Positions 1 to 52,690 of a stretch of DNA of 52,690 nt are shown here, piece after piece; within the stretch, counting starts at the first letter, position 1, and every line of letters starts with the position of its first letter. The position numbers and the translations under genes are program-made. Origin of the DNA: a virus (taxonomy: Duplodnaviria; Caudoviricetes); the IMG/VR virus record IMGVR_UViG_3300031237_000006, positions 1 through 52,690 of that record, one strand, 5' to 3'. A model generated the notes under the pieces. It was not told the origin of the DNA and searched no databases. It saw nothing but the letters and a program-made list of their open reading frames with translations.

Positions 1-148
1 CATCTACGACAAGTACGTCCGTAATCCGAGCATGAAGAGCACGATCCGCTGGCATCGTGAAGGGCCTCACGGTGGTCCCCCACGATGACTGACACCCCAG
101 CGGGCGAGCGTTGTAAGTGCCGTGGTCACAAGTGTCAACGACCTGCGA
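1..148. repeat. Terminal direct repeat, copy 1 (circular assembly overlap)
   Basis: 1-148 matches 52543-52690 except T at position 22 versus C at 52564. Confidence 0.95.
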
Positions 149-204
149 GCACGACCGTCGGTTTGTGTGGACGATGCTTCGTCTGGTGTGTGGTATCAAG
201 ATGA
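85..204 (+). CDS. Small Cys-rich protein (39 aa)
   Basis: MTDTPAGERCKCRGHKCQRPASTTVGLCGRCFVWCVVSR; ATGA overlaps with the flanking genes at both ends. Confidence 0.55.
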   Translation: MTDTPAGERCKCRGHKCQRPASTTVGLCGRCFVWCVVSR

Positions 205-534
205 CCCCAGCGGGCGAGGGGCGGGTGGACTATTTGCAAAGTCTCCATGATGATGCTTGCTCCTTGCGAGCAACCGGACGCTGCGACGTGTGTATTCTTT
301 TGGCTCGCCTCCGCGCGGTCGAGGGGGAGCGGGATCGGATAGGTCAGCACGCTGTATTTCTTGAGGATCAGTGGGGCGCGACTAAGAAAATGCTCAACGA
401 GGCCCAGGCCGAGGCCCGGCGGCTGCGGGAATATGTGCGGCACAAGGATCGATCTGTGCGCCATCGTGGGCGGCTACAGCTACGGCTGCACCTGTGGCCT
501 CACACCCCCGCCCGTGGGGCCAGGAGGGGCGTGA
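201..534 (+). pseudogene. Hypothetical phage protein, apparently frameshifted by a GATC duplication
   Basis: Removing one GATC at 447-454 gives ...YVRHKDLCAIVGGYSYGCTCGLTPPPVGPGGA*, ending just before the next ATG at 536. Confidence 0.6.
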
Positions 535-535
535 G

Positions 536-1171
536 ATGAGCGAGCGGGTGGAGGACGACATCAAGATCGCAGTTCAGGCCCTGCTTGAGCGGGTGGAAGG
601 TATTCGACAAGACTTGGCTGAATACGTTGAAGAGGGGCGCAATGTTGGGGAATCCGTATGGCGAAACGACGTGTCGGTGGTCCTCGCTGCTTACGACGCC
701 CTCAAAGCCCAGCTCGCCGACGCGGAGCAGGCACTGAGCGTCTACCGAAACGAATGGCCAACGCTGAATCTCGCCTACATGGAACAGGGTGCATTGCGTG
801 CCCAGCTCGCCGACGCGGAGCGGGCGCGCCTAGAACTGTTGCGAGACTTTGACGAGACCTTGGCCGATTTCGCACAGGCCCTCGGACTTAGTGAGCGGAT
901 TGAATCTGATGGCATTCGATGCGAGCCCGGTCATCCACAAATCATGGCCGCCATCACCGCCGCCACGCAGCGCGAAGGGGCGCTGAAGGAGGCGCTGGTG
1001 CAGACTACGACATTCTCTGGTCATGGACACTGGGACAACGAAGGTACGCGTGGTGCGAATTGTTCACTATGCATCGCCAGGCGTGAGTGGCTGGAGAAGT
1101 ACGAGCCTCTGTTCCGGCCCGCCCTCCTCACGCCGCCCCCGGGGCGGGAGAAAGAGAACTCAGATGCCTAA
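536..1171 (+). CDS. Hypothetical coiled-coil protein with C-terminal His/Cys motif
   Basis: AGGAGG upstream; internal 22-bp direct repeat 707-728/800-821 (AQLADAE); HGHW...CxxC. Confidence 0.7.
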   Translation: MSERVEDDIKIAVQALLERVEGIRQDLAEYVEEGRNVGESVWRNDVSVVLAAYDALKAQLADAEQALSVYRNEWPTLNLAYMEQGALRAQLADAERARLELLRDFDETLADFAQALGLSERIESDGIRCEPGHPQIMAAITAATQREGALKEALVQTTTFSGHGHWDNEGTRGANCSLCIARREWLEKYEPLFRPALLTPPPGREKENSDA

Positions 1172-1490
1172 GTATCGCAAGAAGCCGGTGGTGATCGAAG
1201 CGGTTCAACTGCTATGGACGAACTGGGACGAGATGTGTGAGCACGCCGATGTCGGCAAGCTTAGTGAGGGCAAGCCGGAAGGTTGCTATGTCGATACGGT
1301 CGGCAATCGGACCGAAGACGCAAACGGCCGGCTTGGGCTCAACATCCCGACGTTGGAGGGCCTCATGCTCGGCGTGGAGGGGGACTGGATCATTCGCGGC
1401 GTGAAGGGCGAACTCTACCCCTGCAAGCCCGACATCTTCGCGGCGACGTACGATCCTGAGCCCCCGGGGCGGGAGGGAGCGGAGGGATGA
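1164..1490 (+). CDS. Conserved phage protein (PGDYG-like family)
   Basis: MPKYRKKPVVIEAVQ...IPTLEG...GDWIIRGVKGELYPCKPDIFAATY signature. Confidence 0.85.
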   Translation: MPKYRKKPVVIEAVQLLWTNWDEMCEHADVGKLSEGKPEGCYVDTVGNRTEDANGRLGLNIPTLEGLMLGVEGDWIIRGVKGELYPCKPDIFAATYDPEPPGREGAEG

Positions 1491-1663
1491 GGAGCGTGTC
1501 GGCTGACTTGCGAGAGATGGTGAATCAGGCTCGGCGGGAGGAACGCGAGCGGGCGCGCCGCATCATCCTAGCCCACGACAAGGGTTGCACGAGCATAGAC
1601 CCATTGTGCCTGCGCGTAATCGCGGATCAGATCACGCGGCCAGCGGTAGGAGAGACTCTGTGA
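1487..1663 (+). CDS. Hypothetical protein (58 aa)
   Basis: ATGA and GTGA coupling to both neighbours; GGAGGG RBS. Confidence 0.55.
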   Translation: MRSVSADLREMVNQARREERERARRIILAHDKGCTSIDPLCLRVIADQITRPAVGETL

Positions 1664-1998
1664 CCCCCACCCCCGAGGCCAGGCGGGTGGCGGCATGGAA
1701 CACGGTCCAAGAGTGCCCGCATCAACAAGCTCAGTACCATGCGTGCCTTGACTGCATCACCACCGCCCTCACCCGCGCTGCTCAGTTGGCCGCTCAAGAG
1801 GCGAGGGAGGAGATGATTAGGCGCTTCCGCCGCTGGCAGGACAAGTTCCCTGATGAGATAGTTCCATGGCAAGTGATTTATGTCGATGATCGACCACCAA
1901 CTGAGGCAGAATTGCTGCACGCAATGGAGATCGCGGCGACCCTTCAAGCAACAGAAGATAAACCACTTGACGGCTTTACCCCGAATCTCCAGCGATGA
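1660..1998 (+). CDS. Hypothetical protein
   Basis: GTG start overlapping the previous stop; AGGAG RBS. Confidence 0.6.
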   Translation: MTPTPEARRVAAWNTVQECPHQQAQYHACLDCITTALTRAAQLAAQEAREEMIRRFRRWQDKFPDEIVPWQVIYVDDRPPTEAELLHAMEIAATLQATEDKPLDGFTPNLQR

Positions 1999-2140
1999 GA
2001 CTACGTCGTTGATAGCTTATGTGACCGGCATGTTTCTCGGCACAGCTCTCGTCATCTGGGGGATCTGTGCGGCGTTGTACGGGGCCGCATGGATTGTGAA
2101 AATGATTGGCGGGTGGTGAATATGTGTGGGCAAGCCCACG

Positions 2141-2156
2141 TATGACGTGGTATGAT
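2141..2156 (+). promoter_or_regulatory. Extended -10 promoter for the replication operon
   Basis: TATGACGTGGTATGAT (TGnTATGAT); 15/16 identical to 45690-45705; preceded by palindrome GTGGGCAAGCCCAC. Confidence 0.55.
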
Positions 2157-2195
2157 GCGTCTCAAACTAGAAGTTCACTCTAGACAGGAGGGCAT

Positions 2196-2687
2196 ATGGC
2201 CTACGTCGAAGTTGGAAACGAGAAGGGCAGTACGGGCGGAAGTCACAGTTCGCCGATCCAGAAGTGGAACTCGACCGGGCAGATCGTCGAAGGTATTTAC
2301 AAAGGTCAGCGGGAAGGTAAGTTCGGTCCGTTGATGATCGTCGAGACCTCAGCCGGGGAAGTCGTCTACGGAGTCAAGGCGGTCCTGAAACGGAAGCTGG
2401 AACACGCCAAGCCTGGGGACAAGATCAAGGTCGAGTACCTCGGGAAACGGAAGAGTCAGTCAGGAACTGAGTACGGCGACTTCCGTGTGCTCGTCGATTC
2501 AGACCAGGGTAATCAGAGTGCGCCCACGCCTGGTAATTCGGTTGAGTTTGACCGCCTTGTCGGTCTGATCCGTAAAGACAAGGGCGACGGGATCGCCAAC
2601 GCGCTTGCGGCAGCGGCGAAGATGGCGGGCGACCCGGTCACGTCGCTCCGGGAAGCAATGGCGCAGATCGGGGTGGTGAGTTTCTGA
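2196..2687 (+). CDS. Putative single-stranded DNA-binding (OB-fold) protein
   Basis: G..VEG.Y.G...G.FG...GD.IKVEYLGK pattern; strong AGGAGG RBS; first gene of the replication block. Confidence 0.65.
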   Translation: MAYVEVGNEKGSTGGSHSSPIQKWNSTGQIVEGIYKGQREGKFGPLMIVETSAGEVVYGVKAVLKRKLEHAKPGDKIKVEYLGKRKSQSGTEYGDFRVLVDSDQGNQSAPTPGNSVEFDRLVGLIRKDKGDGIANALAAAAKMAGDPVTSLREAMAQIGVVSF

Positions 2688-2863
2688 TGAAATATCCAAA
2701 GATGATCTACGTTGAGAATGGGCATCAGTCTTCTGATGGAGAAGGGTATTCGGAGTATCTTGAGGATTTTGAGGATGGCGTGATAGTAGGAGTTTATGAA
2801 CTAGTCGGTGAAGGCAAAATAAGTAGAGAAGTTCGTATTACCAGTATCAAGAAAAAGAAGTAA
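2687..2863 (+). CDS. Hypothetical protein (58 aa, AT-rich)
   Basis: MKYPKMIYVENG...KKKK; TGATG and TAATG overlaps fill the gap exactly. Confidence 0.6.
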   Translation: MKYPKMIYVENGHQSSDGEGYSEYLEDFEDGVIVGVYELVGEGKISREVRITSIKKKK

Positions 2864-3663
2864 TGCTCGCCCGTGACCCGGACGCCGAGGTAAGGCTATA
2901 TGACGCCCTCCGGGACAGCTTTGCTCGTGATGAGCGAACCGGAATCCACCTCTCCTCCCTGCTCAATCCGATGCAGGAGCACTGGCGACGTGCCCTCGGC
3001 CGTCCTCCGCTGACGAACGCCGAGATCGGCTACTTCACGGCGGGACGTGGACACGAAGACATCCTGACGAAGTTGTTGGAATCTGATTTCGTCAGCACGC
3101 CAGAGGAAGAGATCGACGGGATTCATTGCCGTCCAGACTTCATCGCGGTCACCGATCGAGTCATTCCAAAAGGCAGCCATGCCGAACTGAAGACCCGGCG
3201 AGCGAATCTGCCGAAGTCTGACGCGGACGCGCAGACTGCGTTCGAGAGTTACCGGGCACAAGTCCGGGGGTATATGGCCCTGAAGCGGCAGAATGAGATG
3301 TATCTCATCGTTCTCTCGCTGACCGAGGGAAAGACGAGAGACCCGCTCAGTACGTCAGCGCCGGTCATCGCGGTCTACAAGGAAGTAATGACTGATGAGG
3401 AACTTGAGCAGACACGGCAAGAACTTCGTGAGCGGAGAGGATACCTAGAGAACGGAAGAGTTGATCGCTTGCCGCTCTGTTGGTCCTTTTTGTGCGGGCG
3501 CTGGTCGAAAATCAAAGTTGGGAAAGAAGTGACCTGGCTATACCTGCCGAAATGTCCCTACTACGCTGACTGCCAACCTCAACTCCGTGACCCCAAGCGA
3601 GGAATGCGTGACCGACCTGAACCAGCTTCCGCTGAAGCAGGCAGCCCTGGAATATGCAGCTAG
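2863..3663 (+). CDS. PD-(D/E)XK (Cas4-like) exonuclease
   Basis: IHLSSL, G..HE, PDF...ELKT, Q..GYM, C-terminal Cys cluster. Confidence 0.8.
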   Translation: MLARDPDAEVRLYDALRDSFARDERTGIHLSSLLNPMQEHWRRALGRPPLTNAEIGYFTAGRGHEDILTKLLESDFVSTPEEEIDGIHCRPDFIAVTDRVIPKGSHAELKTRRANLPKSDADAQTAFESYRAQVRGYMALKRQNEMYLIVLSLTEGKTRDPLSTSAPVIAVYKEVMTDEELEQTRQELRERRGYLENGRVDRLPLCWSFLCGRWSKIKVGKEVTWLYLPKCPYYADCQPQLRDPKRGMRDRPEPASAEAGSPGICS

Positions 3664-5062
3664 AGGGTTTCATGTCATTCCATGTCGCACGAAAGATAAG
3701 CGTCCTCTTGTCGAGTGGAAGGACTTTCAGGTTAATGCGCCAGATTTGGAAATGGTCGATGCTTGGTGGTCACTTTGGCCGGATGCGAATATCGCCGTGA
3801 TCCTCGGGAATGGCCGGATTGCGGTCGATGTGGATGGGGCCGAAGGACATGACGCCCTGAAAGCCGCCGGGATCGAGTTCCCGCCTGATACCCCGACAAG
3901 CTTGACCGGGCGGGGAGTCCATTACCTCCTCCGGGGGCAGGCTGATGACCGAATCGGGCTGCTCCCGAAGGTCGATATCCGGGGGAAGGGCATTATCGTG
4001 GTCCCGCCGAGCGTTCATGAGTCCGGGAAGGTCTACACATGGCTAGTCCCGCCAACGTCGCTCCTGGAGGCTCCTAGGAGCTTACAGAGGCTCCTAGAGA
4101 CCCCCTCGGCAGCCCTCCAAACCCCCCTATCCGGCCATGATTGGGTTACCGAGGCGATGCAGGGGGTCGGTGAGGGGGTCAGGAACGTGACCTGTACCCG
4201 GCTGGCGGGGTACTTCTTAGCGAAAGGCGTCCCGCCTGATGCGGTCAAGGCATTGCTGACCGGCTGGGCAGCGAAGTGCAGGCCTCCGCTCCCGTTCAGC
4301 GAGGTGATGGCCAGCGTCGATTCGATTGCTCAGCGGGAAGGCGCCCATCACGACGAGCCGAAGAGCCTGTTCGACGATCTCATGTCGGTGAAGCAGCTCT
4401 ATGAGAAAACCCCGAACGAACACCAGTGGGTTGTCCGAGACTACATGCCGAAGGGTGGTCTTGTGCTCCTGTCTAGCGCCGAGAAGGCCGGGAAGTCAAC
4501 GTTGAGCTACGCGCTGATCGCCTCAGTCTCTAAGGGCCTAGACTTTCTCGGGAAGAAGTCTGAGAAGGGGAGCGTCCTGGTGCTCGCTGTTGAGGAACAC
4601 GCTGTAGACGTGAAGATGCGAGCTATGAAATTCGGGATCGAAGAGGCTGACCCGGTGTCGTTCTTTGTCGGCGATTTCCCTCCGACACAAGAGTCCTACA
4701 CAGAATTACGTGATATGATCCTGGCGCATAAGTTCTCGTTGGTCATATTGGACACACTGGGGCACCATCTGGCTGGCATCATCGACAATGAAAACGACAA
4801 CATGGTGATGTTGAAAGCCCTCAAGCCGTGGCTGCGGCTCGCGCGAGAGACAAACGCGGCGGTTTTGGTGATCCATCATAAAGGAAAGGGCGAGCAGGCG
4901 TACCGTGGCGCGTCGTCGCTTGGCGGTATCGTGGACCAGATACTGACGTTGAGATATGGCGGAGACTACCGGCGTGTCCTAGAGGCGCGTGGGCGATACT
5001 GGAACACGCCGAAAAGCATTTGGATTGAACTGCGTGACAATCAGTATGTGGTCCTTCCGTGA
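3608..5062 (+). CDS. Bifunctional primase-polymerase (Prim-Pol plus PriCT) fused to RecA-like/AAA_25 helicase
   Basis: WPDANIA, VDVDG, TGRGVHY, VVPPSVHESGKVY; G.RN PriCT motif; Walker A KAGKST, Walker B LVILD, IHHKGK, RGASSL. Confidence 0.9.
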   Translation: MTDLNQLPLKQAALEYAARGFHVIPCRTKDKRPLVEWKDFQVNAPDLEMVDAWWSLWPDANIAVILGNGRIAVDVDGAEGHDALKAAGIEFPPDTPTSLTGRGVHYLLRGQADDRIGLLPKVDIRGKGIIVVPPSVHESGKVYTWLVPPTSLLEAPRSLQRLLETPSAALQTPLSGHDWVTEAMQGVGEGVRNVTCTRLAGYFLAKGVPPDAVKALLTGWAAKCRPPLPFSEVMASVDSIAQREGAHHDEPKSLFDDLMSVKQLYEKTPNEHQWVVRDYMPKGGLVLLSSAEKAGKSTLSYALIASVSKGLDFLGKKSEKGSVLVLAVEEHAVDVKMRAMKFGIEEADPVSFFVGDFPPTQESYTELRDMILAHKFSLVILDTLGHHLAGIIDNENDNMVMLKALKPWLRLARETNAAVLVIHHKGKGEQAYRGASSLGGIVDQILTLRYGGDYRRVLEARGRYWNTPKSIWIELRDNQYVVLP

Positions 5063-5436
5063 AGCGTGGGATTTGGACCAAATATGGAATGACGGAAGCT
5101 CAGTACAAGATATTCCTCTCGATCAAGCCAGGGTGTTGGATCTGTGGCCGTATGAAGAAGAATGACGGATCACCCGTGAAACTGTTTACTGACCATGATC
5201 ATGCTACAGGCAGGGTTAGGGGAAGACTTGACTACCCTTGCAATCGCCGGTTGATCGGTCGGAGACGGGACGGAGACCTTTATCGTCGCGCGGCGGACTA
5301 CCTCGACTCCACGTTTGACGGCAGAAACATCGAAACGCAAACCGAAAGCGGCAAAGCCCCCAAAGCCAAAACCCGAGCCGCCAAAGTACGACTTCGCCGA
5401 CAGCTACCGAGGACCGATGACGACGCTCGTCAATAA
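5059..5436 (+). CDS. Recombination endonuclease VII
   Basis: KYGMTEAQY, CWICG, DHDHATGRVRGRLD..CN. Confidence 0.85.
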   Translation: MKRGIWTKYGMTEAQYKIFLSIKPGCWICGRMKKNDGSPVKLFTDHDHATGRVRGRLDYPCNRRLIGRRRDGDLYRRAADYLDSTFDGRNIETQTESGKAPKAKTRAAKVRLRRQLPRTDDDARQ

Positions 5437-5629
5437 CGCGACGCAGAAGACGAAACGCCGCTGGGTCACGTTGACCGAGTGGCCGGGAAGTCTCGTCCAG
5501 GCGTATGACGCGGGGATTCTCTACGGCGAGGCGGAACTGCTCGGCAAAGCGATGAAAGCGATGTCCTCACATCCATGGCGTTGGGCGATCACAGCGTATC
5601 GGAAGCCGACGCCGCCTGTGACAATATGA
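5315..5629 (+). CDS. Hypothetical protein
   Basis: ORF overlapping the endo VII tail and coupled (ATGA) to the HNH gene; start uncertain. Confidence 0.55.
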   Translation: MTAETSKRKPKAAKPPKPKPEPPKYDFADSYRGPMTTLVNNATQKTKRRWVTLTEWPGSLVQAYDAGILYGEAELLGKAMKAMSSHPWRWAITAYRKPTPPVTI

Positions 5630-6174
5630 TAGATAAACTTCTTGAATACGCTGAACCAGAACCCAATACAGGTTGTTGGCTCTGGACTGGAGGCACAACA
5701 AATTCAGGGTATGGTTCTCTCTGGGTAGAAACTGAATCAGGTCGCAAAAAGGTTGGCGCTCACAGAATTGCTTATCAATGTGTGTACGGGTCTATCCCAC
5801 CAAAGATGACCATAGATCACCGATGCAAAATAAAGCGCTGCGTTAATCCTTCTCATCTTCGCCTGCTCTCGCATAGAGAGAATATCCTGCTTGCTGATCG
5901 TGGTGTCATCTCGGAGAACATGGCAAAACTCACGGCTCCTTGCGGTCACCCCTATACCGTACGATGGGGTAACGCTCTCCGGTGCCTGCCTTGTTCACAA
6001 ACCTACATGCGAACCTGGAGAGCCAATCGTGGAATTACTCAACGTTGCGCCCAGACGACTCTCAATTCGGACGAAATGGGAGGAGATGCGCGTGATGTTC
6101 ATCGGGGATCTCCAATGGGCGGGGAAGAAATCACACGGGACGGCTCTATCAAAGTTAAAAGAAACGATAGCTGA
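5626..6174 (+). CDS. HNH homing endonuclease (HNH_3 type)
   Basis: GCWLWTG...GYG...AHRIAY...IDHRC....CVNPSHL......EN. Confidence 0.9.
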   Translation: MIDKLLEYAEPEPNTGCWLWTGGTTNSGYGSLWVETESGRKKVGAHRIAYQCVYGSIPPKMTIDHRCKIKRCVNPSHLRLLSHRENILLADRGVISENMAKLTAPCGHPYTVRWGNALRCLPCSQTYMRTWRANRGITQRCAQTTLNSDEMGGDARDVHRGSPMGGEEITRDGSIKVKRNDS

Positions 6175-6892
6175 GGGAGTCGAACGAGGCGCTTATTTCA
6201 TAGGAATGGGCGATATGATAGATTTCATGTCGCCATCAAATCGCCAGCGACTACGCTCTGCTGCACTATATGACACAGCAGAAGATGTTATTGATGATAA
6301 GGCCATGGAACTCACTCAGGAAATATTCGACCTGGCGCTCAGGCCAACTGTTGGACGATGGCTCGGACTTGTGGAAGGGCACCATTTCGCGCAACTGAAG
6401 ACCGGCGATACCACGGATATGCGTCTCTGCCAGATGCTCAAGGCGCCGTTCCTCGGGACGTGTGGTGTCATCCGGCTTGTTTTCGACCGGAGTGGGTCAC
6501 GGGTGCCGGTCACGCTTTGGGTCCACCACGGGCATGGAAACGGACAGACGGGGTATTACCCACTTAGCAGGTTGGAGCGCACATCAGCCGACCAGGAGGG
6601 CGTTGATGTCTTCGCCATCGGACATACAACCAAGTTGGGCCACCTCGTTAAGAATCGTATGGGCTACCGATGGGATCACGGTGGAGCTGCATACCACCGA
6701 ACTGTTCACCTTATCGGAACTGGAGGATATAGTCGGGCATATATCGAAGGTTCTAGACAGGGACGAGTACCCCGAGGTGGATATGCGGAGCAACAGATGC
6801 TGGGTCCCGCCGTCATCGGTTCTCCGACCCTCATCATCCGCCCGACGCGCTCGAAAGACTCGCACTACCCGATCCTGAAGGTTGAGGCATGA
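6029..6892 (+). CDS. Calcineurin-like metallophosphoesterase
   Basis: GDLQ, GMGDMID, EGHH, HHGHG, GHT motifs; GGAG RBS before GTG at 6029. Confidence 0.85.
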   Translation: MELLNVAPRRLSIRTKWEEMRVMFIGDLQWAGKKSHGTALSKLKETIAEGVERGAYFIGMGDMIDFMSPSNRQRLRSAALYDTAEDVIDDKAMELTQEIFDLALRPTVGRWLGLVEGHHFAQLKTGDTTDMRLCQMLKAPFLGTCGVIRLVFDRSGSRVPVTLWVHHGHGNGQTGYYPLSRLERTSADQEGVDVFAIGHTTKLGHLVKNRMGYRWDHGGAAYHRTVHLIGTGGYSRAYIEGSRQGRVPRGGYAEQQMLGPAVIGSPTLIIRPTRSKDSHYPILKVEA

Positions 6893-7380
6893 CCGCGCTC
6901 TATATCATTGGTTCACTCCGTAATGAGCGAGTCCCTGAGATCGCCAGGACTCTCCGTGATGCCGGGTACGATACATTTGACGACTGGCATGCGGGAGGAC
7001 CTGAAGCTGATGACGAGTGGCAGCGATACGAGGGGACGCGAGGACGGACGTACAAGGAAGCCCTCGCCGGATTTCATGCCCGGCATGTGTTCGAGTTTGA
7101 CAAGTACCATCTGGACCGAGCAGACGCCGCTGTACTCGTTCTTCCGGCGGGGAAGAGCGCACACTTAGAACTTGGGTACATGATTGGAAGGGGGAAGGCT
7201 GGATACGTACTATTTGACAAGGAACCAGATAGGTACGACGTAATGTATCTATTTGCTACACAGATTTGTTTCAGTATAGAAGAACTAACACAGGAACTAG
7301 ATCGCATCAGCAAACTAGACACCAAAATTAAGGAGCAAGTTCGCTCCTATCGCAATGCCCCGTGGAATTGGGATCGGTGA
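6889..7380 (+). CDS. Nucleoside 2-deoxyribosyltransferase-like protein
   Basis: LYIIGS, D...LDRADAAVLVLPAGKSAHLELGYMIG. Confidence 0.8.
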   Translation: MTALYIIGSLRNERVPEIARTLRDAGYDTFDDWHAGGPEADDEWQRYEGTRGRTYKEALAGFHARHVFEFDKYHLDRADAAVLVLPAGKSAHLELGYMIGRGKAGYVLFDKEPDRYDVMYLFATQICFSIEELTQELDRISKLDTKIKEQVRSYRNAPWNWDR

Positions 7381-7387
7381 ATACGCT

Positions 7388-7579
7388 ATGGGTAAGCATG
7401 ACACGTTTCTCAAGGGTGATCCGGTCAAGTTCCAGGACCGTACGTTTACGTGGCGGGAAGGGGAAGTCCAGTGCGTCGAGCGCAGCTCGGTCCATGTCTT
7501 GTACCGGGACTCGGCGAAGCGTCAGATGCGGGTTATCGTCCTTCCGACGAAGCGAGTGAAGCCAGCGGTGAAAAACTGA
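7388..7579 (+). CDS. Small beta-barrel (SH3-like) hypothetical protein
   Basis: F.KGD.V.F...W.EG.V pattern. Confidence 0.5.
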   Translation: MGKHDTFLKGDPVKFQDRTFTWREGEVQCVERSSVHVLYRDSAKRQMRVIVLPTKRVKPAVKN

Positions 7580-7797
7580 TGAAATCCTACGAGCGTGCCT
7601 TGGAGCAGCGTGGGTATACGCCGTTGATCAGCATCGGCTTCAGGAAGCGGGCAGATGGTGTCCAGACGATCAAGCTGGCGGCGAGCCCCGTTGTCCGCCA
7701 GTTCAGCCCGGCAGACTGGGAGAAGATCCGGGAGACGATCATCGGGGCGCTCGATAGGCTGGTTGAGAGTCCGCTAGATGATCTGGAGTTTGAGTAG
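7579..7797 (+). CDS. Hypothetical protein
   Basis: TGATG coupling. Confidence 0.6.
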   Translation: MKSYERALEQRGYTPLISIGFRKRADGVQTIKLAASPVVRQFSPADWEKIRETIIGALDRLVESPLDDLEFE

Positions 7798-7799
7798 CG

Positions 7800-8009
7800 A
7801 TGCGCTGGTTCTGGCTCCTGCTCGCAGGGATCTGGTCCGGGGTCGCACTGCTCTATTTCCTCGGCTGCTGGCTTCTCGGGCAATGGCCGTGGCATTTCTG
7901 GAAAGAAGCGTTGCCGGATATGTATGACGGGAAAGAAAGCTATGATCAGTGGGCAACGAAGATGGAACAGGCACGGCGGCTTCAGGCGAAGGAGGAGGAA
8001 GACCAATGA
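7800..8009 (+). CDS. Small membrane protein
   Basis: N-terminal hydrophobic helix. Confidence 0.6.
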   Translation: MRWFWLLLAGIWSGVALLYFLGCWLLGQWPWHFWKEALPDMYDGKESYDQWATKMEQARRLQAKEEEDQ

Positions 8010-8197
8010 TCATATTAGGGATTGGATTGATCTTCTTCACATGGATGATTGCTATTCCTCTTGGGAGAGCAGCGGCACAGTGGGAAGATCGAGCAGGGTA
8101 TGCAAATAAATTATTCACATGGCGGGCTTGGCTACTTATGGGAGTAGGTTTTGTTCCAGCTATTACTGGGGGTCTTCTTCTCATTTATTATCTATGA
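8006..8197 (+). CDS. Small two-TM membrane protein
   Basis: Two hydrophobic segments; GGAGG RBS; ATGA overlaps. Confidence 0.6.
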   Translation: MIILGIGLIFFTWMIAIPLGRAAAQWEDRAGYANKLFTWRAWLLMGVGFVPAITGGLLLIYYL

Positions 8198-8916
8198 CTA
8201 CAACCTACTGTACGGACCCCTTCGAGCACTGGGTTCTCGACGACTTCCTCCCACCTGACCAAGCCTGGCGAGCGTATGCCCATTTCTACGGGGGAGACGG
8301 CACGTGGACGCACCGGAATCACCTGTACTGCCGGAACAAGGAGACGCGGACTCATGGCCTTCATCCTGACGTGGAGCAGGTTCTTCAGGGACTCGAAGGC
8401 CAAGCTCTCCGGCACTACTTTTCTGTCCTGACAGGACTCCCCGAGCTAGAGGCTGACCCTGACCGCTTCGGCGGGGGACAGCATGTCATTCGACGGGATG
8501 GGTTTCTCGGGATACATGCCGACTTCACGCACCATCCGACGACAGGGATGCGTCGGGCGTTGAACGTACTGATCTACCTGAACGCGCACTGGAAGAAAGG
8601 TGACGGCGGGGAGCTAGAGTTGTGGGCACCGGATATGAGCCGGTGTGTGACGACGGTCGAGCCGTTGTTCAACCGAGCTGTAGTCTTCAAGACCGGGCTG
8701 AAGAGTTTTCATGGTCACCCGGAGCCGTTGCGGGCGGAGGAGCGACGGAGCTTGGCGGTGTATTACTACGTGCCCGTAATCAAGGAACAGGCGCCGCCTG
8801 CTACGCCCTACGCATGGATTGGTGGACCTATTCTCAAGACGACCGACTACCGCCCCCGGCCATGGGAGTACGGACTGAGGATGCGGCGGTGGCTAAGCAA
8901 GAGGATCAAGAGATGA
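8194..8916 (+). CDS. 2OG-Fe(II) oxygenase (prolyl-hydroxylase-like)
   Basis: PFEHWVLDDFL, HAD iron motif, LNVLIYLN..W....GGELELW, P.FNRAVVF, FHG, R.SLAVYYY. Confidence 0.92.
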   Translation: MTTTYCTDPFEHWVLDDFLPPDQAWRAYAHFYGGDGTWTHRNHLYCRNKETRTHGLHPDVEQVLQGLEGQALRHYFSVLTGLPELEADPDRFGGGQHVIRRDGFLGIHADFTHHPTTGMRRALNVLIYLNAHWKKGDGGELELWAPDMSRCVTTVEPLFNRAVVFKTGLKSFHGHPEPLRAEERRSLAVYYYVPVIKEQAPPATPYAWIGGPILKTTDYRPRPWEYGLRMRRWLSKRIKR

Positions 8917-9035
8917 GGGTTATATGGCTCGCTGCTGGTGCCCTCTGGGCTCTTGCGTATGTCATAGATGGTGAGCCACATGCTGCCATTGTTGCCACGC
9001 TCTGTTGTGGATTTTATGATCTGTTAAAAAAGTGA
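8913..9035 (+). CDS. Small hydrophobic protein
   Basis: ATGA coupling, GAGGA RBS. Confidence 0.45.
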   Translation: MRVIWLAAGALWALAYVIDGEPHAAIVATLCCGFYDLLKK

Positions 9036-9206
9036 CCCCGGAGGAACGTGAATGGTATCCCGTTCTCCGCTATCTCGGGCCGGTGATCGAGTGGGGTATA
9101 CGCTGCTCGTGGTGGCTGCTTTGGTCATGGCGTGGACAGGATGGATGCTGTACCGCGTGTATGAGCGGCAGGGGATGATTCTTTACGTGCTTAACGGGGG
9201 GTGTCT

Positions 9207-9590
9207 ATGAGATATACGATTGCTGATTTTCAAGCATGTATCGAGAAGGTGAATCTTCCTTCTCCTATCAAAACTGTCTGGAAAGCGTGGGGACGTGGGC
9301 CTGGAGGGGCTAGGGGGCTTGGTTCGTGGGAAGGTGGATTTCTCTGTACGCTCCAGGATGGAAGCGATGTTTATATCGTCGGGAGCTGTGACTACACCGG
9401 CTGGGGCTGACAGGATGAAGCACAGATTATCCCCGTGCGGGATCGTTATAAATTCAAGTGTTCACGCAGTAAGGACTCACATTACGATAGTTATGATGAA
9501 GACTTTAAAAGTCATGTAGAGGACGAAGAGATCGACAGCGAGCCGATTGATCTCAATAACTGGATCAAATGGGGATGCCCAGAACCATGA
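9207..9590 (+). CDS. Putative selenoprotein (127 aa; in-frame TGA at 9408-9410 read as Sec)
   Basis: Frame stays open for 59 codons past the TGA to a stop that overlaps the next ATG; CDYTGWG*QD; hairpin downstream. Confidence 0.7.
9411..9447 (+). promoter_or_regulatory. Candidate bacterial SECIS element
   Basis: AUCCC-CGUGC-GGGAU hairpin (9429-9443); loop begins 23 nt after the UGA, with G at loop position 2. Confidence 0.5.
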
Positions 9591-9706
9591 TCCTCGGCAC
9601 CCTCCGGGTCTGCCCACGGTGTCAGCGGCATGTCTATCCGTATCCGACGTGGCGGCCTACGTGGTGGGCATGTCCGCGCTGCGAAGCGGTCTGGGAGGAT
9701 CTGTGA
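9587..9706 (+). CDS. Small zinc-ribbon protein (39 aa)
   Basis: MILGTLRVCPRCQRHVYPYPTWRPTWWACPRCEAVWEDL; two CPRC motifs. Confidence 0.6.
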   Translation: MILGTLRVCPRCQRHVYPYPTWRPTWWACPRCEAVWEDL

Positions 9707-9811
9707 TGATTCTCTCCAATATCGCCATCTGGTGTTTCGTGCATTTCTTCGCCCGGCATGAGGTACGTGGCGTGACGATCATTGAGTCGATTCGGATGAC
9801 ATGGTGCTGAC

Positions 9812-10057
9812 ATGACCACCTCCCGTGATAGATTCTTGGCTCAGCTTGAACGATGCGTCCGGTATCAGAATGAGAATATCACGCTCCCTGATCCTCCACG
9901 CTCTAGTGAGTCAGTGCATGACACGAGCGAGTTCATCCCAATGGACCCGATGGGCAACGGGCAGCCGCAGGTTGAGGTAGAACGTGATGCGGTATGGGGA
10001 TTGAGGCCGCCGGGGGACGATGGACCGTCGGTCGTGGGGGATGGAGGATGGGCATGA
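9812..10057 (+). CDS. Hypothetical protein
   Basis: ORF coupled (ATGA) to the glycosyltransferase gene. Confidence 0.5.
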   Translation: MTTSRDRFLAQLERCVRYQNENITLPDPPRSSESVHDTSEFIPMDPMGNGQPQVEVERDAVWGLRPPGDDGPSVVGDGGWA

Positions 10058-10746
10058 TCCACTTCTGCATCGTTACGCTCGGGTCGGATGATCTGGTTGC
10101 TCTCGCGCTCAGGAGTATCGAGAAGTACGTCAGCACGCCGCATTCGGTGACGACGATTCATCTTCCGCTTGACACGGATGATCCGGCAGCGCATGGCCGG
10201 GCGATTGACGAATGGCGGAGACAGACCAAAGGGCTCGTCTGGGCTAATGACATTGTCGTCGTGATGGACCCGGACGTGGCGATCTTGAGCGGGTGGTGGG
10301 AAAAGGAATTGTTGAACGCGTTCAGCGACCTACAGGTCGGGATCTGGGGCGCCGGGTCTAAAGAAGACTTCGGCCCGCGTGTTCATGCGTCAATGATGGC
10401 GATCCGGGGGAGATTGTGGAATACGAGTAAGAAGAGTTTTATCCCAACAGATTCAACTCATCATCCCCGCGAGTGGCGTGATACTGGCGGGCTCTATTGC
10501 CAGAATGCAGTAGATAACCAATGGGCACTCAAACCAGTCGAACGCCGCCCTGATGATTGGGAAGGCTACTCTTGCTGGGCCATGCCGAATACCGGAGGCT
10601 CAGTCCTCCTCTGGACCCACCTCGGCGGGGGTTCACATAGCGACGTAACCCGGATGACGTGGTATCAGCGCATCAGACGGTATCAAGCGATCAGGGAACG
10701 GGAGCGATGGAAACGGCTGGTCAGTGAGCATCTGGGATGTTCCTGA
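10054..10746 (+). CDS. Putative GT-A fold glycosyltransferase
   Basis: N-terminal beta-alpha unit (FCIVT...LALRSIEKY), DxD motif VVMDPDV, late DTG and HLGGGS. Confidence 0.7.
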   Translation: MIHFCIVTLGSDDLVALALRSIEKYVSTPHSVTTIHLPLDTDDPAAHGRAIDEWRRQTKGLVWANDIVVVMDPDVAILSGWWEKELLNAFSDLQVGIWGAGSKEDFGPRVHASMMAIRGRLWNTSKKSFIPTDSTHHPREWRDTGGLYCQNAVDNQWALKPVERRPDDWEGYSCWAMPNTGGSVLLWTHLGGGSHSDVTRMTWYQRIRRYQAIRERERWKRLVSEHLGCS

Positions 10747-11642
10747 TCCTGGCTGCCTATATCACCCTCGGCTGCTACTTGATCCGCCGTCTCCCGTGGA
10801 ATGATAGTGAACGGTCCTATCTGGACGTGGACCATATAGAGATGGCACGGCGGTATCGGGAGGAATTCGGAGAGGTCATGCCACGGCGGATGCCATTTCG
10901 GCTTCCGGGGGAATATCTGATCTACGCTTGGGTGCCGAGACACCGGCCGGCACTCGGCCGAGTTGCGGCGCTCATCGTCAGCTCATTCGGCGTCTACCTG
11001 ATGATGGCATATGCGAGCCATCTGGCAGGGCCGAGAGCGGGGCTCATAGCCGGATTGATCGTCCTGTCGAGCCCGACGCTCGTCAGCCTGCTCTGCTCAG
11101 CGAGCTACGTAGCCCCTGTGGCGACCTTGTGGGTCGGGGGCTGGTACGCGCTCGACCTAGGCTGGCCGAGCATTGCACTCGGCTGCGCGGTCCTGCTCGC
11201 CCTGCTCAGGGCCTCGGCGTGGGGGATGAGCCTGGCCCTGCTCGCGTTCTTGCCCTACGGGTATAGTCTGCCTGCTGCCTGGCTGCTCATCGCATATCTC
11301 TGGGGCTGTCAGAGAGAGGTTGTTCTAAGTCAGGGCTGGGCTAGACTGATCCGCCGGGAGCCCTGTCCGGTCTGGGGGATACCCCAGGACGGATGGCACT
11401 ACGGCTTCCGGGTACTCGTGAGGCGTTATGAAGGGCTGATTCCGTGGGTGCTGTTTGCGGTGATTATGGGGGTCTATTCTTCGCAAGGAGCGCGGATATT
11501 AGCTATCACTGCGGTTGTATTCGTAGCCACTCATCTTCCACGGGCGTTGATCCGGCCGAAGTGGACGGTCGGCTATGTACCGGAGTTCCTGCTAGTCGCA
11601 GCAGTCGGAGTAAGCGCCCTACTCGCTCACGCTACTCCCTGA
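10737..11642 (+). CDS. Polytopic membrane protein, possible GT-C glycosyltransferase
   Basis: About 8-9 TM helices; acidic loop after TM1; R.PG.Y loop; GRAGLIAG-like motif; next to the GT-A gene. Confidence 0.55.
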   Translation: MFLILAAYITLGCYLIRRLPWNDSERSYLDVDHIEMARRYREEFGEVMPRRMPFRLPGEYLIYAWVPRHRPALGRVAALIVSSFGVYLMMAYASHLAGPRAGLIAGLIVLSSPTLVSLLCSASYVAPVATLWVGGWYALDLGWPSIALGCAVLLALLRASAWGMSLALLAFLPYGYSLPAAWLLIAYLWGCQREVVLSQGWARLIRREPCPVWGIPQDGWHYGFRVLVRRYEGLIPWVLFAVIMGVYSSQGARILAITAVVFVATHLPRALIRPKWTVGYVPEFLLVAAVGVSALLAHATP

Positions 11643-12020
11643 GTAATACGCCCACACGTTCCCAGGCCAGTTGGCATTCAGGTTCGCCGGGTCATTCTCG
11701 ACACCGACAGGTGCCCAACGCGAGGACATGAACTTGGTGAACGCCTCAGATAGTCTGCCCTGAGCATCGACCGGCCATTCCTTGAACCGGGCGACGTAGC
11801 GGTACTGGTTATTTCTGACACTCAACGCGGCCACACGAGCCTGCGCTTCGTAGGTGTCAGCGGCTTCGCTCAATACCCCGAACTCACGTCCTGGTCTGCC
11901 ATTCTCTGCCAGGCGGATCGCCGCGAGAAACGCGGCGGGGACGCCGATGTCGGCTGCCGTCCGCAGAATGACGGCCTGTTCCTCCTCAGGCAGATTTGCT
12001 GCCTTCCCTGTCAGCTTCAT
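11619..12020 (-). CDS. Putative endolysin (lysozyme-like fold)
   Basis: FLAAIRLAENG catalytic-Glu helix; RWAPVGVENDPANLNANWPGNV motif; last gene of the late operon. Confidence 0.7.
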   Translation of the reverse strand: MKLTGKAANLPEEEQAVILRTAADIGVPAAFLAAIRLAENGRPGREFGVLSEAADTYEAQARVAALSVRNNQYRYVARFKEWPVDAQGRLSEAFTKFMSSRWAPVGVENDPANLNANWPGNVWAYYSGSSVSE

Positions 12021-12028
12021 GATATAGT
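12020..12028 (+). promoter_or_regulatory. Extended -10 promoter (TGaTATAGT) for the tRNA-like RNA
   Basis: Predicted start site near 12035, the 5' end of the acceptor-like stem. Confidence 0.55.
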
Positions 12029-12033
12029 TACCT

Positions 12034-12182
12034 TGCTCGCTGCGGCGTGGTGAGTACACGCGCGCTCTGACCATTAGTCACGGCCGGGGGATTGCTCATG
12101 GCCCTGGTGAGACAACGGGGCGTCGGGTCACCTCCGTGACGCAAGTGTTGCCCGGAGCCGGTTTGAATCCGGCCAGCGAGCA
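12034..12182 (+). ncRNA. tRNA-like structured RNA with enlarged central domain
   Basis: TGCTCGCTG/CAGCGAGCA terminal stem; D-like arm GCGTG-7nt-CACGC; T-like arm GCCGG-TTTGAAT-CCGGC. Confidence 0.65.
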
Positions 12183-12183
12183 C

Positions 12184-12411
12184 TTATTCAAACACACCAG
12201 TAGCATGATCTCGGACGTGCTCGTCTATCTTGGTTTCGATCCGGTTGACGGTCGTCATCATCGCTTCATGGTTGATGTCTATTTTCTGATCGAGATGGGC
12301 CAGATCATTTGTTCGCATCGTCTGGATCATCTTGAAGATGAACAGGAGTGCCCCGCTGAGCAGGGTGACGATTGCGATGTAGTCAGCGACGGATAACGCG
12401 GGCCAGTTCAC
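12184..12411 (-). CDS. Putative holin-like single-TM protein
   Basis: One TM helix plus charged coiled-coil tail, upstream of the endolysin. Confidence 0.55.
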   Translation of the reverse strand: MNWPALSVADYIAIVTLLSGALLFIFKMIQTMRTNDLAHLDQKIDINHEAMMTTVNRIETKIDEHVRDHATGVFE

Positions 12412-13844
12412 GGCTTGGCTCCGGGGAACATCAACGGTCCGTATTGCTGGGCCATCGGGCCTACAAGGTCTAGCCCAGCACCAATGCCCTGTGAAGCTCC
12501 AAAGTTCAGCCCAGTTTGCTGACCGGGGCTGATCGCCAAGGGGTTGCCTACGAATCCAGGGCTCCCAAGCTGGAAACGGGCATACGCGGCTCCGGGAAGC
12601 GGAAGCACGCCGGCAAGGGCGGCAGCTTTTCCAGTAGGAGACATTACGTCTTTGCGGCCCATCGTCTCAGGAGAGAGCCGGAGGGCCTTTGCGAGCGACC
12701 AGTAGCCTTCCTCGCCCATCCGGTTCACCCAGTCCTTGCGATTCTTAGCAAGGGCGCCCTGAAGGGCGTCCTGATTGAACGCGGTTCGTGTATGGACCTT
12801 CTTTCCGAAGGCTTTGGGAAGGAGCCCTGACTTCTCTCCGATCAAAGCCATCCCCGCCTCGTAGGCCCCTCTGGAATCATTGAACGTCGTAACAGCCTCT
12901 GGGTGGATCAGGCTCAACTGGCTCTGGAACGCTCTAAGTGACTCCGCATAGAGTTGCTTGGCTTGTGCTCCGGTGATGTTCTCACCGAGAACTTTGTATT
13001 CCTTATGTGGGTGCATCCGCTTGACGGCAGACCCAAAAGCCGTGAGCTGATCTCGCGCTTCCTGCCATTGACCATGTTGTCCAGGTCTATCAGCCCCAAG
13101 CAGCGGGAACTGAATCTTCGTCCCTTGCTGTGCTTTCTGCTCGATCAGACTCCCGATCTTAGCGTCAGCCTGATCCATGAAAGCCCCGAGCTTGGCTTCC
13201 CCGACACTGACAGATCGCCCGGTTTTGGGGTTTTTGACATATCCGTTGACCAGGTTCTCAATGCCTTCAGGCGTCGGAGGTACATCGTTGAACACGCCCT
13301 TGAGCTTAGGATTCTGTTTGAACGCCTGGACCACCTCAGCAGCCCCGATTTTGTCCATCTTGGCTGCTGCCCGATCCATCCCGACCTTGCGGAGAAAGTT
13401 GACCCCAGCGCCGATAGCCTCTCCAGTCAGCCCGGCAGCAGCACCTTGACCAGCGCCCTTAGCTGCCGTCCCGAGACTGAGTTCCCCTTCACCTGCAAGC
13501 GCCCCGGCTGCCCCACCGAGGGCAGCAGCGCCAACCCGAGTTGCTCCACGGGCGATGGGAGAGGCCATTTTTGAGGCGACAGGGCCAGCGCCAAGGGTTG
13601 CGGCAGCAATACCTAATTCCGTCGTATTCTGCGGGACGAGCATCCTGCCAGCTAGTCCGCCCATCGTCTGTCCGAACGCCGATGGCCCACCGAGGACTGT
13701 ACTGACGATCTTAGTCAACGGAGAGGCTACGTAGTCTTCATACGCTTGGCTGACGACAGGCCGACGCGGCTGTACTGTCAGCCCTGCCTGGCCGCTGATC
13801 GCATCCTCAAGTGGCACCAGTCCTGGAGGAAGAGGCTCAGCCAT
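12408..13844 (-). CDS. Putative internal virion/DNA ejection protein
   Basis: Gly/Ala zipper segments; last of three large ORFs after the tail genes (podovirus order). Confidence 0.6.
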   Translation of the reverse strand: MAEPLPPGLVPLEDAISGQAGLTVQPRRPVVSQAYEDYVASPLTKIVSTVLGGPSAFGQTMGGLAGRMLVPQNTTELGIAAATLGAGPVASKMASPIARGATRVGAAALGGAAGALAGEGELSLGTAAKGAGQGAAAGLTGEAIGAGVNFLRKVGMDRAAAKMDKIGAAEVVQAFKQNPKLKGVFNDVPPTPEGIENLVNGYVKNPKTGRSVSVGEAKLGAFMDQADAKIGSLIEQKAQQGTKIQFPLLGADRPGQHGQWQEARDQLTAFGSAVKRMHPHKEYKVLGENITGAQAKQLYAESLRAFQSQLSLIHPEAVTTFNDSRGAYEAGMALIGEKSGLLPKAFGKKVHTRTAFNQDALQGALAKNRKDWVNRMGEEGYWSLAKALRLSPETMGRKDVMSPTGKAAALAGVLPLPGAAYARFQLGSPGFVGNPLAISPGQQTGLNFGASQGIGAGLDLVGPMAQQYGPLMFPGAKP

Positions 13845-15619
13845 TACTTGACCTCCTCCCAGCCCTTCGGTACGGGATAGCCCTTCTGGAGCTTGGCGTA
13901 ACCACCCTTGCCGTCTGTGACGAGCTTCTCGCCTGGCTGGAGACCGGCACGGGTGTTCTTCCACGTATCCCGAGTCATGCGATCCAACTGGGCGAGCTTC
14001 TCCTTGAGCGCGGTCGGTGTCTTACCGGGGACTCCGGCAACCTGTGAGATGACTGCCTGCTGCGCGGCGTCAATGATGTCGCCCATCAAGGCGATCTTCA
14101 CCGCCCGAGACGTTTTGGTATCGAAAAACGACGATGTGGCTGCTGACTGCCAACGGGTCACGTCCTCGTTCGTCATCACACCAGACTCCACCATCCTGGC
14201 GAGATACGACGTCGCCGCCGCAGTAGAATCTTGGTAGGCACGTGCAATAGGATCTGATCCTGTCCGAGCGCCGACGTGCAAGCGAATTCCCTGAGCCAAT
14301 GCATCCTGCCATCGGTCAGCCGTAATGAGCTTATCCGCGATAGCGTTCATATCGCCAAACGCCGTTCTCTGCGGCTGCAACGCCATCAATGCTTTCTGCT
14401 GCTCTGGGCGGGCGAAGCGGTAGCTCCCCTTACGAAGCTCTCCGACGGTGATTCCTTGCGGAGGTTTGATGATCTGCCCACTCTGGACGAGGGCAGTCAC
14501 GTCGATATGCTGATCGCGTTCCTCGGCCGGTGCAGGCATCGTCATAGCGAGTTCAGCGGCAGCAAGCCCCTTCTTCAAGGACTCTTGAATCCGCTGATCC
14601 TGGGCCGCCTTGACCGCTCCAGCGATCTGTTCTTTCGACGCCAGGGCAGGGGTTAGCGGCTTTCCATTCGGCCCGGTATACATCGCCGCAAGAAGCTCCT
14701 GCGCGGTCTCTGTCATCTTCGGGCCTTCCAGGGCCTTCAGGGCGGCCTCGCCAGTCGATAGGCCGATATTGGCGATGTGCTTCTCATTCTCCTTGTTCGC
14801 CACATACTGATTGAATACGCGCTGTAGTGTAGGAGACTTTTCTAGCGTCTCCTTGACCTGTGGATCGGTCAGGAATTTCTGCATATCTAGCGGGTTATCT
14901 CGTGAGCCTCCAAGGCTCGCCACGACCTTTGGCAGCACATCCTGAACCATCGCCAGAGCATCAGCGTCCTTCTGTTCCCGCCACCGCTTCAAGACTTTCT
15001 CGTTATCCTCGGTAGATTTGGTCTGTCCTAGTTCAGCGAGGATACGCGGCTGATCTTTCTGCCATAGCGGATCGTTGAACATCTCGGAATACGTTCCGGC
15101 AACATCACGGGATGTCAGAGCCTGCTCGATGATGTCTGGGCGCATATTCATCCCAGCCATCTGTGACCGCTGGGTCAGGATTTGCTGAAGATACGGCTTT
15201 ATAGTCTTCTGCTGATCTGGGGCATACGTGTGAAATTTATCGAGCTGCTCGACCATCTCTTTGTATGTCTGTTGCTGAAGCTGGCGTTCCTGTGACTTGA
15301 TATTCGCTATGCCTTGGAGTTTTGGCAGCTCGTTCAACGCATAGAGATACGCATCTTCCGCTGAGGCCGTATTCTTTGCGGCCGGATTGAACCCGCTGAT
15401 CGCCTGGAGATTTCGAGTGATCATCTCCTCGACATTCGGAACATTACCGCCAATTGAAGTTAGCGGAGCACGCTGGAATCCAGGCATCGCAGAGGTGGCA
15501 GGTGGACGTGGAGGGAGAGGCGATCCCCCAATCGGGAGTCCGCCCTGCGCTCCAGGAGCTAGAATGCTCCCTTGCTGGGGAGTGAATCCTGACGCGAATT
15601 CTTCGAGCGGATCAGCCAC
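13844..15619 (-). CDS. Putative internal virion/DNA ejection protein
   Basis: 591 aa, helical, Gln/Ala-rich; synteny. Confidence 0.6.
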   Translation of the reverse strand: MADPLEEFASGFTPQQGSILAPGAQGGLPIGGSPLPPRPPATSAMPGFQRAPLTSIGGNVPNVEEMITRNLQAISGFNPAAKNTASAEDAYLYALNELPKLQGIANIKSQERQLQQQTYKEMVEQLDKFHTYAPDQQKTIKPYLQQILTQRSQMAGMNMRPDIIEQALTSRDVAGTYSEMFNDPLWQKDQPRILAELGQTKSTEDNEKVLKRWREQKDADALAMVQDVLPKVVASLGGSRDNPLDMQKFLTDPQVKETLEKSPTLQRVFNQYVANKENEKHIANIGLSTGEAALKALEGPKMTETAQELLAAMYTGPNGKPLTPALASKEQIAGAVKAAQDQRIQESLKKGLAAAELAMTMPAPAEERDQHIDVTALVQSGQIIKPPQGITVGELRKGSYRFARPEQQKALMALQPQRTAFGDMNAIADKLITADRWQDALAQGIRLHVGARTGSDPIARAYQDSTAAATSYLARMVESGVMTNEDVTRWQSAATSSFFDTKTSRAVKIALMGDIIDAAQQAVISQVAGVPGKTPTALKEKLAQLDRMTRDTWKNTRAGLQPGEKLVTDGKGGYAKLQKGYPVPKGWEEVK

Positions 15620-16429
15620 TTAGAACCCCCAGAGATTCTTGATTCCCTGACCTGACGTGCCCGGCCTGGCTCCGCCAGTGATGGGATTCGTCCCGGTCCC
15701 GTAGTACAGATCCATCCCTGCCTTCGCGCCGCCGAGGATATCCCCAGCACCGAGTGACCATGTAGGTGACTTGCTTGTACCGCCGCCGCTCGTCGTTTGT
15801 GTCATCGGAGAGCTAGCAATGCGCTGTTGGGCAAGCTGGTTCCCGAACGAGTACGACCCAGGCTGTGCCTGCGCCAACTGAAGCCGGTTGTTCGCCGCGT
15901 TCTGTTGAAGCTGCTGCCCGAAGTCGAGAACGCCACGGTACAGGTTCTGATTCTGCCCGCTCAGATCGAGCGCAGACTTGGCCTGCTGCCCGCCCATCTG
16001 GGCTTGGTAATTTGCCAACTGGCGTAGGTAGTCTCCGCCGATAGGCGAGTCACTAATTGTCATCCCGCGTCGTGCGGCTTCCTGCGATGCGGTTTGCTGC
16101 ATCTGGGCGAGCTGGGGCGCCATGATTGACTGGTAATACTGCTGGAGTGCCTGTTGCTGGGCTGGATTGATTAACTGCTGCCCGCCCATAATTCCCTGAA
16201 GATTAGTTGCAGCCTGCCCCTGGAGGCCCTGAAGCTGCCCGAACAGCGGGCTTTGCTCGTATTGCTGCTGTGCTTGCATCGCCCGCTGAAGCTCCTGAGC
16301 CTGCTGCTGGGCGACCTGCTGATTGATCGTCTGGAGCAACGATTCCTGAGACGACATCGGAGCGATGTTCCGCGTCATTGTCGTTGTCTGCGGCTTCGTC
16401 TTGCTGCCGCCACCAAATGTGACCGACAT
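15620..16429 (-). CDS. Putative DNA ejection/pilot protein (gp14/gp7-like position)
   Basis: FGGGSK N-terminus, very Gln-rich, A.RRG...S motif. Confidence 0.65.
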   Translation of the reverse strand: MSVTFGGGSKTKPQTTTMTRNIAPMSSQESLLQTINQQVAQQQAQELQRAMQAQQQYEQSPLFGQLQGLQGQAATNLQGIMGGQQLINPAQQQALQQYYQSIMAPQLAQMQQTASQEAARRGMTISDSPIGGDYLRQLANYQAQMGGQQAKSALDLSGQNQNLYRGVLDFGQQLQQNAANNRLQLAQAQPGSYSFGNQLAQQRIASSPMTQTTSGGGTSKSPTWSLGAGDILGGAKAGMDLYYGTGTNPITGGARPGTSGQGIKNLWGF

Positions 16430-16812
16430 TAAAGGCTCCTCAACCACATGGTTCCGTGACCGTTGTTGACCGCACCGAGCTTCGGCATCACCTCGTTCAC
16501 CTCACGCTTCTCTCCGACAAATGCGGCCCAAGCAGTCACCCCGAGCGAGCGGAACAGTAGTTCCAGTGACTCCCAGAGCTTGACGGCGGCTCGGCCTTTC
16601 TGGTGCTCGGGGAGTACGCCCATCTCGGTCACAATCGCGTAGGGGTGTCCGGCCATTCCGGCGATGAACCCGATCACCTGAGCCTGTCGCTCCGCGACAA
16701 GGAGAATTCCTGTCCAATGTGAGTAATCCAGACCGTCAGTCTTGATCCCGCACTGTTCAACAATGTCGGTAATCGCCGGGATATCTTCCTGCCGAGCGGG
16801 GCGGACGATCAT
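16429..16812 (-). CDS. GNAT acetyltransferase-like protein
   Basis: VRPARQEDIPAI, LVAE....VIGF, GVLPEHQKG; typical podovirus position before the ejection genes. Confidence 0.8.
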   Translation of the reverse strand: MIVRPARQEDIPAITDIVEQCGIKTDGLDYSHWTGILLVAERQAQVIGFIAGMAGHPYAIVTEMGVLPEHQKGRAAVKLWESLELLFRSLGVTAWAAFVGEKREVNEVMPKLGAVNNGHGTMWLRSL

Positions 16813-17426
16813 ACGGTCTCCACGGGCCAGCGATATGTGATGCCGTTGAGCGAGAGCGTGGCGTAATTTGTGGGAGGCGGCGGTGGAGTTGAAGCAGTAC
16901 GAGTGCGCCCTTGGATGAAATATTCATACTCAGTCGGAACTGAGTTGAGTACAGTCCCGTTACCAAAGAAACGGATAACCGCACCGATCTGGTAGCCATG
17001 CCCGGCCACGTTGGGGGTCATGCCGCCAATGCGAAGCGGGGCTGCCAACATACGCCTGGATACCGGGCTTAACGGGGCCACTCCTGGCGGGCCCATCCGA
17101 GTGATACTGTTGACTAGGACCGCCTCAGACATCTCGGCTCCGTTCTCGGCTAGAAACTTGAGCCGATAGTCGGGGACTGCAATGGCTGTTCCCGCCGTGG
17201 TGATGTCATACAGCCCGAGATAGACATCCATAGCCGTGCCTTCGATGCCACCCGGGTTGGCATAAACAATATGGGCGCATTCAGCACCTAGGATCTCGAC
17301 ATCGACATTCTCGTTAGGACCCCATACGCTGTCCTGATTGAACGGACCTGGATAGTGCCACGCCTGAGTCGTCTGGAAGTCCTGAAATGGTAGCGTGAAC
17401 GAGTCGCTGACGTAAAATGAAGCCAT
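16809..17426 (-). CDS. Hypothetical virion-associated protein
   Basis: AGGAG RBS; lies in the tail block. Confidence 0.6.
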   Translation of the reverse strand: MASFYVSDSFTLPFQDFQTTQAWHYPGPFNQDSVWGPNENVDVEILGAECAHIVYANPGGIEGTAMDVYLGLYDITTAGTAIAVPDYRLKFLAENGAEMSEAVLVNSITRMGPPGVAPLSPVSRRMLAAPLRIGGMTPNVAGHGYQIGAVIRFFGNGTVLNSVPTEYEYFIQGRTRTASTPPPPPTNYATLSLNGITYRWPVETV

Positions 17427-18415
17427 TAGCTCTCCTGAGGTCCCATTGCCATGACGTAGACTTGATCTGCATCAATCGCTGTGCCTGTTGCTGCGGCAGC
17501 CGTATGAATAATTGTCGAGGTGGAGGACATGCCTCCCTGCTGTACAGAGGCAATCATCAACCCTGGCCCTGTCGATTGCATTGCTGTCGCCATAACGAGG
17601 TATGCTGATGCTTGCTGGAACGGTCGAGACCAAGTGATCGTATATTGCCCATTAGAATCACGGACTACGGAACTGACGCCAAAAGATGCGTAAATAGATG
17701 CGCCGACTTTTCCTCGGAACGTGACCCACGCGCTCGGAACGTTCTCTTTGTACAGCGCATGACGCTGCGGAGGAGACATGACACTGGCCGGGACAAACGC
17801 CGTCGCGACTGTGACATCGACGGTATCAGCAGAGCCTAGTGTGAGTCGCCCCGTGCCCTTCGTATCAATTGTTAACGGGATATTGGTGTCAGCACCAGCC
17901 ACGTCGATGACGACAGCAGCCGTTGTCTGCGACGGCGTGACCCGAAGGTAGTTTGTCGCGTTGGTATACGCGCTCGCCTGAAGGACGATCCGCCCAGCCG
18001 AGACCAGGTTGACAGTCCCGGCGGTCAAGCTCATCACGCCATCGTCAGGACCACCGAACGCGAGGGCAGGGTAGAACCGCTCATTGATCGAGCCATCACG
18101 CTTGAACTCGACATAGGACGTACCGGTAGTCCGTGCGACAACGCTGAACGCCGTAGCCCCGCCGGCAGTCAGGCTGACTTGATCGGCACCAGGGGATTCA
18201 AGGCCGGTATTCGTATCCCCGGTAAACGCGAGTCCGGGGGATGATGCGGTCCCCCTGGCGAGGTCTACGAGGGAGAACCCGTCGAAGTCCAGATTCTGTG
18301 TTAGCGGGGTTATGAGCGAACCCGCGTTGTCGATCAAATTGTTAAACTCGGCGTTCAGATCGGACGCACTCAGGACTTCCCCTGAGATCCAGTTATGTAC
18401 GCGCGATAGAGCCAC
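17426..18415 (-). CDS. Tail fibre/needle-like protein
   Basis: W..GEVL.ASDLNAEFNNL N-terminus; GTASSPGLAFTGDTNTGL motif; AWVTF...SFGVSSV.....GQYTI C-terminal domain. Confidence 0.75.
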   Translation of the reverse strand: MALSRVHNWISGEVLSASDLNAEFNNLIDNAGSLITPLTQNLDFDGFSLVDLARGTASSPGLAFTGDTNTGLESPGADQVSLTAGGATAFSVVARTTGTSYVEFKRDGSINERFYPALAFGGPDDGVMSLTAGTVNLVSAGRIVLQASAYTNATNYLRVTPSQTTAAVVIDVAGADTNIPLTIDTKGTGRLTLGSADTVDVTVATAFVPASVMSPPQRHALYKENVPSAWVTFRGKVGASIYASFGVSSVVRDSNGQYTITWSRPFQQASAYLVMATAMQSTGPGLMIASVQQGGMSSTSTIIHTAAAATGTAIDADQVYVMAMGPQES

Positions 18416-18424
18416 TACACGCTC

Positions 18425-18625
18425 CTACGAAGGCAAGGATTCGTCAACACCGTGGATCTCCATGAACAATTCGAGGTAATGTGGCTCCATATCCTGACTC
18501 GAAGAACTCTGATACCAGCGGAGCTGGAGATCCCTGAAATCCCCGTTCATCCTGAATGGAATGGTCCGATACTGGCCACCACCGAGAGTACCGAGCGTCG
18601 AGTTATCGAGGGTAAATGTGCCCAC
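18425..18625 (-). CDS. Apparent C-terminal fragment of the nozzle protein
   Basis: Starts at TAGTG overlap; GTFTLDNSTLG...G.FR.LQLRW resembles a nozzle C-terminus. Confidence 0.55.
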   Translation of the reverse strand: MGTFTLDNSTLGTLGGGQYRTIPFRMNGDFRDLQLRWYQSSSSQDMEPHYLELFMEIHGVDESLPS

Positions 18626-20034
18626 TAGGCGAGCGTGTTACCGCCTCCCTGTGAAATTGTCTGAGTCTGTGCGGCACTAGTATCTCGGGTATACTCGAAC
18701 GAGAAGTTGTAATTGCCCTTCGGACGAAGCGACCAGAACCCCGCATGAGCGCCCTTCTTGATTGCACTCGACCCGAAGTTCAGGAACGGTGTCTGCACGT
18801 CTCCGGTATACGCAGTCCCGCCAGCGATGCTACGGTCCGATACGTCAAGCTGATGCACATATCCGCCGCTTGTCCCGGCGAAGAGCTTGTGTCTCCGGCC
18901 GAGGATCTGCATCACCGCGAGACAGTTGGCGTTGACGTAGTTAGTATTGACGCCCCAGGACGCCCAGCGTCCAGGCTGGAAGCGGTAGTCATAGACGAGG
19001 TAGACAGACTTGGTAGTAGTGCCAGCAGGGGCGAAGGACCAAACCGCCTGGCCTTTGGCCTGGTAGTTGACACCCCAGCACTGGTTCAGGACGGTATGGT
19101 TCAGCGAGTCCTGGTAGTAGCTCAGGATAGGCCGTGCCAGGAACGCTTCAACGTAGTCACCGAATGCGGCTGTCGCGGCGAGAGAATGGAGCCCTCTGGG
19201 GCTGGGGAATACCAGGTCATCGTTGATCCTGAAGACCCCGTTATGGTTGACTGCGCCTACGCCGGTCACGAACGGTACTCGGGCGAAAGCATCACTCCCG
19301 CTTGCTGCTGACCCAGTAATCCGGTGGACGCTGAGCCTGTTCGGTCCCTTGGTGACGATCAGTTCATTCTTGTGGCTCGTGATACTCGTGATCCTGTCAC
19401 CGTCGTCAGGGTCGATGTCGATCGAGCCACTGCCGCCACCGGACCATGTAGTCGGGTCCAGGGTGTCGCTGAAGTAGAGCCGAGAGGGATTGGCTGCTAC
19501 CCCTGCCGCCCAGAGCAGGTTCTTGTGCTTGACCATGAACGCGAAGTTCGGAGCCCCAGCCCCGAGGTCGCTGGTCGATCCTGCTGAGCCATCCCATTGC
19601 TGAGGGACATCGACGTTGCTCGTCGACGCCCAGATCATCTTCGCGGTAAACGTCTCGAAGCATGGCTCCTTCGCGGTCTCCAGGCCCGTCTTGATGGCTG
19701 ACCATGTTCCGCTCAGGCTGGTCGACCTGAGGAGCTGAGTCCCCGCGTTGGCGATGTAGTTCTGTGTCTCCGAGCCTGCGGTGCCCTGGAGCCAGAAGTC
19801 GTAGAGCCCCTGGACACTGACCGCCGAGCCTGATTCGTCGAGCCTGGGACCGTACAGCGTGCTTCCGCCAACCTTGTGAGGTGCCCCGTCAAGCTCGTAA
19901 AAGACGTTATCCGACCTGAGCAGGAAGGGGACGTTGAGCGCATTGCCTTGTGGCGCTCCTGTGTAGACTGGGCCGAAGTCAGTTGCCCAGCCGCCACCGA
20001 TGGTGATGATGACCTTGCTTAAGCGGTCACTCAT
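18625..20034 (-). CDS. Tail nozzle (P22 gp10/T7 gp12-like beta-propeller)
   Basis: HKNLLWAAG, RLYFSD..DP..W, DGDRIT, GVGAV, LVYDY propeller motifs; synteny. Confidence 0.75.
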   Translation of the reverse strand: MSDRLSKVIITIGGGWATDFGPVYTGAPQGNALNVPFLLRSDNVFYELDGAPHKVGGSTLYGPRLDESGSAVSVQGLYDFWLQGTAGSETQNYIANAGTQLLRSTSLSGTWSAIKTGLETAKEPCFETFTAKMIWASTSNVDVPQQWDGSAGSTSDLGAGAPNFAFMVKHKNLLWAAGVAANPSRLYFSDTLDPTTWSGGGSGSIDIDPDDGDRITSITSHKNELIVTKGPNRLSVHRITGSAASGSDAFARVPFVTGVGAVNHNGVFRINDDLVFPSPRGLHSLAATAAFGDYVEAFLARPILSYYQDSLNHTVLNQCWGVNYQAKGQAVWSFAPAGTTTKSVYLVYDYRFQPGRWASWGVNTNYVNANCLAVMQILGRRHKLFAGTSGGYVHQLDVSDRSIAGGTAYTGDVQTPFLNFGSSAIKKGAHAGFWSLRPKGNYNFSFEYTRDTSAAQTQTISQGGGNTLA

Positions 20035-20248
20035 CTTCCCCGTTTACCTCGAATCCTAGGATGAACATTCGCCCGATGACATGCTTCTGTGAGTCCCAGA
20101 ACTCTTCCTGGGCGTCCATAACGCTTTCAACTTCGGCATGACTCAGCCCGGTCCGTTCGCAGAGATATGGGATCAGGACCGCGCTCAGGCGCTCGACTTC
20201 TCGTTTCAGATCACCGTCATGCACCCCGTCACTCACGTCGTCATTCAC
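20027..20248 (-). CDS. Hypothetical protein
   Basis: Fills the gap between adaptor and nozzle; start uncertain. Confidence 0.45.
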   Translation of the reverse strand: MNDDVSDGVHDGDLKREVERLSAVLIPYLCERTGLSHAEVESVMDAQEEFWDSQKHVIGRMFILGFEVNGEDE

Positions 20249-21281
20249 GGAACGAATTCCAGGCATCCGGGTTGGTCGTAAACCGTGACCCTGAGCCACG
20301 AGCGAAGAAGTACGGCTTGGTCGTCCTGGCCGGAATGATCCTCGGGTAATCTCGTTGTGGGTTCGAGTCTCCAGCTGCCCGCTTCACGCCGTCGGTGTAC
20401 TCGGTGTACGCTTCCTGTGACCGCTGGTCGTCTTTCTGGTCTCGATACCAGATAAAGCTGGCGTAACTGAGCAGGATATGCCGGTATCTGACTGGGATGA
20501 TCGGCTCATCAGCATCAGCGCTCATCTCGGTCTGCCCTACGCCAGCACTAGACACGGCTAGGTTCCGAGTCATGTACCGATACGGGATCGAGTACGCTTG
20601 GTCCGGGTGAGGGTAGAAGACGACCCTCGGGCGCCAGTCAGCGCTCCCTGACGGCCCGAGTTCTATCAACGTGCAACACTGCGGCGCATCGGCACGGATC
20701 GCATTTCTCGGGATCTTCCGGTAGAACTCGGCTGCGCCGAGAACCGGGATGTGCATTACGTCGCTGAACTGCCGAATATCGACAAGCCGGAAGAAGTCAG
20801 ACGCGAGCGCGTATTCGTCTTCGTAGTACCGATAACTGCCGTAAGCCAGGGCATAGGTCGAGGCGACATCAATGTCCTGGGTATACCGGGAACTGAGAGT
20901 TATTGACGTATCTGACCCGACCGACGAGACGGTGTAGACCTCTCCGCCGGTCGAGATATAGACCTTCCCGCCAGCGTTCGCGTTATTGAATCCCATCCCG
21001 CTGACAGCAGTATTCCAGAGCGTATTACTGCCTTCGAGCGTAGTCCGGCTCGTTGAGGCGATAGAGACAGAGCCGGTCGTATAGGGCGGCCGGGTGATCA
21101 ACGTCGCCGTCCGCTCTGCCCACGGCCAGTTCTGCTGGATATGGATGTCGTGGAGTGCGATGTTCAGGTAGCGCTTTGCAATTTGCTCTGATGCCCCGCT
21201 CGCGGTACTATCTGCTCGCATCCGGACGAGCAAATCACCAAATAATTCAGCAAATGTAGTAGGTTGACCAGTGGTAGCCAT
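20241..21281 (-). CDS. Head-tail adaptor (tail tubular A-like) with inserted beta domain
   Basis: TFAEL, YLN.A..DI....WPW, YALASDF, YP.PD..YSI, D.PIIP..Y.HIL. Confidence 0.8.
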   Translation of the reverse strand: MATTGQPTTFAELFGDLLVRMRADSTASGASEQIAKRYLNIALHDIHIQQNWPWAERTATLITRPPYTTGSVSIASTSRTTLEGSNTLWNTAVSGMGFNNANAGGKVYISTGGEVYTVSSVGSDTSITLSSRYTQDIDVASTYALAYGSYRYYEDEYALASDFFRLVDIRQFSDVMHIPVLGAAEFYRKIPRNAIRADAPQCCTLIELGPSGSADWRPRVVFYPHPDQAYSIPYRYMTRNLAVSSAGVGQTEMSADADEPIIPVRYRHILLSYASFIWYRDQKDDQRSQEAYTEYTDGVKRAAGDSNPQRDYPRIIPARTTKPYFFARGSGSRFTTNPDAWNSFRE

Positions 21282-21296
21282 GGTATATTACTTGAT

Positions 21297-21716
21297 ATGA
21301 AGAGAATGGCCTGGCATGATGCCAAGTGGCTCGCTGGAGTGCTTGATTGCGAGGGTTGGATTGGAATGGTCCGTGTCTCGCACGCCAATAACCCCAAGTG
21401 GTCTACCTATTACTGCGGAGTCACAGTAGGCAACACAAATAGACGCCTTATCACTCGGCTCATACGAATGACTGGTGTGGGCGTATATAGTCGTTTCGAC
21501 ACCAAGGATGGCGTGAGAAAAGTTCGCCATGCTTGGGATGTTAGACGCCGTCAGGAGGTTCGGGATATCCTGACGGCAGTTCGTCCGTATCTTCTGTTGA
21601 AGCGACAACAGGCTAATCTTATTTTGTCCCTTCCCTCTGGTTTCAAGCATGTGCCTGCGCTCCGAAAGAAGGTCCATGAGCAATTACGCCTTCTGAACAA
21701 GAAGGGGATTGCTTAG
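21297..21716 (+). mobile_element. Free-standing single-motif LAGLIDADG homing endonuclease, antisense to the late operon
   Basis: WLAGVLDCEGWI, V.NT, IL..VRPYL..KRQQA. Confidence 0.88.
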
Positions 21717-21737
21717 TCGGCTGGCCGTATGTGGACA

Positions 21738-22094
21738 CTAGGCGTCCTTCTCGTCCCCGTACTCACAGCCGGTAGGATAGAGACGCTTCGCCTGCTCGAC
21801 TGGGAGCACGCGCTTGACCGTGATCCTGCCGCCAGCTTGACCGACTGTCAGGTACGCCCAGTCTGGAGTTCCGGTCGAATCCAGATGAATGAATAGATCT
21901 CGCTCAGGCCACGAGATGACCCGCCACTCGGGGCCAATCTGTGCCAACTGGCCGCCGTTCTCACAGACGGTCACGATCTGGCTGGTCAGGGTGGCATCGG
22001 TATAAGTCCGAAACGGGAACGGTGGTGCTGAGGCTGCCATGACAGGGGCAACCATCAGCATAAGACTCAATGAGATGAGAAGCAGTCGCTTCAT
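21738..22094 (-). CDS. Secreted protein with signal peptide
   Basis: MKRLLLISLSLMLMVAPVMA; two Cys. Confidence 0.65.
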   Translation of the reverse strand: MKRLLLISLSLMLMVAPVMAASAPPFPFRTYTDATLTSQIVTVCENGGQLAQIGPEWRVISWPERDLFIHLDSTGTPDWAYLTVGQAGGRITVKRVLPVEQAKRLYPTGCEYGDEKDA

Positions 22095-22405
22095 TTATTC
22101 CACGCTTTCTGCCCGAACCATTTGACGCCCACCCAGCGCCACCAGCTCATCGGGCTTATGACACCAAAGACAGAACGAGACTGGATGACTTGACGGAATC
22201 TGGCGTCAGCTTCAGACTTGAAGATCGGCTCCCCGTCGAGCCATTGATGGGTTCTGTAATGGCAGTCATGTTCGAGGCAGGCATCGAGGTAGAAGTCTGG
22301 GACGCCTGAGCAGCCGTCAGCCTCAAGCTTCTTTGCGCGGACTCGAACGTGCAGCCAGTAACTATCCTCGGGAGGAGGAACAGACTTCTTCCAGTACGGT
22401 GCCAC
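22091..22405 (-). CDS. Prokaryotic phospholipase A2-like (DUF1353-type) protein
   Basis: DGCSG, ACLEHD.HY, K.EAD.RF, W.GV..FG. Confidence 0.7.
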   Translation of the reverse strand: MAPYWKKSVPPPEDSYWLHVRVRAKKLEADGCSGVPDFYLDACLEHDCHYRTHQWLDGEPIFKSEADARFRQVIQSRSVFGVISPMSWWRWVGVKWFGQKAWNK

Positions 22406-22518
22406 TTACTTGAGCGCACCTCCGAAGCGAGACTTCAGGATCGAGATGACTTCAAGCCCGGCGGCAAGGTCGCCGTTGTAGGCTTGCCAGCAGAGACGAA
22501 TGAATCGGAAATACGCCA

Positions 22519-22629
22519 CTACGGCAGCAACGCCTTCACATAGCTCGACAGGTCCAGGATGGCGTCAGCCGCCCAGCCGGTCAGGAACGCGATCAACTTG
22601 CCGTAGTGCTTCGCAAACAGGTCAGCCAT
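22519..22629 (-). CDS. Small hydrophobic peptide (36 aa)
   Basis: AAGGAG RBS; MADLFAKHYGKLIAFLTGWAADAILDLSSYVKALLP. Confidence 0.55.
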   Translation of the reverse strand: MADLFAKHYGKLIAFLTGWAADAILDLSSYVKALLP

Positions 22630-22651
22630 GATATATCTCCTTATGGGTTAT

Positions 22652-23170
22652 TTACGACGCCTGCACGGTACCGACGCGCAGGTACAGGTAACCAGCAGTC
22701 CCAGTGGACTTGGCTGTAGCACTCTGATTCAGTAGATTGACGTGAAGCTGGCCGAGGCCGTCCGCGTCTTCATACGGGATGCTCAGGCCATCGACAAACC
22801 AGGCGAACATGGTCCCGTATGCCGTAGCGACGGCGAACCGTCCACCGGGCCAGCTCGCCGGGAGATTGTCGGTCGTGCCGAGCAGGTTGACATATCCGAT
22901 CAGGTTGGGAGGAAAGTACGTCGCCGTATTGACCGTCTTGCTCAGCGTGCGCTTATGGAACTCGACTCGCCAGTCAAGATCCTGGGCAGCGATGGCTTCA
23001 ATCGTCGTGATGAAGCTTTTGATCGGCCCGCCACTCGCCCCCTCATTCGCAGACTGGCTGGCTCCACCGACAGTCAGATCGGCGAAGTCACTCGCGCTCG
23101 GAACAATCGCATCTGTGAAGTCGGTCGTCGCGGATTCAAAACTGAAATGTGATTCGGAAATCTGAGCCAC
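22652..23170 (-). CDS. Hypothetical virion protein (beta-sandwich-like)
   Basis: AAGGAG RBS; IPYEDADGLGQLHVNL. Confidence 0.65.
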   Translation of the reverse strand: MAQISESHFSFESATTDFTDAIVPSASDFADLTVGGASQSANEGASGGPIKSFITTIEAIAAQDLDWRVEFHKRTLSKTVNTATYFPPNLIGYVNLLGTTDNLPASWPGGRFAVATAYGTMFAWFVDGLSIPYEDADGLGQLHVNLLNQSATAKSTGTAGYLYLRVGTVQAS

Positions 23171-23191
23171 TCGTCTATCTCCTTATGTGAT

Positions 23192-23824
23192 CTATCTACC
23201 TACAAAGAATCCGCGTCCGATACCGCGTCCGAAATGCTGCTGAACAACATCGCCACCCTGGAGCGTCAGGCGGAAGTGGGCGAGGCCGTTGTATTTAGTT
23301 GTGCCCAACGCCGATGTGACAACATGCACCGTCGTGGTGGCGAATGCTTGCGTCACTGTCGCGCCCGTCCAAGTTGTGGTGGCTGTGACATTGGTCACCG
23401 TAGCATCGCGGAAATGGTCATCGCCGTCAGCGAATCCGGCCCCACCATTTGTGGCATCAATCACGGTCGTCGTATCGTCTTTGATGACGCCGGCCGCGTA
23501 GTCCACACCGCCGCCGCCTTCTCGGCCAAACGCGACATCGACCGTATAGGTTCCTGCCCCTGGAGCCGATCCGCTACTGAGATCAATTTGAAAATCTATG
23601 CCTACCGAGGGGGTCCCTCGGACGCGCCCGGCGATTCTCGGGTCATTGCCCACAAGGAGGTTTGACGCATCATCGGGGGTCGCGGTCCACCCTGCGTTGA
23701 GTGACAAACCGTTTCCATTGGTATAGGTGTTCGGATAGACTTCGGTACTCGCAAAGCAGGCGTAGGCGGGGTCCGTGACAAACACGCTCGTGGCGCGGAA
23801 ATCCCACGCGAGGTCGAACGCCAT
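23192..23824 (-). CDS. Hypothetical virion protein
   Basis: Thr/Gly-rich beta protein; C-terminal FGRGIGRG. Confidence 0.65.
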   Translation of the reverse strand: MAFDLAWDFRATSVFVTDPAYACFASTEVYPNTYTNGNGLSLNAGWTATPDDASNLLVGNDPRIAGRVRGTPSVGIDFQIDLSSGSAPGAGTYTVDVAFGREGGGGVDYAAGVIKDDTTTVIDATNGGAGFADGDDHFRDATVTNVTATTTWTGATVTQAFATTTVHVVTSALGTTKYNGLAHFRLTLQGGDVVQQHFGRGIGRGFFVGR

Positions 23825-23826
23825 GG

Positions 23827-24228
23827 CTAGAAGGCCAGCATCGCCTCTTCAACATTCGCGAGGACCGCTGCCACTCCAGCGTCAAGCTGAGCCTGATTCG
23901 TGATCGTTGCCGTACTCAGATTTGTGGCCCACGTCATCAGGTTGTTATGGACCGCAGTCATATCCCCTGATGCAATTCCAATGGCTGCGGCACCACCAGC
24001 AACCTGTGTAGGATACTTGTCATAAATCGCCTTGTTCATGGCGAGTCGCTGGAGAAACGCATTACCGAGATCCCGGACGGCCTGCTGAGCAGCGGCAAAC
24101 GTTGGAATAGTTCCGGCCGCCACACCCTGCTGAATGATAACGACGTTCTTCCGCATATTGTTCTGCATCGTGGAAAGATTCTGGCAGAGCTGAACAACAC
24201 CAAAGAAGCGATCAATCGTGGTGGGCAT
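23827..24228 (-). CDS. Hypothetical protein
   Basis: ORF in the late operon. Confidence 0.6.
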   Translation of the reverse strand: MPTTIDRFFGVVQLCQNLSTMQNNMRKNVVIIQQGVAAGTIPTFAAAQQAVRDLGNAFLQRLAMNKAIYDKYPTQVAGGAAAIGIASGDMTAVHNNLMTWATNLSTATITNQAQLDAGVAAVLANVEEAMLAF

Positions 24229-24243
24229 CGAGTCGTGTTGCCC

Positions 24244-24768
24244 CTAGCTCTGCATGCTCCGCAAGGCCATTTCGATGGCGAGACCGAAGTCTCGCTTATG
24301 TGTCCCCGGGAATTCCTTAATGAGTTGGGCATAGGTCTGGTGCCGCTTCGCTTCCCCACCCATCCCATCAGGATAGGGAGCCTGAACCAGTTCCTTCGTC
24401 CGTACCAGCACGTCAGGATTGATCTGAGTCTTCTCTAGCTTGCTAACAAGAAGATCGTTCAGATTCGACACCTTCTGCTCAAGCTCACGGATCGTACTAT
24501 TCTGAATATTTGACTCAACAATCAGCGCAGCCTTCTCTTGCTGCGTCTTCGCACACGTCGGGCAGGGAGGAGGCTCCAAGAAAATCTGAGGCCGCTCAGT
24601 CAGTTCGGCTTCTTTCTGAGCCAAGAGCGATGCCTGTTTCCCGACTGTTTCCTGAAGGCTCGCCAGGTTACGCTGTATAGTCGGACATGTCGGACACGGA
24701 GCCGGAGGCTTCTCCTGCCATCCACCCTGACGCGCAAGCCACAAACCGAGTGATTCAGTCCAGCTCAT
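24244..24768 (-). CDS. Coiled-coil protein with two CPTC motifs
   Basis: AGGAGG RBS; PPxCPTC occurs twice. Confidence 0.65.
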   Translation of the reverse strand: MSWTESLGLWLARQGGWQEKPPAPCPTCPTIQRNLASLQETVGKQASLLAQKEAELTERPQIFLEPPPCPTCAKTQQEKAALIVESNIQNSTIRELEQKVSNLNDLLVSKLEKTQINPDVLVRTKELVQAPYPDGMGGEAKRHQTYAQLIKEFPGTHKRDFGLAIEMALRSMQS

Positions 24769-24770
24769 CC

Positions 24771-24944
24771 TTATCCTCCTAGAAGATGGAACAGCACCCA
24801 GACGTGATGTCTGAATCGGCTATACGTATCGAAGTACCGGCGTTGGCGGAGCCTGGCATCAGCGGCACTCGTATCGCCGCCAGCAGCAGCGTTATCTGCT
24901 CCAGCTAACTTCCAGCGTCCAACAGGCCCAAACGCAGTCAGCAT
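24771..24944 (-). CDS. Hypothetical protein (57 aa)
   Basis: TAATG coupling; fills the gap. Confidence 0.45.
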   Translation of the reverse strand: MLTAFGPVGRWKLAGADNAAAGGDTSAADARLRQRRYFDTYSRFRHHVWVLFHLLGG

Positions 24945-25969
24945 TAGGCCGGGTCAATGCTCGTGACAATGGCGGTCACCGCTTCCGTAGCGACTGTCGC
25001 CGTCCACTCAGTCGTGGTATCGTTGTTACTCGTGACTGTCAGCGTCCCGGCAGCAATGCTGACTTTGTTCCTGAGTGCCATCAACGCCTGGCCAACAGTC
25101 CGGCCACCAGACGCTCCACGGGTCAACGTGCGCCCGAGAATGTCATCAGCATAGGTACTGCCGATGGTTGTGATCTTGCCGTCAAGGTAGTCTGTCGCGT
25201 GGTACATCCGCTGCATTACCTTGCCGGCGGTGTTGTCCGTCTGGTGAGCCCCGTAGATGACTTCATCCCAGACGCCATCGGCGATCTCTGCAACCGCATC
25301 CGCAGCAAGCTCTGCTGCTCCGATAGCATCTGTAGCGATCTCGCTGGCTCCGATGGCATTGGCAGCAATAGCAGCGGCGTCAATGGCTCCGGCCGCAAAA
25401 CTTGCCGTCGTGATGGCTCCGGTATCGACCACGTTGACCGTCTGCCCGGTCGCCGGAGCGCTCCTGGTTGAGATGGCAGCATCTACGTACTGAGTAGCAA
25501 AGTACGTCCTGGCCAGGGCCTTCTCGACACTATTATCAGCCATGGACGTGAGTGCAATCGTCTGCTTCACGTCAATCGGCATATACCCGGCGGTAACCGG
25601 CGCGGCAATCGCCGTCCCATTGATCCCGGCGACGTTGGCGTAGGCACTGGCCGTCGTGATGAGGAGATACTGGGTCGCCGCATTCGTGGCGACAAAGCGA
25701 AGCATGACGTAGGGAGACGCCGTCGGCAACTCTGGAGCAGCCAGGAATCCCCCGTAGACTCCAGTGGCGGCGATCTCTGGAAACGCACCACTGAGATTCT
25801 GGAACGCATTCCCCTTGGCTGTTGCACCGCCAGGCGTAGCACCGTCAGCAGTGTCACTCCATGCGATCCAGGTTCCGGTGACCGCTAGACCGGAGAGTGT
25901 CAGTCCACCCGTCGAGATCATCGGGAAGGACACATAGGTACTGGCGTTTGCGACGCGGCGAAGTTCCAT
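24944..25969 (-). CDS. Fibre-like virion protein with Ala-rich 10-aa repeats
   Basis: AITTASFAAG/AIDAAAIAAN/AIGASEIATD/AIGAAELAAD; EIADGVWDE. Confidence 0.7.
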   Translation of the reverse strand: MELRRVANASTYVSFPMISTGGLTLSGLAVTGTWIAWSDTADGATPGGATAKGNAFQNLSGAFPEIAATGVYGGFLAAPELPTASPYVMLRFVATNAATQYLLITTASAYANVAGINGTAIAAPVTAGYMPIDVKQTIALTSMADNSVEKALARTYFATQYVDAAISTRSAPATGQTVNVVDTGAITTASFAAGAIDAAAIAANAIGASEIATDAIGAAELAADAVAEIADGVWDEVIYGAHQTDNTAGKVMQRMYHATDYLDGKITTIGSTYADDILGRTLTRGASGGRTVGQALMALRNKVSIAAGTLTVTSNNDTTTEWTATVATEAVTAIVTSIDPA

Positions 25970-25972
25970 TAT

Positions 25973-26668
25973 TTAGGTCCGAAAAATTCCCAATCCGATT
26001 GGACTGGCAAAAGAAGAACGGGTAGGCGCATCATTGGCATTCCCAAGCGCACCTGTCACAGTGGGATTTGTCGTGACGGTACTTCGAGGCGTTGTCGTCC
26101 CTAGCGTTTCGATATGTTCGATGAGACCTGTAGGATAGATTTCTGGACTGGCTCCAGCCGCAAGATTGGTGACTTGATCCTGCGTGAGCACGATGCTCCA
26201 GAGTCCGAATCGGGACAGCAATCCGTCCCAGCATTTGCTCTGGTCTGCGACACGATTCCCAATCCACCACGCGGATGCTGTCGTATCCACGGTTCCACTC
26301 GGATCGACTCCCTCCTGCGTAACGACCTGACTCACCCCGTCGAGATACATGATGGGATTATTCGTTGTGGCTGTGCCAGCGTACGTAACACAATAATGGT
26401 GCCATTCACCCGCAGTTCCACGAGGGGCTCTCCATGTTCCATCAGCTCCAGACCAAATCCGAAAGAACCTGAAAGCGTCATTTGCTGCCCAGTTTCCAAA
26501 AATTACTCGCTCAGAGGCTGTTTCGCAAAACGCTCCGAATCCATCCCCGCCGTCTCCATTCCGAAATGCCCAGATAGCAATAGACAGGGACGCCGGAGTC
26601 GTCGTATTCGCTGAGACGATTCGGTCGGTCGTCGCCGTTCCGAATGTTGCGTTGAACCCGCGCGACAT
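25973..26668 (-). CDS. LamG/concanavalin A-like lectin domain protein
   Basis: SIAIW, GEWHHYCVTY, MYLDG, IGN, WDG....GLW...LT..QV..L. Confidence 0.85.
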   Translation of the reverse strand: MSRGFNATFGTATTDRIVSANTTTPASLSIAIWAFRNGDGGDGFGAFCETASERVIFGNWAANDAFRFFRIWSGADGTWRAPRGTAGEWHHYCVTYAGTATTNNPIMYLDGVSQVVTQEGVDPSGTVDTTASAWWIGNRVADQSKCWDGLLSRFGLWSIVLTQDQVTNLAAGASPEIYPTGLIEHIETLGTTTPRSTVTTNPTVTGALGNANDAPTRSSFASPIGLGIFRT

Positions 26669-26670
26669 AG

Positions 26671-28533
26671 CTACGCGATTGCCAGCGTGATCGTCTGTGG
26701 CGTCGAGACCATGAATACGGCAAGTTGAATCACGTTAGAGAAGACCTCGGTCCCGAAGACCGTCCCGTCCGTGAGCGCGGCGCCAGCTCGATAGTGTCCA
26801 GACTGGCCGACAGGTACGGAGTACGAGTCAGCAGTCGAGCCAAGGGCTCTCGTGGCTGACTGGACATCAGTGAATGTAACACCACCGTCCGTACTCCGCT
26901 GGAAGCGTACACGTACACCCGTGTAGTTAACCGTATGCTCTAGAACCTGATTCGTGATCGCTACGTTGAGAATCGCCATGATCCCTGATCCCTCATTCTG
27001 TGCCGCGTTGAGTGTGTCGAAGTTGACGCCAATGTCTGAGCCATCTGCCGCCGTACCGATGAGTGGGCTTCCAGTAAGCAGAACCCCGGTTGAAAGATTG
27101 ATCCCGGCTGCGCTCGCGGAAGGCTGGAATACGACTCCGGCCAGTTGGCTTGCACTGCTCGCGCCAATCTCATGATTCGCTACGAACTCCCGGTCGGGAA
27201 CGAATCCGTCAAAGGCTGCTGTCGTCGGCTGTGCGCCTTGCGCTGTCACTCCACCGCTCAGCCCTCGTGCGTAGGCGTTGTGCTTGACGGTCAAGCGCGG
27301 CATCAGGTTCGGACCGTCCCAGGCGAAGAACATGCTCGTCGGTAGCAACGGGCCTTGGTTCGGTCCCTGGAGCGGGATACAGGTATTGTGCTCGATCCAC
27401 ACGTCATCGCATTTGTGGAGGAGCATGAAGAAACGCCCGACAATATCCACAAACATGTTATTCAGGAAGGCAAGCCTCGCGTGTGACATGCCATCCCAAA
27501 TTGTATTCACCGAGATTCCGCCGTTAGCGTTGCGGACGATGTTGTGGCGGAACATCACATCCTGCGTCGGAAGGCCCCGGTTCGAGAGCCCACCGTTGTA
27601 CAGGATGCTCGTCCCGTCCTGGCCTTGTGGCCAGCAGTTCGTCATTCGGTTGCCTTCGACAAGAATCCGGCGTCCAACCTTGATCTCGAAGTTGTTCTTG
27701 ATCGACCACTGTGTCCCTGACGGCGGAGGTATAAAATCAGGGTTTGCCGAACCATCCCGCAACAGTCGAAGCCAGTGGATCGGCTTGAAGAAGTCATTCC
27801 GCCTGAAGACGCCATCCGATGACCAAGTTGTCGTGGCTGCGCCTTCGTCACCCAGGATGACGCACTCGGCCGCGCCTTCGAGTTGACAGTTCTCAACATG
27901 GAAGCGCGTATTGTTGCGGAAGAAGATCGCCTGCGAGTCGCTATTGCCTTCGTTCTGCGCCTCGCTGATCCAGCAATCCCACAACTGAATATCGTCGGCA
28001 CCATAGATGAACATATCGCGGACAAGAAGCTGGTCCGCAAACCCATGAATGTAGCAATGCTCCAGAATCCAGCGATGACTGAACCAGATGTCGATGAGCC
28101 CAAACTGGAAACTGGATATGGCATGTTTTGCTTCCATGCCCTTGACGATCCAGCCATTAGATCCAAACGTTGCAGTCTGGCTGATAGCCCGCTGTGTATC
28201 ACCGGCGACAACCTGAAAACACTCGGCCGTATCAGCAGGCGTTACCCTGGTTCCGTCAGGCGGCAGGTTGCCAGACGAGATGATCCGCGTCCAGCCGGGG
28301 CCAGTTGTCGGCGGGAAGATGAGTTGGCTGTAGGTCACTCCGGCGGGCACGACAAGCGTATCGCCCTTGTGCGTACCGTCTGGATTCAGGGCCGCATTGA
28401 TAGCGGCCTGAAGATCACCTGGATTGCCTCCGACGCTGACGGTCGTACCGCCAAGATTAGCGGGCGGAGCCTGGGCAGTCCCACGCTTTTCGTTGACTGG
28501 CGTAGGGCTTGTCGGGGGGATTGCGTCAGCCAA
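26671..28533 (-). CDS. Right-handed beta-helix (pectin-lyase-like) protein with C-terminal Ig-like domain; putative depolymerase/spike
   Basis: DLQAAINAA...GDTLVV..G; KNNFEIK.GRRILVEGN; periodic N-ladder; ADGSDIGVN. Confidence 0.8.
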   Translation of the reverse strand: MADAIPPTSPTPVNEKRGTAQAPPANLGGTTVSVGGNPGDLQAAINAALNPDGTHKGDTLVVPAGVTYSQLIFPPTTGPGWTRIISSGNLPPDGTRVTPADTAECFQVVAGDTQRAISQTATFGSNGWIVKGMEAKHAISSFQFGLIDIWFSHRWILEHCYIHGFADQLLVRDMFIYGADDIQLWDCWISEAQNEGNSDSQAIFFRNNTRFHVENCQLEGAAECVILGDEGAATTTWSSDGVFRRNDFFKPIHWLRLLRDGSANPDFIPPPSGTQWSIKNNFEIKVGRRILVEGNRMTNCWPQGQDGTSILYNGGLSNRGLPTQDVMFRHNIVRNANGGISVNTIWDGMSHARLAFLNNMFVDIVGRFFMLLHKCDDVWIEHNTCIPLQGPNQGPLLPTSMFFAWDGPNLMPRLTVKHNAYARGLSGGVTAQGAQPTTAAFDGFVPDREFVANHEIGASSASQLAGVVFQPSASAAGINLSTGVLLTGSPLIGTAADGSDIGVNFDTLNAAQNEGSGIMAILNVAITNQVLEHTVNYTGVRVRFQRSTDGGVTFTDVQSATRALGSTADSYSVPVGQSGHYRAGAALTDGTVFGTEVFSNVIQLAVFMVSTPQTITLAIA

Positions 28534-28535
28534 TG

Positions 28536-29237
28536 CTAGCCTTCGGCGACCTTCGCCTCGCGCTTCGCCTTGGCCGCTGCCTGCGCCCGGGCCAGGGCCT
28601 CAATCTGCTTGGGTGTGCGCTCCTTCTTCTGGGCCTGGGCCAGCGGGGAGTTCGCCGTACCCTGTGGCGGCATCTCGGCAGGCCAATTGGCCTTGGCAGC
28701 AGGACTGAAAGCGAAGTTGCCTGGGATCTGGGCGTCGCTCATGAACGTCGCCGTCCCGCCGGTATCGTGAATACGCTCCGGGCGGAACCGCTCGACGTTG
28801 GCGAGGTCCGGGTCCTCGTTCCCAGGCTCAAGGACGAGCTGCGCCCGTTTCCACTGCTGAATCGCCTGCTTCGTCGGCTTGGCGTTCTCGATCCGCATGA
28901 ACCGGCCGACCGAGCCAGCCGGGTTTCGGCGCATATCTTCCCGAGGAACGAGGGCGGGGCGGATGTCCTGCTCCATCACCTCAGCCGCGAGCTTAGCGAT
29001 CAGGTCCTTCTTCTCGCCCTGGACCGGCTTGGCGATCTGGTGATCAACCATCTTGCCGAGTTCCTTGGCCTGCATCGCAGCCTTGCCACGGTTCGCGCCG
29101 GTCTGCCACGCGGGGCTCCCGGCGATGTCCTCCAGCCGGGCTTTCTCGCGGTTATATTCGTCAACCTGGTGATACCGGAGTGGGTTCTGGGGCTGGTCCT
29201 TCAGGGCGTGTTCGAGCTGCTTGACGGCCTCACTCAC
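28536..29237 (-). CDS. Hypothetical protein
   Basis: 233-aa ORF; GGAGG RBS. Confidence 0.7.
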   Translation of the reverse strand: MSEAVKQLEHALKDQPQNPLRYHQVDEYNREKARLEDIAGSPAWQTGANRGKAAMQAKELGKMVDHQIAKPVQGEKKDLIAKLAAEVMEQDIRPALVPREDMRRNPAGSVGRFMRIENAKPTKQAIQQWKRAQLVLEPGNEDPDLANVERFRPERIHDTGGTATFMSDAQIPGNFAFSPAAKANWPAEMPPQGTANSPLAQAQKKERTPKQIEALARAQAAAKAKREAKVAEG

Positions 29238-29470
29238 GATGCGCCTCCAGTTTGCGTATATCCATTATCCGAGGTAATGTTTGTCATTACATTGCCACTA
29301 CTACCGATTCCGCTTAATCCGCTAGTATCTCCGCCGCATGTAATCGTATACGGCTGGTAATAGGGATACGGCCAAGTGGTAGGATAGGGCCAGTAATACT
29401 GAACTGGACGTGGCGTATGTCCGCATGTCGGGCAATGGCCACAACTCGGGCAGGGCTTCTGGTCACTCAT
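29234..29470 (-). CDS. Small Cys/Tyr/Pro-rich phage protein
   Basis: CPSCGHCPTCG followed by YWPYP repeats. Confidence 0.6.
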   Translation of the reverse strand: MSDQKPCPSCGHCPTCGHTPRPVQYYWPYPTTWPYPYYQPYTITCGGDTSGLSGIGSSGNVMTNITSDNGYTQTGGAS

Positions 29471-29711
29471 GTGGGGTCTCCTGTGGGACTTCTTGTGGAA
29501 CAACAGTTGGTTTGTTCTGGTTGATAATCTCTTGCATCACAATCCTGAGCATCTTGTAGGCCGTCTCTGGCGTGACTGGCCCGGTCATTCCCTCGATCTG
29601 GTAGTTGATCGCGTTCGTCTCGTACATCGTAATGACGATCTCAGCGACCGGGCGAGGATCGAGCAACTGGCCCATATACTGCGCGAGTGGGGCAAAGAAT
29701 TGCTGGCTCAT
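29463..29711 (-). CDS. Hypothetical protein
   Basis: ATGA coupling to the ligase-like gene. Confidence 0.55.
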   Translation of the reverse strand: MSQQFFAPLAQYMGQLLDPRPVAEIVITMYETNAINYQIEGMTGPVTPETAYKMLRIVMQEIINQNKPTVVPQEVPQETPHE

Positions 29712-30784
29712 CCAAGTCGCGCCATGATCTGAATGAGACAGAGCGCGGCCAGGCCGACGATAGGTGCGACGCGGACTGGGAAGTTCCCCAGAGAGGCGAT
29801 CAGCATGGCTAGGACGCATCCGGTGTAGGGATCTCCAAGCGACAGCCCTGAAGACACTGACCAGGCGTACCACACCAAGGCGACCACACCGAGTACGCCG
29901 TACTCGTACAGAAACTCGACGTAATCATTGTGAGCTTCCTTGTACTCTTCGCTCAGCTTGTGGTTGTAGATCCACGTCCGGCCATCTTCGTGAAACGAAT
30001 CCCCGCCATGACCGATCAACCAATACGGCCAGACCTGAGTCTTCCACAGAGCGACTCGCCAGACTGTTAACCGAGTCCTGACGGCATCATTCAGCAACCG
30101 TGCCTTGACATGCCCACTATTCCACTTGACGAACCGATGAAGCACTCCGGCGATCAGTCCGAATACCGCGACGGGCCAGAGTTGTGGCTGGACCCACATC
30201 AGCCCGGCTGAGGCGGCAGCGTAACCGACGCTGGACCTTGCTAGGATCAACCCAGGCAGGTACAGAGCCGCGAGCACCCAACCGTACCCAGTCACAAACC
30301 CGAGCGGGATGAGCATCCCGAGATAGATACCTAAGCCCGTCCGATGCCCGAGCGTTCCGATCACATGCCCAGGAATACGTAGGAGCGGCCATTCTTTCCA
30401 CTGACTGAAGGCAAGTCCGCTCTGGAACACACCGACTGCCAGCGCCAACCATACCCCTGCCAGTCTCATCTCCGGCGGAGCTTGCAAGCCTACATAGACG
30501 ACCGCAGCAGCAGTGGGCCAGAGGAGGCCACCCGAACGGATGACCCACCCCCTGACCCACCACCACCCCGTCGCCTGTGCCGCGAGGAGGCCCCAGGCGG
30601 GCACGACACAAGCGGCGAACAGGGCTCCGATACCCAGTCTGAAAATCGCTCCCGGCACTTCGCGTGTGGACCACGCGCGACCACGCCACGCCAGAGACAC
30701 CAGAACGATGCCCAGCGGGAGCAGTGCGATAAGCACCGGCAAGAGCCCTGCCGGATTCATCAACGTACTCACTGGCGTACCCAT
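29708..30784 (-). CDS. O-antigen ligase/O-oligosaccharyltransferase-like (Wzy_C) membrane protein
   Basis: About 10 TM helices; GTLGH, R...W, IGHG..SF, AHNDYVE.LYE.G..G. Confidence 0.85.
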   Translation of the reverse strand: MGTPVSTLMNPAGLLPVLIALLPLGIVLVSLAWRGRAWSTREVPGAIFRLGIGALFAACVVPAWGLLAAQATGWWWVRGWVIRSGGLLWPTAAAVVYVGLQAPPEMRLAGVWLALAVGVFQSGLAFSQWKEWPLLRIPGHVIGTLGHRTGLGIYLGMLIPLGFVTGYGWVLAALYLPGLILARSSVGYAAASAGLMWVQPQLWPVAVFGLIAGVLHRFVKWNSGHVKARLLNDAVRTRLTVWRVALWKTQVWPYWLIGHGGDSFHEDGRTWIYNHKLSEEYKEAHNDYVEFLYEYGVLGVVALVWYAWSVSSGLSLGDPYTGCVLAMLIASLGNFPVRVAPIVGLAALCLIQIMARLG

Positions 30785-31365
30785 GTGACGCAGAGATAGC
30801 CGTCTGGGTCGTCATCTTTCTTGGCCCAGATATTCGTGTCTTGTCGTGTGTGAGCATGTCCACGCCAGAGAAACCCAGTCTCCTGACACCAGTCCTGTAC
30901 TTCCTTGATCGTGACAACCCGATGCTTCTCAGCGATACTTGACTGCGTGGCGACTGGCCCTGCCATCATGACCAGCAACCCGCCGGGCTTCAGCACCCTG
31001 GCGCATTCCCGGAGCATAGTGATGGGGCCATCTGGCCTTAGATCATCTCCATACCGCCCTGTCCCGACGTGACAAATGACACAGGTACTTGATATGGCAT
31101 CAAATGTTTCATCATCAAACGGCTGCTGACATGCGTCTCCAAGCTTGACATCAACCTCTGGACCGATCAGCGATGGTGGAGTCCGTATATCGAGATACGT
31201 GACCTGCCATTCCTGCTTGACCAGCGATCGAACCTCTTTCATTGGCGACCCGATGATTAAGCATCGGCGCTGCTGTCCGAGGCCCAACGCCTGAGTCGCC
31301 CAGATTTCTGCGGCTCGGTACGTCGGCAAATCCATCCATGATTCGTCTAGTGTTTGATAGACCAT
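30769..31365 (-). CDS. Class I SAM-dependent methyltransferase
   Basis: LIIGS, YLDI, GDA...PF.DETFDAI.S..V..H.G.GRYGD, E..RVLKPGG. Confidence 0.85.
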   Translation of the reverse strand: MVYQTLDESWMDLPTYRAAEIWATQALGLGQQRRCLIIGSPMKEVRSLVKQEWQVTYLDIRTPPSLIGPEVDVKLGDACQQPFDDETFDAISSTCVICHVGTGRYGDDLRPDGPITMLRECARVLKPGGLLVMMAGPVATQSSIAEKHRVVTIKEVQDWCQETGFLWRGHAHTRQDTNIWAKKDDDPDGYLCVTWVRQ

Positions 31366-31404
31366 ACGGCGGGAGCCTCCCGACCCCGCGTGTGACGGTA
31401 AGAG

Positions 31405-32463
31405 TTAGACGCTGCTGATAATCTGGTAGACCGACGCGACGCCCACGTTGCCCGGAGGCAGATCGGAAGCGTTGCCGTTGTTACCGCCGTAGCACTCTAC
31501 GAGCGAGATCACGCCAGTTGCCCAGTTATCGACCTGCGAGTTGGCTGCCGTGCTCAGGCGCGGCGGGAAGCGACAATCGTGCGCCGCTACCTTATTTGCC
31601 AGCGTTCCGGCATTGGTCCCATCAAGGCTTACACCAATGCCAGTCGTGCCCTGTGCGGTCCACGTGCAATGCTTGATGAAGACGTATCCAGTTCCGGTTG
31701 CCACGGCGAATGGAGACGCCCACGCGCCAGACCTGTTGTGGAAACGTCCACCGACGACAGTCAAATCGGCCGTCGCGGTCAGAATAGCCGGTCCATTCGC
31801 TCCGGCAGACACCGCAGCGAAATGTGCAAGATACGCAGTCGCCCGCTGAGAAGTCTGAGTCAGCCGGGTCATCGAGCGAGTTGCCAGCCCTGCCGTGTCC
31901 GCCCGGTATCCGAAGTCGATACCAGACGTATCGAGCGAAACCGCCCCCTTCGTCAGATTCAGCACGAAGTCATGCATATACAGACCGTCAGGGGAGGCGT
32001 TGCGGAAGATGACTCCACCGAAGCCGGAAGCAGGCTGAATCTCCAGGAAGCAGATTTCGACGTTATCCGCCTCGATAGAGAATCCAGGGGCAGCCGCCGT
32101 AGCGAAGCTGACGATGCTCTTCATCCCCGAGCCACTCAGAGCCGAAGAGGTAACAACGTCCGAACCAAACGCGCTACGGACACCCGCGATGGTAATGCCA
32201 GCCTTCTGCACGCGGACAGTAGCAGAAGGCGAATGCGTCCCTTCGAGTAGAACGATAGCCTCCCCAGCGGAGGCGGTAATATTGGTCAATGCCTGACTAA
32301 TCGTCAGCAGCGCCCGCTCGGGGCTCAAGCCGTCATTGTCATCGCTCGCGCTAAACGAGCGCCCGTCTACCGTGTAGCTCGCAGACGGTGCGACGAAATG
32401 GACCCGGCCGAGCTGAGCCGGGACAGAGCCGAAATACGTTCCATACTTCGTGAGATACGGCAT
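31405..32463 (-). CDS. Beta-helix (pectin-lyase-like) virion protein
   Basis: FV...ASDDNDGLSPERALLTISQAL...GEAIVLLEG.H. Confidence 0.75.
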   Translation of the reverse strand: MPYLTKYGTYFGSVPAQLGRVHFVAPSASYTVDGRSFSASDDNDGLSPERALLTISQALTNITASAGEAIVLLEGTHSPSATVRVQKAGITIAGVRSAFGSDVVTSSALSGSGMKSIVSFATAAAPGFSIEADNVEICFLEIQPASGFGGVIFRNASPDGLYMHDFVLNLTKGAVSLDTSGIDFGYRADTAGLATRSMTRLTQTSQRATAYLAHFAAVSAGANGPAILTATADLTVVGGRFHNRSGAWASPFAVATGTGYVFIKHCTWTAQGTTGIGVSLDGTNAGTLANKVAAHDCRFPPRLSTAANSQVDNWATGVISLVECYGGNNGNASDLPPGNVGVASVYQIISSV

Positions 32464-32521
32464 AGTGGCGTTAGTCCTTTATGGGCACCGCACCCGTTGC
32501 CCTGAGTGTGTGCGTAAGTGG

Positions 32522-32749
32522 TTAGTCCACGCCGTCCTTGACGACGCGGGTTTTGACGATAGGAAACTTGGCCGTCCGGTTCAGCGACGTACCCCAGTTC
32601 GGACCCGGCTTCGGCCAGTTGATCGGGTCATCCTTCTGCGCGCCGTCATGCTCAGCGCCAAAGTGCCCCTTCCGTGCTTTGACGCCAGGACCAGAACTAT
32701 TCTTGTTCTGGCGGCGTGACTTGAACTCGCTGTAATTCTGATTGCTCAC
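32522..32749 (-). CDS. Small basic protein
   Basis: GGAGG RBS. Confidence 0.55.
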   Translation of the reverse strand: MSNQNYSEFKSRRQNKNSSGPGVKARKGHFGAEHDGAQKDDPINWPKPGPNWGTSLNRTAKFPIVKTRVVKDGVD

Positions 32750-33111
32750 TTCATACCTCCGAGCTTCTTCATGTAATCCATCAGCGACTTGGCCGGTGCA
32801 GGGGATTCCTTCTGCATCGGCTTCATCGACTTACGCATCTCCTGCATGGTCCCAGGCTGACGCCTCGCCGCCTGCTCAGTCATCCGGTCCATCGTGGCGT
32901 ACGGGTCGTCCTGCTCTGGATGCTTCGGCGGAGAATGCTTGATGACCTTCCGTCCCATGCAGGACTCACACGCACCTGACTTGCTCGAATAGCCTTTCAT
33001 CTTGTTTTTGGTGGCGTAGAAGACGCGCTCTCCTTTCTCACTGCCGTACTCGGCTTTCATCTTCTTCATGACAGACTCGCCTTTCCCGCCGTAATACTTG
33101 GAGAGCGGCAT
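32746..33111 (-). CDS. Small basic Lys/Met-rich phage protein
   Basis: MPL...G..VM..MK.EYG..KGERVFYATKNK motif. Confidence 0.7.
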   Translation of the reverse strand: MPLSKYYGGKGESVMKKMKAEYGSEKGERVFYATKNKMKGYSSKSGACESCMGRKVIKHSPPKHPEQDDPYATMDRMTEQAARRQPGTMQEMRKSMKPMQKESPAPAKSLMDYMKKLGGMK

Positions 33112-33186
33112 CCTACTTCCCCTTCTTCCCCTTGACGCGGATCTTCTTCACGTAGTTGAGTGACTTCGGCCAGCCCTTGCCAGGCA

Positions 33187-34113
33187 TCAGCTGACCTGCG
33201 AGCCGAGAATCCAGCGCCAGTCCCTCCAGCCGAGGCCGTAGCGGGCGTAGAGCCGCCACTTCCCGACGAAGGTGTCGAAGTCCTCAACCATCCCGAACTC
33301 CTGCTTGACGCGCTCGACCCATTTCAGCGCGTCCTTCATCATCGAGGAATCGACCATGAACCAGTCGTTCGTATCGGTCAGATACTCCCAGTCCTTCCCG
33401 GAGTACCCGCCTTTGTGAACGTTCTTGTTGTTGTTGGCAGTATCAGGCAGCCCCTCAGACTCGATGATCTCGTAGGCGGTCTGATACAGGTTGACAGGGT
33501 AGATGAGCGTATCTGGCATCACGCTGATGCGCTCCGCCCGGTCACCACGGAAGCCACGGAACTGAATCCGAGCCGCAGCAACTGACACTGCCGATAGCGC
33601 GGCGGTAATCATGTTGTCGAAACCAGCCGAGGTGCTTGCCCCAGAGGTCGTTGTATGCGAATTGGAGCAAAGCGCAACGCCTTCGGTGTTGTTCAGCCAG
33701 GTAGTGTCAATGCTGAAAGCATTGTTGAAGACAGAAGCCGCATGCTTCTGGCGCGTCCGCTGGAACGCGGTCGCCATACCACGGGGCTTGCCGTCGATGA
33801 TACCCGTCAGGTCGTCATCGAACAGCTTCCGGTCGATCTGGAAGCCCTTCGAGTATTCCTTCGGGGTGATCGTGACATCGTAGCCCTGGTTCACGTCATC
33901 GTAATTGACGGTCCCCGTGTGCTCTTCAACGTCACCGAAGGTACCGACCGCCGACATGACGTAACGATCCTTCGTCGGGGCATCGGCACCACTGACCACA
34001 TCGTAGAAATCGCTGATGCGGTCATGAAGCTGCTTGTAGGTATCGTTGTAGACTTTCTGAATCCGAGGGTCGAGCAGGTCTGCAAAGTTTGCAGACGTGG
34101 ACGGAACAGCCAT
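33187..34113 (-). CDS. Major capsid protein (HK97 fold, Mu gpT-like)
   Basis: FADLLDP, Y.KGF.I.RKL.DDD, A.VFNNAF, GVALCS..H, YLTD...WF, RY..GW.DWR. Confidence 0.9.
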   Translation of the reverse strand: MAVPSTSANFADLLDPRIQKVYNDTYKQLHDRISDFYDVVSGADAPTKDRYVMSAVGTFGDVEEHTGTVNYDDVNQGYDVTITPKEYSKGFQIDRKLFDDDLTGIIDGKPRGMATAFQRTRQKHAASVFNNAFSIDTTWLNNTEGVALCSNSHTTTSGASTSAGFDNMITAALSAVSVAAARIQFRGFRGDRAERISVMPDTLIYPVNLYQTAYEIIESEGLPDTANNNKNVHKGGYSGKDWEYLTDTNDWFMVDSSMMKDALKWVERVKQEFGMVEDFDTFVGKWRLYARYGLGWRDWRWILGSQVS

Positions 34114-34193
34114 AGTAAGTTGGTCCTATGTGTACGGCGGGTACTGATGCGGCGCCCGTCGAAGGCCGCGCCGCTAGCCTGAGCGAGAACTCG

Positions 34194-34958
34194 TTACGCG
34201 AGCGGCTGGATCAGCAGACGAACCGGCTTGCTGTAGAGATAACCGTCCAGACGGCCACGCGAAGGCGAGTTGATGTCATAGGAGATATCGAGGTGAGCAA
34301 ATCGCACACCGGCCGTGGTCGATGCGACAGACGCATCCGCCTCGGTCGCCAGCGTGCCCGGGGTCGCCGTGAGGGTGAGGTCGTCGCCACCCACGACAGT
34401 CGCCGCACCCGGGAAGTAGGGGACGGCGGTGAACGTATCCCCAGACGCGATAGCATAGGGGAAGGGCACGACCACGGTGAAGACGGTCGCGCTGACGGTC
34501 GTGATCTTCCGGCGCTGCCCGGCGTTGGCGCCCGTCAGGCAGATCAGGGTACCGTCCAGCATGGTGGGCGAGTTCGGTACGATATCGCCCGTGGTGATCG
34601 TGACCGCCGTGCCACCCGACGAGGCCGCCGAGTTGGTGATGAGCGGCAGCGCGGTGCCGGCCGTGGTCGACCCGGACATCCGATTGCGGATCACGGGGTC
34701 ACCATTGACCACGAGCGAAACCTGCGCGGCGCCGCTCGCCTGAATCGTGGACTGCGTGGTGGTGTAGGTAGCCGTGTCAAGCGACAGGCCGACGTACTCA
34801 GCTAGCGTGCCAGCCGCCATCGGGGCTACACCAGCCGTGGTGGTGGCGCTCGCAATCGCCGGGCAACCCGCGACCGTGAAGTCGGGAGTACCGGCGGCGA
34901 CCATGTATTTCTTGATGACGGGAGCCCCGCCACCGAGGAGATAACCAAGATTAGACAT
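34194..34958 (-). CDS. Putative capsid decoration/cement protein
   Basis: Ala/Thr-rich beta protein between scaffold and capsid genes. Confidence 0.6.
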   Translation of the reverse strand: MSNLGYLLGGGAPVIKKYMVAAGTPDFTVAGCPAIASATTTAGVAPMAAGTLAEYVGLSLDTATYTTTQSTIQASGAAQVSLVVNGDPVIRNRMSGSTTAGTALPLITNSAASSGGTAVTITTGDIVPNSPTMLDGTLICLTGANAGQRRKITTVSATVFTVVVPFPYAIASGDTFTAVPYFPGAATVVGGDDLTLTATPGTLATEADASVASTTAGVRFAHLDISYDINSPSRGRLDGYLYSKPVRLLIQPLA

Positions 34959-35309
34959 TTACCGTTGTGTCCTCAGGGACCATCGCCCACGCCTGGTCGA
35001 GATAGGACGGTTCTCCCATTCCCCGACGAGATCGTGAGTTGATTGGTGAATAAACGCACGGCCATGGAGCGTATACTGCCCGCATCCGTCACACAGGCCA
35101 TGCACGTATGTTTCTCTCCGCCACGTCTCGTAGCGGTTCTTTCGTGGATTGAACTTCGGGTTACAGAACTCACAGAAGACGACCATCGCCGACTGCTCGG
35201 TCAGATCGCTCACGTGACTGCCAGCCAGCTTGCCACGCGGGCCGACAGGAGCGGCAGCCATGTACTCAAAATCTGCTGCCGCGATACGAGATGCTTCAGC
35301 CACGCTCAC
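34959..35309 (-). CDS. Zinc-binding hypothetical protein
   Basis: CEFC...CDGC. Confidence 0.6.
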   Translation of the reverse strand: MSVAEASRIAAADFEYMAAAPVGPRGKLAGSHVSDLTEQSAMVVFCEFCNPKFNPRKNRYETWRRETYVHGLCDGCGQYTLHGRAFIHQSTHDLVGEWENRPISTRRGRWSLRTQR

Positions 35310-36111
35310 GTGCCCCAGTCCCCTGCCGGACCTTCCGACCCTTCGGGATGTACTGAGCTTCCTCGATCATCTGCTCTCGGCTATACCCTTTCCGCTCCCA
35401 GAAACTGATATACGTCGGATCAACATCCTTGAGCGGATCAGCGCCGTTGGTCTGCGCAGCTGGTGTTCTCACGCCTCCAGTCCTAGTTTCAACATGGGGA
35501 AGTGAATCCGTTCGTGACTGCTGCCGCCTCTGAGAGGAGGCCGTCATCCGCTCTAGACTGCCATACGTGGCACGGAGCGCCGCCCGCTGGACCCGAAGAT
35601 CCGTGACAGGGAGCCCCATGTCTTCTGACAGCCGGTACGCTTCGTCAGCCACTTTCTGAAACTCCTGCGAGTTGTTATCCCGCAGGCTCGGAACCTTGCT
35701 GATGTACTGATCGACTTCGGTCTTCGCCGCCTGAAGCTTTGTCGCCAAAGTCTGCATCTGGACCGCCTGCAACGTCGTCTGCGTCGCCGCCGCCTGCGCG
35801 TTCTGCTTGCTCAGGATGTCAGCGGCCTGCATCGGGGTGATCCGTCCCTGGTCTACGAGAGCCTGGAGTTGATTCGGGTCCACGTAGACCGGGCCAGTCT
35901 GTTGCGGCCTCTGCTGCTGTTGCGCCTGCTGGAGCATGCCTTCCATCCGAGCCGCACGCTCTTCAGCCTGTTTCATCCGGGAGTACACCTCTTCAAACCG
36001 GGCACCCCCAGGCTGGAGCGGATGAGGAGCCTCAGTCGTTTCCTGAGTAGTCTCAGTCACCTGTTCAGTCTCGACGACCTGTTCAGTCTGCTGCTCAGTC
36101 TCTTCTGGCAT
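35296..36111 (-). CDS. Putative scaffolding protein
   Basis: Acidic N-terminus, RFEEV, coiled coil; located between portal and capsid genes. Confidence 0.75.
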   Translation of the reverse strand: MPEETEQQTEQVVETEQVTETTQETTEAPHPLQPGGARFEEVYSRMKQAEERAARMEGMLQQAQQQQRPQQTGPVYVDPNQLQALVDQGRITPMQAADILSKQNAQAAATQTTLQAVQMQTLATKLQAAKTEVDQYISKVPSLRDNNSQEFQKVADEAYRLSEDMGLPVTDLRVQRAALRATYGSLERMTASSQRRQQSRTDSLPHVETRTGGVRTPAAQTNGADPLKDVDPTYISFWERKGYSREQMIEEAQYIPKGRKVRQGTGARERG

Positions 36112-36152
36112 ACTGTTCTCCTACGCCCTTTCGATGGCGGCTCGTTGAACGA

Positions 36153-36548
36153 TCACGACCCTTTGGTGGTCGACCCCGCTAGCGGCGACCTAGCAATATC
36201 TCGCCCGATTTCTAGTGCTTGTGGAATCAGGGACGCGGCGTACCGGAGTCCGGCAATCTCCGCGTCCATCGCATTCAGGTTGATCTTCAGCAGTTCAAGG
36301 TCATGGCCCATCTCGTTCCCGGTCACCATGCGCTCGGCCGTCGCGTCGCGCTTCCCCTGGATCTCCTTGATCCGTGACTCGATCTTGTCGGCGTACATCT
36401 GCCAACCTGGGTGATCCAGGACCATCTGAGCCTTGTGTGTGATATCCATGATCTGCGGCATACGCTGCTCGAACACATGCCGGACATGTTCCTTCTCCGA
36501 TTGATTCCGGCGCTCCAGCAGATCAATGTATTCCTTCAGGTCAGGCAT
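36153..36548 (-). CDS. Hypothetical protein following the portal
   Basis: L.HPGW motif; helical. Confidence 0.65.
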   Translation of the reverse strand: MPDLKEYIDLLERRNQSEKEHVRHVFEQRMPQIMDITHKAQMVLDHPGWQMYADKIESRIKEIQGKRDATAERMVTGNEMGHDLELLKINLNAMDAEIAGLRYAASLIPQALEIGRDIARSPLAGSTTKGS

Positions 36549-39085
36549 CAGCCGGTTACCCCCTGGCCCTGTGTACCCCCGCCGGCAATCTCTGACTGTG
36601 TCGGCGCTTCCGTCTGCATCTCAGGAGCCTCGCCGCCCATCGGCGCGCCAGCGCCCTGGCCCTTGTTCCCCATCATGGCCTGGAATTCCTGGCTGGCCTG
36701 GATCGCCATCTGCTTCTGCTGTTCCTGCATCGCGGCAGATTGAACTTGCTGGAGGTATTCCTTGACGAGCCCGAGGTTCATCCCGGCGACCCGGCCGAAG
36801 TCATCGCTCTGATACCACTTGGCGAAGGTCTCGAACGCGGCAATCGGCCCTTCGACGAAGTTCACGCCCGGAGGCATCTTGCCCTCGACAAGCATCGTGA
36901 TCGCGTCATTCGCGCTCATCGGCGGAGTATCCGGCGTCCCGGCCGGGCGCATGATATAGCGCTGTGGATCGAGCTGCGCCGAGTTGATCTTGTCCTTGGC
37001 CCACTGGTAGAACTGCTGAGGCCCGACAAGGCCCATCTGGAAGCTGAGCGGATTAAAGATCGCCTGACCGATCTCGGTCAACGACTGCGACATGATCCCC
37101 TTGTTCGTATTCAGCAACGTCGCGCCAAACTCGAAGTTGACCGGAGCCTGGATATCCTGGGGGCGCACATCCGCATAGGCCGCATCGCTATCCGGGTCTT
37201 TCCCTGTGATGAGGATGCGCTTACGATCAGGGAGGAACTTGGTATTCAGCATGTGGAACTGGGCGTAAACCTGTTGGAGCCAGTGAAAGAATCGGCGAAG
37301 GATCTGCTCCGGTAATGCCGCCCCCTGCTGTAGAATGGCCATCGTCGTACCGACCGTGCGAAGAGCGCTGGCCTTACCTTGCGGTACTTGGCCGAACTGG
37401 AGGCTCCCAACCTGGATCAGCCGTTCGCTCAACTGCTGAACCAGCCCGATCATGTTGAAGGACCATGACTGGTCGCTATGCGGGTATTGGACAGCAGCAG
37501 CGTCATCCTTCGGATTGTCTACAGGTATCCAGTCTCCGGGACGGGCTCGCATCTCTTCGGGTTTGATACCACTCGAAGCTCGATAGAGCATGACCGGCAA
37601 ATTAGCGATGTCACCCCGATCCAAGTTGGAGTTGAAAAGCTCGTGGAGCAAATCGTGCAAACCTTCGAGCACTTCGGGCACCGATAATCCGTAAATGCAG
37701 TCGGGCACTGGAATGAAACATTCATACCCAAACGGCCTCCATTGCGGTGATCCGGGGCATACTTCGCTCAGATATCGTGCCCGAGCACAAATCCCGTTCC
37801 CTTCTGATAGATCGAAGACGTGGGCGACGATCTCACACTCGTAGCCATCTGGGAGCGTATACGACCCGTACCACTCGACGAGATCAAGCCATTGCTTGTC
37901 CTCGTCCAGCCCGGACCAGTCGGCGTTCAGCCCGGCCTGTGCTTCTTTCTCTTCCTTGATCCGGTCCTCACCCTGCCGGGTGTCGGGAGCATGGCGGGTA
38001 TCAGCGTAGGCGATGAGTTTGTCCCAATCATCGTCAGTCAGCAGATCGTAGGTGCCATTCTCCTTGCGACGGTGGATCGTATCGAGATTGACACGGAGAC
38101 GGCGGGCGATCCACGGAGCCCCGTAGGGATTCTGGGGCGTAACCGGCTGCGGGTTCAGGGAGCGAAGTGGGAGGACGACATCCTCAAGCTGGTGAATGAT
38201 CGCCGTCGGGCCGTCGAACGTGACCGCATCCCAGCGCATCTCAATGTCGAGCTTGCCGTCCTCCCGGTCCCAAACCTCGATCTCGACTTCCTGATCCTGG
38301 CCCTCAGCGTCCTTCCACGTCCCGGTCCAGTTGTACCCGTCTGATGTTTCGTCAGTCAGGCTTTCGAGCCCGTCGATGATACTCGGCAGCGTATTGACGA
38401 GATAGAATGACAGGTCGACATCTTCAGGAGGTCCGGTGATGACTCGGACATCCGTCATCTTCCGGGAGTCCTTGACCCACGGCTGATACGAGAAGATCGT
38501 CCCGTCATCACAGAACTGCTGAACTGCCTGGCTGATCTTCTGCTCGCCGTCAGCTTCGTGCATCAGCTGGAACTCGATCAACTGGGACGCGGTGTCAGCC
38601 GCGTCAACCTTGTCACGGCGCAGTGCCTTACCCTGCATGATCGGCTTGTTGCCCATGACGGCGTTGAACAGCCCGGCCTGAATTCTGAGGCTGTTCGACA
38701 TGATCAACGGGACGTGCTCGTTGTGGGCGCCGTCCCACGGATACGTCTGCTTCTGCCGCCAGCCACGGAGCTTGGCATAGCGGATCAGGCGAAGTTCCAT
38801 CCAGTCCGCACGTTCATCCCGGGCGCGCTCGACGCTGTCGATGACCCGAGTCGCCAGCTTCTCTCGGTCTACCTTGAGCGAGCGACGGCGGCGCCGTGGC
38901 GCTTCATCGAGCGTTGACGTAGAATCCGGCTCGGGGGCCGTCGGGACAGATCCGTCCATCAACATCCCTGCCGAGGCCTGTTGCGCTGGCCCGCCGGGCA
39001 GGGGCGCAGGCTGCGGCGCCTGCCACGGCTGCTGAGGTGGCATGGGCACGCCGAACGGGAGACCGCCGGGGCCGAGTTCAGCCAC
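36548..39085 (-). CDS. Portal protein (P22-like)
   Basis: PW.GA....VP, YG.SV.E.L..L, N..LD...AN.P, RT..T; 845 aa downstream of TerL. Confidence 0.88.
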   Translation of the reverse strand: MAELGPGGLPFGVPMPPQQPWQAPQPAPLPGGPAQQASAGMLMDGSVPTAPEPDSTSTLDEAPRRRRRSLKVDREKLATRVIDSVERARDERADWMELRLIRYAKLRGWRQKQTYPWDGAHNEHVPLIMSNSLRIQAGLFNAVMGNKPIMQGKALRRDKVDAADTASQLIEFQLMHEADGEQKISQAVQQFCDDGTIFSYQPWVKDSRKMTDVRVITGPPEDVDLSFYLVNTLPSIIDGLESLTDETSDGYNWTGTWKDAEGQDQEVEIEVWDREDGKLDIEMRWDAVTFDGPTAIIHQLEDVVLPLRSLNPQPVTPQNPYGAPWIARRLRVNLDTIHRRKENGTYDLLTDDDWDKLIAYADTRHAPDTRQGEDRIKEEKEAQAGLNADWSGLDEDKQWLDLVEWYGSYTLPDGYECEIVAHVFDLSEGNGICARARYLSEVCPGSPQWRPFGYECFIPVPDCIYGLSVPEVLEGLHDLLHELFNSNLDRGDIANLPVMLYRASSGIKPEEMRARPGDWIPVDNPKDDAAAVQYPHSDQSWSFNMIGLVQQLSERLIQVGSLQFGQVPQGKASALRTVGTTMAILQQGAALPEQILRRFFHWLQQVYAQFHMLNTKFLPDRKRILITGKDPDSDAAYADVRPQDIQAPVNFEFGATLLNTNKGIMSQSLTEIGQAIFNPLSFQMGLVGPQQFYQWAKDKINSAQLDPQRYIMRPAGTPDTPPMSANDAITMLVEGKMPPGVNFVEGPIAAFETFAKWYQSDDFGRVAGMNLGLVKEYLQQVQSAAMQEQQKQMAIQASQEFQAMMGNKGQGAGAPMGGEAPEMQTEAPTQSEIAGGGTQGQGVTG

Positions 39086-39453
39086 TAGACCCTATTCGCT
39101 AGGACGTAGAAGGGAAGCCAGCGACACGGACGCCCAGCAGCGGTGACTTCACGCTCGATCTTGGGGCCGCTCACGACGTTGACGGAATGCACGAGCACGT
39201 AGAGGTCTTTCTGATGCTCACGTGGCTGAGCACAGAGCCAGAGCGTGACGTTCCGACCTGATTTGGGCTCTTTCTTCAGGTCATGGTCAAGGGAGAGGAC
39301 ATCCCATTCCTTCTCACGGGAGAGGAGTCGGATCGCCTCGTCAGGATCGTCGGTGAATACGAGTTCATCCGCGTCCTTGTACTGCTCCTTGAACCATTCG
39401 ATCCGCTTGGGGTCGTCTTCGACTACGAGAATGTTCCACAACCCAGTCGCCAC
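39085..39453 (-). CDS. Cyclic-phosphate-processing receiver (cREC-like) domain protein
   Basis: ILVVEDD..R, LSLDHDL, VHS.N..G. Confidence 0.85.
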   Translation of the reverse strand: MATGLWNILVVEDDPKRIEWFKEQYKDADELVFTDDPDEAIRLLSREKEWDVLSLDHDLKKEPKSGRNVTLWLCAQPREHQKDLYVLVHSVNVVSGPKIEREVTAAGRPCRWLPFYVLANRV

Positions 39454-39611
39454 TTAACCCCTCCCTGAAAGACCCCGGACGATATCTCGTCCTAATTCAC
39501 GGGCAAGTAATTCATCCAACGCCTGATCGGCAAACCACCAATATTCGCGTTCAGTCATGCCACCGTACTGTTCGACGAACTTACGCTCCAATACCTCAAT
39601 CCCTAGCTTCA

Positions 39612-39932
39612 TCAACCCCTCCTCATTCTGTTCCCACACGCGATACACGTCACGTTCGTCATCTGGCCTTTGACGTAAGGAGGCATGCCGTTGACCGGCT
39701 GGAGCACGCTGAAGTATATCCCTGCACGACCTTTCCATTCATGCTGCCAAACTTGATATCCAGGGACCTTGCAGTGCTCGCATACGACATCACCGTCGTG
39801 CTCATGCCTGCCGGAGCAGTGCTCGGGGCAGGAGGGATTCGGGATGTAGGGATACTCGACCTTCGGGACGGCAGGCATCGAATTGGGTAGATCGCCACCG
39901 TAGACTTCTTGCCAGGAAGGGAATGTTCTCAT
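39612..39932 (-). CDS. Cys-rich zinc-binding hypothetical protein
   Basis: CPEHC, CEHC, CIAC; ATGA coupling to TerL. Confidence 0.6.
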   Translation of the reverse strand: MRTFPSWQEVYGGDLPNSMPAVPKVEYPYIPNPSCPEHCSGRHEHDGDVVCEHCKVPGYQVWQHEWKGRAGIYFSVLQPVNGMPPYVKGQMTNVTCIACGNRMRRG

Positions 39933-41647
39933 CGAGCCCCTGACAGGATTGGCACGTGTCTCTCGCGCACAGGTCCGCGCACGTAACCTCCACCAACCGT
40001 GTACCGGCGATACGTTGGGGAGTCGAGAGCGAGATACCGGATCAGGTCAGGGAAGTCCTTCGCCTTGTCCCGGACCTTCTCCTTAGGCTCTTTGTCGCCA
40101 GTCCTGACGTGCTCATCCCAACTCCACGTTCGCATCCCTTTGATGAATCGCTGGCACGTATTGAACGCCCTGAACCTGGGTCTGCGGGTATTACGATCAG
40201 GCTTCAATAGCTCGTTTACGTTCTGGATGCCAGCATTGATCTCATCATTCGCAAGATCGCAGCGCAGACCCACGTCATCATACGCCCGGCGGATCGTCCA
40301 GCCACGGCCAAGCTTGTCATTCGTCTCGGTCGCAATGTTCGGGTCCATCAGCCGCTTGCGGACTAGGAAGCGATAGCGTGACTCAATATCGTCGATGACA
40401 CGCTTCACGTCAGCAGCGGTACCATCAGCTTCAGCTTCAGCGACTAGGACTACATCGTCAGAAGGCGTAATCGCAAACCAGCCAATCGCGTCTTTCTTCC
40501 TCGGATGTGGGTCGATGACCATGACGATGGGCCAATTATTCGGGACCGGATGCGGCTCGATGACATGCGTGAACGTCTCGATATCGTCGCTCTTACAGGT
40601 GACGCAATGACCGTCAACCGTGATGATTCGCTTCTGGCACTTGAAACACCAGACGCTCTCACCATCCGTGAACAGGGAGTAGATGACCCCGGACAGGTGC
40701 AGGAAGTTTCCGTGCATCCGGACTTCCCGCTGCTCATCGGTCAGCTTCGAGAGCAGCTCGGCAATCGCCTTCGGGTCGAGAATCGAGTTGTTCTCGGTAA
40801 ACAACCGGATGGTCTCGAATCCCAGCTTCTGTTTCAGGCCGGGTTCGTAGACTTCGTCGTAGAACCACGTCACGTCAGCCCGGCTCATCCCGATCTCGTC
40901 AGGCGGGGTGAAGGCGGTGTATGTCCGGCCTCGTACGTCTAGCGTACGCAGTCGATTCTCGCGATAGATGTCAGACGGCGGTAGCTCGTCATGACCGATC
41001 CAATGCATGCTCGAACCAGAGAACGCACTGAGATCCTGGTCGTAGCTGAGGAACTGGCAGGTTGAAGTGCCCTTAACGCTGCATGTGCTGCCGTCAGCTC
41101 CTGTCCAGTAGTTATCGACGGAGACGGACAGCGTGCGGTATTTCTCGGAGTAGGCTTTCTCCCAGGTTCCGCCTTTGAGGCAGTGCTGAGGAATCCAGCC
41201 CCAATGCCCTCGGCCCTCGTCGGGATCTCCCACGCCATTCCACTGATCCCACCGGAGCTTCGGCTTGATGACCGGCTCCAGCGTGTCAGTAAGACTGTTA
41301 CAGACAACCCGAGCACGGATAGGCAGAGCAGCCAGTTTCTCACGCGGGTAGCTCGACTGGAGTGACATCGGCACATGCCCGGTCATCCGAATGGCGAGTT
41401 CCGCCATCATCGTGTCAGTCTTACTGCTCCGGTTGCCTCCGACGATGGCGACTTCCCGGGCGAGAGTCTCATGAACCCGGCGAGCCATCGGGTTGGCGAG
41501 GTTGTAGTACGCGAGTTGATGTCTCTTCTTGTCCTCTTGATATTCTGCAAGGAACTGAGGAAGAAGATCAGGGTTAAGTTCCAGCTCAGCCCGTACTTGC
41601 TCAGGCGTAGCCTTCTTGACAAACTCAATAAACTCACCAGTATTCAC
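39929..41647 (-). CDS. terL: Terminase large subunit
   Basis: GGNRSSKT Walker A, IGHDELPP Walker B, FTP, R..G.F, IDPH RNase H Asp, D.PD..RY. Confidence 0.93.
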   Translation of the reverse strand: MNTGEFIEFVKKATPEQVRAELELNPDLLPQFLAEYQEDKKRHQLAYYNLANPMARRVHETLAREVAIVGGNRSSKTDTMMAELAIRMTGHVPMSLQSSYPREKLAALPIRARVVCNSLTDTLEPVIKPKLRWDQWNGVGDPDEGRGHWGWIPQHCLKGGTWEKAYSEKYRTLSVSVDNYWTGADGSTCSVKGTSTCQFLSYDQDLSAFSGSSMHWIGHDELPPSDIYRENRLRTLDVRGRTYTAFTPPDEIGMSRADVTWFYDEVYEPGLKQKLGFETIRLFTENNSILDPKAIAELLSKLTDEQREVRMHGNFLHLSGVIYSLFTDGESVWCFKCQKRIITVDGHCVTCKSDDIETFTHVIEPHPVPNNWPIVMVIDPHPRKKDAIGWFAITPSDDVVLVAEAEADGTAADVKRVIDDIESRYRFLVRKRLMDPNIATETNDKLGRGWTIRRAYDDVGLRCDLANDEINAGIQNVNELLKPDRNTRRPRFRAFNTCQRFIKGMRTWSWDEHVRTGDKEPKEKVRDKAKDFPDLIRYLALDSPTYRRYTVGGGYVRGPVRERHVPILSGAR

Positions 41648-44046
41648 TACGCGACGTACCCGAGTTGACGGAGGAGCGCATACAGGTCAATGCCGCCGGT
41701 ATTTCCAACTCCCGGCATATTAACTGGAGCGCCCTGAAGGTTCTGCTGAGCTGCGGCGATGATCTGGTCCGCATTCTGCGTCAAACCCTGTGTGCCCTCG
41801 ACAAACTGCCTGAGCTGCTGTAATACGGGGTCATTCGCCTGCTGCTCGGCAAGTTGACGCTGGTAATCCCCGGTGAAGAACTGGTTAAACCCGAGTGCAT
41901 TCTGGCCCTGTGCGCCACCGAAGAGTCCACGAAGCCCAGCTTCAAGCCCGCCGGGCTGGATACCCTGGAGCGCCGCCTGCGCCTCTGGAGACCACTGAGG
42001 CACGTTCCACGGGATCGTCCCGGCGTTCTGCGCGTTGATCAGATCCTGCTCGGACACCCCCTTGTACGGCTGGTAATTCGCAGCCAGCCAGGGGTTCATC
42101 TCCGTTGCCCCGCTGGTATACGAACCAGACTCAGGATCGACGTAGTAATTCCGGCTCCCGAACGTGCGAGCGGCGGTCTCCGGGGTAAACGCCCAGTCGC
42201 CACCACCCGGAGGTGCGGTCATTCCGGCGCCCTGGAGAATGTCCTGCGCCCGGAGACGACCGTAGTCCATCGCCTGGAACGACGGGCCGAGCTGGGACAT
42301 CAACGCGGATGACTGATTCGGCTGAAGGAACGACGGACCCATCGCCCCGCCCTGACCCTTCTCGACGATGGCTTCGTAGCCAGGGGACTTGCCAGTCCCC
42401 GTCGGATCGCCGCCCTGCCAGTTCCGCTGGAGTGTCTGGAGCTGTTGGTAGATCCTGGCCGCATCCTCGGGGGAGGTGGTCCCGCTCGCCAGCGGGTCCA
42501 TGATCCCAGGGGCGCCCTGCACATCGCTGAGCATCGTCGGCAAGCCCCGCTCGAACTGGCGGGCCATGAACTTCGTCTTCCGGGCTTCAGCGGCGGCTTC
42601 GAGCATCTGGTTGATCGTATCGACCGTCATGCCGATAGCCCACGGCGCAGCGACGATAGCGCCCGTCGCTCCTGCCCCTAGGCCGCCTAGAGCGGCACCT
42701 GAACCAGCGGGAGCAGCCGTAGCGCCTAGCGCCCCGCCTGTCCCAGCTGCGGTCACCCCTGCGCCAAGGCCAGCCGAGCCGCCGGCTGCGGGAGCTGCGG
42801 CGCCTGCCAGGTTGACGCCGAGAGCGCTCAACCCTTGGCCAGCAAGCCCTGACAGCGACGGCAGGTTGGTCCCGAGGAAGTAGTTAGCGAGGGGAGCCGC
42901 GCCAGCGTAGAGCCCAGCAGCGCCTCCTGCGGCCTGCATCGGATCACCCTGCTCGACCCCCTGGTAGAGCCCGTAGGCCCCGCCAAGCCCGCCCAGACCA
43001 GCACCGACAAGCCCGAGGCCCTGCGAGCCGAGACCGAGGTACTTGGACAGCGCCATGATCGTCTCAGGCGCCATCTGGGACAGCCCGCCGAGAGTCCCTG
43101 ACGCTCCACCGAGGAGAGCGCCAACGTCGCCAGTCTGGGCGCCTCCGTAGAGTGAATAGAGACCTTGGAGCGTACTGAGGCCGCCACCGAGGAGGTCTCC
43201 GGCGGGAGGAGCTTCTGGGCCTAGGGCGGTCGCTGCGGAGCCGCCCGGGGCAGTCAACATCGTCTCGTTAGCCCCAAGAGGCTCAGGAGCACTCGGGAGA
43301 AGCCCGCCTTTGCCACTCAGGTCTGGACCGGCAGGTGGGAGCGTCGGACCAGGTATCACTGGTCCTGGCTCCTGGAACAGCCCTAGGCCGGGCTTCTCTC
43401 CGGCATTGAAGACGGCAGGGAATGCTGGGAACGTCTGCCGTTCTCCCGCTCGCTGCTCCTGGACCGCAGGCTGCTGCATCTGCTGGCCCGGATCGAACGC
43501 GGTTCCGGTTCCCGGGCTGAACAGCCCGGCGATAGACTGCCCGGCGTCGAGGACATCACCTGCGCTGACTGTGAAGCCGCCACCGCCAGGCTCCTGACCG
43601 CCGACCATCTCGCCACCGCCAAACCCGCCCTGAATCGCGGCGGTCTGGGCCATCGGGAGCTGTAAGGACGGCAGGCTCAGCGCGCTGGGCTGGCTAGGCG
43701 GGGTGCCGAGAGGGGACTGCGACGCCGACTTCCCGAACGTCCCCTGCGCCAAGCCTCCGGTGATCGACTCCGGCGAGACGCCAGACGCTGACTCGAACGG
43801 GGACAGGCTGAACGCATTCTGGCCTTGCCCCTGGAAGAACTCGGGACCCTGGCTCTGATAGCCGAGCGTCTGGAGCGTCGTCGGAGGACCCTGCTGCTGG
43901 CCCCGGAGACCCTGAAGGCCAGGGAACTGGGCTAAGAGCGCCTCGATGATCTGCGGGTCCAGCTCAGGCGTCGAGGTAGCGCCGGACAACCCCCCAGGGC
44001 CGAAGAAGGCCACTAGGCAGGCTCCGGCAAGGAGCAGGTAGACCAT
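41647..44046 (-). CDS. Large Gly-rich protein with hydrophobic N-terminus (function unknown)
   Basis: 799 aa; long glycine-zipper central region. Confidence 0.7.
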   Translation of the reverse strand: MVYLLLAGACLVAFFGPGGLSGATSTPELDPQIIEALLAQFPGLQGLRGQQQGPPTTLQTLGYQSQGPEFFQGQGQNAFSLSPFESASGVSPESITGGLAQGTFGKSASQSPLGTPPSQPSALSLPSLQLPMAQTAAIQGGFGGGEMVGGQEPGGGGFTVSAGDVLDAGQSIAGLFSPGTGTAFDPGQQMQQPAVQEQRAGERQTFPAFPAVFNAGEKPGLGLFQEPGPVIPGPTLPPAGPDLSGKGGLLPSAPEPLGANETMLTAPGGSAATALGPEAPPAGDLLGGGLSTLQGLYSLYGGAQTGDVGALLGGASGTLGGLSQMAPETIMALSKYLGLGSQGLGLVGAGLGGLGGAYGLYQGVEQGDPMQAAGGAAGLYAGAAPLANYFLGTNLPSLSGLAGQGLSALGVNLAGAAAPAAGGSAGLGAGVTAAGTGGALGATAAPAGSGAALGGLGAGATGAIVAAPWAIGMTVDTINQMLEAAAEARKTKFMARQFERGLPTMLSDVQGAPGIMDPLASGTTSPEDAARIYQQLQTLQRNWQGGDPTGTGKSPGYEAIVEKGQGGAMGPSFLQPNQSSALMSQLGPSFQAMDYGRLRAQDILQGAGMTAPPGGGDWAFTPETAARTFGSRNYYVDPESGSYTSGATEMNPWLAANYQPYKGVSEQDLINAQNAGTIPWNVPQWSPEAQAALQGIQPGGLEAGLRGLFGGAQGQNALGFNQFFTGDYQRQLAEQQANDPVLQQLRQFVEGTQGLTQNADQIIAAAQQNLQGAPVNMPGVGNTGGIDLYALLRQLGYVA

Positions 44047-44067
44047 GGAGCCGAGCGTACTACCATG

Positions 44068-44244
44068 CTAGAACCACCTCAAGTAGAGATGAATCAGCGT
44101 CACAACACCCAAGACCCCGCCTACCGCGAACCCGATACCCAGAAGCATCCCAGCCCAGTCAGACTCGCGGAGGAACTCGTCCTGCGCCTGAGTCTGGAGG
44201 CGCTGGCGCTCAGCGCGCTCAGGGCCTGCGGAGCTTGTTGGCAT
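44068..44244 (-). CDS. Small protein with C-terminal TM helix
   Basis: MPTSSAG...WAGMLLGIGFAVGGVLGVVTLIHLYLRWF. Confidence 0.5.
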   Translation of the reverse strand: MPTSSAGPERAERQRLQTQAQDEFLRESDWAGMLLGIGFAVGGVLGVVTLIHLYLRWF

Positions 44245-44246
44245 AG

Positions 44247-44420
44247 TCAGGCGGAACGACCTTCTTGTGTCAGCGGGCTGACATGCAAGAGCCATTCGTC
44301 CGGCAAGAATCCAATCCATTCGACGGCCCCACACGCCTGGCATGAGATAGCGAGAATAGGCTGAGCGAGCGCAAATACCCGCCAATCTGACCGCTGACAT
44401 CGCCTGCACTCACTCGTCAT
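44247..44420 (-). CDS. Small zinc-ribbon protein (57 aa)
   Basis: CRRC...CQAC; TGATG coupling with the HNH gene. Confidence 0.55.
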   Translation of the reverse strand: MTSECRRCQRSDWRVFALAQPILAISCQACGAVEWIGFLPDEWLLHVSPLTQEGRSA

Positions 44421-44854
44421 CACCCACGCTCGCCGTTCTCGAAACTCTTGATAACATTACAGTTTGCACACAATCTTTGGAACTGTTCTGGGTGGTCGAT
44501 GATGCGCTTCCAGAAACGCTCTCCGTACTTACGATCAGGGTGATTCTTCCCAACTGGCGTCACATGATCTACCTGAAGTGCGCGGGCGTCATCAAAGCCA
44601 CACCTGACGCACTTATGTCCAAGTAAATCAAGCGCTTGCTGCTTCTTCTCCGCATGGCGAAGACGCCGCCATGCATACCGCTGAGCGGGAGTTACTCCCT
44701 TTGCCCATTTCAACAGGGCGGGGAGGCTACGGCCCCGTTTCCTCTTCAGGTACTCCTGCCCCCTGGGCGTGGCTAAGTACTTAATTTTCCTGGCGGATTC
44801 AGACACCTTTGTGGTTCCGCCCTGTACCCATGTGACTCCCTCGCCCATGCCCAC
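44420..44854 (-). CDS. HNH endonuclease next to the terminase genes
   Basis: LG.KC.RCG.DD..ALQVDH...Q.LCANCN..K. Confidence 0.85.
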   Translation of the reverse strand: MGMGEGVTWVQGGTTKVSESARKIKYLATPRGQEYLKRKRGRSLPALLKWAKGVTPAQRYAWRRLRHAEKKQQALDLLGHKCVRCGFDDARALQVDHVTPVGKNHPDRKYGERFWKRIIDHPEQFQRLCANCNVIKSFENGERG

Positions 44855-44974
44855 ACTCGGATGGCTGCCGACCTACCCCCTGCCTACTATGACTCATCAC
44901 CTGGCTAGTCAACATCCTACCTGGTATGCGCCATAACTAGCTGATACATAAGCAACTTAACATAAAATTCCTTA

Positions 44975-45388
44975 TCAGACGACATGGGACTTATTGCCTG
45001 ACTCGATGATCTGAGCGTTTTCAACCGATGCGAGCGGGTGAGTGACGGGTTCTACGCCTACTATGCTTGCTTCAGCATATTGTGCAGGTCTAAGCGCTCG
45101 TGCCAGCTTGTCCATCACATTACCAATATCGTGTCTGTGTGAGTGCAGGTGACCCGTAATCTCAGTTGGTCTGCCCTTCAGCAATAAGACCTTCTCTGTG
45201 CTGATACCACCAGCAACAGCCCAGCGTTGTGCGCTGGTCGCATCGCCAGACTCAACAGCCTGCGTCAGTCTGTCCTGAATCGCCAAGGCGTTATGTGACC
45301 ACTTGTACTCAAGGCCGTCTGTGACCGTGGCGATCTGGGCCTGCGTGGGCGGTCTCAGGGCAGGAAGGCTAGTCTTGGTCGGGATCAT
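44975..45388 (-). CDS. Putative terminase small subunit
   Basis: Helical; AV..GI..EK..LL.G.PT.I motif; start of the late operon. Confidence 0.55.
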   Translation of the reverse strand: MIPTKTSLPALRPPTQAQIATVTDGLEYKWSHNALAIQDRLTQAVESGDATSAQRWAVAGGISTEKVLLLKGRPTEITGHLHSHRHDIGNVMDKLARALRPAQYAEASIVGVEPVTHPLASVENAQIIESGNKSHVV

Positions 45389-45518
45389 AGTCCGCATACG
45401 GCCATGAGTCGTCTGGCGGCTCTGGCAGCTCAGGGAAGTCTTGCTCTCGCCTGGCGCGTTCTAAGCGCTTCAAGTCTAGGCTATCGAGTATCTGATCCAC
45501 GGTCGGTCGCGGAGGCAT
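45369..45518 (-). CDS. Small acidic protein (49 aa)
   Basis: MPPRPTVDQILDSLDLKRLERARREQDFPELPEPPDDSWPYADYDPDQD; directly after the leftward promoter. Confidence 0.5.
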   Translation of the reverse strand: MPPRPTVDQILDSLDLKRLERARREQDFPELPEPPDDSWPYADYDPDQD

Positions 45519-45535
45519 AGTAGGTCACTCAACGC

Positions 45536-45565
45536 ACCATAGCACACTTGACATGACGTGTCAAG
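45536..45565 (-). promoter_or_regulatory. Sigma70 late-operon promoter overlapped by a palindromic operator
   Basis: TTGACA-17-TATGGT with extended TG; palindrome CTTGACA-N5-TGTCAAG at 45547-45565. Confidence 0.7.
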
Positions 45566-45688
45566 CAAAATGTCTCGGGCATATTGTCTACGTGGTATAA
45601 TGGCATGCTCTGTGCTCATATGACACATTTCAGGACATTCTGACCAGGGTGTGTCAGTCAGACACAGGCAAAGAGTCTAGGTCATCGC

Positions 45689-45717
45689 ATATGACGTAGT
45701 ATGATATTACGTCATAT
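45689..45717. repeat. 29-bp near-perfect palindrome (operator/enhancer candidate)
   Basis: ATATGACGTA-GTATGATAT-TACGTCATAT. Confidence 0.8.
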
Positions 45718-45753
45718 CGTGTAGTTATAGCGCTGCCTATCTTCGTTGACGAC

Positions 45754-45770
45754 TGGCACCAGGATTGCTA
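45754..45770 (+). promoter_or_regulatory. Sigma54 (-24/-12) promoter upstream of the early operon
   Basis: TGGCAC-CAGGA-TTGCT, exact GG-N10-GC spacing. Confidence 0.65.
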
Positions 45771-45844
45771 TACATGAGGGAAACTAGTCAATCCGAGCGG
45801 CCCGAGGCCAGTAGCGGCCCACAGAGGCCAGAAGGAGACGAGAG

Positions 45845-46063
45845 ATGAGCAAGCTCATGGAGATTGAATACGAGACTCGTGACCTTGGCTATGGCTCCGA
45901 GAGAGGTCTGATCTACGGTTATCTCACGAATGACGTAGACACGTGGGGCAAGCGTACCGTCCGCGTGGTCAAGGCCGACGGTGACCTTGAGACGTGGTAC
46001 CTCTTCGAAGATGAGTACCGCGCCCGCTTTCTCGCGGCGTGCGGGGTGGAGGGTCAGTCATGA
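45845..46063 (+). CDS. Early hypothetical protein
   Basis: AAGGAG RBS; first gene of the rightward arm. Confidence 0.7.
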   Translation: MSKLMEIEYETRDLGYGSERGLIYGYLTNDVDTWGKRTVRVVKADGDLETWYLFEDEYRARFLAACGVEGQS

Positions 46064-46335
46064 ACGAGAAAGACATTCGGATGATGTTTCATTCGGCAGA
46101 TATGGCTATCGAGGATTTGTTGGACTATGCCCAGGAAGCAGGTGCTGAGGTTGCCACGGCGCGCTATCACATGAAGGAATCGCGCGCCGTGCGGCTATCT
46201 CAAGCATTTCGGGCCGCGACGAAAGACCCTAAGCTTCTCACAGCCTTCGCAGACGGGTACAAATCAACTTATCAGGATCTTGAGAACGCTGAGGTAGTCA
46301 AGGCTGAGATTCAAGTAGAGGAGCCGGAGCGATGA
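46060..46335 (+). CDS. Early hypothetical protein
   Basis: GGAGG RBS; ATGA coupling. Confidence 0.65.
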   Translation: MNEKDIRMMFHSADMAIEDLLDYAQEAGAEVATARYHMKESRAVRLSQAFRAATKDPKLLTAFADGYKSTYQDLENAEVVKAEIQVEEPER

Positions 46336-46634
46336 GCGCATCGCATACGCCGGGGCCGTGGAGAGTAGAGACGACGCTGACTGACTCGCGCTTGTTCGTC
46401 TATGGCGTCGAGGAGGGGTCATTGATTGCCACAGTCCACGGACCAGCCCTCGGCGTAACGAATAACGAGCCTAACGCCCGCCTCATTGCCGCCGCGCCCG
46501 CGCTGCTTGAGGCGTTGAAGCATATCGCCAAGGTTGATCTGCGTGGCTCCGATGATCTTGAGCATTTGGTGACGCTTGCTAGAGGGATGCAAATTGTGGC
46601 TCGCAAGGCTATCCAGCAGGCAACCAATGTTTAG
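46332..46634 (+). CDS. Conserved phage early protein (HTPGPW...NARLIAAAP family)
   Basis: HTPGPW and NARLIAAAP.LLEALK motifs. Confidence 0.85.
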   Translation: MSASHTPGPWRVETTLTDSRLFVYGVEEGSLIATVHGPALGVTNNEPNARLIAAAPALLEALKHIAKVDLRGSDDLEHLVTLARGMQIVARKAIQQATNV

Positions 46635-46732
46635 GTTCCATTGGTGCGTACTCGAACGGCATGCGGAATGCCCGGCCATTTGGTCAGCAATGACGCCGGG
46701 AGGACTTCAGTGGATTTGTCAATGCGAATGTC

Positions 46733-47068
46733 ATGACACGACCCGCGCCGCCATCGCGCAAGCTCGTGGAGAGGATCGAGGACGGTAGTCCCATGCCTAG
46801 GCGCATCAGTCTCCGCTGTAACCCCGCCAGCGGTCATCACGATCCCATCGACTGCGTGTGCCCGGCGAAGTGCCAAGAATGCGGGGCGCCAGAGCTGTCG
46901 CTGTGTACGTGTCCGCGCTGTATCGTCTGCCGTCGTCTCGTCAAAGATAACGAAGCGCTCTGTCCTGAGTGTACGCAGGCAGAGGCGGAGTATTGGGCAG
47001 GGGATGATCTGAGCAAGCGGGCGTCCTATCTCAGCGAGTCAAGGCCGCAAAGCGGCCCAGGAGAATGA
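46733..47068 (+). CDS. Cys-rich zinc-finger protein
   Basis: Multiple CxxC; true start may be 46793. Confidence 0.55.
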   Translation: MTRPAPPSRKLVERIEDGSPMPRRISLRCNPASGHHDPIDCVCPAKCQECGAPELSLCTCPRCIVCRRLVKDNEALCPECTQAEAEYWAGDDLSKRASYLSESRPQSGPGE

Positions 47069-47069
47069 C

Positions 47070-47270
47070 ATGATCTCTACTTATGACCGATTGATGCAAC
47101 GTGGCTTCGCCACACACGACGCGCGGGTCACCCGCAACCGGGAATCGACGTATGACCACCGTGACCCGTATGACCTGATCCGACAGCTCCAGGCCGAGGT
47201 AGAGGCGCTACGGAGCCACGTTCAGCAGATGCGGCAGGCGATGAAGCAGACCGCACGGGGGATGGAATGA
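47070..47270 (+). CDS. Early hypothetical protein
   Basis: AGGAG RBS; coiled coil. Confidence 0.6.
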   Translation: MISTYDRLMQRGFATHDARVTRNRESTYDHRDPYDLIRQLQAEVEALRSHVQQMRQAMKQTARGME

Positions 47271-47452
47271 GCTTCAAGCAAATACACCACGATGGAGGAG
47301 TGTGCGTCGTGTGTCCGCTACACTACGCCGCGCCAAGGATGCTGGCGTGGATCAAATCACGTCTCTGCCATAATGAGCAGTGCGAAACGTGTCATAGTGG
47401 CCGCGCCATTCTACGCGACGTAGAGAGTGAAAATCAAGGAGGAACAACGTGA
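47267..47452 (+). CDS. Early hypothetical protein
   Basis: CPLH.AAP.ML motif; ATGA coupling. Confidence 0.6.
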   Translation: MSFKQIHHDGGVCVVCPLHYAAPRMLAWIKSRLCHNEQCETCHSGRAILRDVESENQGGTT

Positions 47453-47664
47453 GCACACAAATCAAGGTACGCGATTTGCGAGATCAAATCGGCATGGAAA
47501 CGCAGCGTGAGGTGTTGTATTGCCCTAACTGTCTAGCTGAATACAGCGCCAATGCCGGTGATTATTGGAATTGGGAACCTGGCGCTGTGTTCAGGCATTG
47601 TCGCCGCAACATGCGCCTCGGGGTAAAGGTTACGTCATATCGTGAGCTGGAGCCACAGTCATGA
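47449..47664 (+). CDS. Zinc-ribbon early protein
   Basis: LYCPNC.AEYSA..GDYW...HC...M.L. Confidence 0.7.
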   Translation: MSTQIKVRDLRDQIGMETQREVLYCPNCLAEYSANAGDYWNWEPGAVFRHCRRNMRLGVKVTSYRELEPQS

Positions 47665-47858
47665 GCGCACGAATCAAATACCCAACAGTCGTAATTGATC
47701 TCGCCCAGTACGCATATGAACACTTGGGTTTTAGTCGCGCTCAATGCGTGGCACTCAAACGAGTAGCGTCTAGGATCGTAGCCTCACCGAAATGGAGTAA
47801 GGATGCTCACTGTTGTGCTCCGGGTGAGGGCTGCAACTGGCAGGCGGGAGGAAAATAA
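47661..47858 (+). CDS. Early hypothetical protein
   Basis: ATGA coupling; GGAG RBS. Confidence 0.55.
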   Translation: MSARIKYPTVVIDLAQYAYEHLGFSRAQCVALKRVASRIVASPKWSKDAHCCAPGEGCNWQAGGK

Positions 47859-48280
47859 CAATGACTAAGCATAAAGATACTATCGAAAACTGTCAGTGGG
47901 AGCGAGACCTGTACCTTACTGCATTGCTTGAAATTGCAGACCCATTTTCACATCCTTTAGCTAAACCAGAATCAACACTTGTAGCTTTACGTGAAATAGC
48001 CCGTAAAGCCCTAATCCAGGCTAGCGGTGTTTAACGATATGAGTCCGACAAGAGGGGAGGTTAACGGAGGTCTACAGTGGGCAACATATGAAGATCAAGA
48101 AAAACACGTAGACATTCAACTCGCTATGTCTTGTTGGTACCGTCCTGGGAAAGAAACTCACCTTGTAAGGTGCCTGTGTCATGGACGATGGATGGTATTG
48201 CATCATCGGCATGATGTGCTTCCGTTATGTCAGTGGCGTCTCTGCTGTGGACACTATCCAAAAGGCCAGGAGAAACCAGA

Positions 48281-48475
48281 ATGACAAAAAGGCGTCATCT
48301 CGTCCCTATCGTTCAGATCATGCCAATGCGTGAAACCGATTTCCATTTTCTCATGCTTCACGAAGATGGGAGTCTCAGCGGAGGCATTGTAGATAGTTAT
48401 CACTCCGTCCGGCTTTTCCCGCTAGGGATACTTGATCCTAAACGTCGGGATCATCATCCCGCAGATCCGCTATGA
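48281..48475 (+). CDS. Early hypothetical protein
   Basis: AGGAG RBS before ATG at 48281. Confidence 0.5.
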   Translation: MTKRRHLVPIVQIMPMRETDFHFLMLHEDGSLSGGIVDSYHSVRLFPLGILDPKRRDHHPADPL

Positions 48476-48726
48476 GCGCCATCAAAGACGCTCAGGCCCA
48501 CTTCGAGCTGGCGTGGGCCCAGATGTTCAAGGTCTACCGGCCCCTGTTGAATGCGGAGGACAACACAGCCCTCGTGCATCGGGTCTCGGTGATGAAGGGA
48601 CTGGCCTGGAACCTCTACCTCCAGGGGAGAACGGATGAGATGGCTCGGCAGCTTATGGCGTCTAGGGCAAGTGCTTTAGCACGTAGCCGATTCAACGTAG
48701 CTGCGCTACGCAAGGAGCACACATGA
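48472..48726 (+). CDS. Early hypothetical protein
   Basis: ATGA coupling. Confidence 0.6.
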   Translation: MSAIKDAQAHFELAWAQMFKVYRPLLNAEDNTALVHRVSVMKGLAWNLYLQGRTDEMARQLMASRASALARSRFNVAALRKEHT

Positions 48727-48892
48727 TATGTCTTGGCTGTGGTCACGATATAGCGCCGGATGAGCCACGGGTAGAACGCAAGCCGTGGGACGGCAGTACA
48801 TGGCATTTCAAAACAGAATGCATGCAGTGGATGATGCATACAGCAGCTCGTGAAGAAAACGAGGCTTTAAAAGCCAATCTAATGGAAATGCT

Positions 48893-49057
48893 ATGAGACC
48901 TGGCGCTATAAGACTTCTCATAAGTCTCTTAATACTATCGCTTGCCATTACAGGTTACTACTTCATCGCACTTGTATCTTGGAAGTTGGCAATAGGGGTA
49001 TTTCTACTCTTATTTGCACGTAGCTTAGCAAAACGGATACCGCGTTCTTGGAGGTGA
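48893..49057 (+). CDS. Small two-TM membrane protein (54 aa, AT-rich)
   Basis: MRPGAIRLLISLLILSLAITGYYFIALVSWKLAIGVFLLLFARSLAKRIPRSWR. Confidence 0.55.
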   Translation: MRPGAIRLLISLLILSLAITGYYFIALVSWKLAIGVFLLLFARSLAKRIPRSWR

Positions 49058-49060
49058 AAT

Positions 49061-49552
49061 ATGACCACCAAATGCTGCTACTGCGCCGGCCGGGGCTGGA
49101 GCTGGGTCGGGATCGCGTCGAACGCCGTCAGAGAGCCCTGCTATCCGTGTGACGGGCAGGGGAGGCTTCCGGTCAACTGGCATGGCGTGACCGGATTCGT
49201 CCTCGTGCTCTTTAGCGCGATGTTGATTCTTGGTGTGCTCACCTGGGGGGTGCGTGCAGCATATGGGCACAATCCGCTCCGTGGCGATGCCACGTTATAT
49301 GGCTACTACCTAGGGTATGTGTGGCTTGTGGGTCCGTTCACTGACATGAAGTCATGTCAGGATACGAGGCAGTTTCAGTTGAGGCATGGGATCAAGGATG
49401 TTTCTGAGTGCGATATTATCCTTGACGACCATGATACGCTAGAACGCAGCATTACACCTCTAGCGTACATTGCCACGGAAGGAGGCAGCGATGACTGCGC
49501 GACGCAGCAAAGAGAAGGCAGGGGTGACAGCAATAAGTCCTCCGATCATTGA
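49061..49552 (+). CDS. Membrane protein with N-terminal DnaJ-type zinc finger
   Basis: CxxCxGxG twice, then a TM helix; GGAGG RBS. Confidence 0.65.
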   Translation: MTTKCCYCAGRGWSWVGIASNAVREPCYPCDGQGRLPVNWHGVTGFVLVLFSAMLILGVLTWGVRAAYGHNPLRGDATLYGYYLGYVWLVGPFTDMKSCQDTRQFQLRHGIKDVSECDIILDDHDTLERSITPLAYIATEGGSDDCATQQREGRGDSNKSSDH

Positions 49553-49793
49553 AAACGTCGAAGTGGAACGGCCATTGCAATCACGGGGGCACTGGCAGGT
49601 TGATGATGATGTCAAGTTGATCATGGAAACAGCAGAAAGCGGGAAAGCTAGGCGGATCGTCATGAGCGAAGCGGATCTTCTGCGAAAGATTCATATGCAT
49701 ATCCGGCATGCAGGACGGGTCAAGGGATACAAGCTCCGGTACAAGAAGCTTGACGACCGGACGCTCATCACGTGGATGGAGCGGCTGAAGTAA
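49491..49793 (+). CDS. Hypothetical basic protein, possibly DNA-binding
   Basis: AAGGAGG RBS; basic C-terminal domain. Confidence 0.65.
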   Translation: MTARRSKEKAGVTAISPPIIENVEVERPLQSRGHWQVDDDVKLIMETAESGKARRIVMSEADLLRKIHMHIRHAGRVKGYKLRYKKLDDRTLITWMERLK

Positions 49794-50072
49794 TCATGCA
49801 TGCGGACTCGTAGGCGGGATCTTTAGCCGACGATGGACAGCTCTGAGACGGCGAGGCGGGTACAGGTCTCTAAGGCTAGCAGGCTTAGTCTGCTCGGCCA
49901 GATCGAGGACCAGCTTCGCCTGGACCAAGTGCAACCCGATCATGCGGATGACCTCCTCTCCGGTCAGGGTGACGCTGGGCGTCAGCGCCCCGTCCAGGTA
50001 GACAGGGAATCGGTCCTCCGGGTGGAGGAATCGGCTCATCCGCGAGTCACAGGGCTCGTGTTTGATCTCCAT
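49794..50072 (-). CDS. Hypothetical protein (isolated leftward ORF in the early arm)
   Basis: GC3-rich codons on the - strand; converges on the stop at 49793. Confidence 0.5.
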   Translation of the reverse strand: MEIKHEPCDSRMSRFLHPEDRFPVYLDGALTPSVTLTGEEVIRMIGLHLVQAKLVLDLAEQTKPASLRDLYPPRRLRAVHRRLKIPPTSPHA

Positions 50073-50315
50073 GGGCCAGTCCCTATGCAAGACTGGAACC
50101 TACAAAAGAGTACGTATGCCAATTCTGCATATGTCTCCCATCCAATCATGTCCGATAAGAGGCAGATCGTCAGGTTGATGACTACCTGTAGTGTCAAGAT
50201 GTTTCATACCCCTTCAGGATGTGGCAAGGCAGTATCCAGCAGTACCCTGTCTCTTGGCATCCTTGGTGTATACGCTGTGTACCGGCCTACCCAGTCACTG
50301 AAAGGATCTGCCACT

Positions 50316-50531
50316 ATGCCCCACTCTGCTCACCACTCCGACGCGGAGATCCAAGCATGGGTCCTAGAGTTCAGGACGGGCGTCTTTCGATCTCTGACGC
50401 TCTACCGGAGGCTCGCGTTAGCCGGACCGATTACTCAGGAAGACGATCTGATAGGTCTTGTCGATCTGTGTAATCTGATCGAAGAGGTGATGCAGGATGT
50501 GGAGTTTCTTCCAGACATGCCTACTAGCTAA
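50316..50531 (+). CDS. Hypothetical protein
   Basis: AAAGGA RBS before ATG at 50316. Confidence 0.5.
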   Translation: MPHSAHHSDAEIQAWVLEFRTGVFRSLTLYRRLALAGPITQEDDLIGLVDLCNLIEEVMQDVEFLPDMPTS

Positions 50532-50534
50532 TAC

Positions 50535-50857
50535 GTCTATGTGCCAGTCAAAACAAACAGAAAGACAAGAAACACCCCTGGAAATGCCTCTTGGCGCTAT
50601 ATAGCGTTATAGCGCCATATCGCCATAACGCGGTATATACGTATGCCTTTTATATAAACACCTTACGTATAGACCGTAGAATGGATACTACTAGGTAATG
50701 AGTAATGTATAGGATCTTAGATCCTATGGTAATGAGGTATCCTACATTACCTCATTACCTACATATGTACATATACTGCATTACTGCATATACCATGCCA
50801 CGCACTGGTAGCTTTTAGAGAAATGAGGGCTTGTGAAATGAATCACGTGAATATCTG
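50535..50857. other. AT-rich non-coding region with nested inverted repeats (origin candidate)
   Basis: TGGCGCTATA/TATAGCGCCA; GTAATG/CATTAC repeats; ATAGGATC/GATCCTAT. Confidence 0.55.
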
Positions 50858-51319
50858 ATGAGACATTACGTCAGAGCAACCAGTATGATCTCACGGGCAC
50901 CGAAGGTAACTGATATTACGCGCTGTGTCATCTGCGGGGCGAAGTTCCCGCCTCCGATCCGGTTGAGTGGCCGCCCGAGGCAGTATTGCTCCGACGCCTG
51001 CCGCCGGGCAATGGCCCGGAAAGCGGACCAGGAGTACCGGGACCGGCGGAAACGGGGGGAGTTGGCACCGCCGTCGGAGCGGGTAGAGATCATTCGAGAA
51101 CCCCAGCGTCCCGTGATGTCAGTCGCATGGTGGTCGGAACAGGCGAATAAGATTGACGAAATCTGTAAAGCCTGTCATGGCCCGGTGTTCGGGGTCTACG
51201 TTGCCCCGACGAAAGAAACTGTTGGAGAATGCGCGGTTGTCGCGCATTGCCGGATCTGCGGCCGGGAGTGGATGATCATTTCCGGCCGAATGGGGGTGCC
51301 GTATGGCCAAGAAGTTTAG
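50858..51319 (+). CDS. Zinc-finger protein
   Basis: CxxCG...GRPRQYCSDACR; second CxxC...CxxC. Confidence 0.7.
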   Translation: MRHYVRATSMISRAPKVTDITRCVICGAKFPPPIRLSGRPRQYCSDACRRAMARKADQEYRDRRKRGELAPPSERVEIIREPQRPVMSVAWWSEQANKIDEICKACHGPVFGVYVAPTKETVGECAVVAHCRICGREWMIISGRMGVPYGQEV

Positions 51320-51629
51320 GACGATCCTTCACGGGACATGCCTGTTGAAAGGCAAGCACCCTCCGGGATCGAAGCTTGCCAAGGAGTGCCCGGTTCTACG
51401 CCTCCAGGAGTGTAAAAATGTCCTCGAAACCGGGGGGTCGCTATCTCCCTACGTACCCCCCTCAGAGTCACTAGAAAAAGATCAGCAAAAACAGGATATT
51501 GCAGGTATAGTTTCGAGGACTCCTCGGGGCGGGAGACCACGGATACACGAAACGGACCAAGATCGGTGGCGGGAAGCGAAGAGACGGAAGCGGCAGTCAT
51601 GGCCCATGGAGCCCCGCGATGACGAGTGA
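51303..51629 (+). CDS. Basic protein with GRPR (AT-hook-like) motif
   Basis: RGGRPRIHETDQDRWREAKRRKR. Confidence 0.6.
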   Translation: MAKKFRTILHGTCLLKGKHPPGSKLAKECPVLRLQECKNVLETGGSLSPYVPPSESLEKDQQKQDIAGIVSRTPRGGRPRIHETDQDRWREAKRRKRQSWPMEPRDDE

Positions 51630-51641
51630 GGGGGAGGGGCG

Positions 51642-52163
51642 ATGAGCATGCACACGCTGACAATGCCGTTTGAGATCGGGGCTACGTACTGGCTCCCGAG
51701 CACTTCGCCGAGGTGCGAAGTGGAGCCGTGTCCGGTGTGTTCAGGTTCCAAGCACGTCACCGTGCTGGCGGGGTCCGAGACGTTCGTCGTGGACTGCGAC
51801 GCCTGCGGGCTCGGCTACAAGGGGCCGCAGGGAACAGTGAGCGTGTACCACTACGATCCACATGCGGAGCCCTTCACCATCGCGGGCGTGGTGCGGATGG
51901 ATGACGACGGGTGGACGGTCAAGAGCACAGACCTCAAGCAGGCTCGCTTCAACACGCTATGCACGACTGAGGAGGCGGCTCTTGACGTGTCCAAGGCCGC
52001 GTATCTTGCCCAAGAGGAGCACAACATGCGCCAGCGGGGGCACCGTCGCAAGGGCGTGAGCAAGGCGACGTGGACCGTGCGGTATCACACCGAGGCTATC
52101 AAGAAGCTAGAGCGAGAGTTAGCCTACCACCGGGGCAAGATTGGAAAGGGGCAAGCATCATGA
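51642..52163 (+). CDS. Zinc-finger hypothetical protein
   Basis: F.IG..YW, CPVC.G, CDAC; GGAGG RBS. Confidence 0.7.
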   Translation: MSMHTLTMPFEIGATYWLPSTSPRCEVEPCPVCSGSKHVTVLAGSETFVVDCDACGLGYKGPQGTVSVYHYDPHAEPFTIAGVVRMDDDGWTVKSTDLKQARFNTLCTTEEAALDVSKAAYLAQEEHNMRQRGHRRKGVSKATWTVRYHTEAIKKLERELAYHRGKIGKGQAS

Positions 52164-52450
52164 CCCCCGACCCGGCGCGGGCCGAGGTGGAGCGGGTGGC
52201 GGTGCGAAGCCACTTGCGGGCCACACTACTATCTGTGTGGCGCAAGCATGGAGTCAAGCAGGCGTCGCTCGCGTTGGACGTTGAGAACGCCATCCTCATC
52301 TGGCACGAGGATGTCCTCCTCACCCGCGAGCGCGCTGCCCGGCGTCTGGCGTTGGAGGAGGCGGCGCAGATCATGGACAAGTACGCGAGCGGGAACCATG
52401 ACGATATAGCGCGCGCCGCCGCTATCCGCGCCCGCGCGAAGGAGGCGTGA
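52160..52450 (+). CDS. Hypothetical phage protein
   Basis: ALEEAAQI...AAAIRA motif; ATGA coupling. Confidence 0.65.
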   Translation: MTPDPARAEVERVAVRSHLRATLLSVWRKHGVKQASLALDVENAILIWHEDVLLTRERAARRLALEEAAQIMDKYASGNHDDIARAAAIRARAKEA

Positions 52451-52453
52451 GAG

Positions 52454-52630
52454 ATGGATAAAGACGTACAGGCGTTGATCAAGGCGTGCCACTGGATTGA
52501 ACGCTCGACGAGCGAGCGCATGAAGCGCGCCACCGCCGAGTTCATCTACGACAAGTACGTCCGCAATCCGAGCATGAAGAGCACGATCCGCTGGCATCGT
52601 GAAGGGCCTCACGGTGGTCCCCCACGATGA
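52454..52630 (+). CDS. Hypothetical protein (58 aa) running into the terminal repeat
   Basis: AAGGAGG RBS; stop overlaps the ATG of the Cys-rich gene. Confidence 0.6.
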   Translation: MDKDVQALIKACHWIERSTSERMKRATAEFIYDKYVRNPSMKSTIRWHREGPHGGPPR

Positions 52631-52690
52631 CTGACACCCCAGCGGGCGAGCGTTGTAAGTGCCGTGGTCACAAGTGTCAACGACCTGCGA
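52543..52690. repeat. Terminal direct repeat, copy 2
   Basis: Matches 1-148 with one mismatch. Confidence 0.95.

What the first reader, a model, noticed from the sequence alone, without database searches (positions are those of the whole stretch)
9207..9590. Probable phage-encoded selenoprotein: in-frame UGA in CDYTGWG-U-QD with a SECIS-like hairpin
Seen: the ORF track stops this gene at TGA 9408-9410, but the frame stays open for 59 more codons (QDEAQIIPVRDRYKFKCSRSKDSHYDSYDEDFKSHVEDEEIDSEPIDLNNWIKWGCPEP). It ends at TGA 9588-9590, which overlaps the ATG of the next gene in the ATGA pattern used throughout this operon. Without readthrough, 176 nt of a tightly packed operon is unexplained. 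The TGA lies 7 codons after a Cys, and an AUCCC-CGUGC-GGGAU hairpin starts its loop 23 nt downstream with G at loop position 2. Established: bacterial SECIS elements lie just 3' of the UGA with a G early in the apical loop, and Sec usually aligns with a catalytic Cys. Inference: I recall CDYTGW-x-C motifs in viral hypothetical proteins (not verified here), which would put Cys at the UGA position. No selA/B/C/D is visible, so the phage would borrow host Sec machinery, possibly making the protein depend on selenium status.
Basis: partly seen in the sequence, partly recalled or inferred. Interest (0 to 1): 0.92.

Follow-up and report, generated by a model that had tools for sequence, protein, structure and literature searches.

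The report
Phage gene encoding a probable selenoprotein
A small gene of this uncultured soil phage has an internal UGA "stop" exactly where its relatives have an almost invariant cysteine, and many related phage genes share that UGA plus an RNA hairpin after it, so it most likely encodes selenocysteine using the host's machinery.

Summary
Observation confirmed; interpretation supported. ORF 9207-9410 stops at TGA 9408-9410, but the frame runs on to TGA 9588-9590. All 29 full-length relatives in the first search have Cys at the TGA position, inside a near-invariant CDYTGWG-C-QDG motif. The family's C-terminal motif (D..P.DLN) lies downstream of the window's TGA, so the 127 codons are one gene. 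Six relatives' gene calls end at the same residue. Motif scans gave 53 distinct TGA-bearing homologues, in two sub-families, from phage and metagenome contigs. A hairpin of at least 5 bp whose loop starts 16-24 nt after the codon follows 50 of 53 TGA forms but 2 of 19 Cys forms (background 16%). All three MAGs holding TGA forms have selB. The phage itself has no sel genes or tRNAs.

Caveats:
- The window's own hairpin (9429-9443) is weak and not significant alone.
- The published bSECIS model does not discriminate here.
- RNAalifold found no fixed-column consensus.
- The host is unknown and there are no selenium data.

Protein function is unknown: no Pfam or PHROG family and no significant fold match. 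No paper I could search reports a phage selenoprotein. This scan has noted phage selenoprotein candidates in other families on other DNA, but not this family.

The parts
9207..9590 (+). Whole selenoprotein gene: 127 codons (ATG 9207, Sec-UGA as codon 68, true stop TGA 9588-9590).
   Evidence: Searches give the frame. Searches show homologues of 107-150 aa covering 69-100% of the readthrough product (93% or more in 24 of the 29 full-length ones). In the AF2 model the parts on both sides of the TGA form one domain (pLDDT 82.9, pTM 0.79).
9387..9389 (+). Cys61 codon (TGT), 7 residues before the Sec site. It is a candidate resolving or partner thiol.
   Evidence: It is Cys in 81 of 90 motif-bearing family proteins, Asn in 7, Ala in 1 and Thr in 1. 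It is Cys in 7 of 7 TGA forms found by the scan that did not require it.
9408..9410 (+). In-frame UGA read as selenocysteine (residue 68), within CDYTGWG-U-QD.
   Evidence: It aligns with Cys in 29 of 29 full-length homologues, 67 of 68 rows of A4, and 96 of 101 family proteins held. Six homologous gene calls end at the preceding Gly. There are 53 distinct TGA forms.
9429..9443 (+). Apical stem-loop of the putative SECIS: AUCCC / CGUGC / GGGAU. It has 5 bp and a 5-nt loop that starts 23 nt after the UGA; the loop GU is the Val codon GUG 9435-9437.
   Evidence: It meets the published bSECIS constraints (for the model, for the test). It is not significant alone. The equivalent hairpin follows 50 of 53 TGA forms and 2 of 19 Cys forms.
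9409..9462 (+). Extended predicted structure around the apical hairpin (lower stems), MFE -11.1 kcal/mol.
   Evidence: The z-score is -0.07, so the lower stems are unsupported.
9411..9587 (+). Coding region downstream of the Sec codon (59 codons), holding strand 71-77, helix 114-121 and the family's C-terminal motif (D110, P113, D115, L116, N117).
   Evidence: These five positions are nearly invariant in A1. The model block for residues 111-120 has pLDDT 97.
9587..9706 (+). Next gene, a 39-aa zinc-ribbon-like protein whose ATG overlaps the true stop (ATGA). It is context only.
   Evidence: Weak Pfam zinc-ribbon hits lie below the cut-off.

Best explanation
Window 9207-9590 is one gene for a 127-residue protein in which UGA 9408-9410 is decoded as selenocysteine. 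The phage brings only the cis signals: the UGA and a stem-loop about 20 nt downstream inside the coding sequence. It relies on the infected bacterium's SelB, tRNA-Sec, SelA and SelD.

Shown:
- a Cys/UGA pair at a near-invariant site;
- conserved coding sequence past the UGA;
- many independent UGA-bearing homologues;
- a position-specific hairpin that accompanies the UGA forms and not the Cys forms;
- no Sec machinery in the phage.

Inferred:
- SelB binds that hairpin;
- Sec rather than another residue is inserted;
- the unknown host is Sec-competent.

The protein belongs to an uncharacterised family known only from uncultured phage, metagenome and MAG contigs. It is a small alpha+beta domain with the Sec or Cys at the tip of a beta-hairpin in the loop CDYTGWG-[U/C]-Q[D/E]G. 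Because Sec replaces a near-invariant Cys, and a second Cys usually lies 7 residues upstream, the most likely chemistry is a redox or nucleophilic active site, perhaps forming a selenenylsulfide. That last step is inference only.
For: Cys/Sec pair:
- 29 of 29 full-length homologues have Cys at the UGA column, as do 67 of 68 rows of A4 and 96 of 101 family proteins held.

Translation past the UGA:
- The nearly invariant D110, P113, D115, L116 and N117 lie downstream.
- In 53 TGA forms the downstream frame stays open for 27-394 codons (median 39) with a conserved peptide.
- AF2 models of both sub-families are single domains spanning the site (pLDDT 82.9 and 87.6).

Other UGA forms:
- Six gene calls end at ...GWG. 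P0004 came and five (P0034, P0055, P0064, P0094, P0101) were among the 82 hits; all six ends were read. They include the two closest relatives (64-67% identity).
- Motif scans gave 74 matches, 59 of them distinct. I dropped 6 as chance hits lacking the family context, leaving 53.

Hairpin (at least 5 bp, dG at most -3, loop start 16-24 nt after the codon):
- 50 of 53 TGA forms against 2 of 19 Cys forms. With GU at the loop start the counts are 42 of 53 against 0 of 19, Fisher p = 4.6e-10.
- Shuffles average 8.4 of 53 (maximum 14). Other codon positions in the same ORFs give 1152 of 7092.
- The positional profile peaks at 16-21 nt under three threshold sets: 48, 51 and 42 of 53, against 1, 3 and 0 of 19.
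- It holds in each retrieval set: 8 of 8, 3 of 3 and 39 of 42. The hairpins use 39 distinct stem arms.
- It holds within the window's own sub-family: 9 of 9 type-A-like TGA forms against 1 of 9 type-A Cys forms (read).

Machinery:
- selB scores over the cut-off in 3 of 3 MAGs holding TGA forms, against 2 of 14 control genomes.
- tRNA-Sec scores over the cut-off in 2 of 3, beside selB in one of them.
- The phage has 0 tRNAs, 0 Rfam hits and no selB, selA or selD.

Standard genetic code elsewhere in the window.
Against: - There are no selenium-labelling or mass-spectrometry data.
- The window's own hairpin is only 5 bp (-5.0 kcal/mol). It lies 3 nt further out than the family mode. The 60-nt fold is no better than shuffles (z = -0.07).
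- 19 of 135 other in-frame TGAs in the window carry a similar hairpin.
- The published bSECIS model, as I implemented it, passes 15 of 19 Cys forms and 359 of 600 background positions (Fisher p = 0.07).
- RNAalifold on the codon-anchored alignment of 53 sequences gave no consensus pairs, because the registers differ. I therefore have no formal covariation statistic.
- The loop GU coincides with a conserved Val codon that some Cys forms also have, so it is not independent evidence.
- I chose the hairpin criteria after seeing the TGA set.
- The host of this phage is unknown.
- The three MAG links rest on binning. L020 is on a separate 39.6-kb contig.
- The TGA in this genome was seen only in contigs of the probable source run. 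Runs X2-X4 do not cover it.
- Five divergent family members have Y, S, S, A or V at the site.
Confidence: 0.82

Rival explanations
1. A recent nonsense mutation (TGY to TGA, one base) has made this copy a pseudogene. Only a truncated 67-aa fragment is made, and the downstream frame has not yet decayed.
For: The window's hairpin is not significant alone. The TGA is confirmed only in the probable source run. A single third-position change turns Cys into TGA.
Against: The 59 downstream codons are intact and keep the family's invariant C-terminal residues. They end exactly at the ATGA junction with the next gene. The two closest relatives (64-67% identical) also end at the same residue. 53 distinct homologues share the TGA. 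A hairpin sits where the family has it.
Confidence: 0.07
2. The UGA is read through without selenocysteine, by near-cognate tRNA-Trp or tRNA-Cys or by a suppressor. The hairpin acts as a readthrough stimulator or pause site, giving a mixture of short and long products.
For: Nothing here identifies the inserted residue. In all 53 forms the UGA is followed by C, but this was imposed by the search pattern, and the Gln codon is conserved in Cys forms too. From recall, UGA-C is a leaky context in E. coli.
Against: The site is a near-invariant Cys, which is the hallmark of Sec rather than of generic readthrough. Neither the phage nor 5 other TGA-form phage records (0 of 5 over the cut-off) encode a tRNA-Sec. 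The loops (GGUC, GGU, AGUU, CGUG) and their spacing match the bacterial SECIS model. selB is present in 3 of 3 associated MAGs.
Confidence: 0.06
3. This is a split gene. Two separate polypeptides (1-67, and a C-terminal piece restarted at GTG 9435 in the hairpin loop) assemble after translational coupling.
For: the ORF listing shows a GTG-started 51-aa ORF at 9435-9590.
Against: Only 25 of 53 TGA forms have any in-frame ATG, GTG or TTG within 15 codons after the TGA. Nine of those have an SD-like sequence and 4 are ATG. Cys forms show the same rate (11 of 19). The equivalent codon is GTT or GTC in 30 of 53. The residues between the TGA and such a start (Q-D/E-G) are conserved.
Confidence: 0.02
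4. The phage or its host uses a genetic code in which TGA is a sense codon (tables 4 or 25).
For: Reading TGA as sense more than doubles the open stop-to-stop frames of 100 aa or more: 336 frames (71,430 codons) against 152 (28,717). That is expected for any G+C-rich DNA.
Against: Under table 11 the window has long ORFs of up to 845 aa, and TGA is the commonest stop. The gene itself and its neighbours end on TGA in ATGA overlaps. The aligned residue is Cys, not Trp or Gly.
Confidence: 0.01

Closest known systems
Bacterial selenoprotein genes with an in-ORF SECIS read by SelB. The prototype is E. coli fdhF; the consensus model is in PMC13188914, Fig. 2 legend (passages read).
   Same: An in-frame UGA pairs with Cys in homologues. 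A small stem-loop lies inside the coding sequence. The loop starts 16-37 nt after the UGA and has G, then G or U, at its start. The Sec machinery acts in trans. The frequent GGUC and GGU loops resemble the fdhF loop (that resemblance is recalled and comes from no call).
   Different: The gene is carried by a virus that has none of the machinery. The protein family is unknown to Pfam, PHROGs and NCBIfam. The window's hairpin is short and one codon further out than the family mode.
Poxvirus glutathione peroxidases (molluscum contagiosum, fowlpox), the only viral selenoproteins named in the review PMC8310308 (passages read).
   Same: A virus-encoded selenoprotein is made with host Sec machinery. 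In fowlpox the SECIS lies in the coding region.
   Different: Those are eukaryotic viruses with captured cellular GPx genes and eukaryotic SECIS elements. Here it is a bacteriophage, a bacterial-type hairpin immediately after the UGA, and a family with no cellular homologue found.
Hypothetical-protein selenoprotein families found by Cys/Sec-pair searches of metagenomes, such as the Sargasso Sea study PMC1088965 (passages read).
   Same: The line of evidence is the same: TGA/Cys pairs, TGA homologues, a downstream stem-loop, and sporadic Sec forms among commoner Cys forms (in the window's sub-family).
   Different: The motif is C-x6-U rather than CxxU or UxxC, and the fold is not thioredoxin-like. 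The type-B sub-family is mostly Sec (40 of 52 rows, with biased sampling). The context is phage.
Stop-codon-recoded phages, with genome-wide TGA or TAG reassignment.
   Same: A phage ORF runs through a standard stop codon.
   Different: Here a single codon in a single gene is recoded and the rest of the genome uses table 11. The aligned residue is Cys.

Membership tests
Bacterial-type selenoprotein gene (Sec-UGA plus bSECIS, SelB-dependent) | In-frame UGA aligned with a conserved Cys in homologues (Cys/Sec pair) | tested here: met
   29 of 29 full-length homologues. 67 of 68 rows in A4 and 96 of 101 family proteins held.
Bacterial-type selenoprotein gene (Sec-UGA plus bSECIS, SelB-dependent) | TGA-containing homologues in other organisms at the same codon | tested here: met
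   Six truncated gene calls. 53 distinct TGA forms after 6 chance hits were dropped from 59.
Bacterial-type selenoprotein gene (Sec-UGA plus bSECIS, SelB-dependent) | Coding conservation continues downstream of the UGA | tested here: met
   Nearly invariant D110, P113, D115, L116 and N117. A conserved type-B downstream peptide. Single-domain AF2 models.
Bacterial-type selenoprotein gene (Sec-UGA plus bSECIS, SelB-dependent) | Published bSECIS model: 3-9 nt loop, 4-16 bp stem, G in the first two loop positions, 16-37 nt spacing, MFE at most -7.5 (PMC13188914) | tested here: met
   The window passes: loop CGUGC, 5 bp, spacing 23, constrained MFE -11.1. The model is not discriminating here: 50 of 53 TGA forms, 15 of 19 Cys forms and 359 of 600 background positions pass.
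Bacterial-type selenoprotein gene (Sec-UGA plus bSECIS, SelB-dependent) | The stem-loop is specific to UGA forms and absent from Cys forms at the same place | tested here: met
   50 of 53 against 2 of 19. Background is 16%. The positional peak is at 16-21 nt under three threshold sets.
Bacterial-type selenoprotein gene (Sec-UGA plus bSECIS, SelB-dependent) | Compensatory base-pair covariation in a consensus structure | tested here: inconclusive
   RNAalifold on the ungapped alignment A3 gave 0 pairs because the registers vary, with i+j from 44 to 60. 39 distinct stem arms among 50 hairpins imply compensation, but a structure-aware test was not run.
Bacterial-type selenoprotein gene (Sec-UGA plus bSECIS, SelB-dependent) | The host encodes selA, selB, selC and selD | tested here: inconclusive
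   The host of this phage is unknown; there is no cultured relative. For 3 MAGs holding TGA forms, selB scores over the cut-off in 3 of 3 and tRNA-Sec in 2 of 3. Those links rest on binning only.
Bacterial-type selenoprotein gene (Sec-UGA plus bSECIS, SelB-dependent) | Selenium is actually incorporated at the UGA | not testable with these tools
   This needs 75Se labelling or mass spectrometry.
Thioredoxin-fold CxxU/UxxC redox selenoproteins | A CxxU or UxxC motif | tested here: not met
   The motif is C-x6-U (Cys61 and Sec68).
Thioredoxin-fold CxxU/UxxC redox selenoproteins | A thioredoxin fold | tested here: inconclusive
   The models show a helix packed on a 4-stranded antiparallel sheet. 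No thioredoxin-like chain was among the listed matches. The best Z values of 6.4 and 5.3 are below the noise level.
WGR domain (PF05406) | Match to the Pfam HMM | tested here: not met
   No Pfam hit at E up to 10 for the window protein or at E up to 1 for 23 type-B members. A six-frame PF05406 search of the 3 genomes holding L020, L021 and L023 gave no match.
WGR domain (PF05406) | A shared fold | tested here: inconclusive
   VIA-align gave Z 4.5-5.1 (rmsd 3.5-4.2 A, 72-84 residues aligned) for type A and Z 4.2-5.1 (rmsd 4.2-4.9 A, 74-88 aligned) for type B. The Atlas structure search gave TM 0.48-0.54 for a Cys homologue. All are below the tools' stated noise levels.
Genome-wide TGA-recoded phage (tables 4 or 25) | TGA is used as a sense codon across genes | tested here: not met
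   Long ORFs under table 11, with TGA the commonest stop.

The most novel reading that the evidence does not exclude
This is a widespread protein family, known only from uncultured phage, metagenome and MAG contigs, that has adopted selenocysteine at its single catalytic residue. One sub-family is predominantly Sec. Because the phage carries no Sec machinery, the UGA also works as a built-in sensor. Full-length active protein is made only in a Sec-competent, selenium-replete host, and otherwise a 67-residue fragment is made. That would couple an early phage function to host range and host selenium or redox physiology. It would make this one of the first selenoproteins of a virus of bacteria and a new selenoprotein fold.
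Probability: 0.2. Interest if true: 0.9.

Novelty: new variant of a known kind. Interest (0 to 1): 0.82.

Why it matters
Selenocysteine decoding is regarded as a cellular trait, and the only viral selenoproteins in the review I read are two poxvirus glutathione peroxidases (PMC8310308, passages). Five prokaryotic selenoproteome papers from 2005-2026 that I searched by term never mention phages or viruses as carriers of selenoprotein genes.

If confirmed, a phage-borne family with dozens of UGA forms would show three things:
- Phages exploit host SelB-dependent recoding.
- Gene callers systematically truncate such phage genes. The window's gene is stopped at its TGA, and six homologous calls in the databases end at the same residue.
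- There is a new selenoprotein family and fold whose chemistry is unknown.

It also offers a host-prediction marker, since the host must be Sec-competent. It gives a natural set of about 50 diverse minimal SECIS hairpins for studying SelB recognition.

Tried and rejected
Function by sequence:
- Pfam, PHROGs, NCBIfam and PADLOC gave no family. One PHROG hit had E = 0.19.
- A PDB profile search gave a best E of 0.34.

Function by fold:
- Foldseek against PDB and BFVD gave nothing at E up to 0.001.
- VIA-align gave best Z values of 6.4 and 5.3, below the noise level, matching cystatin, NTF2 and WGR-like arrangements.
- The Atlas gave only leads under 0.9 for a Cys homologue: DUF7574 in 31% of one cluster, DUF6575, and WGR by structure.

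Function by context:
- There is no conserved neighbour. At most 3 loci of 72 share a neighbour family, which is RtcB-like.

Fusions:
- Three longer proteins (388-432 aa) carry the domain joined to extensions without Pfam domains.
- The exhaustive type-A search found no real hit over 179 aa.

Cultured phages:
- There was no type-A match, and only 5 metagenomic Caudoviricetes records for type B.
- The portal protein has no cultured relative, so no host could be inferred.

RNA:
- RNAalifold gave no consensus.
- The published bSECIS model is non-discriminating here.
- I judged a covariance model of so short a hairpin too low in information and did not build one.

Reads:
- Runs X2, X3 and X4 do not cover 9206-9409. 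Only X1, the probable source, does, with no variant.

Other checks:
- Phage-borne tRNA-Sec scored over the cut-off in 0 of 5 other TGA-form phage records.
- No second selenoprotein candidate stands out in the window.
- On the tree of 47 Sec and 105 Cys rows, the fewest Sec/Cys changes is 10, but starred branches force only 1. The number of independent switches is therefore not established. Sampling is biased, because the Cys proteins came from a type-A query.
- Six TGA-form rows too short at either end were left out of the tree.
- Supplements of the papers were closed, so lists of selenoprotein families in them could hold this family unseen.

Literature: six searches listed no paper on a natural bacteriophage selenoprotein. 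Subscription journals are not covered.
Full report
THE OBSERVATION. The window is a complete 52,690-bp uncultured virus record (CheckV completeness 100%). It is 57.8% G+C and uses the standard code: it has ORFs of up to 845 aa under table 11, and TGA is the commonest stop. ATG 9207 overlaps the stop of the upstream ORF in an ATGA. The frame from it meets TGA at 9408-9410, stays open for 59 more codons, and ends at TGA 9588-9590, which overlaps the ATG of the next ORF in another ATGA. A Cys codon lies 7 codons before the TGA. The hairpin AUCCC-CGUGC-GGGAU occupies 9429-9443, with its loop starting 23 nt after the TGA.

IS IT ONE GENE? The readthrough product found 30 homologues, and 29 of them are full length (107-150 aa) and span both halves. 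In their alignment, all 29 have Cys at the column of the TGA, inside the invariant G59, C61, D62, T64, G65, W66, G67 block (CDYTGWG-C-QDG). Five nearly invariant residues (D110, P113, D115, L116, N117) lie downstream of the TGA, and the window keeps them. An AlphaFold2 model made with 68 sequences (pLDDT 82.9, pTM 0.79) is a single alpha+beta domain. Strand 71-77 and helix 114-121, both encoded after the TGA, complete the fold. Across all family proteins held, the site is Cys in 96 of 101. Five divergent members have Y, S, S, A or V, and none has Trp or Arg.

OTHER TGA FORMS. P0004 and five of the 82 hits of an exhaustive phmmer search are 64-72 aa gene calls that end at ...CD[YT][TS]GWG, the residue before the site. 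They include the two closest relatives of the window protein, at 64-67% identity. I scanned for the motif with TGA in place of the Cys codon. That gave 7 loci in viral contigs, 4 in species-representative genomes and 62 in metagenome contigs. With the window, this makes 74 matches, 59 of them distinct. I dropped six as chance matches without the family context (L022, L036, L059, L061, L070, L071), leaving 53 distinct TGA forms. They fall into the window's sub-family (type A, C-terminal P.DLN motif; 6 by motif plus 3 similar), a second sub-family (type B, 37) and 7 others. In all of them the frame stays open after the TGA (27-394 codons, median 39). In type B the downstream peptide is conserved (Q-[DE]-G-G-x-S-x-V-A-x-T ... 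ER-x-RLG). A type-B model (pLDDT 87.6) has the same core, with the Sec at the tip of a beta-hairpin.

THE RNA ELEMENT. In one search nearly every TGA form showed a 5-8 bp stem starting 10-15 nt after the UGA, with loops such as GGUC, GGU, AGUU, GUU and CGUG[CU]. I then set criteria: at least 5 bp, dG at most -3 kcal/mol, and loop start 16-24 nt after the codon. These were met by 50 of 53 TGA forms but by only 2 of 19 distinct Cys-codon homologues at the same place. With GU at the loop start the counts are 42 of 53 against 0 of 19 (Fisher p = 4.6e-10). Shuffled sequences gave a mean of 8.4 of 53 (maximum 14), and other codon positions in the same ORFs gave 1152 of 7092, or 16%. Because I chose the criteria after seeing the data, I also computed a positional profile under three threshold sets. 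The loop-start bin 16-21 nt holds 48, 51 and 42 of 53 TGA forms against 1, 3 and 0 of 19 Cys forms. Other bins are at background, except the adjacent 10-15 nt bin, which is raised in the TGA forms only. The signal holds in each retrieval set (8 of 8, 3 of 3, 39 of 42), and the hairpins use 39 distinct inner stem arms. The contrast also holds inside type A: 9 of 9 TGA forms against 1 of 9 Cys forms, read. The window has one extra codon before the conserved Val, which is why its loop starts at 23 nt rather than 20.

RESULTS THAT WEAKEN THE CASE.
- The window's hairpin alone is unremarkable, with z = -0.07 and 83 of 200 shuffles folding as well. In the window, 19 of 135 comparable in-frame TGAs have such a hairpin.
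- The published bSECIS model (PMC13188914, Fig. 2 legend), as I implemented it, passes 50 of 53 TGA forms. It also passes 15 of 19 Cys forms and 359 of 600 background positions. Fitting the consensus therefore says little in this G+C-rich context.
- RNAalifold on the codon-anchored alignment predicted no pairs, because hairpin registers vary. I have no formal covariation statistic.
- The loop GU is a conserved Val codon that some Cys forms share.
- Contigs of independent runs do not cover the TGA. Only the probable source run does, at depth 11.4 without a variant.

MACHINERY AND HOST. The phage has no tRNA, no Rfam hit, and no selB, selA or selD. Five other TGA-form phage records have no tRNA-Sec over the cut-off. 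Three MAGs hold real TGA forms: one Planctomycetota and two Actinomycetes by record title. All three have selB over the curated cut-off, against 2 of 14 control genomes. Two of the three have tRNA-Sec over the cut-off, in one case beside selB. These links rest on binning, since L020 is on its own 39.6-kb contig. The host of this soil phage is unknown, and its SU10-type portal has no cultured relative.

RIVALS.
- A fresh nonsense mutation does not fit the intact, conserved downstream frame, the shared stop in the closest relatives, or the 53 TGA forms.
- A split gene with a restart is not supported. Only 25 of 53 TGA forms have any start codon within 15 codons after the TGA, the same rate as Cys forms (11 of 19).
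- A reassigned code is excluded.
- Non-Sec readthrough cannot be excluded without protein chemistry, but it does not explain why the site is the family's near-invariant Cys.

WHAT THE PROTEIN DOES. This is unknown. No Pfam, PHROG, NCBIfam or PADLOC family matches. There is no solved relative by sequence or by fold: the best Z values of 6.4 and 5.3 are below the noise level, with weak and recurrent WGR- and cystatin-like resemblance. The WGR HMM does not match. There are no conserved neighbours and no informative fusions. The gene lies in the early or replication arm, between a 2OG-Fe(II) oxygenase and a small zinc-ribbon ORF and downstream of a primase-polymerase/helicase and an HNH endonuclease. 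My working inference is a redox or nucleophilic active site at U68, possibly with Cys61 as partner. Cys61 is Cys in 81 of 90 motif-bearing proteins and Asn in 7.

NOVELTY. The mechanism is the known bacterial one. The carrier (a bacteriophage) and the protein family are new to the literature I could search. Six searches listed no natural phage selenoprotein. A 2021 review of viral recoding names only two poxvirus GPx genes (passages). Five selenoproteome papers contain no relevant mention of phage or virus (term look-ups). Supplements were closed. Earlier AI notes of this scan report phage selenoprotein candidates in other protein families on other genomes. Look-ups by sequence and by motif found none for this family. 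I did not test those notes, and they did not set my scores.

Noticed in passing
window 8119-8916 (+), 9994-10746 (+), 10737-11642 (+): A 2OG-Fe(II) oxygenase (PF13640, E = 6e-18) lies just upstream of the selenoprotein gene.
   Followed up: partly
window 9587-9706 (+): A 39-aa ORF with two CPRC pairs (zinc-ribbon-like; Pfam hits below the cut-off) is translationally coupled to the selenoprotein gene by an ATGA overlap.
   Followed up: no
L098, L099, L100, L102, L107, L006; P0043, P0046, P0054, P0072, P0075, P0095: A subgroup of Cys forms has Asn instead of the first Cys (W-N-D-Y-T-G-W-G-C). Only the second Cys, which is the Sec site, is near-universal. All 7 TGA forms found without requiring the first Cys have it.
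   Followed up: partly
tree: The type-B clade is mostly Sec (40 of 52 rows), while the window's type-A clade is mostly Cys (93 of 100). A selenoprotein family in which Sec forms predominate would be unusual. Sampling is biased, because the Cys proteins came from a type-A query and the TGA scans favoured the strict motif.
   Followed up: partly
P0112, P0113 (N-terminal domain), P0114 (C-terminal domain); L020, L043, L047, L051: Longer forms carry the domain joined to Ala-rich or otherwise unknown extensions of 150-300 residues without Pfam domains.
   Followed up: no
G002:C29:118292-121535: In the Actinomycetes MAG that holds L021, tRNA-Sec (67.8 bits) lies about 1.3 kb downstream of selB, as in a classic sel locus.
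   Followed up: no
window 9427-9655: A 2025 run from another study (X4) holds a 256-nt contig covering the downstream half of the gene with 2 differences. Relatives of this phage therefore occur in other samples. The contig stops 17 nt short of the TGA.
   Followed up: no
L083 and two Cys-form loci: An RtcB-like RNA ligase ORF is the only neighbour family shared by as many as 3 of 72 loci.
   Followed up: no

What the first reader, a model, noticed from the sequence alone, without database searches (positions are those of the whole stretch)
12020..12182. tRNA-like ncRNA with its own promoter, antisense between holin and endolysin
Seen: the 163-nt gap in the lysis cassette folds on the + strand. 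It has a perfect 9-bp terminal stem (12034-12042 with 12174-12182), a 2-nt linker, a D-like arm GCGTG-GTGAGTA-CACGC (12045-12061) and a T-like arm GCCGG-TTTGAAT-CCGGC (12157-12173) stacked directly on the terminal stem, as in tRNA. The anticodon/variable region is replaced by 95 nt with further hairpins (TGAC-CATTA-GTCA, GCCGGGG/CCCTGGT, GTCAC-CTCC-GTGAC). There is no canonical anticodon loop and no encoded CCA. An extended -10 (TGaTATAGT, 12020-12028) places the start near 12035. Inference: a dedicated tRNA mimic, such as a decoy for anticodon nucleases or other defence/RNA-repair proteins, and/or an antisense regulator of lysis timing, since its promoter overlaps the endolysin start codon.
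Basis: partly seen in the sequence, partly recalled or inferred. Interest (0 to 1): 0.8.

Follow-up and report, generated by a model that had tools for sequence, protein, structure and literature searches.

The report
Anticodon-less tRNA-shaped phage RNA gene
The gap holds an intact gene for a tRNA-shaped RNA that has no codon-reading arm; it belongs to a widespread, uncatalogued phage RNA family, resembling the old "stable RNAs" of phage T5, whose job is still unknown.

Summary
Window 12034-12182 (+) has a perfect 9-bp terminal stem, a CG linker, a D-like arm and a T arm stacked on the stem, with 95 nt in place of the anticodon arm.

It is not chance. Scans for its T-arm and D-arm motifs in viral contigs found over 20 phage elements with the same shell. 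Their acceptor and T stems covary, and their middles run from about 30 to 190 nt.

A covariance model built from 15 of these, without the window, hits the window once. The hit is 12035-12181 (+), 56.8 bits, E 2.5e-10. Ordinary tRNAs score 22.6 bits or less.

Several members sit inside phage tRNA clusters. No Rfam family covers them. T5 RNA2, annotated "tRNA-like stable RNA with unknown functions", matches at 28.5 bits.

In two close relatives the flanking genes overlap, so this copy is an insertion, antisense to the late operon. An extended -10 box lies 6 nt upstream.

Most likely the tRNA shell gives processing and stability to a variable cargo. The decoy and lysis-timing ideas are untested. 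Earlier notes of this scan describe what reads as the same kind on other DNA.

The parts
12020..12028 (+). Extended -10-like box TGATATAGT. It overlaps the start codon (12018-12020) of the minus-strand 133-aa gene and ends 6 nt before the model hit.
   Evidence: One of 3 TGNTATANT sites in the window, all on the + strand. Function as a promoter is inferred, not shown.
12035..12181 (+). The tRNA-shell RNA gene as matched by model R1. The perfect stem extends one pair further, to 12034-12182.
   Evidence: 56.8 bits, E 2.5e-10, the only hit in the window on either strand, with a model built without this sequence.
12034..12042 (+). 5' strand of the acceptor-like terminal stem (9 bp, all Watson-Crick).
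   Evidence: This helix covaries in the family: 9 of 11 pairs have changes on both sides.
12043..12061 (+). CG linker plus D-like arm GCGTG-GTGAGTA-CACGC.
   Evidence: The 17-mer CGGCGTGGTGAGNACAC is shared with 16 family members among 24 matches in viral contigs.
12062..12156 (+). Cargo: 95 nt with several hairpins in place of the anticodon and variable arms. It resembles no other member's cargo.
12157..12173 (+). T arm GCCGG-TTTGAAT-CCGGC (G53-C61, U54, U55, A58 equivalents present; U in place of C56).
   Evidence: The identical T arm occurs in 8 ordinary phage tRNAs and 6 family members among 33 matching loci.
12174..12182 (+). 3' strand of the acceptor-like stem. No CCA follows.
12021..12186 (.). 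Insertion relative to relatives in which the two flanking genes overlap by 4 nt.
   Evidence: L003 (788-1015 and 1012-1416) and L005 (945-1151 and 1148-1549) have no gap.
12184..12411 (-). 75-aa protein gene with a hydrophobic N-terminal stretch seen by eye ('holin' unverified), upstream neighbour on the late strand.
   Evidence: no family match. Homologues in L003, L004 and L005.
11619..12020 (-). 133-aa gene with a lysozyme-like fold, last gene of the minus-strand operon.
   Evidence: 94 homologues; pLDDT 93.7; best matches are goose-type lysozymes, E 0.077-0.25, TMq 0.56-0.62.
12202..12226 (+). Two overlapping weak terminator-like hairpins with T-rich tails, 20-45 nt after the RNA.
   Evidence: 2 found against 1.2 +/- 1.0 in shuffles, so not above chance.

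Best explanation
Window 12035-12181 (+) is an intact gene for an anticodon-less tRNA-shaped RNA. It belongs to a phage RNA family that keeps the outer frame of a tRNA: an acceptor-like stem stacked on a T arm, a 2-nt linker and a D arm. In place of the anticodon arm it carries an unrelated, variable 'cargo'.

Proposed mechanism (inferred).
1. The RNA is transcribed from its own extended -10 promoter, starting at about 12035.
2. The tRNA shell makes it a substrate for the host's tRNA end-processing and protects it from decay, as in the laboratory 'tRNA scaffold' method (recalled).
3. The 95-nt cargo is the working part, with an unknown target.

This copy was inserted, with a replacement ribosome-binding region for the downstream gene, between two late genes that overlap in relatives. 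It lies antisense to them.

Shown: the structure, family membership, covariation, strand and insertion. Inferred: the promoter, the processing and the role of the cargo.
For: Family found from sequence motifs alone.
- 16 of the 24 viral-contig loci that match the D-arm 17-mer also match model R1 (15 full-length, 1 cut by a locus end). 14 of them carry, downstream, a T arm followed at once by the complement of the bases just 5' of the motif; L208 needs one mismatch at the junction.
- There are at least 11 different acceptor sequences, all complementary.

Structure counts on 16 sequences.
- 98.3% of cells are paired.
- Acceptor: 9 of 11 pairs have changes on both sides. T stem: 3 of 5. D stem: conserved.
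- Sliding the partners gives 31-46% paired.

Model R1, built from 15 members without the window.
- It hits the window once, at 56.8 bits.
- It finds new members: L208, L191 (two copies), L204, a second L210 copy and L186.
- In 328,412 bases of controls the best hit is T4 tRNA-Ser at 22.6 bits.

Shell versus cargo.
- Members run from 83 to 247 nt.
- Tandem copies share an acceptor but differ in their middles (L191, L210).
- L185 and L216 share a cargo block in different shells.
- L199, L200, L209 and L216 sit in tRNA clusters, and in the first three the element starts 3-4 nt after a tRNA.

Other support.
- T5 RNA2, annotated as a stable tRNA-like RNA, aligns full-length at 28.5 bits, E 7e-5.
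- Insertion.
- Promoter parallels.
Against: - There is no expression data for this phage.
- The promoter motif count is at chance level. Only 3 of the 22 elements inspected show an extended -10 within 70 nt upstream.
- Folding energy is not unusual, and the + strand centroid is poorly defined.
- Members for the pair counts were picked partly because their stems pair, so '98% paired' is inflated.
- No conserved partner gene lies next to the members.
- No target for the cargo was found. Only matches of 11 nt or less occur inside the window.
- Nothing distinguishes 'the cargo is the effector' from 'the shell is the effector and the cargo is filler'.
- The window's cargo has no relative, so its own conservation is untested.
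Confidence: 0.6

Rival explanations
1. The shell itself is the effector. It acts as an uncleavable tRNA look-alike that soaks up a tRNA-binding host protein, for example a tRNA-cutting defence nuclease, a processing enzyme or a synthetase. The middle is largely filler.
For: - The shell is the conserved part: 15 invariant columns in the D arm and T loop.
- The middles differ in length and sequence.
- The T arm is identical to that of ordinary phage tRNAs.
Against: - Anticodon nucleases act on the anticodon loop (textbook knowledge, recalled), and that loop is absent.
- Cargo blocks are conserved between distant shells (L185 and L216) and within the L199 group. That argues the middles are under selection.
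- Nothing here tests binding.
Confidence: 0.15
2. In this phage the RNA works chiefly as a cis-antisense regulator. It, or transcription from its promoter, pairs or collides with the late mRNA between the 75-aa and 133-aa genes. That sets the amount or timing of the lysozyme-like protein.
For: - It is fully complementary to the intercistronic stretch of the late mRNA.
- Its -10 box overlaps the start codon of the 133-aa gene.
- The insertion broke an ancestral 4-nt gene overlap.
- L004 has an unrelated insert at the same junction, with TGATATACT 7 nt before its terminal stem on the antisense strand.
Against: - Other family members lie in tRNA clusters or upstream of unrelated same-strand genes, so antisense action cannot be the family's role.
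- The RNA does not cover the ribosome-binding region of the 133-aa gene (12029-12033).
- A tightly folded shell is a poor pairing partner.
Confidence: 0.15
3. A dead remnant: a decayed tRNA gene, or the scar of a mobile element with inverted ends, with no function as RNA.
For: - It is absent from the closest relatives.
- There is a single copy in the window.
- Endonuclease genes lie next to the 133-aa homologue in L003 and L005.
- Runs holding this phage showed no sequence differences over the stretches they cover, so selection cannot be read from them.
Against: - All 19 shell pairs are intact, and the element carries the residue found in all 15 other members at each of the 15 invariant columns.
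- Its score equals that of other members not used in training: 56.8 against 57.1, 53.4, 48.2 and 42.4 bits.
- Decay would not preserve covarying stems across more than 20 phages.
Confidence: 0.07
4. The gap is used on the sense strand. Either it is a 51-codon ORF (12028-12183, -) that follows the 75-aa gene in frame after TAA, or it is a structured mRNA spacer.
For: - The ORF fills the gap exactly and is in frame with the upstream gene.
- The sense strand folds slightly better, z -2.02.
Against: - The ORF is absent from L003 and L005, and no counterpart exists in L004.
- There is no ribosome-binding site before its GTG.
- The family model matches the + strand only.
Confidence: 0.03

Closest known systems
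Phage T5 RNA2 (NC_005859 32959-33083; annotated 'tRNA-like stable RNA with unknown functions')
   Same: The architecture is the same: an 8-bp terminal stem, a CG linker, a 5-bp D-like arm, a non-tRNA middle, and a T arm stacked on the stem. It aligns over all 118 positions of R1 at 28.5 bits, E 7e-5. Its function is unknown.
   Different: - The D-arm sequence differs (no GUGAG loop) and the score is far below the window's 56.8 bits.
- It lies in a tRNA cluster on the same strand as its neighbours, not as a solo antisense insert.
- I saw the annotation only and found no paper on it in searches.
Phage T4 species 1 RNA (rnaC; NC_000866 70908-71046)
   Same: A small stable RNA of a phage tRNA cluster, with a canonical T arm next to its 3' end and no anticodon arm. 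Its function is unknown (recalled).
   Different: R1 gives only 17.5 bits, E 0.37. The terminal stem is imperfect and there is no matching D arm. It is an analogue, not a shown relative.
Canonical tRNA (Rfam RF00005) and tRNA-Sec (RF01852)
   Same: The acceptor/T-arm stack, the G53-C61, U54, U55 and A58 equivalents, the 2-nt linker and the D hairpin. The T arm is identical to that of real phage tRNA-Met, Cys, Arg, Gln and Gly genes. The 8-9 bp stem and long middle make tRNA-Sec its best Rfam match.
   Different: There is no anticodon arm, C instead of U8, and no CCA. Default ARAGORN makes no call. tRNA-Sec scores 21.5 bits against a gathering score of 47.
tmRNA and bacterial Y RNA-like YrlA (tRNA-mimicking RNAs)
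   Same: They use tRNA-like modules joined to non-tRNA parts.
   Different: - There is no Rfam match to either at E<=10 and no ARAGORN tmRNA call.
- YrlA has its ends at the opposite side of the tRNA-like module and travels with a Ro/Rsr gene (recalled). I saw no such gene among the 30 window proteins scanned.
Laboratory 'tRNA scaffold' for expressing recombinant RNA (recalled; a related paper, PMC3753655, seen only as a search listing)
   Same: The anticodon arm of a tRNA is replaced by an RNA of interest, so that the cell processes and stabilises it.
   Different: It is man-made. That phages use the same trick is my inference.

Membership tests
   56.8 bits, E 2.5e-10, the single hit in the window. 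Controls score 22.6 bits or less in 328,412 bases (only L002-L100 and L218 were given, L101-L162 were not).
   Exact match to the 17-mer used.
   ARAGORN with introns calls only 3 of 13 members, each with a different 'anticodon' and an odd intron place.
T5-type tRNA-like stable RNAs | Accumulates as a stable small RNA during infection | not testable with these tools
   No run on record as RNA holds the stretch.
T5-type tRNA-like stable RNAs | Same shell architecture as T5 RNA2 | tested here: met
   R1 aligns T5 RNA2 end to end at 28.5 bits.
Canonical tRNA (RF00005) | Anticodon stem of 5 bp with a 7-nt loop and U33; detected by tRNA finders | tested here: not met
tRNA-Sec (RF01852) | Reaches the gathering score; UCA anticodon | tested here: not met
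   21.5 bits against 47. No U-UCA in any loop.
tmRNA | tRNA-like domain plus a tag reading frame; found by ARAGORN or Rfam | tested here: not met
YrlA / bacterial Y RNA | Rfam match; neighbouring Ro/Rsr gene | tested here: not met
   No match at E<=10. No Ro-like Pfam match among the 30 window proteins scanned; the small ORFs were not scanned.
Miniature inverted-repeat transposable element | Several copies per genome, terminal inverted repeats, target-site duplication | tested here: inconclusive
   Inverted ends are present, but there is a single copy in the window, at most a 2-nt CT repeat at the flanks, and the host genome is unknown.

The most novel reading that the evidence does not exclude
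Phages use the tRNA frame as a natural chassis that lets them express, process and stabilise interchangeable effector RNAs. These small genes move between phages as self-contained cassettes with their own promoter. The window's copy would carry a cargo aimed at a host or rival target, for example a defence system. By landing antisense in the lysis module, it would also gate expression of the lysozyme-like gene.
Probability: 0.25. Interest if true: 0.8.

Novelty: new member of a known kind. Interest (0 to 1): 0.55.

Why it matters
Stable tRNA-like RNAs of phages T4 and T5 have, to my recollection, been on record for decades without a known function. This window shows that one sharply defined type is widespread in uncultured phages from many samples. 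It has a conserved D arm, a T arm, a covarying acceptor stem and a swappable middle. It also occurs outside tRNA clusters as a solo gene with its own promoter, and it can be gained by insertion.

With it the family could be catalogued, its cargos clustered and matched to host or defence sequences, and T5 RNA2 used as a tractable test case.

tRNA finders and Rfam miss these genes, so phage annotations leave them as empty gaps or call false small ORFs over them.

Tried and rejected
1. Intron-bearing tRNA. ARAGORN -i calls 'tRNA-Gly(GCC)' with a 64-nt intron inside the anticodon and a weak anticodon stem. Other members get no call or different 'anticodons'. Rejected.

2. tRNA-Sec or suppressor tRNA, a lead from a note on a selenoprotein candidate elsewhere in the window. 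There is no UCA, UUA or CUA in a 7-nt loop, and Rfam is far below threshold. Rejected.

3. attP carrying a tRNA 3' end. No integrase-like match among the 30 window proteins scanned, and both acceptor strands are present. Rejected.

4. Element conserved next to the 133-aa gene. It is absent from L002-L005 and L016. No blastn or nhmmer match in 81 loci.

5. Cultured-phage matches. blastn of the region and of L199's element found nothing meaningful. tblastn of the 133-aa protein found nothing.

6. An exact 27-mer of the T arm plus acceptor had 0 matches in viral contigs.

7. Relatives of the 75-aa and 518-aa proteins in viral contigs: none.

8. C/U-rich, anti-Shine-Dalgarno-like loops in the cargos: 0 loops against 0.49 expected. 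Rejected.

9. A conserved partner gene downstream of members: the downstream products look unrelated by eye and were not compared formally.

10. R1 in five metagenome-assembled genomes that hold distant homologues of the 133-aa gene: 0 of 5 matched. This is uninformative.

11. Sequencing runs: no RNA holder listed. The four runs laid gave only contigs with no sequence differences across 11592-12627, at low depth. The differing X6 pieces at 11316-11453 and 11912-11947 lie outside the RNA. There were no joints across the element and no variants in it.

12. Profile search of the 133-aa family against PDB sequences: 0 matches.

13. L004's insert: no R1 hit and only chance-level Rfam rows.

14. Literature. 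Searches returned listings and abstracts only. Passages read in PMC9693318, PMC13434031 and PMC4810235 held nothing on this family. No supplements were opened.
Full report
THE WINDOW

The window is a complete 52,690-bp virus record. It codes for a primase-helicase, an SU10-type portal and a capsid protein.

Genes from about 11.6 to 44 kb lie on the minus strand. The finding sits near the 3' end of that arm, between two genes:
- a 75-aa gene (12184-12411, -) with a hydrophobic N-terminal stretch seen by eye;
- a 133-aa gene (11619-12020, -).

Neither protein matches Pfam or PHROGs. The 133-aa protein has 94 homologues. It models with pLDDT 93.7, and its best structural matches are goose-type lysozymes, at weak E 0.077-0.25 with TMq 0.56-0.62. 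'Lysis cassette' is therefore plausible but unproven.

THE OBSERVATION

- a perfect 9-bp terminal stem;
- a CG linker;
- a 5-bp D-like arm with a 7-nt loop;
- a 5-bp T arm with loop TTTGAAT, abutting the 3' strand of the stem;
- 95 nt of other hairpins in between;
- no anticodon loop and no CCA;
- TGATATAGT at 12020-12028.

Standard tools do not recognise it.
- ARAGORN finds no tRNA.
- Rfam gives only tRNA-Sec at 21.5 bits, against a gathering score of 47. That match is not listed in a whole-window scan, where a chance miRNA hit scores 36.5 bits.
- The folding energy is ordinary: z -1.65 on + and -2.02 on -.

The tRNA-specific geometry, however, is rare.
- My strict test asked for a perfect T arm with a T-loop-like loop, stacked on a perfect stem of at least 7 bp. 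It hit only this element and two real tRNAs in 721,602 bases of real sequence, and nothing in 15.8 Mb of shuffles. I designed the test after seeing the element.
- Calls of that kind arose 3 times in 300 shuffled windows. They arose twice, with poor stems, in 668,912 bases of other real loci.

RELATIVES OF THE FLANKING GENES

- In L003 (78% identity of the 133-aa protein) and L005 (70%), the homologues of the two flanking genes overlap by 4 nt and there is no gap.
- In L002 the 134-aa gene follows a long ORF that looked like a terminase to me by eye; I ran no family search on it.
- L004 has a different 111-nt insert at the same junction. It has a 12-15 bp terminal stem and TGATATACT 7 nt before that stem on the antisense strand. 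It is not a member of the family described below.

So window 12021-12186 is an insertion. It brought a new ribosome-binding region (AAGG) for the 133-aa gene.

Endonuclease genes lie next to the 133-aa homologue in two relatives: GIY-YIG in L003 and HNH in L005. That marks the neighbourhood as a hot spot for mobile DNA.

THE FAMILY

T-arm scan. Scanning viral contigs for the exact 17-nt T arm gave 33 loci.
- Eight are ordinary phage tRNAs (Met, Cys, Arg, Gln, Gly) with this same T arm. The U at position 56 is therefore a normal tRNA variant.
- Four are long elements built like the window's: L180, L185, L188 and L193. Three of them begin with the same linker and D-arm start (CG-GCGTG), followed by GTGAG in L180 and L185 but not in L193. 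All four have different but complementary terminal stems.

D-arm scan. Scanning for the D-arm 17-mer alone gave 24 loci.
- 12 pass a strict test for a downstream T arm followed at once by the complement of the bases 5' of the motif.
- L198 and L215 pass with G-U pairs allowed. L208 has one mismatch at the junction. L217 is cut by its locus end.
- L204 was added by the model.
- The other 8 loci show no such partner and no model hit, and look like chance matches.

Structure counts. In a 16-sequence alignment the shell structure is 98.3% paired.
- 9 of 11 acceptor pairs and 3 of 5 T-stem pairs have changes on both sides.
- The D stem is conserved.
- Sliding the partners drops pairing to 31-46%.
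- These sequences were chosen partly because their stems pair, so the percentage is inflated. The unbiased fact is that a motif picked without regard to what follows is accompanied by the right partners in two thirds of its occurrences.

MEMBERSHIP TEST

A covariance model (R1) was built from the 15 other members.
- It hits the window once: 12035-12181, + strand, 56.8 bits, E 2.5e-10.
- In L163-L217 it recovers its 15 training sequences. It adds L208 (57.1 bits), two tandem copies in L191 (53.4 and 48.2), L204 (42.4), the cut L217 copy, a second copy in L210 (29.4) and L186 (26.2).
- No hit listed coincides with any of the 22 Rfam tRNA matches.
- In 328,412 bases of control loci the best hit is T4 tRNA-Ser at 22.6 bits. 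I gave that search L002-L100 and the T4 region, not L101-L162.

WHAT THE FAMILY LOOKS LIKE

- Members run from 83 to 247 nt. All the length variation lies in the middle.
- None is covered by an Rfam family at gathering score. Their loci hold many tRNAs, and in L199 and L205 a permuted tmRNA.
- In L199, L200 and L209 the element starts 3-4 nt after a tRNA. In L216 it lies between tRNAs.
- Other members are solo. Nine of 14 inspected have a same-strand ORF starting within 65 nt downstream, but the products look unrelated by eye.
- Tandem copies share an acceptor stem but have different middles (L191, L210).
- L185 and L216 share a cargo block (25 nt at 88% identity) in shells with different acceptors.
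- No CCA is encoded in any of the 16 members listed.

COMPARISON WITH KNOWN RNAS

- T5 RNA2, annotated 'tRNA-like stable RNA with unknown functions', aligns over the whole model at 28.5 bits, E 7e-5. It has the same layout: an 8-bp stem, a CG linker, a 5-bp D arm, a middle and a T arm.
- T4 species 1 RNA has a T arm near its 3' end but scores only 17.5 bits.
- Four literature searches and three papers read in passages gave nothing on this family.
- Earlier notes of this scan describe, on other genomes, what reads as the same kind of anticodon-less tRNA-shaped phage RNA with swappable middles. They pointed me to T4 and T5, and I tested those leads here.

PROMOTER

TGNTATANT occurs three times in the window, all on the + strand. 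The count itself is at chance level: 1.68 +/- 1.40 expected.
- One site (45593, TGGTATAAT) heads the + strand early arm.
- One site (21281, TGGTATATT) overlaps the start codon of a minus-strand structural gene. It lies 7 nt before the ATG of a + strand, antisense 139-aa ORF.
- The third is the finding. The same geometry puts the start of transcription at about 12035, the first base of the model hit.
- L188 has TGGTATAAT 7 nt upstream of its element, and L214 has TGCTATACT 25 nt upstream.

This is suggestive, not proof. No run on record as RNA holds the stretch (see Tried and rejected).

MECHANISM

Shown: an intact, strand-specific member of a conserved tRNA-shell RNA family, acquired by insertion.

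Inferred, at about even odds:
- the shell recruits tRNA end-processing and confers stability, which would explain the placement inside tRNA operons;
- the middle is the effector, which would explain conserved shells with exchanged middles and a cargo block shared between shells.

The rivals keep some weight, as listed: the shell acts as a sponge for a tRNA-binding protein, a local antisense effect on the lysozyme-like gene, and a dead remnant. The sense-strand 51-codon ORF is very unlikely.

VERDICT

The core of the interpretation, a dedicated tRNA-like RNA gene, is supported, while its proposed functions are untested. It is a new member of a known but unexplained kind.

Noticed in passing
window 21281-21716 (+): A 139-aa ORF lies antisense to the structural operon. 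Its own TGGTATATT box overlaps the start codon of the minus-strand gene 20241-21281 and sits 7 nt before the ORF's ATG, which suggests a leaderless message. By eye it carries a LAGLIDADG-like motif (LAGVLDCEG), but it has no Pfam match at E<=0.01.
   Followed up: partly
L004 953-1063: An unrelated 111-nt insert sits at the same gene junction as the window's RNA. It has a 12-15 bp terminal stem enclosing three hairpins, and TGATATACT 7 nt before the stem on the antisense strand. It is not matched by R1 or Rfam. It may be another small RNA gene.
   Followed up: partly
L003 1413-1718 (-) and L005 1532-1957 (-): A GIY-YIG gene (L003) and an HNH endonuclease gene (L005) lie antisense, directly after the 133-aa homologue. 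This end of the operon is a hot spot for mobile genes.
   Followed up: partly
L185 332-527 and L216 682-879: Two family members of about 196 nt, from different phages and with different acceptor stems, share a cargo block (25 nt at 88% identity) and further aligned stretches. This suggests a cargo type moved between shells.
   Followed up: partly
L191 863-1117 (-) and L210 3658-3921 (-): Pairs of family members lie 19 nt (L191) and 84 nt (L210) apart. Each pair has the same acceptor stem but different D arms, middles or T arms.
   Followed up: no
L180 about 1950-2020: Three to four tandem repeats of the first bases of the element (acceptor 5' strand plus the start of the D arm) lie directly upstream of the intact copy.
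   Followed up: no
L199 830-1107 and L205 2712-2990: A permuted tmRNA (RF04321, 80-85 bits) lies about 700 nt downstream of the tRNA-shell RNA in these phages.
   Followed up: no
window 11619-12020 (-): The 133-aa protein belongs to a family of at least 94 proteins with no Pfam, PHROG or PDB sequence match. It has a confident model whose best structural matches are goose-type lysozymes. This looks like an uncatalogued lysozyme-like phage family.
   Followed up: partly
window 12028-12183 (-): A 51-codon ORF fills the gap exactly and continues the frame of the 75-aa gene after its TAA. It is probably a by-product of the insert, because it is absent from relatives.
   Followed up: partly
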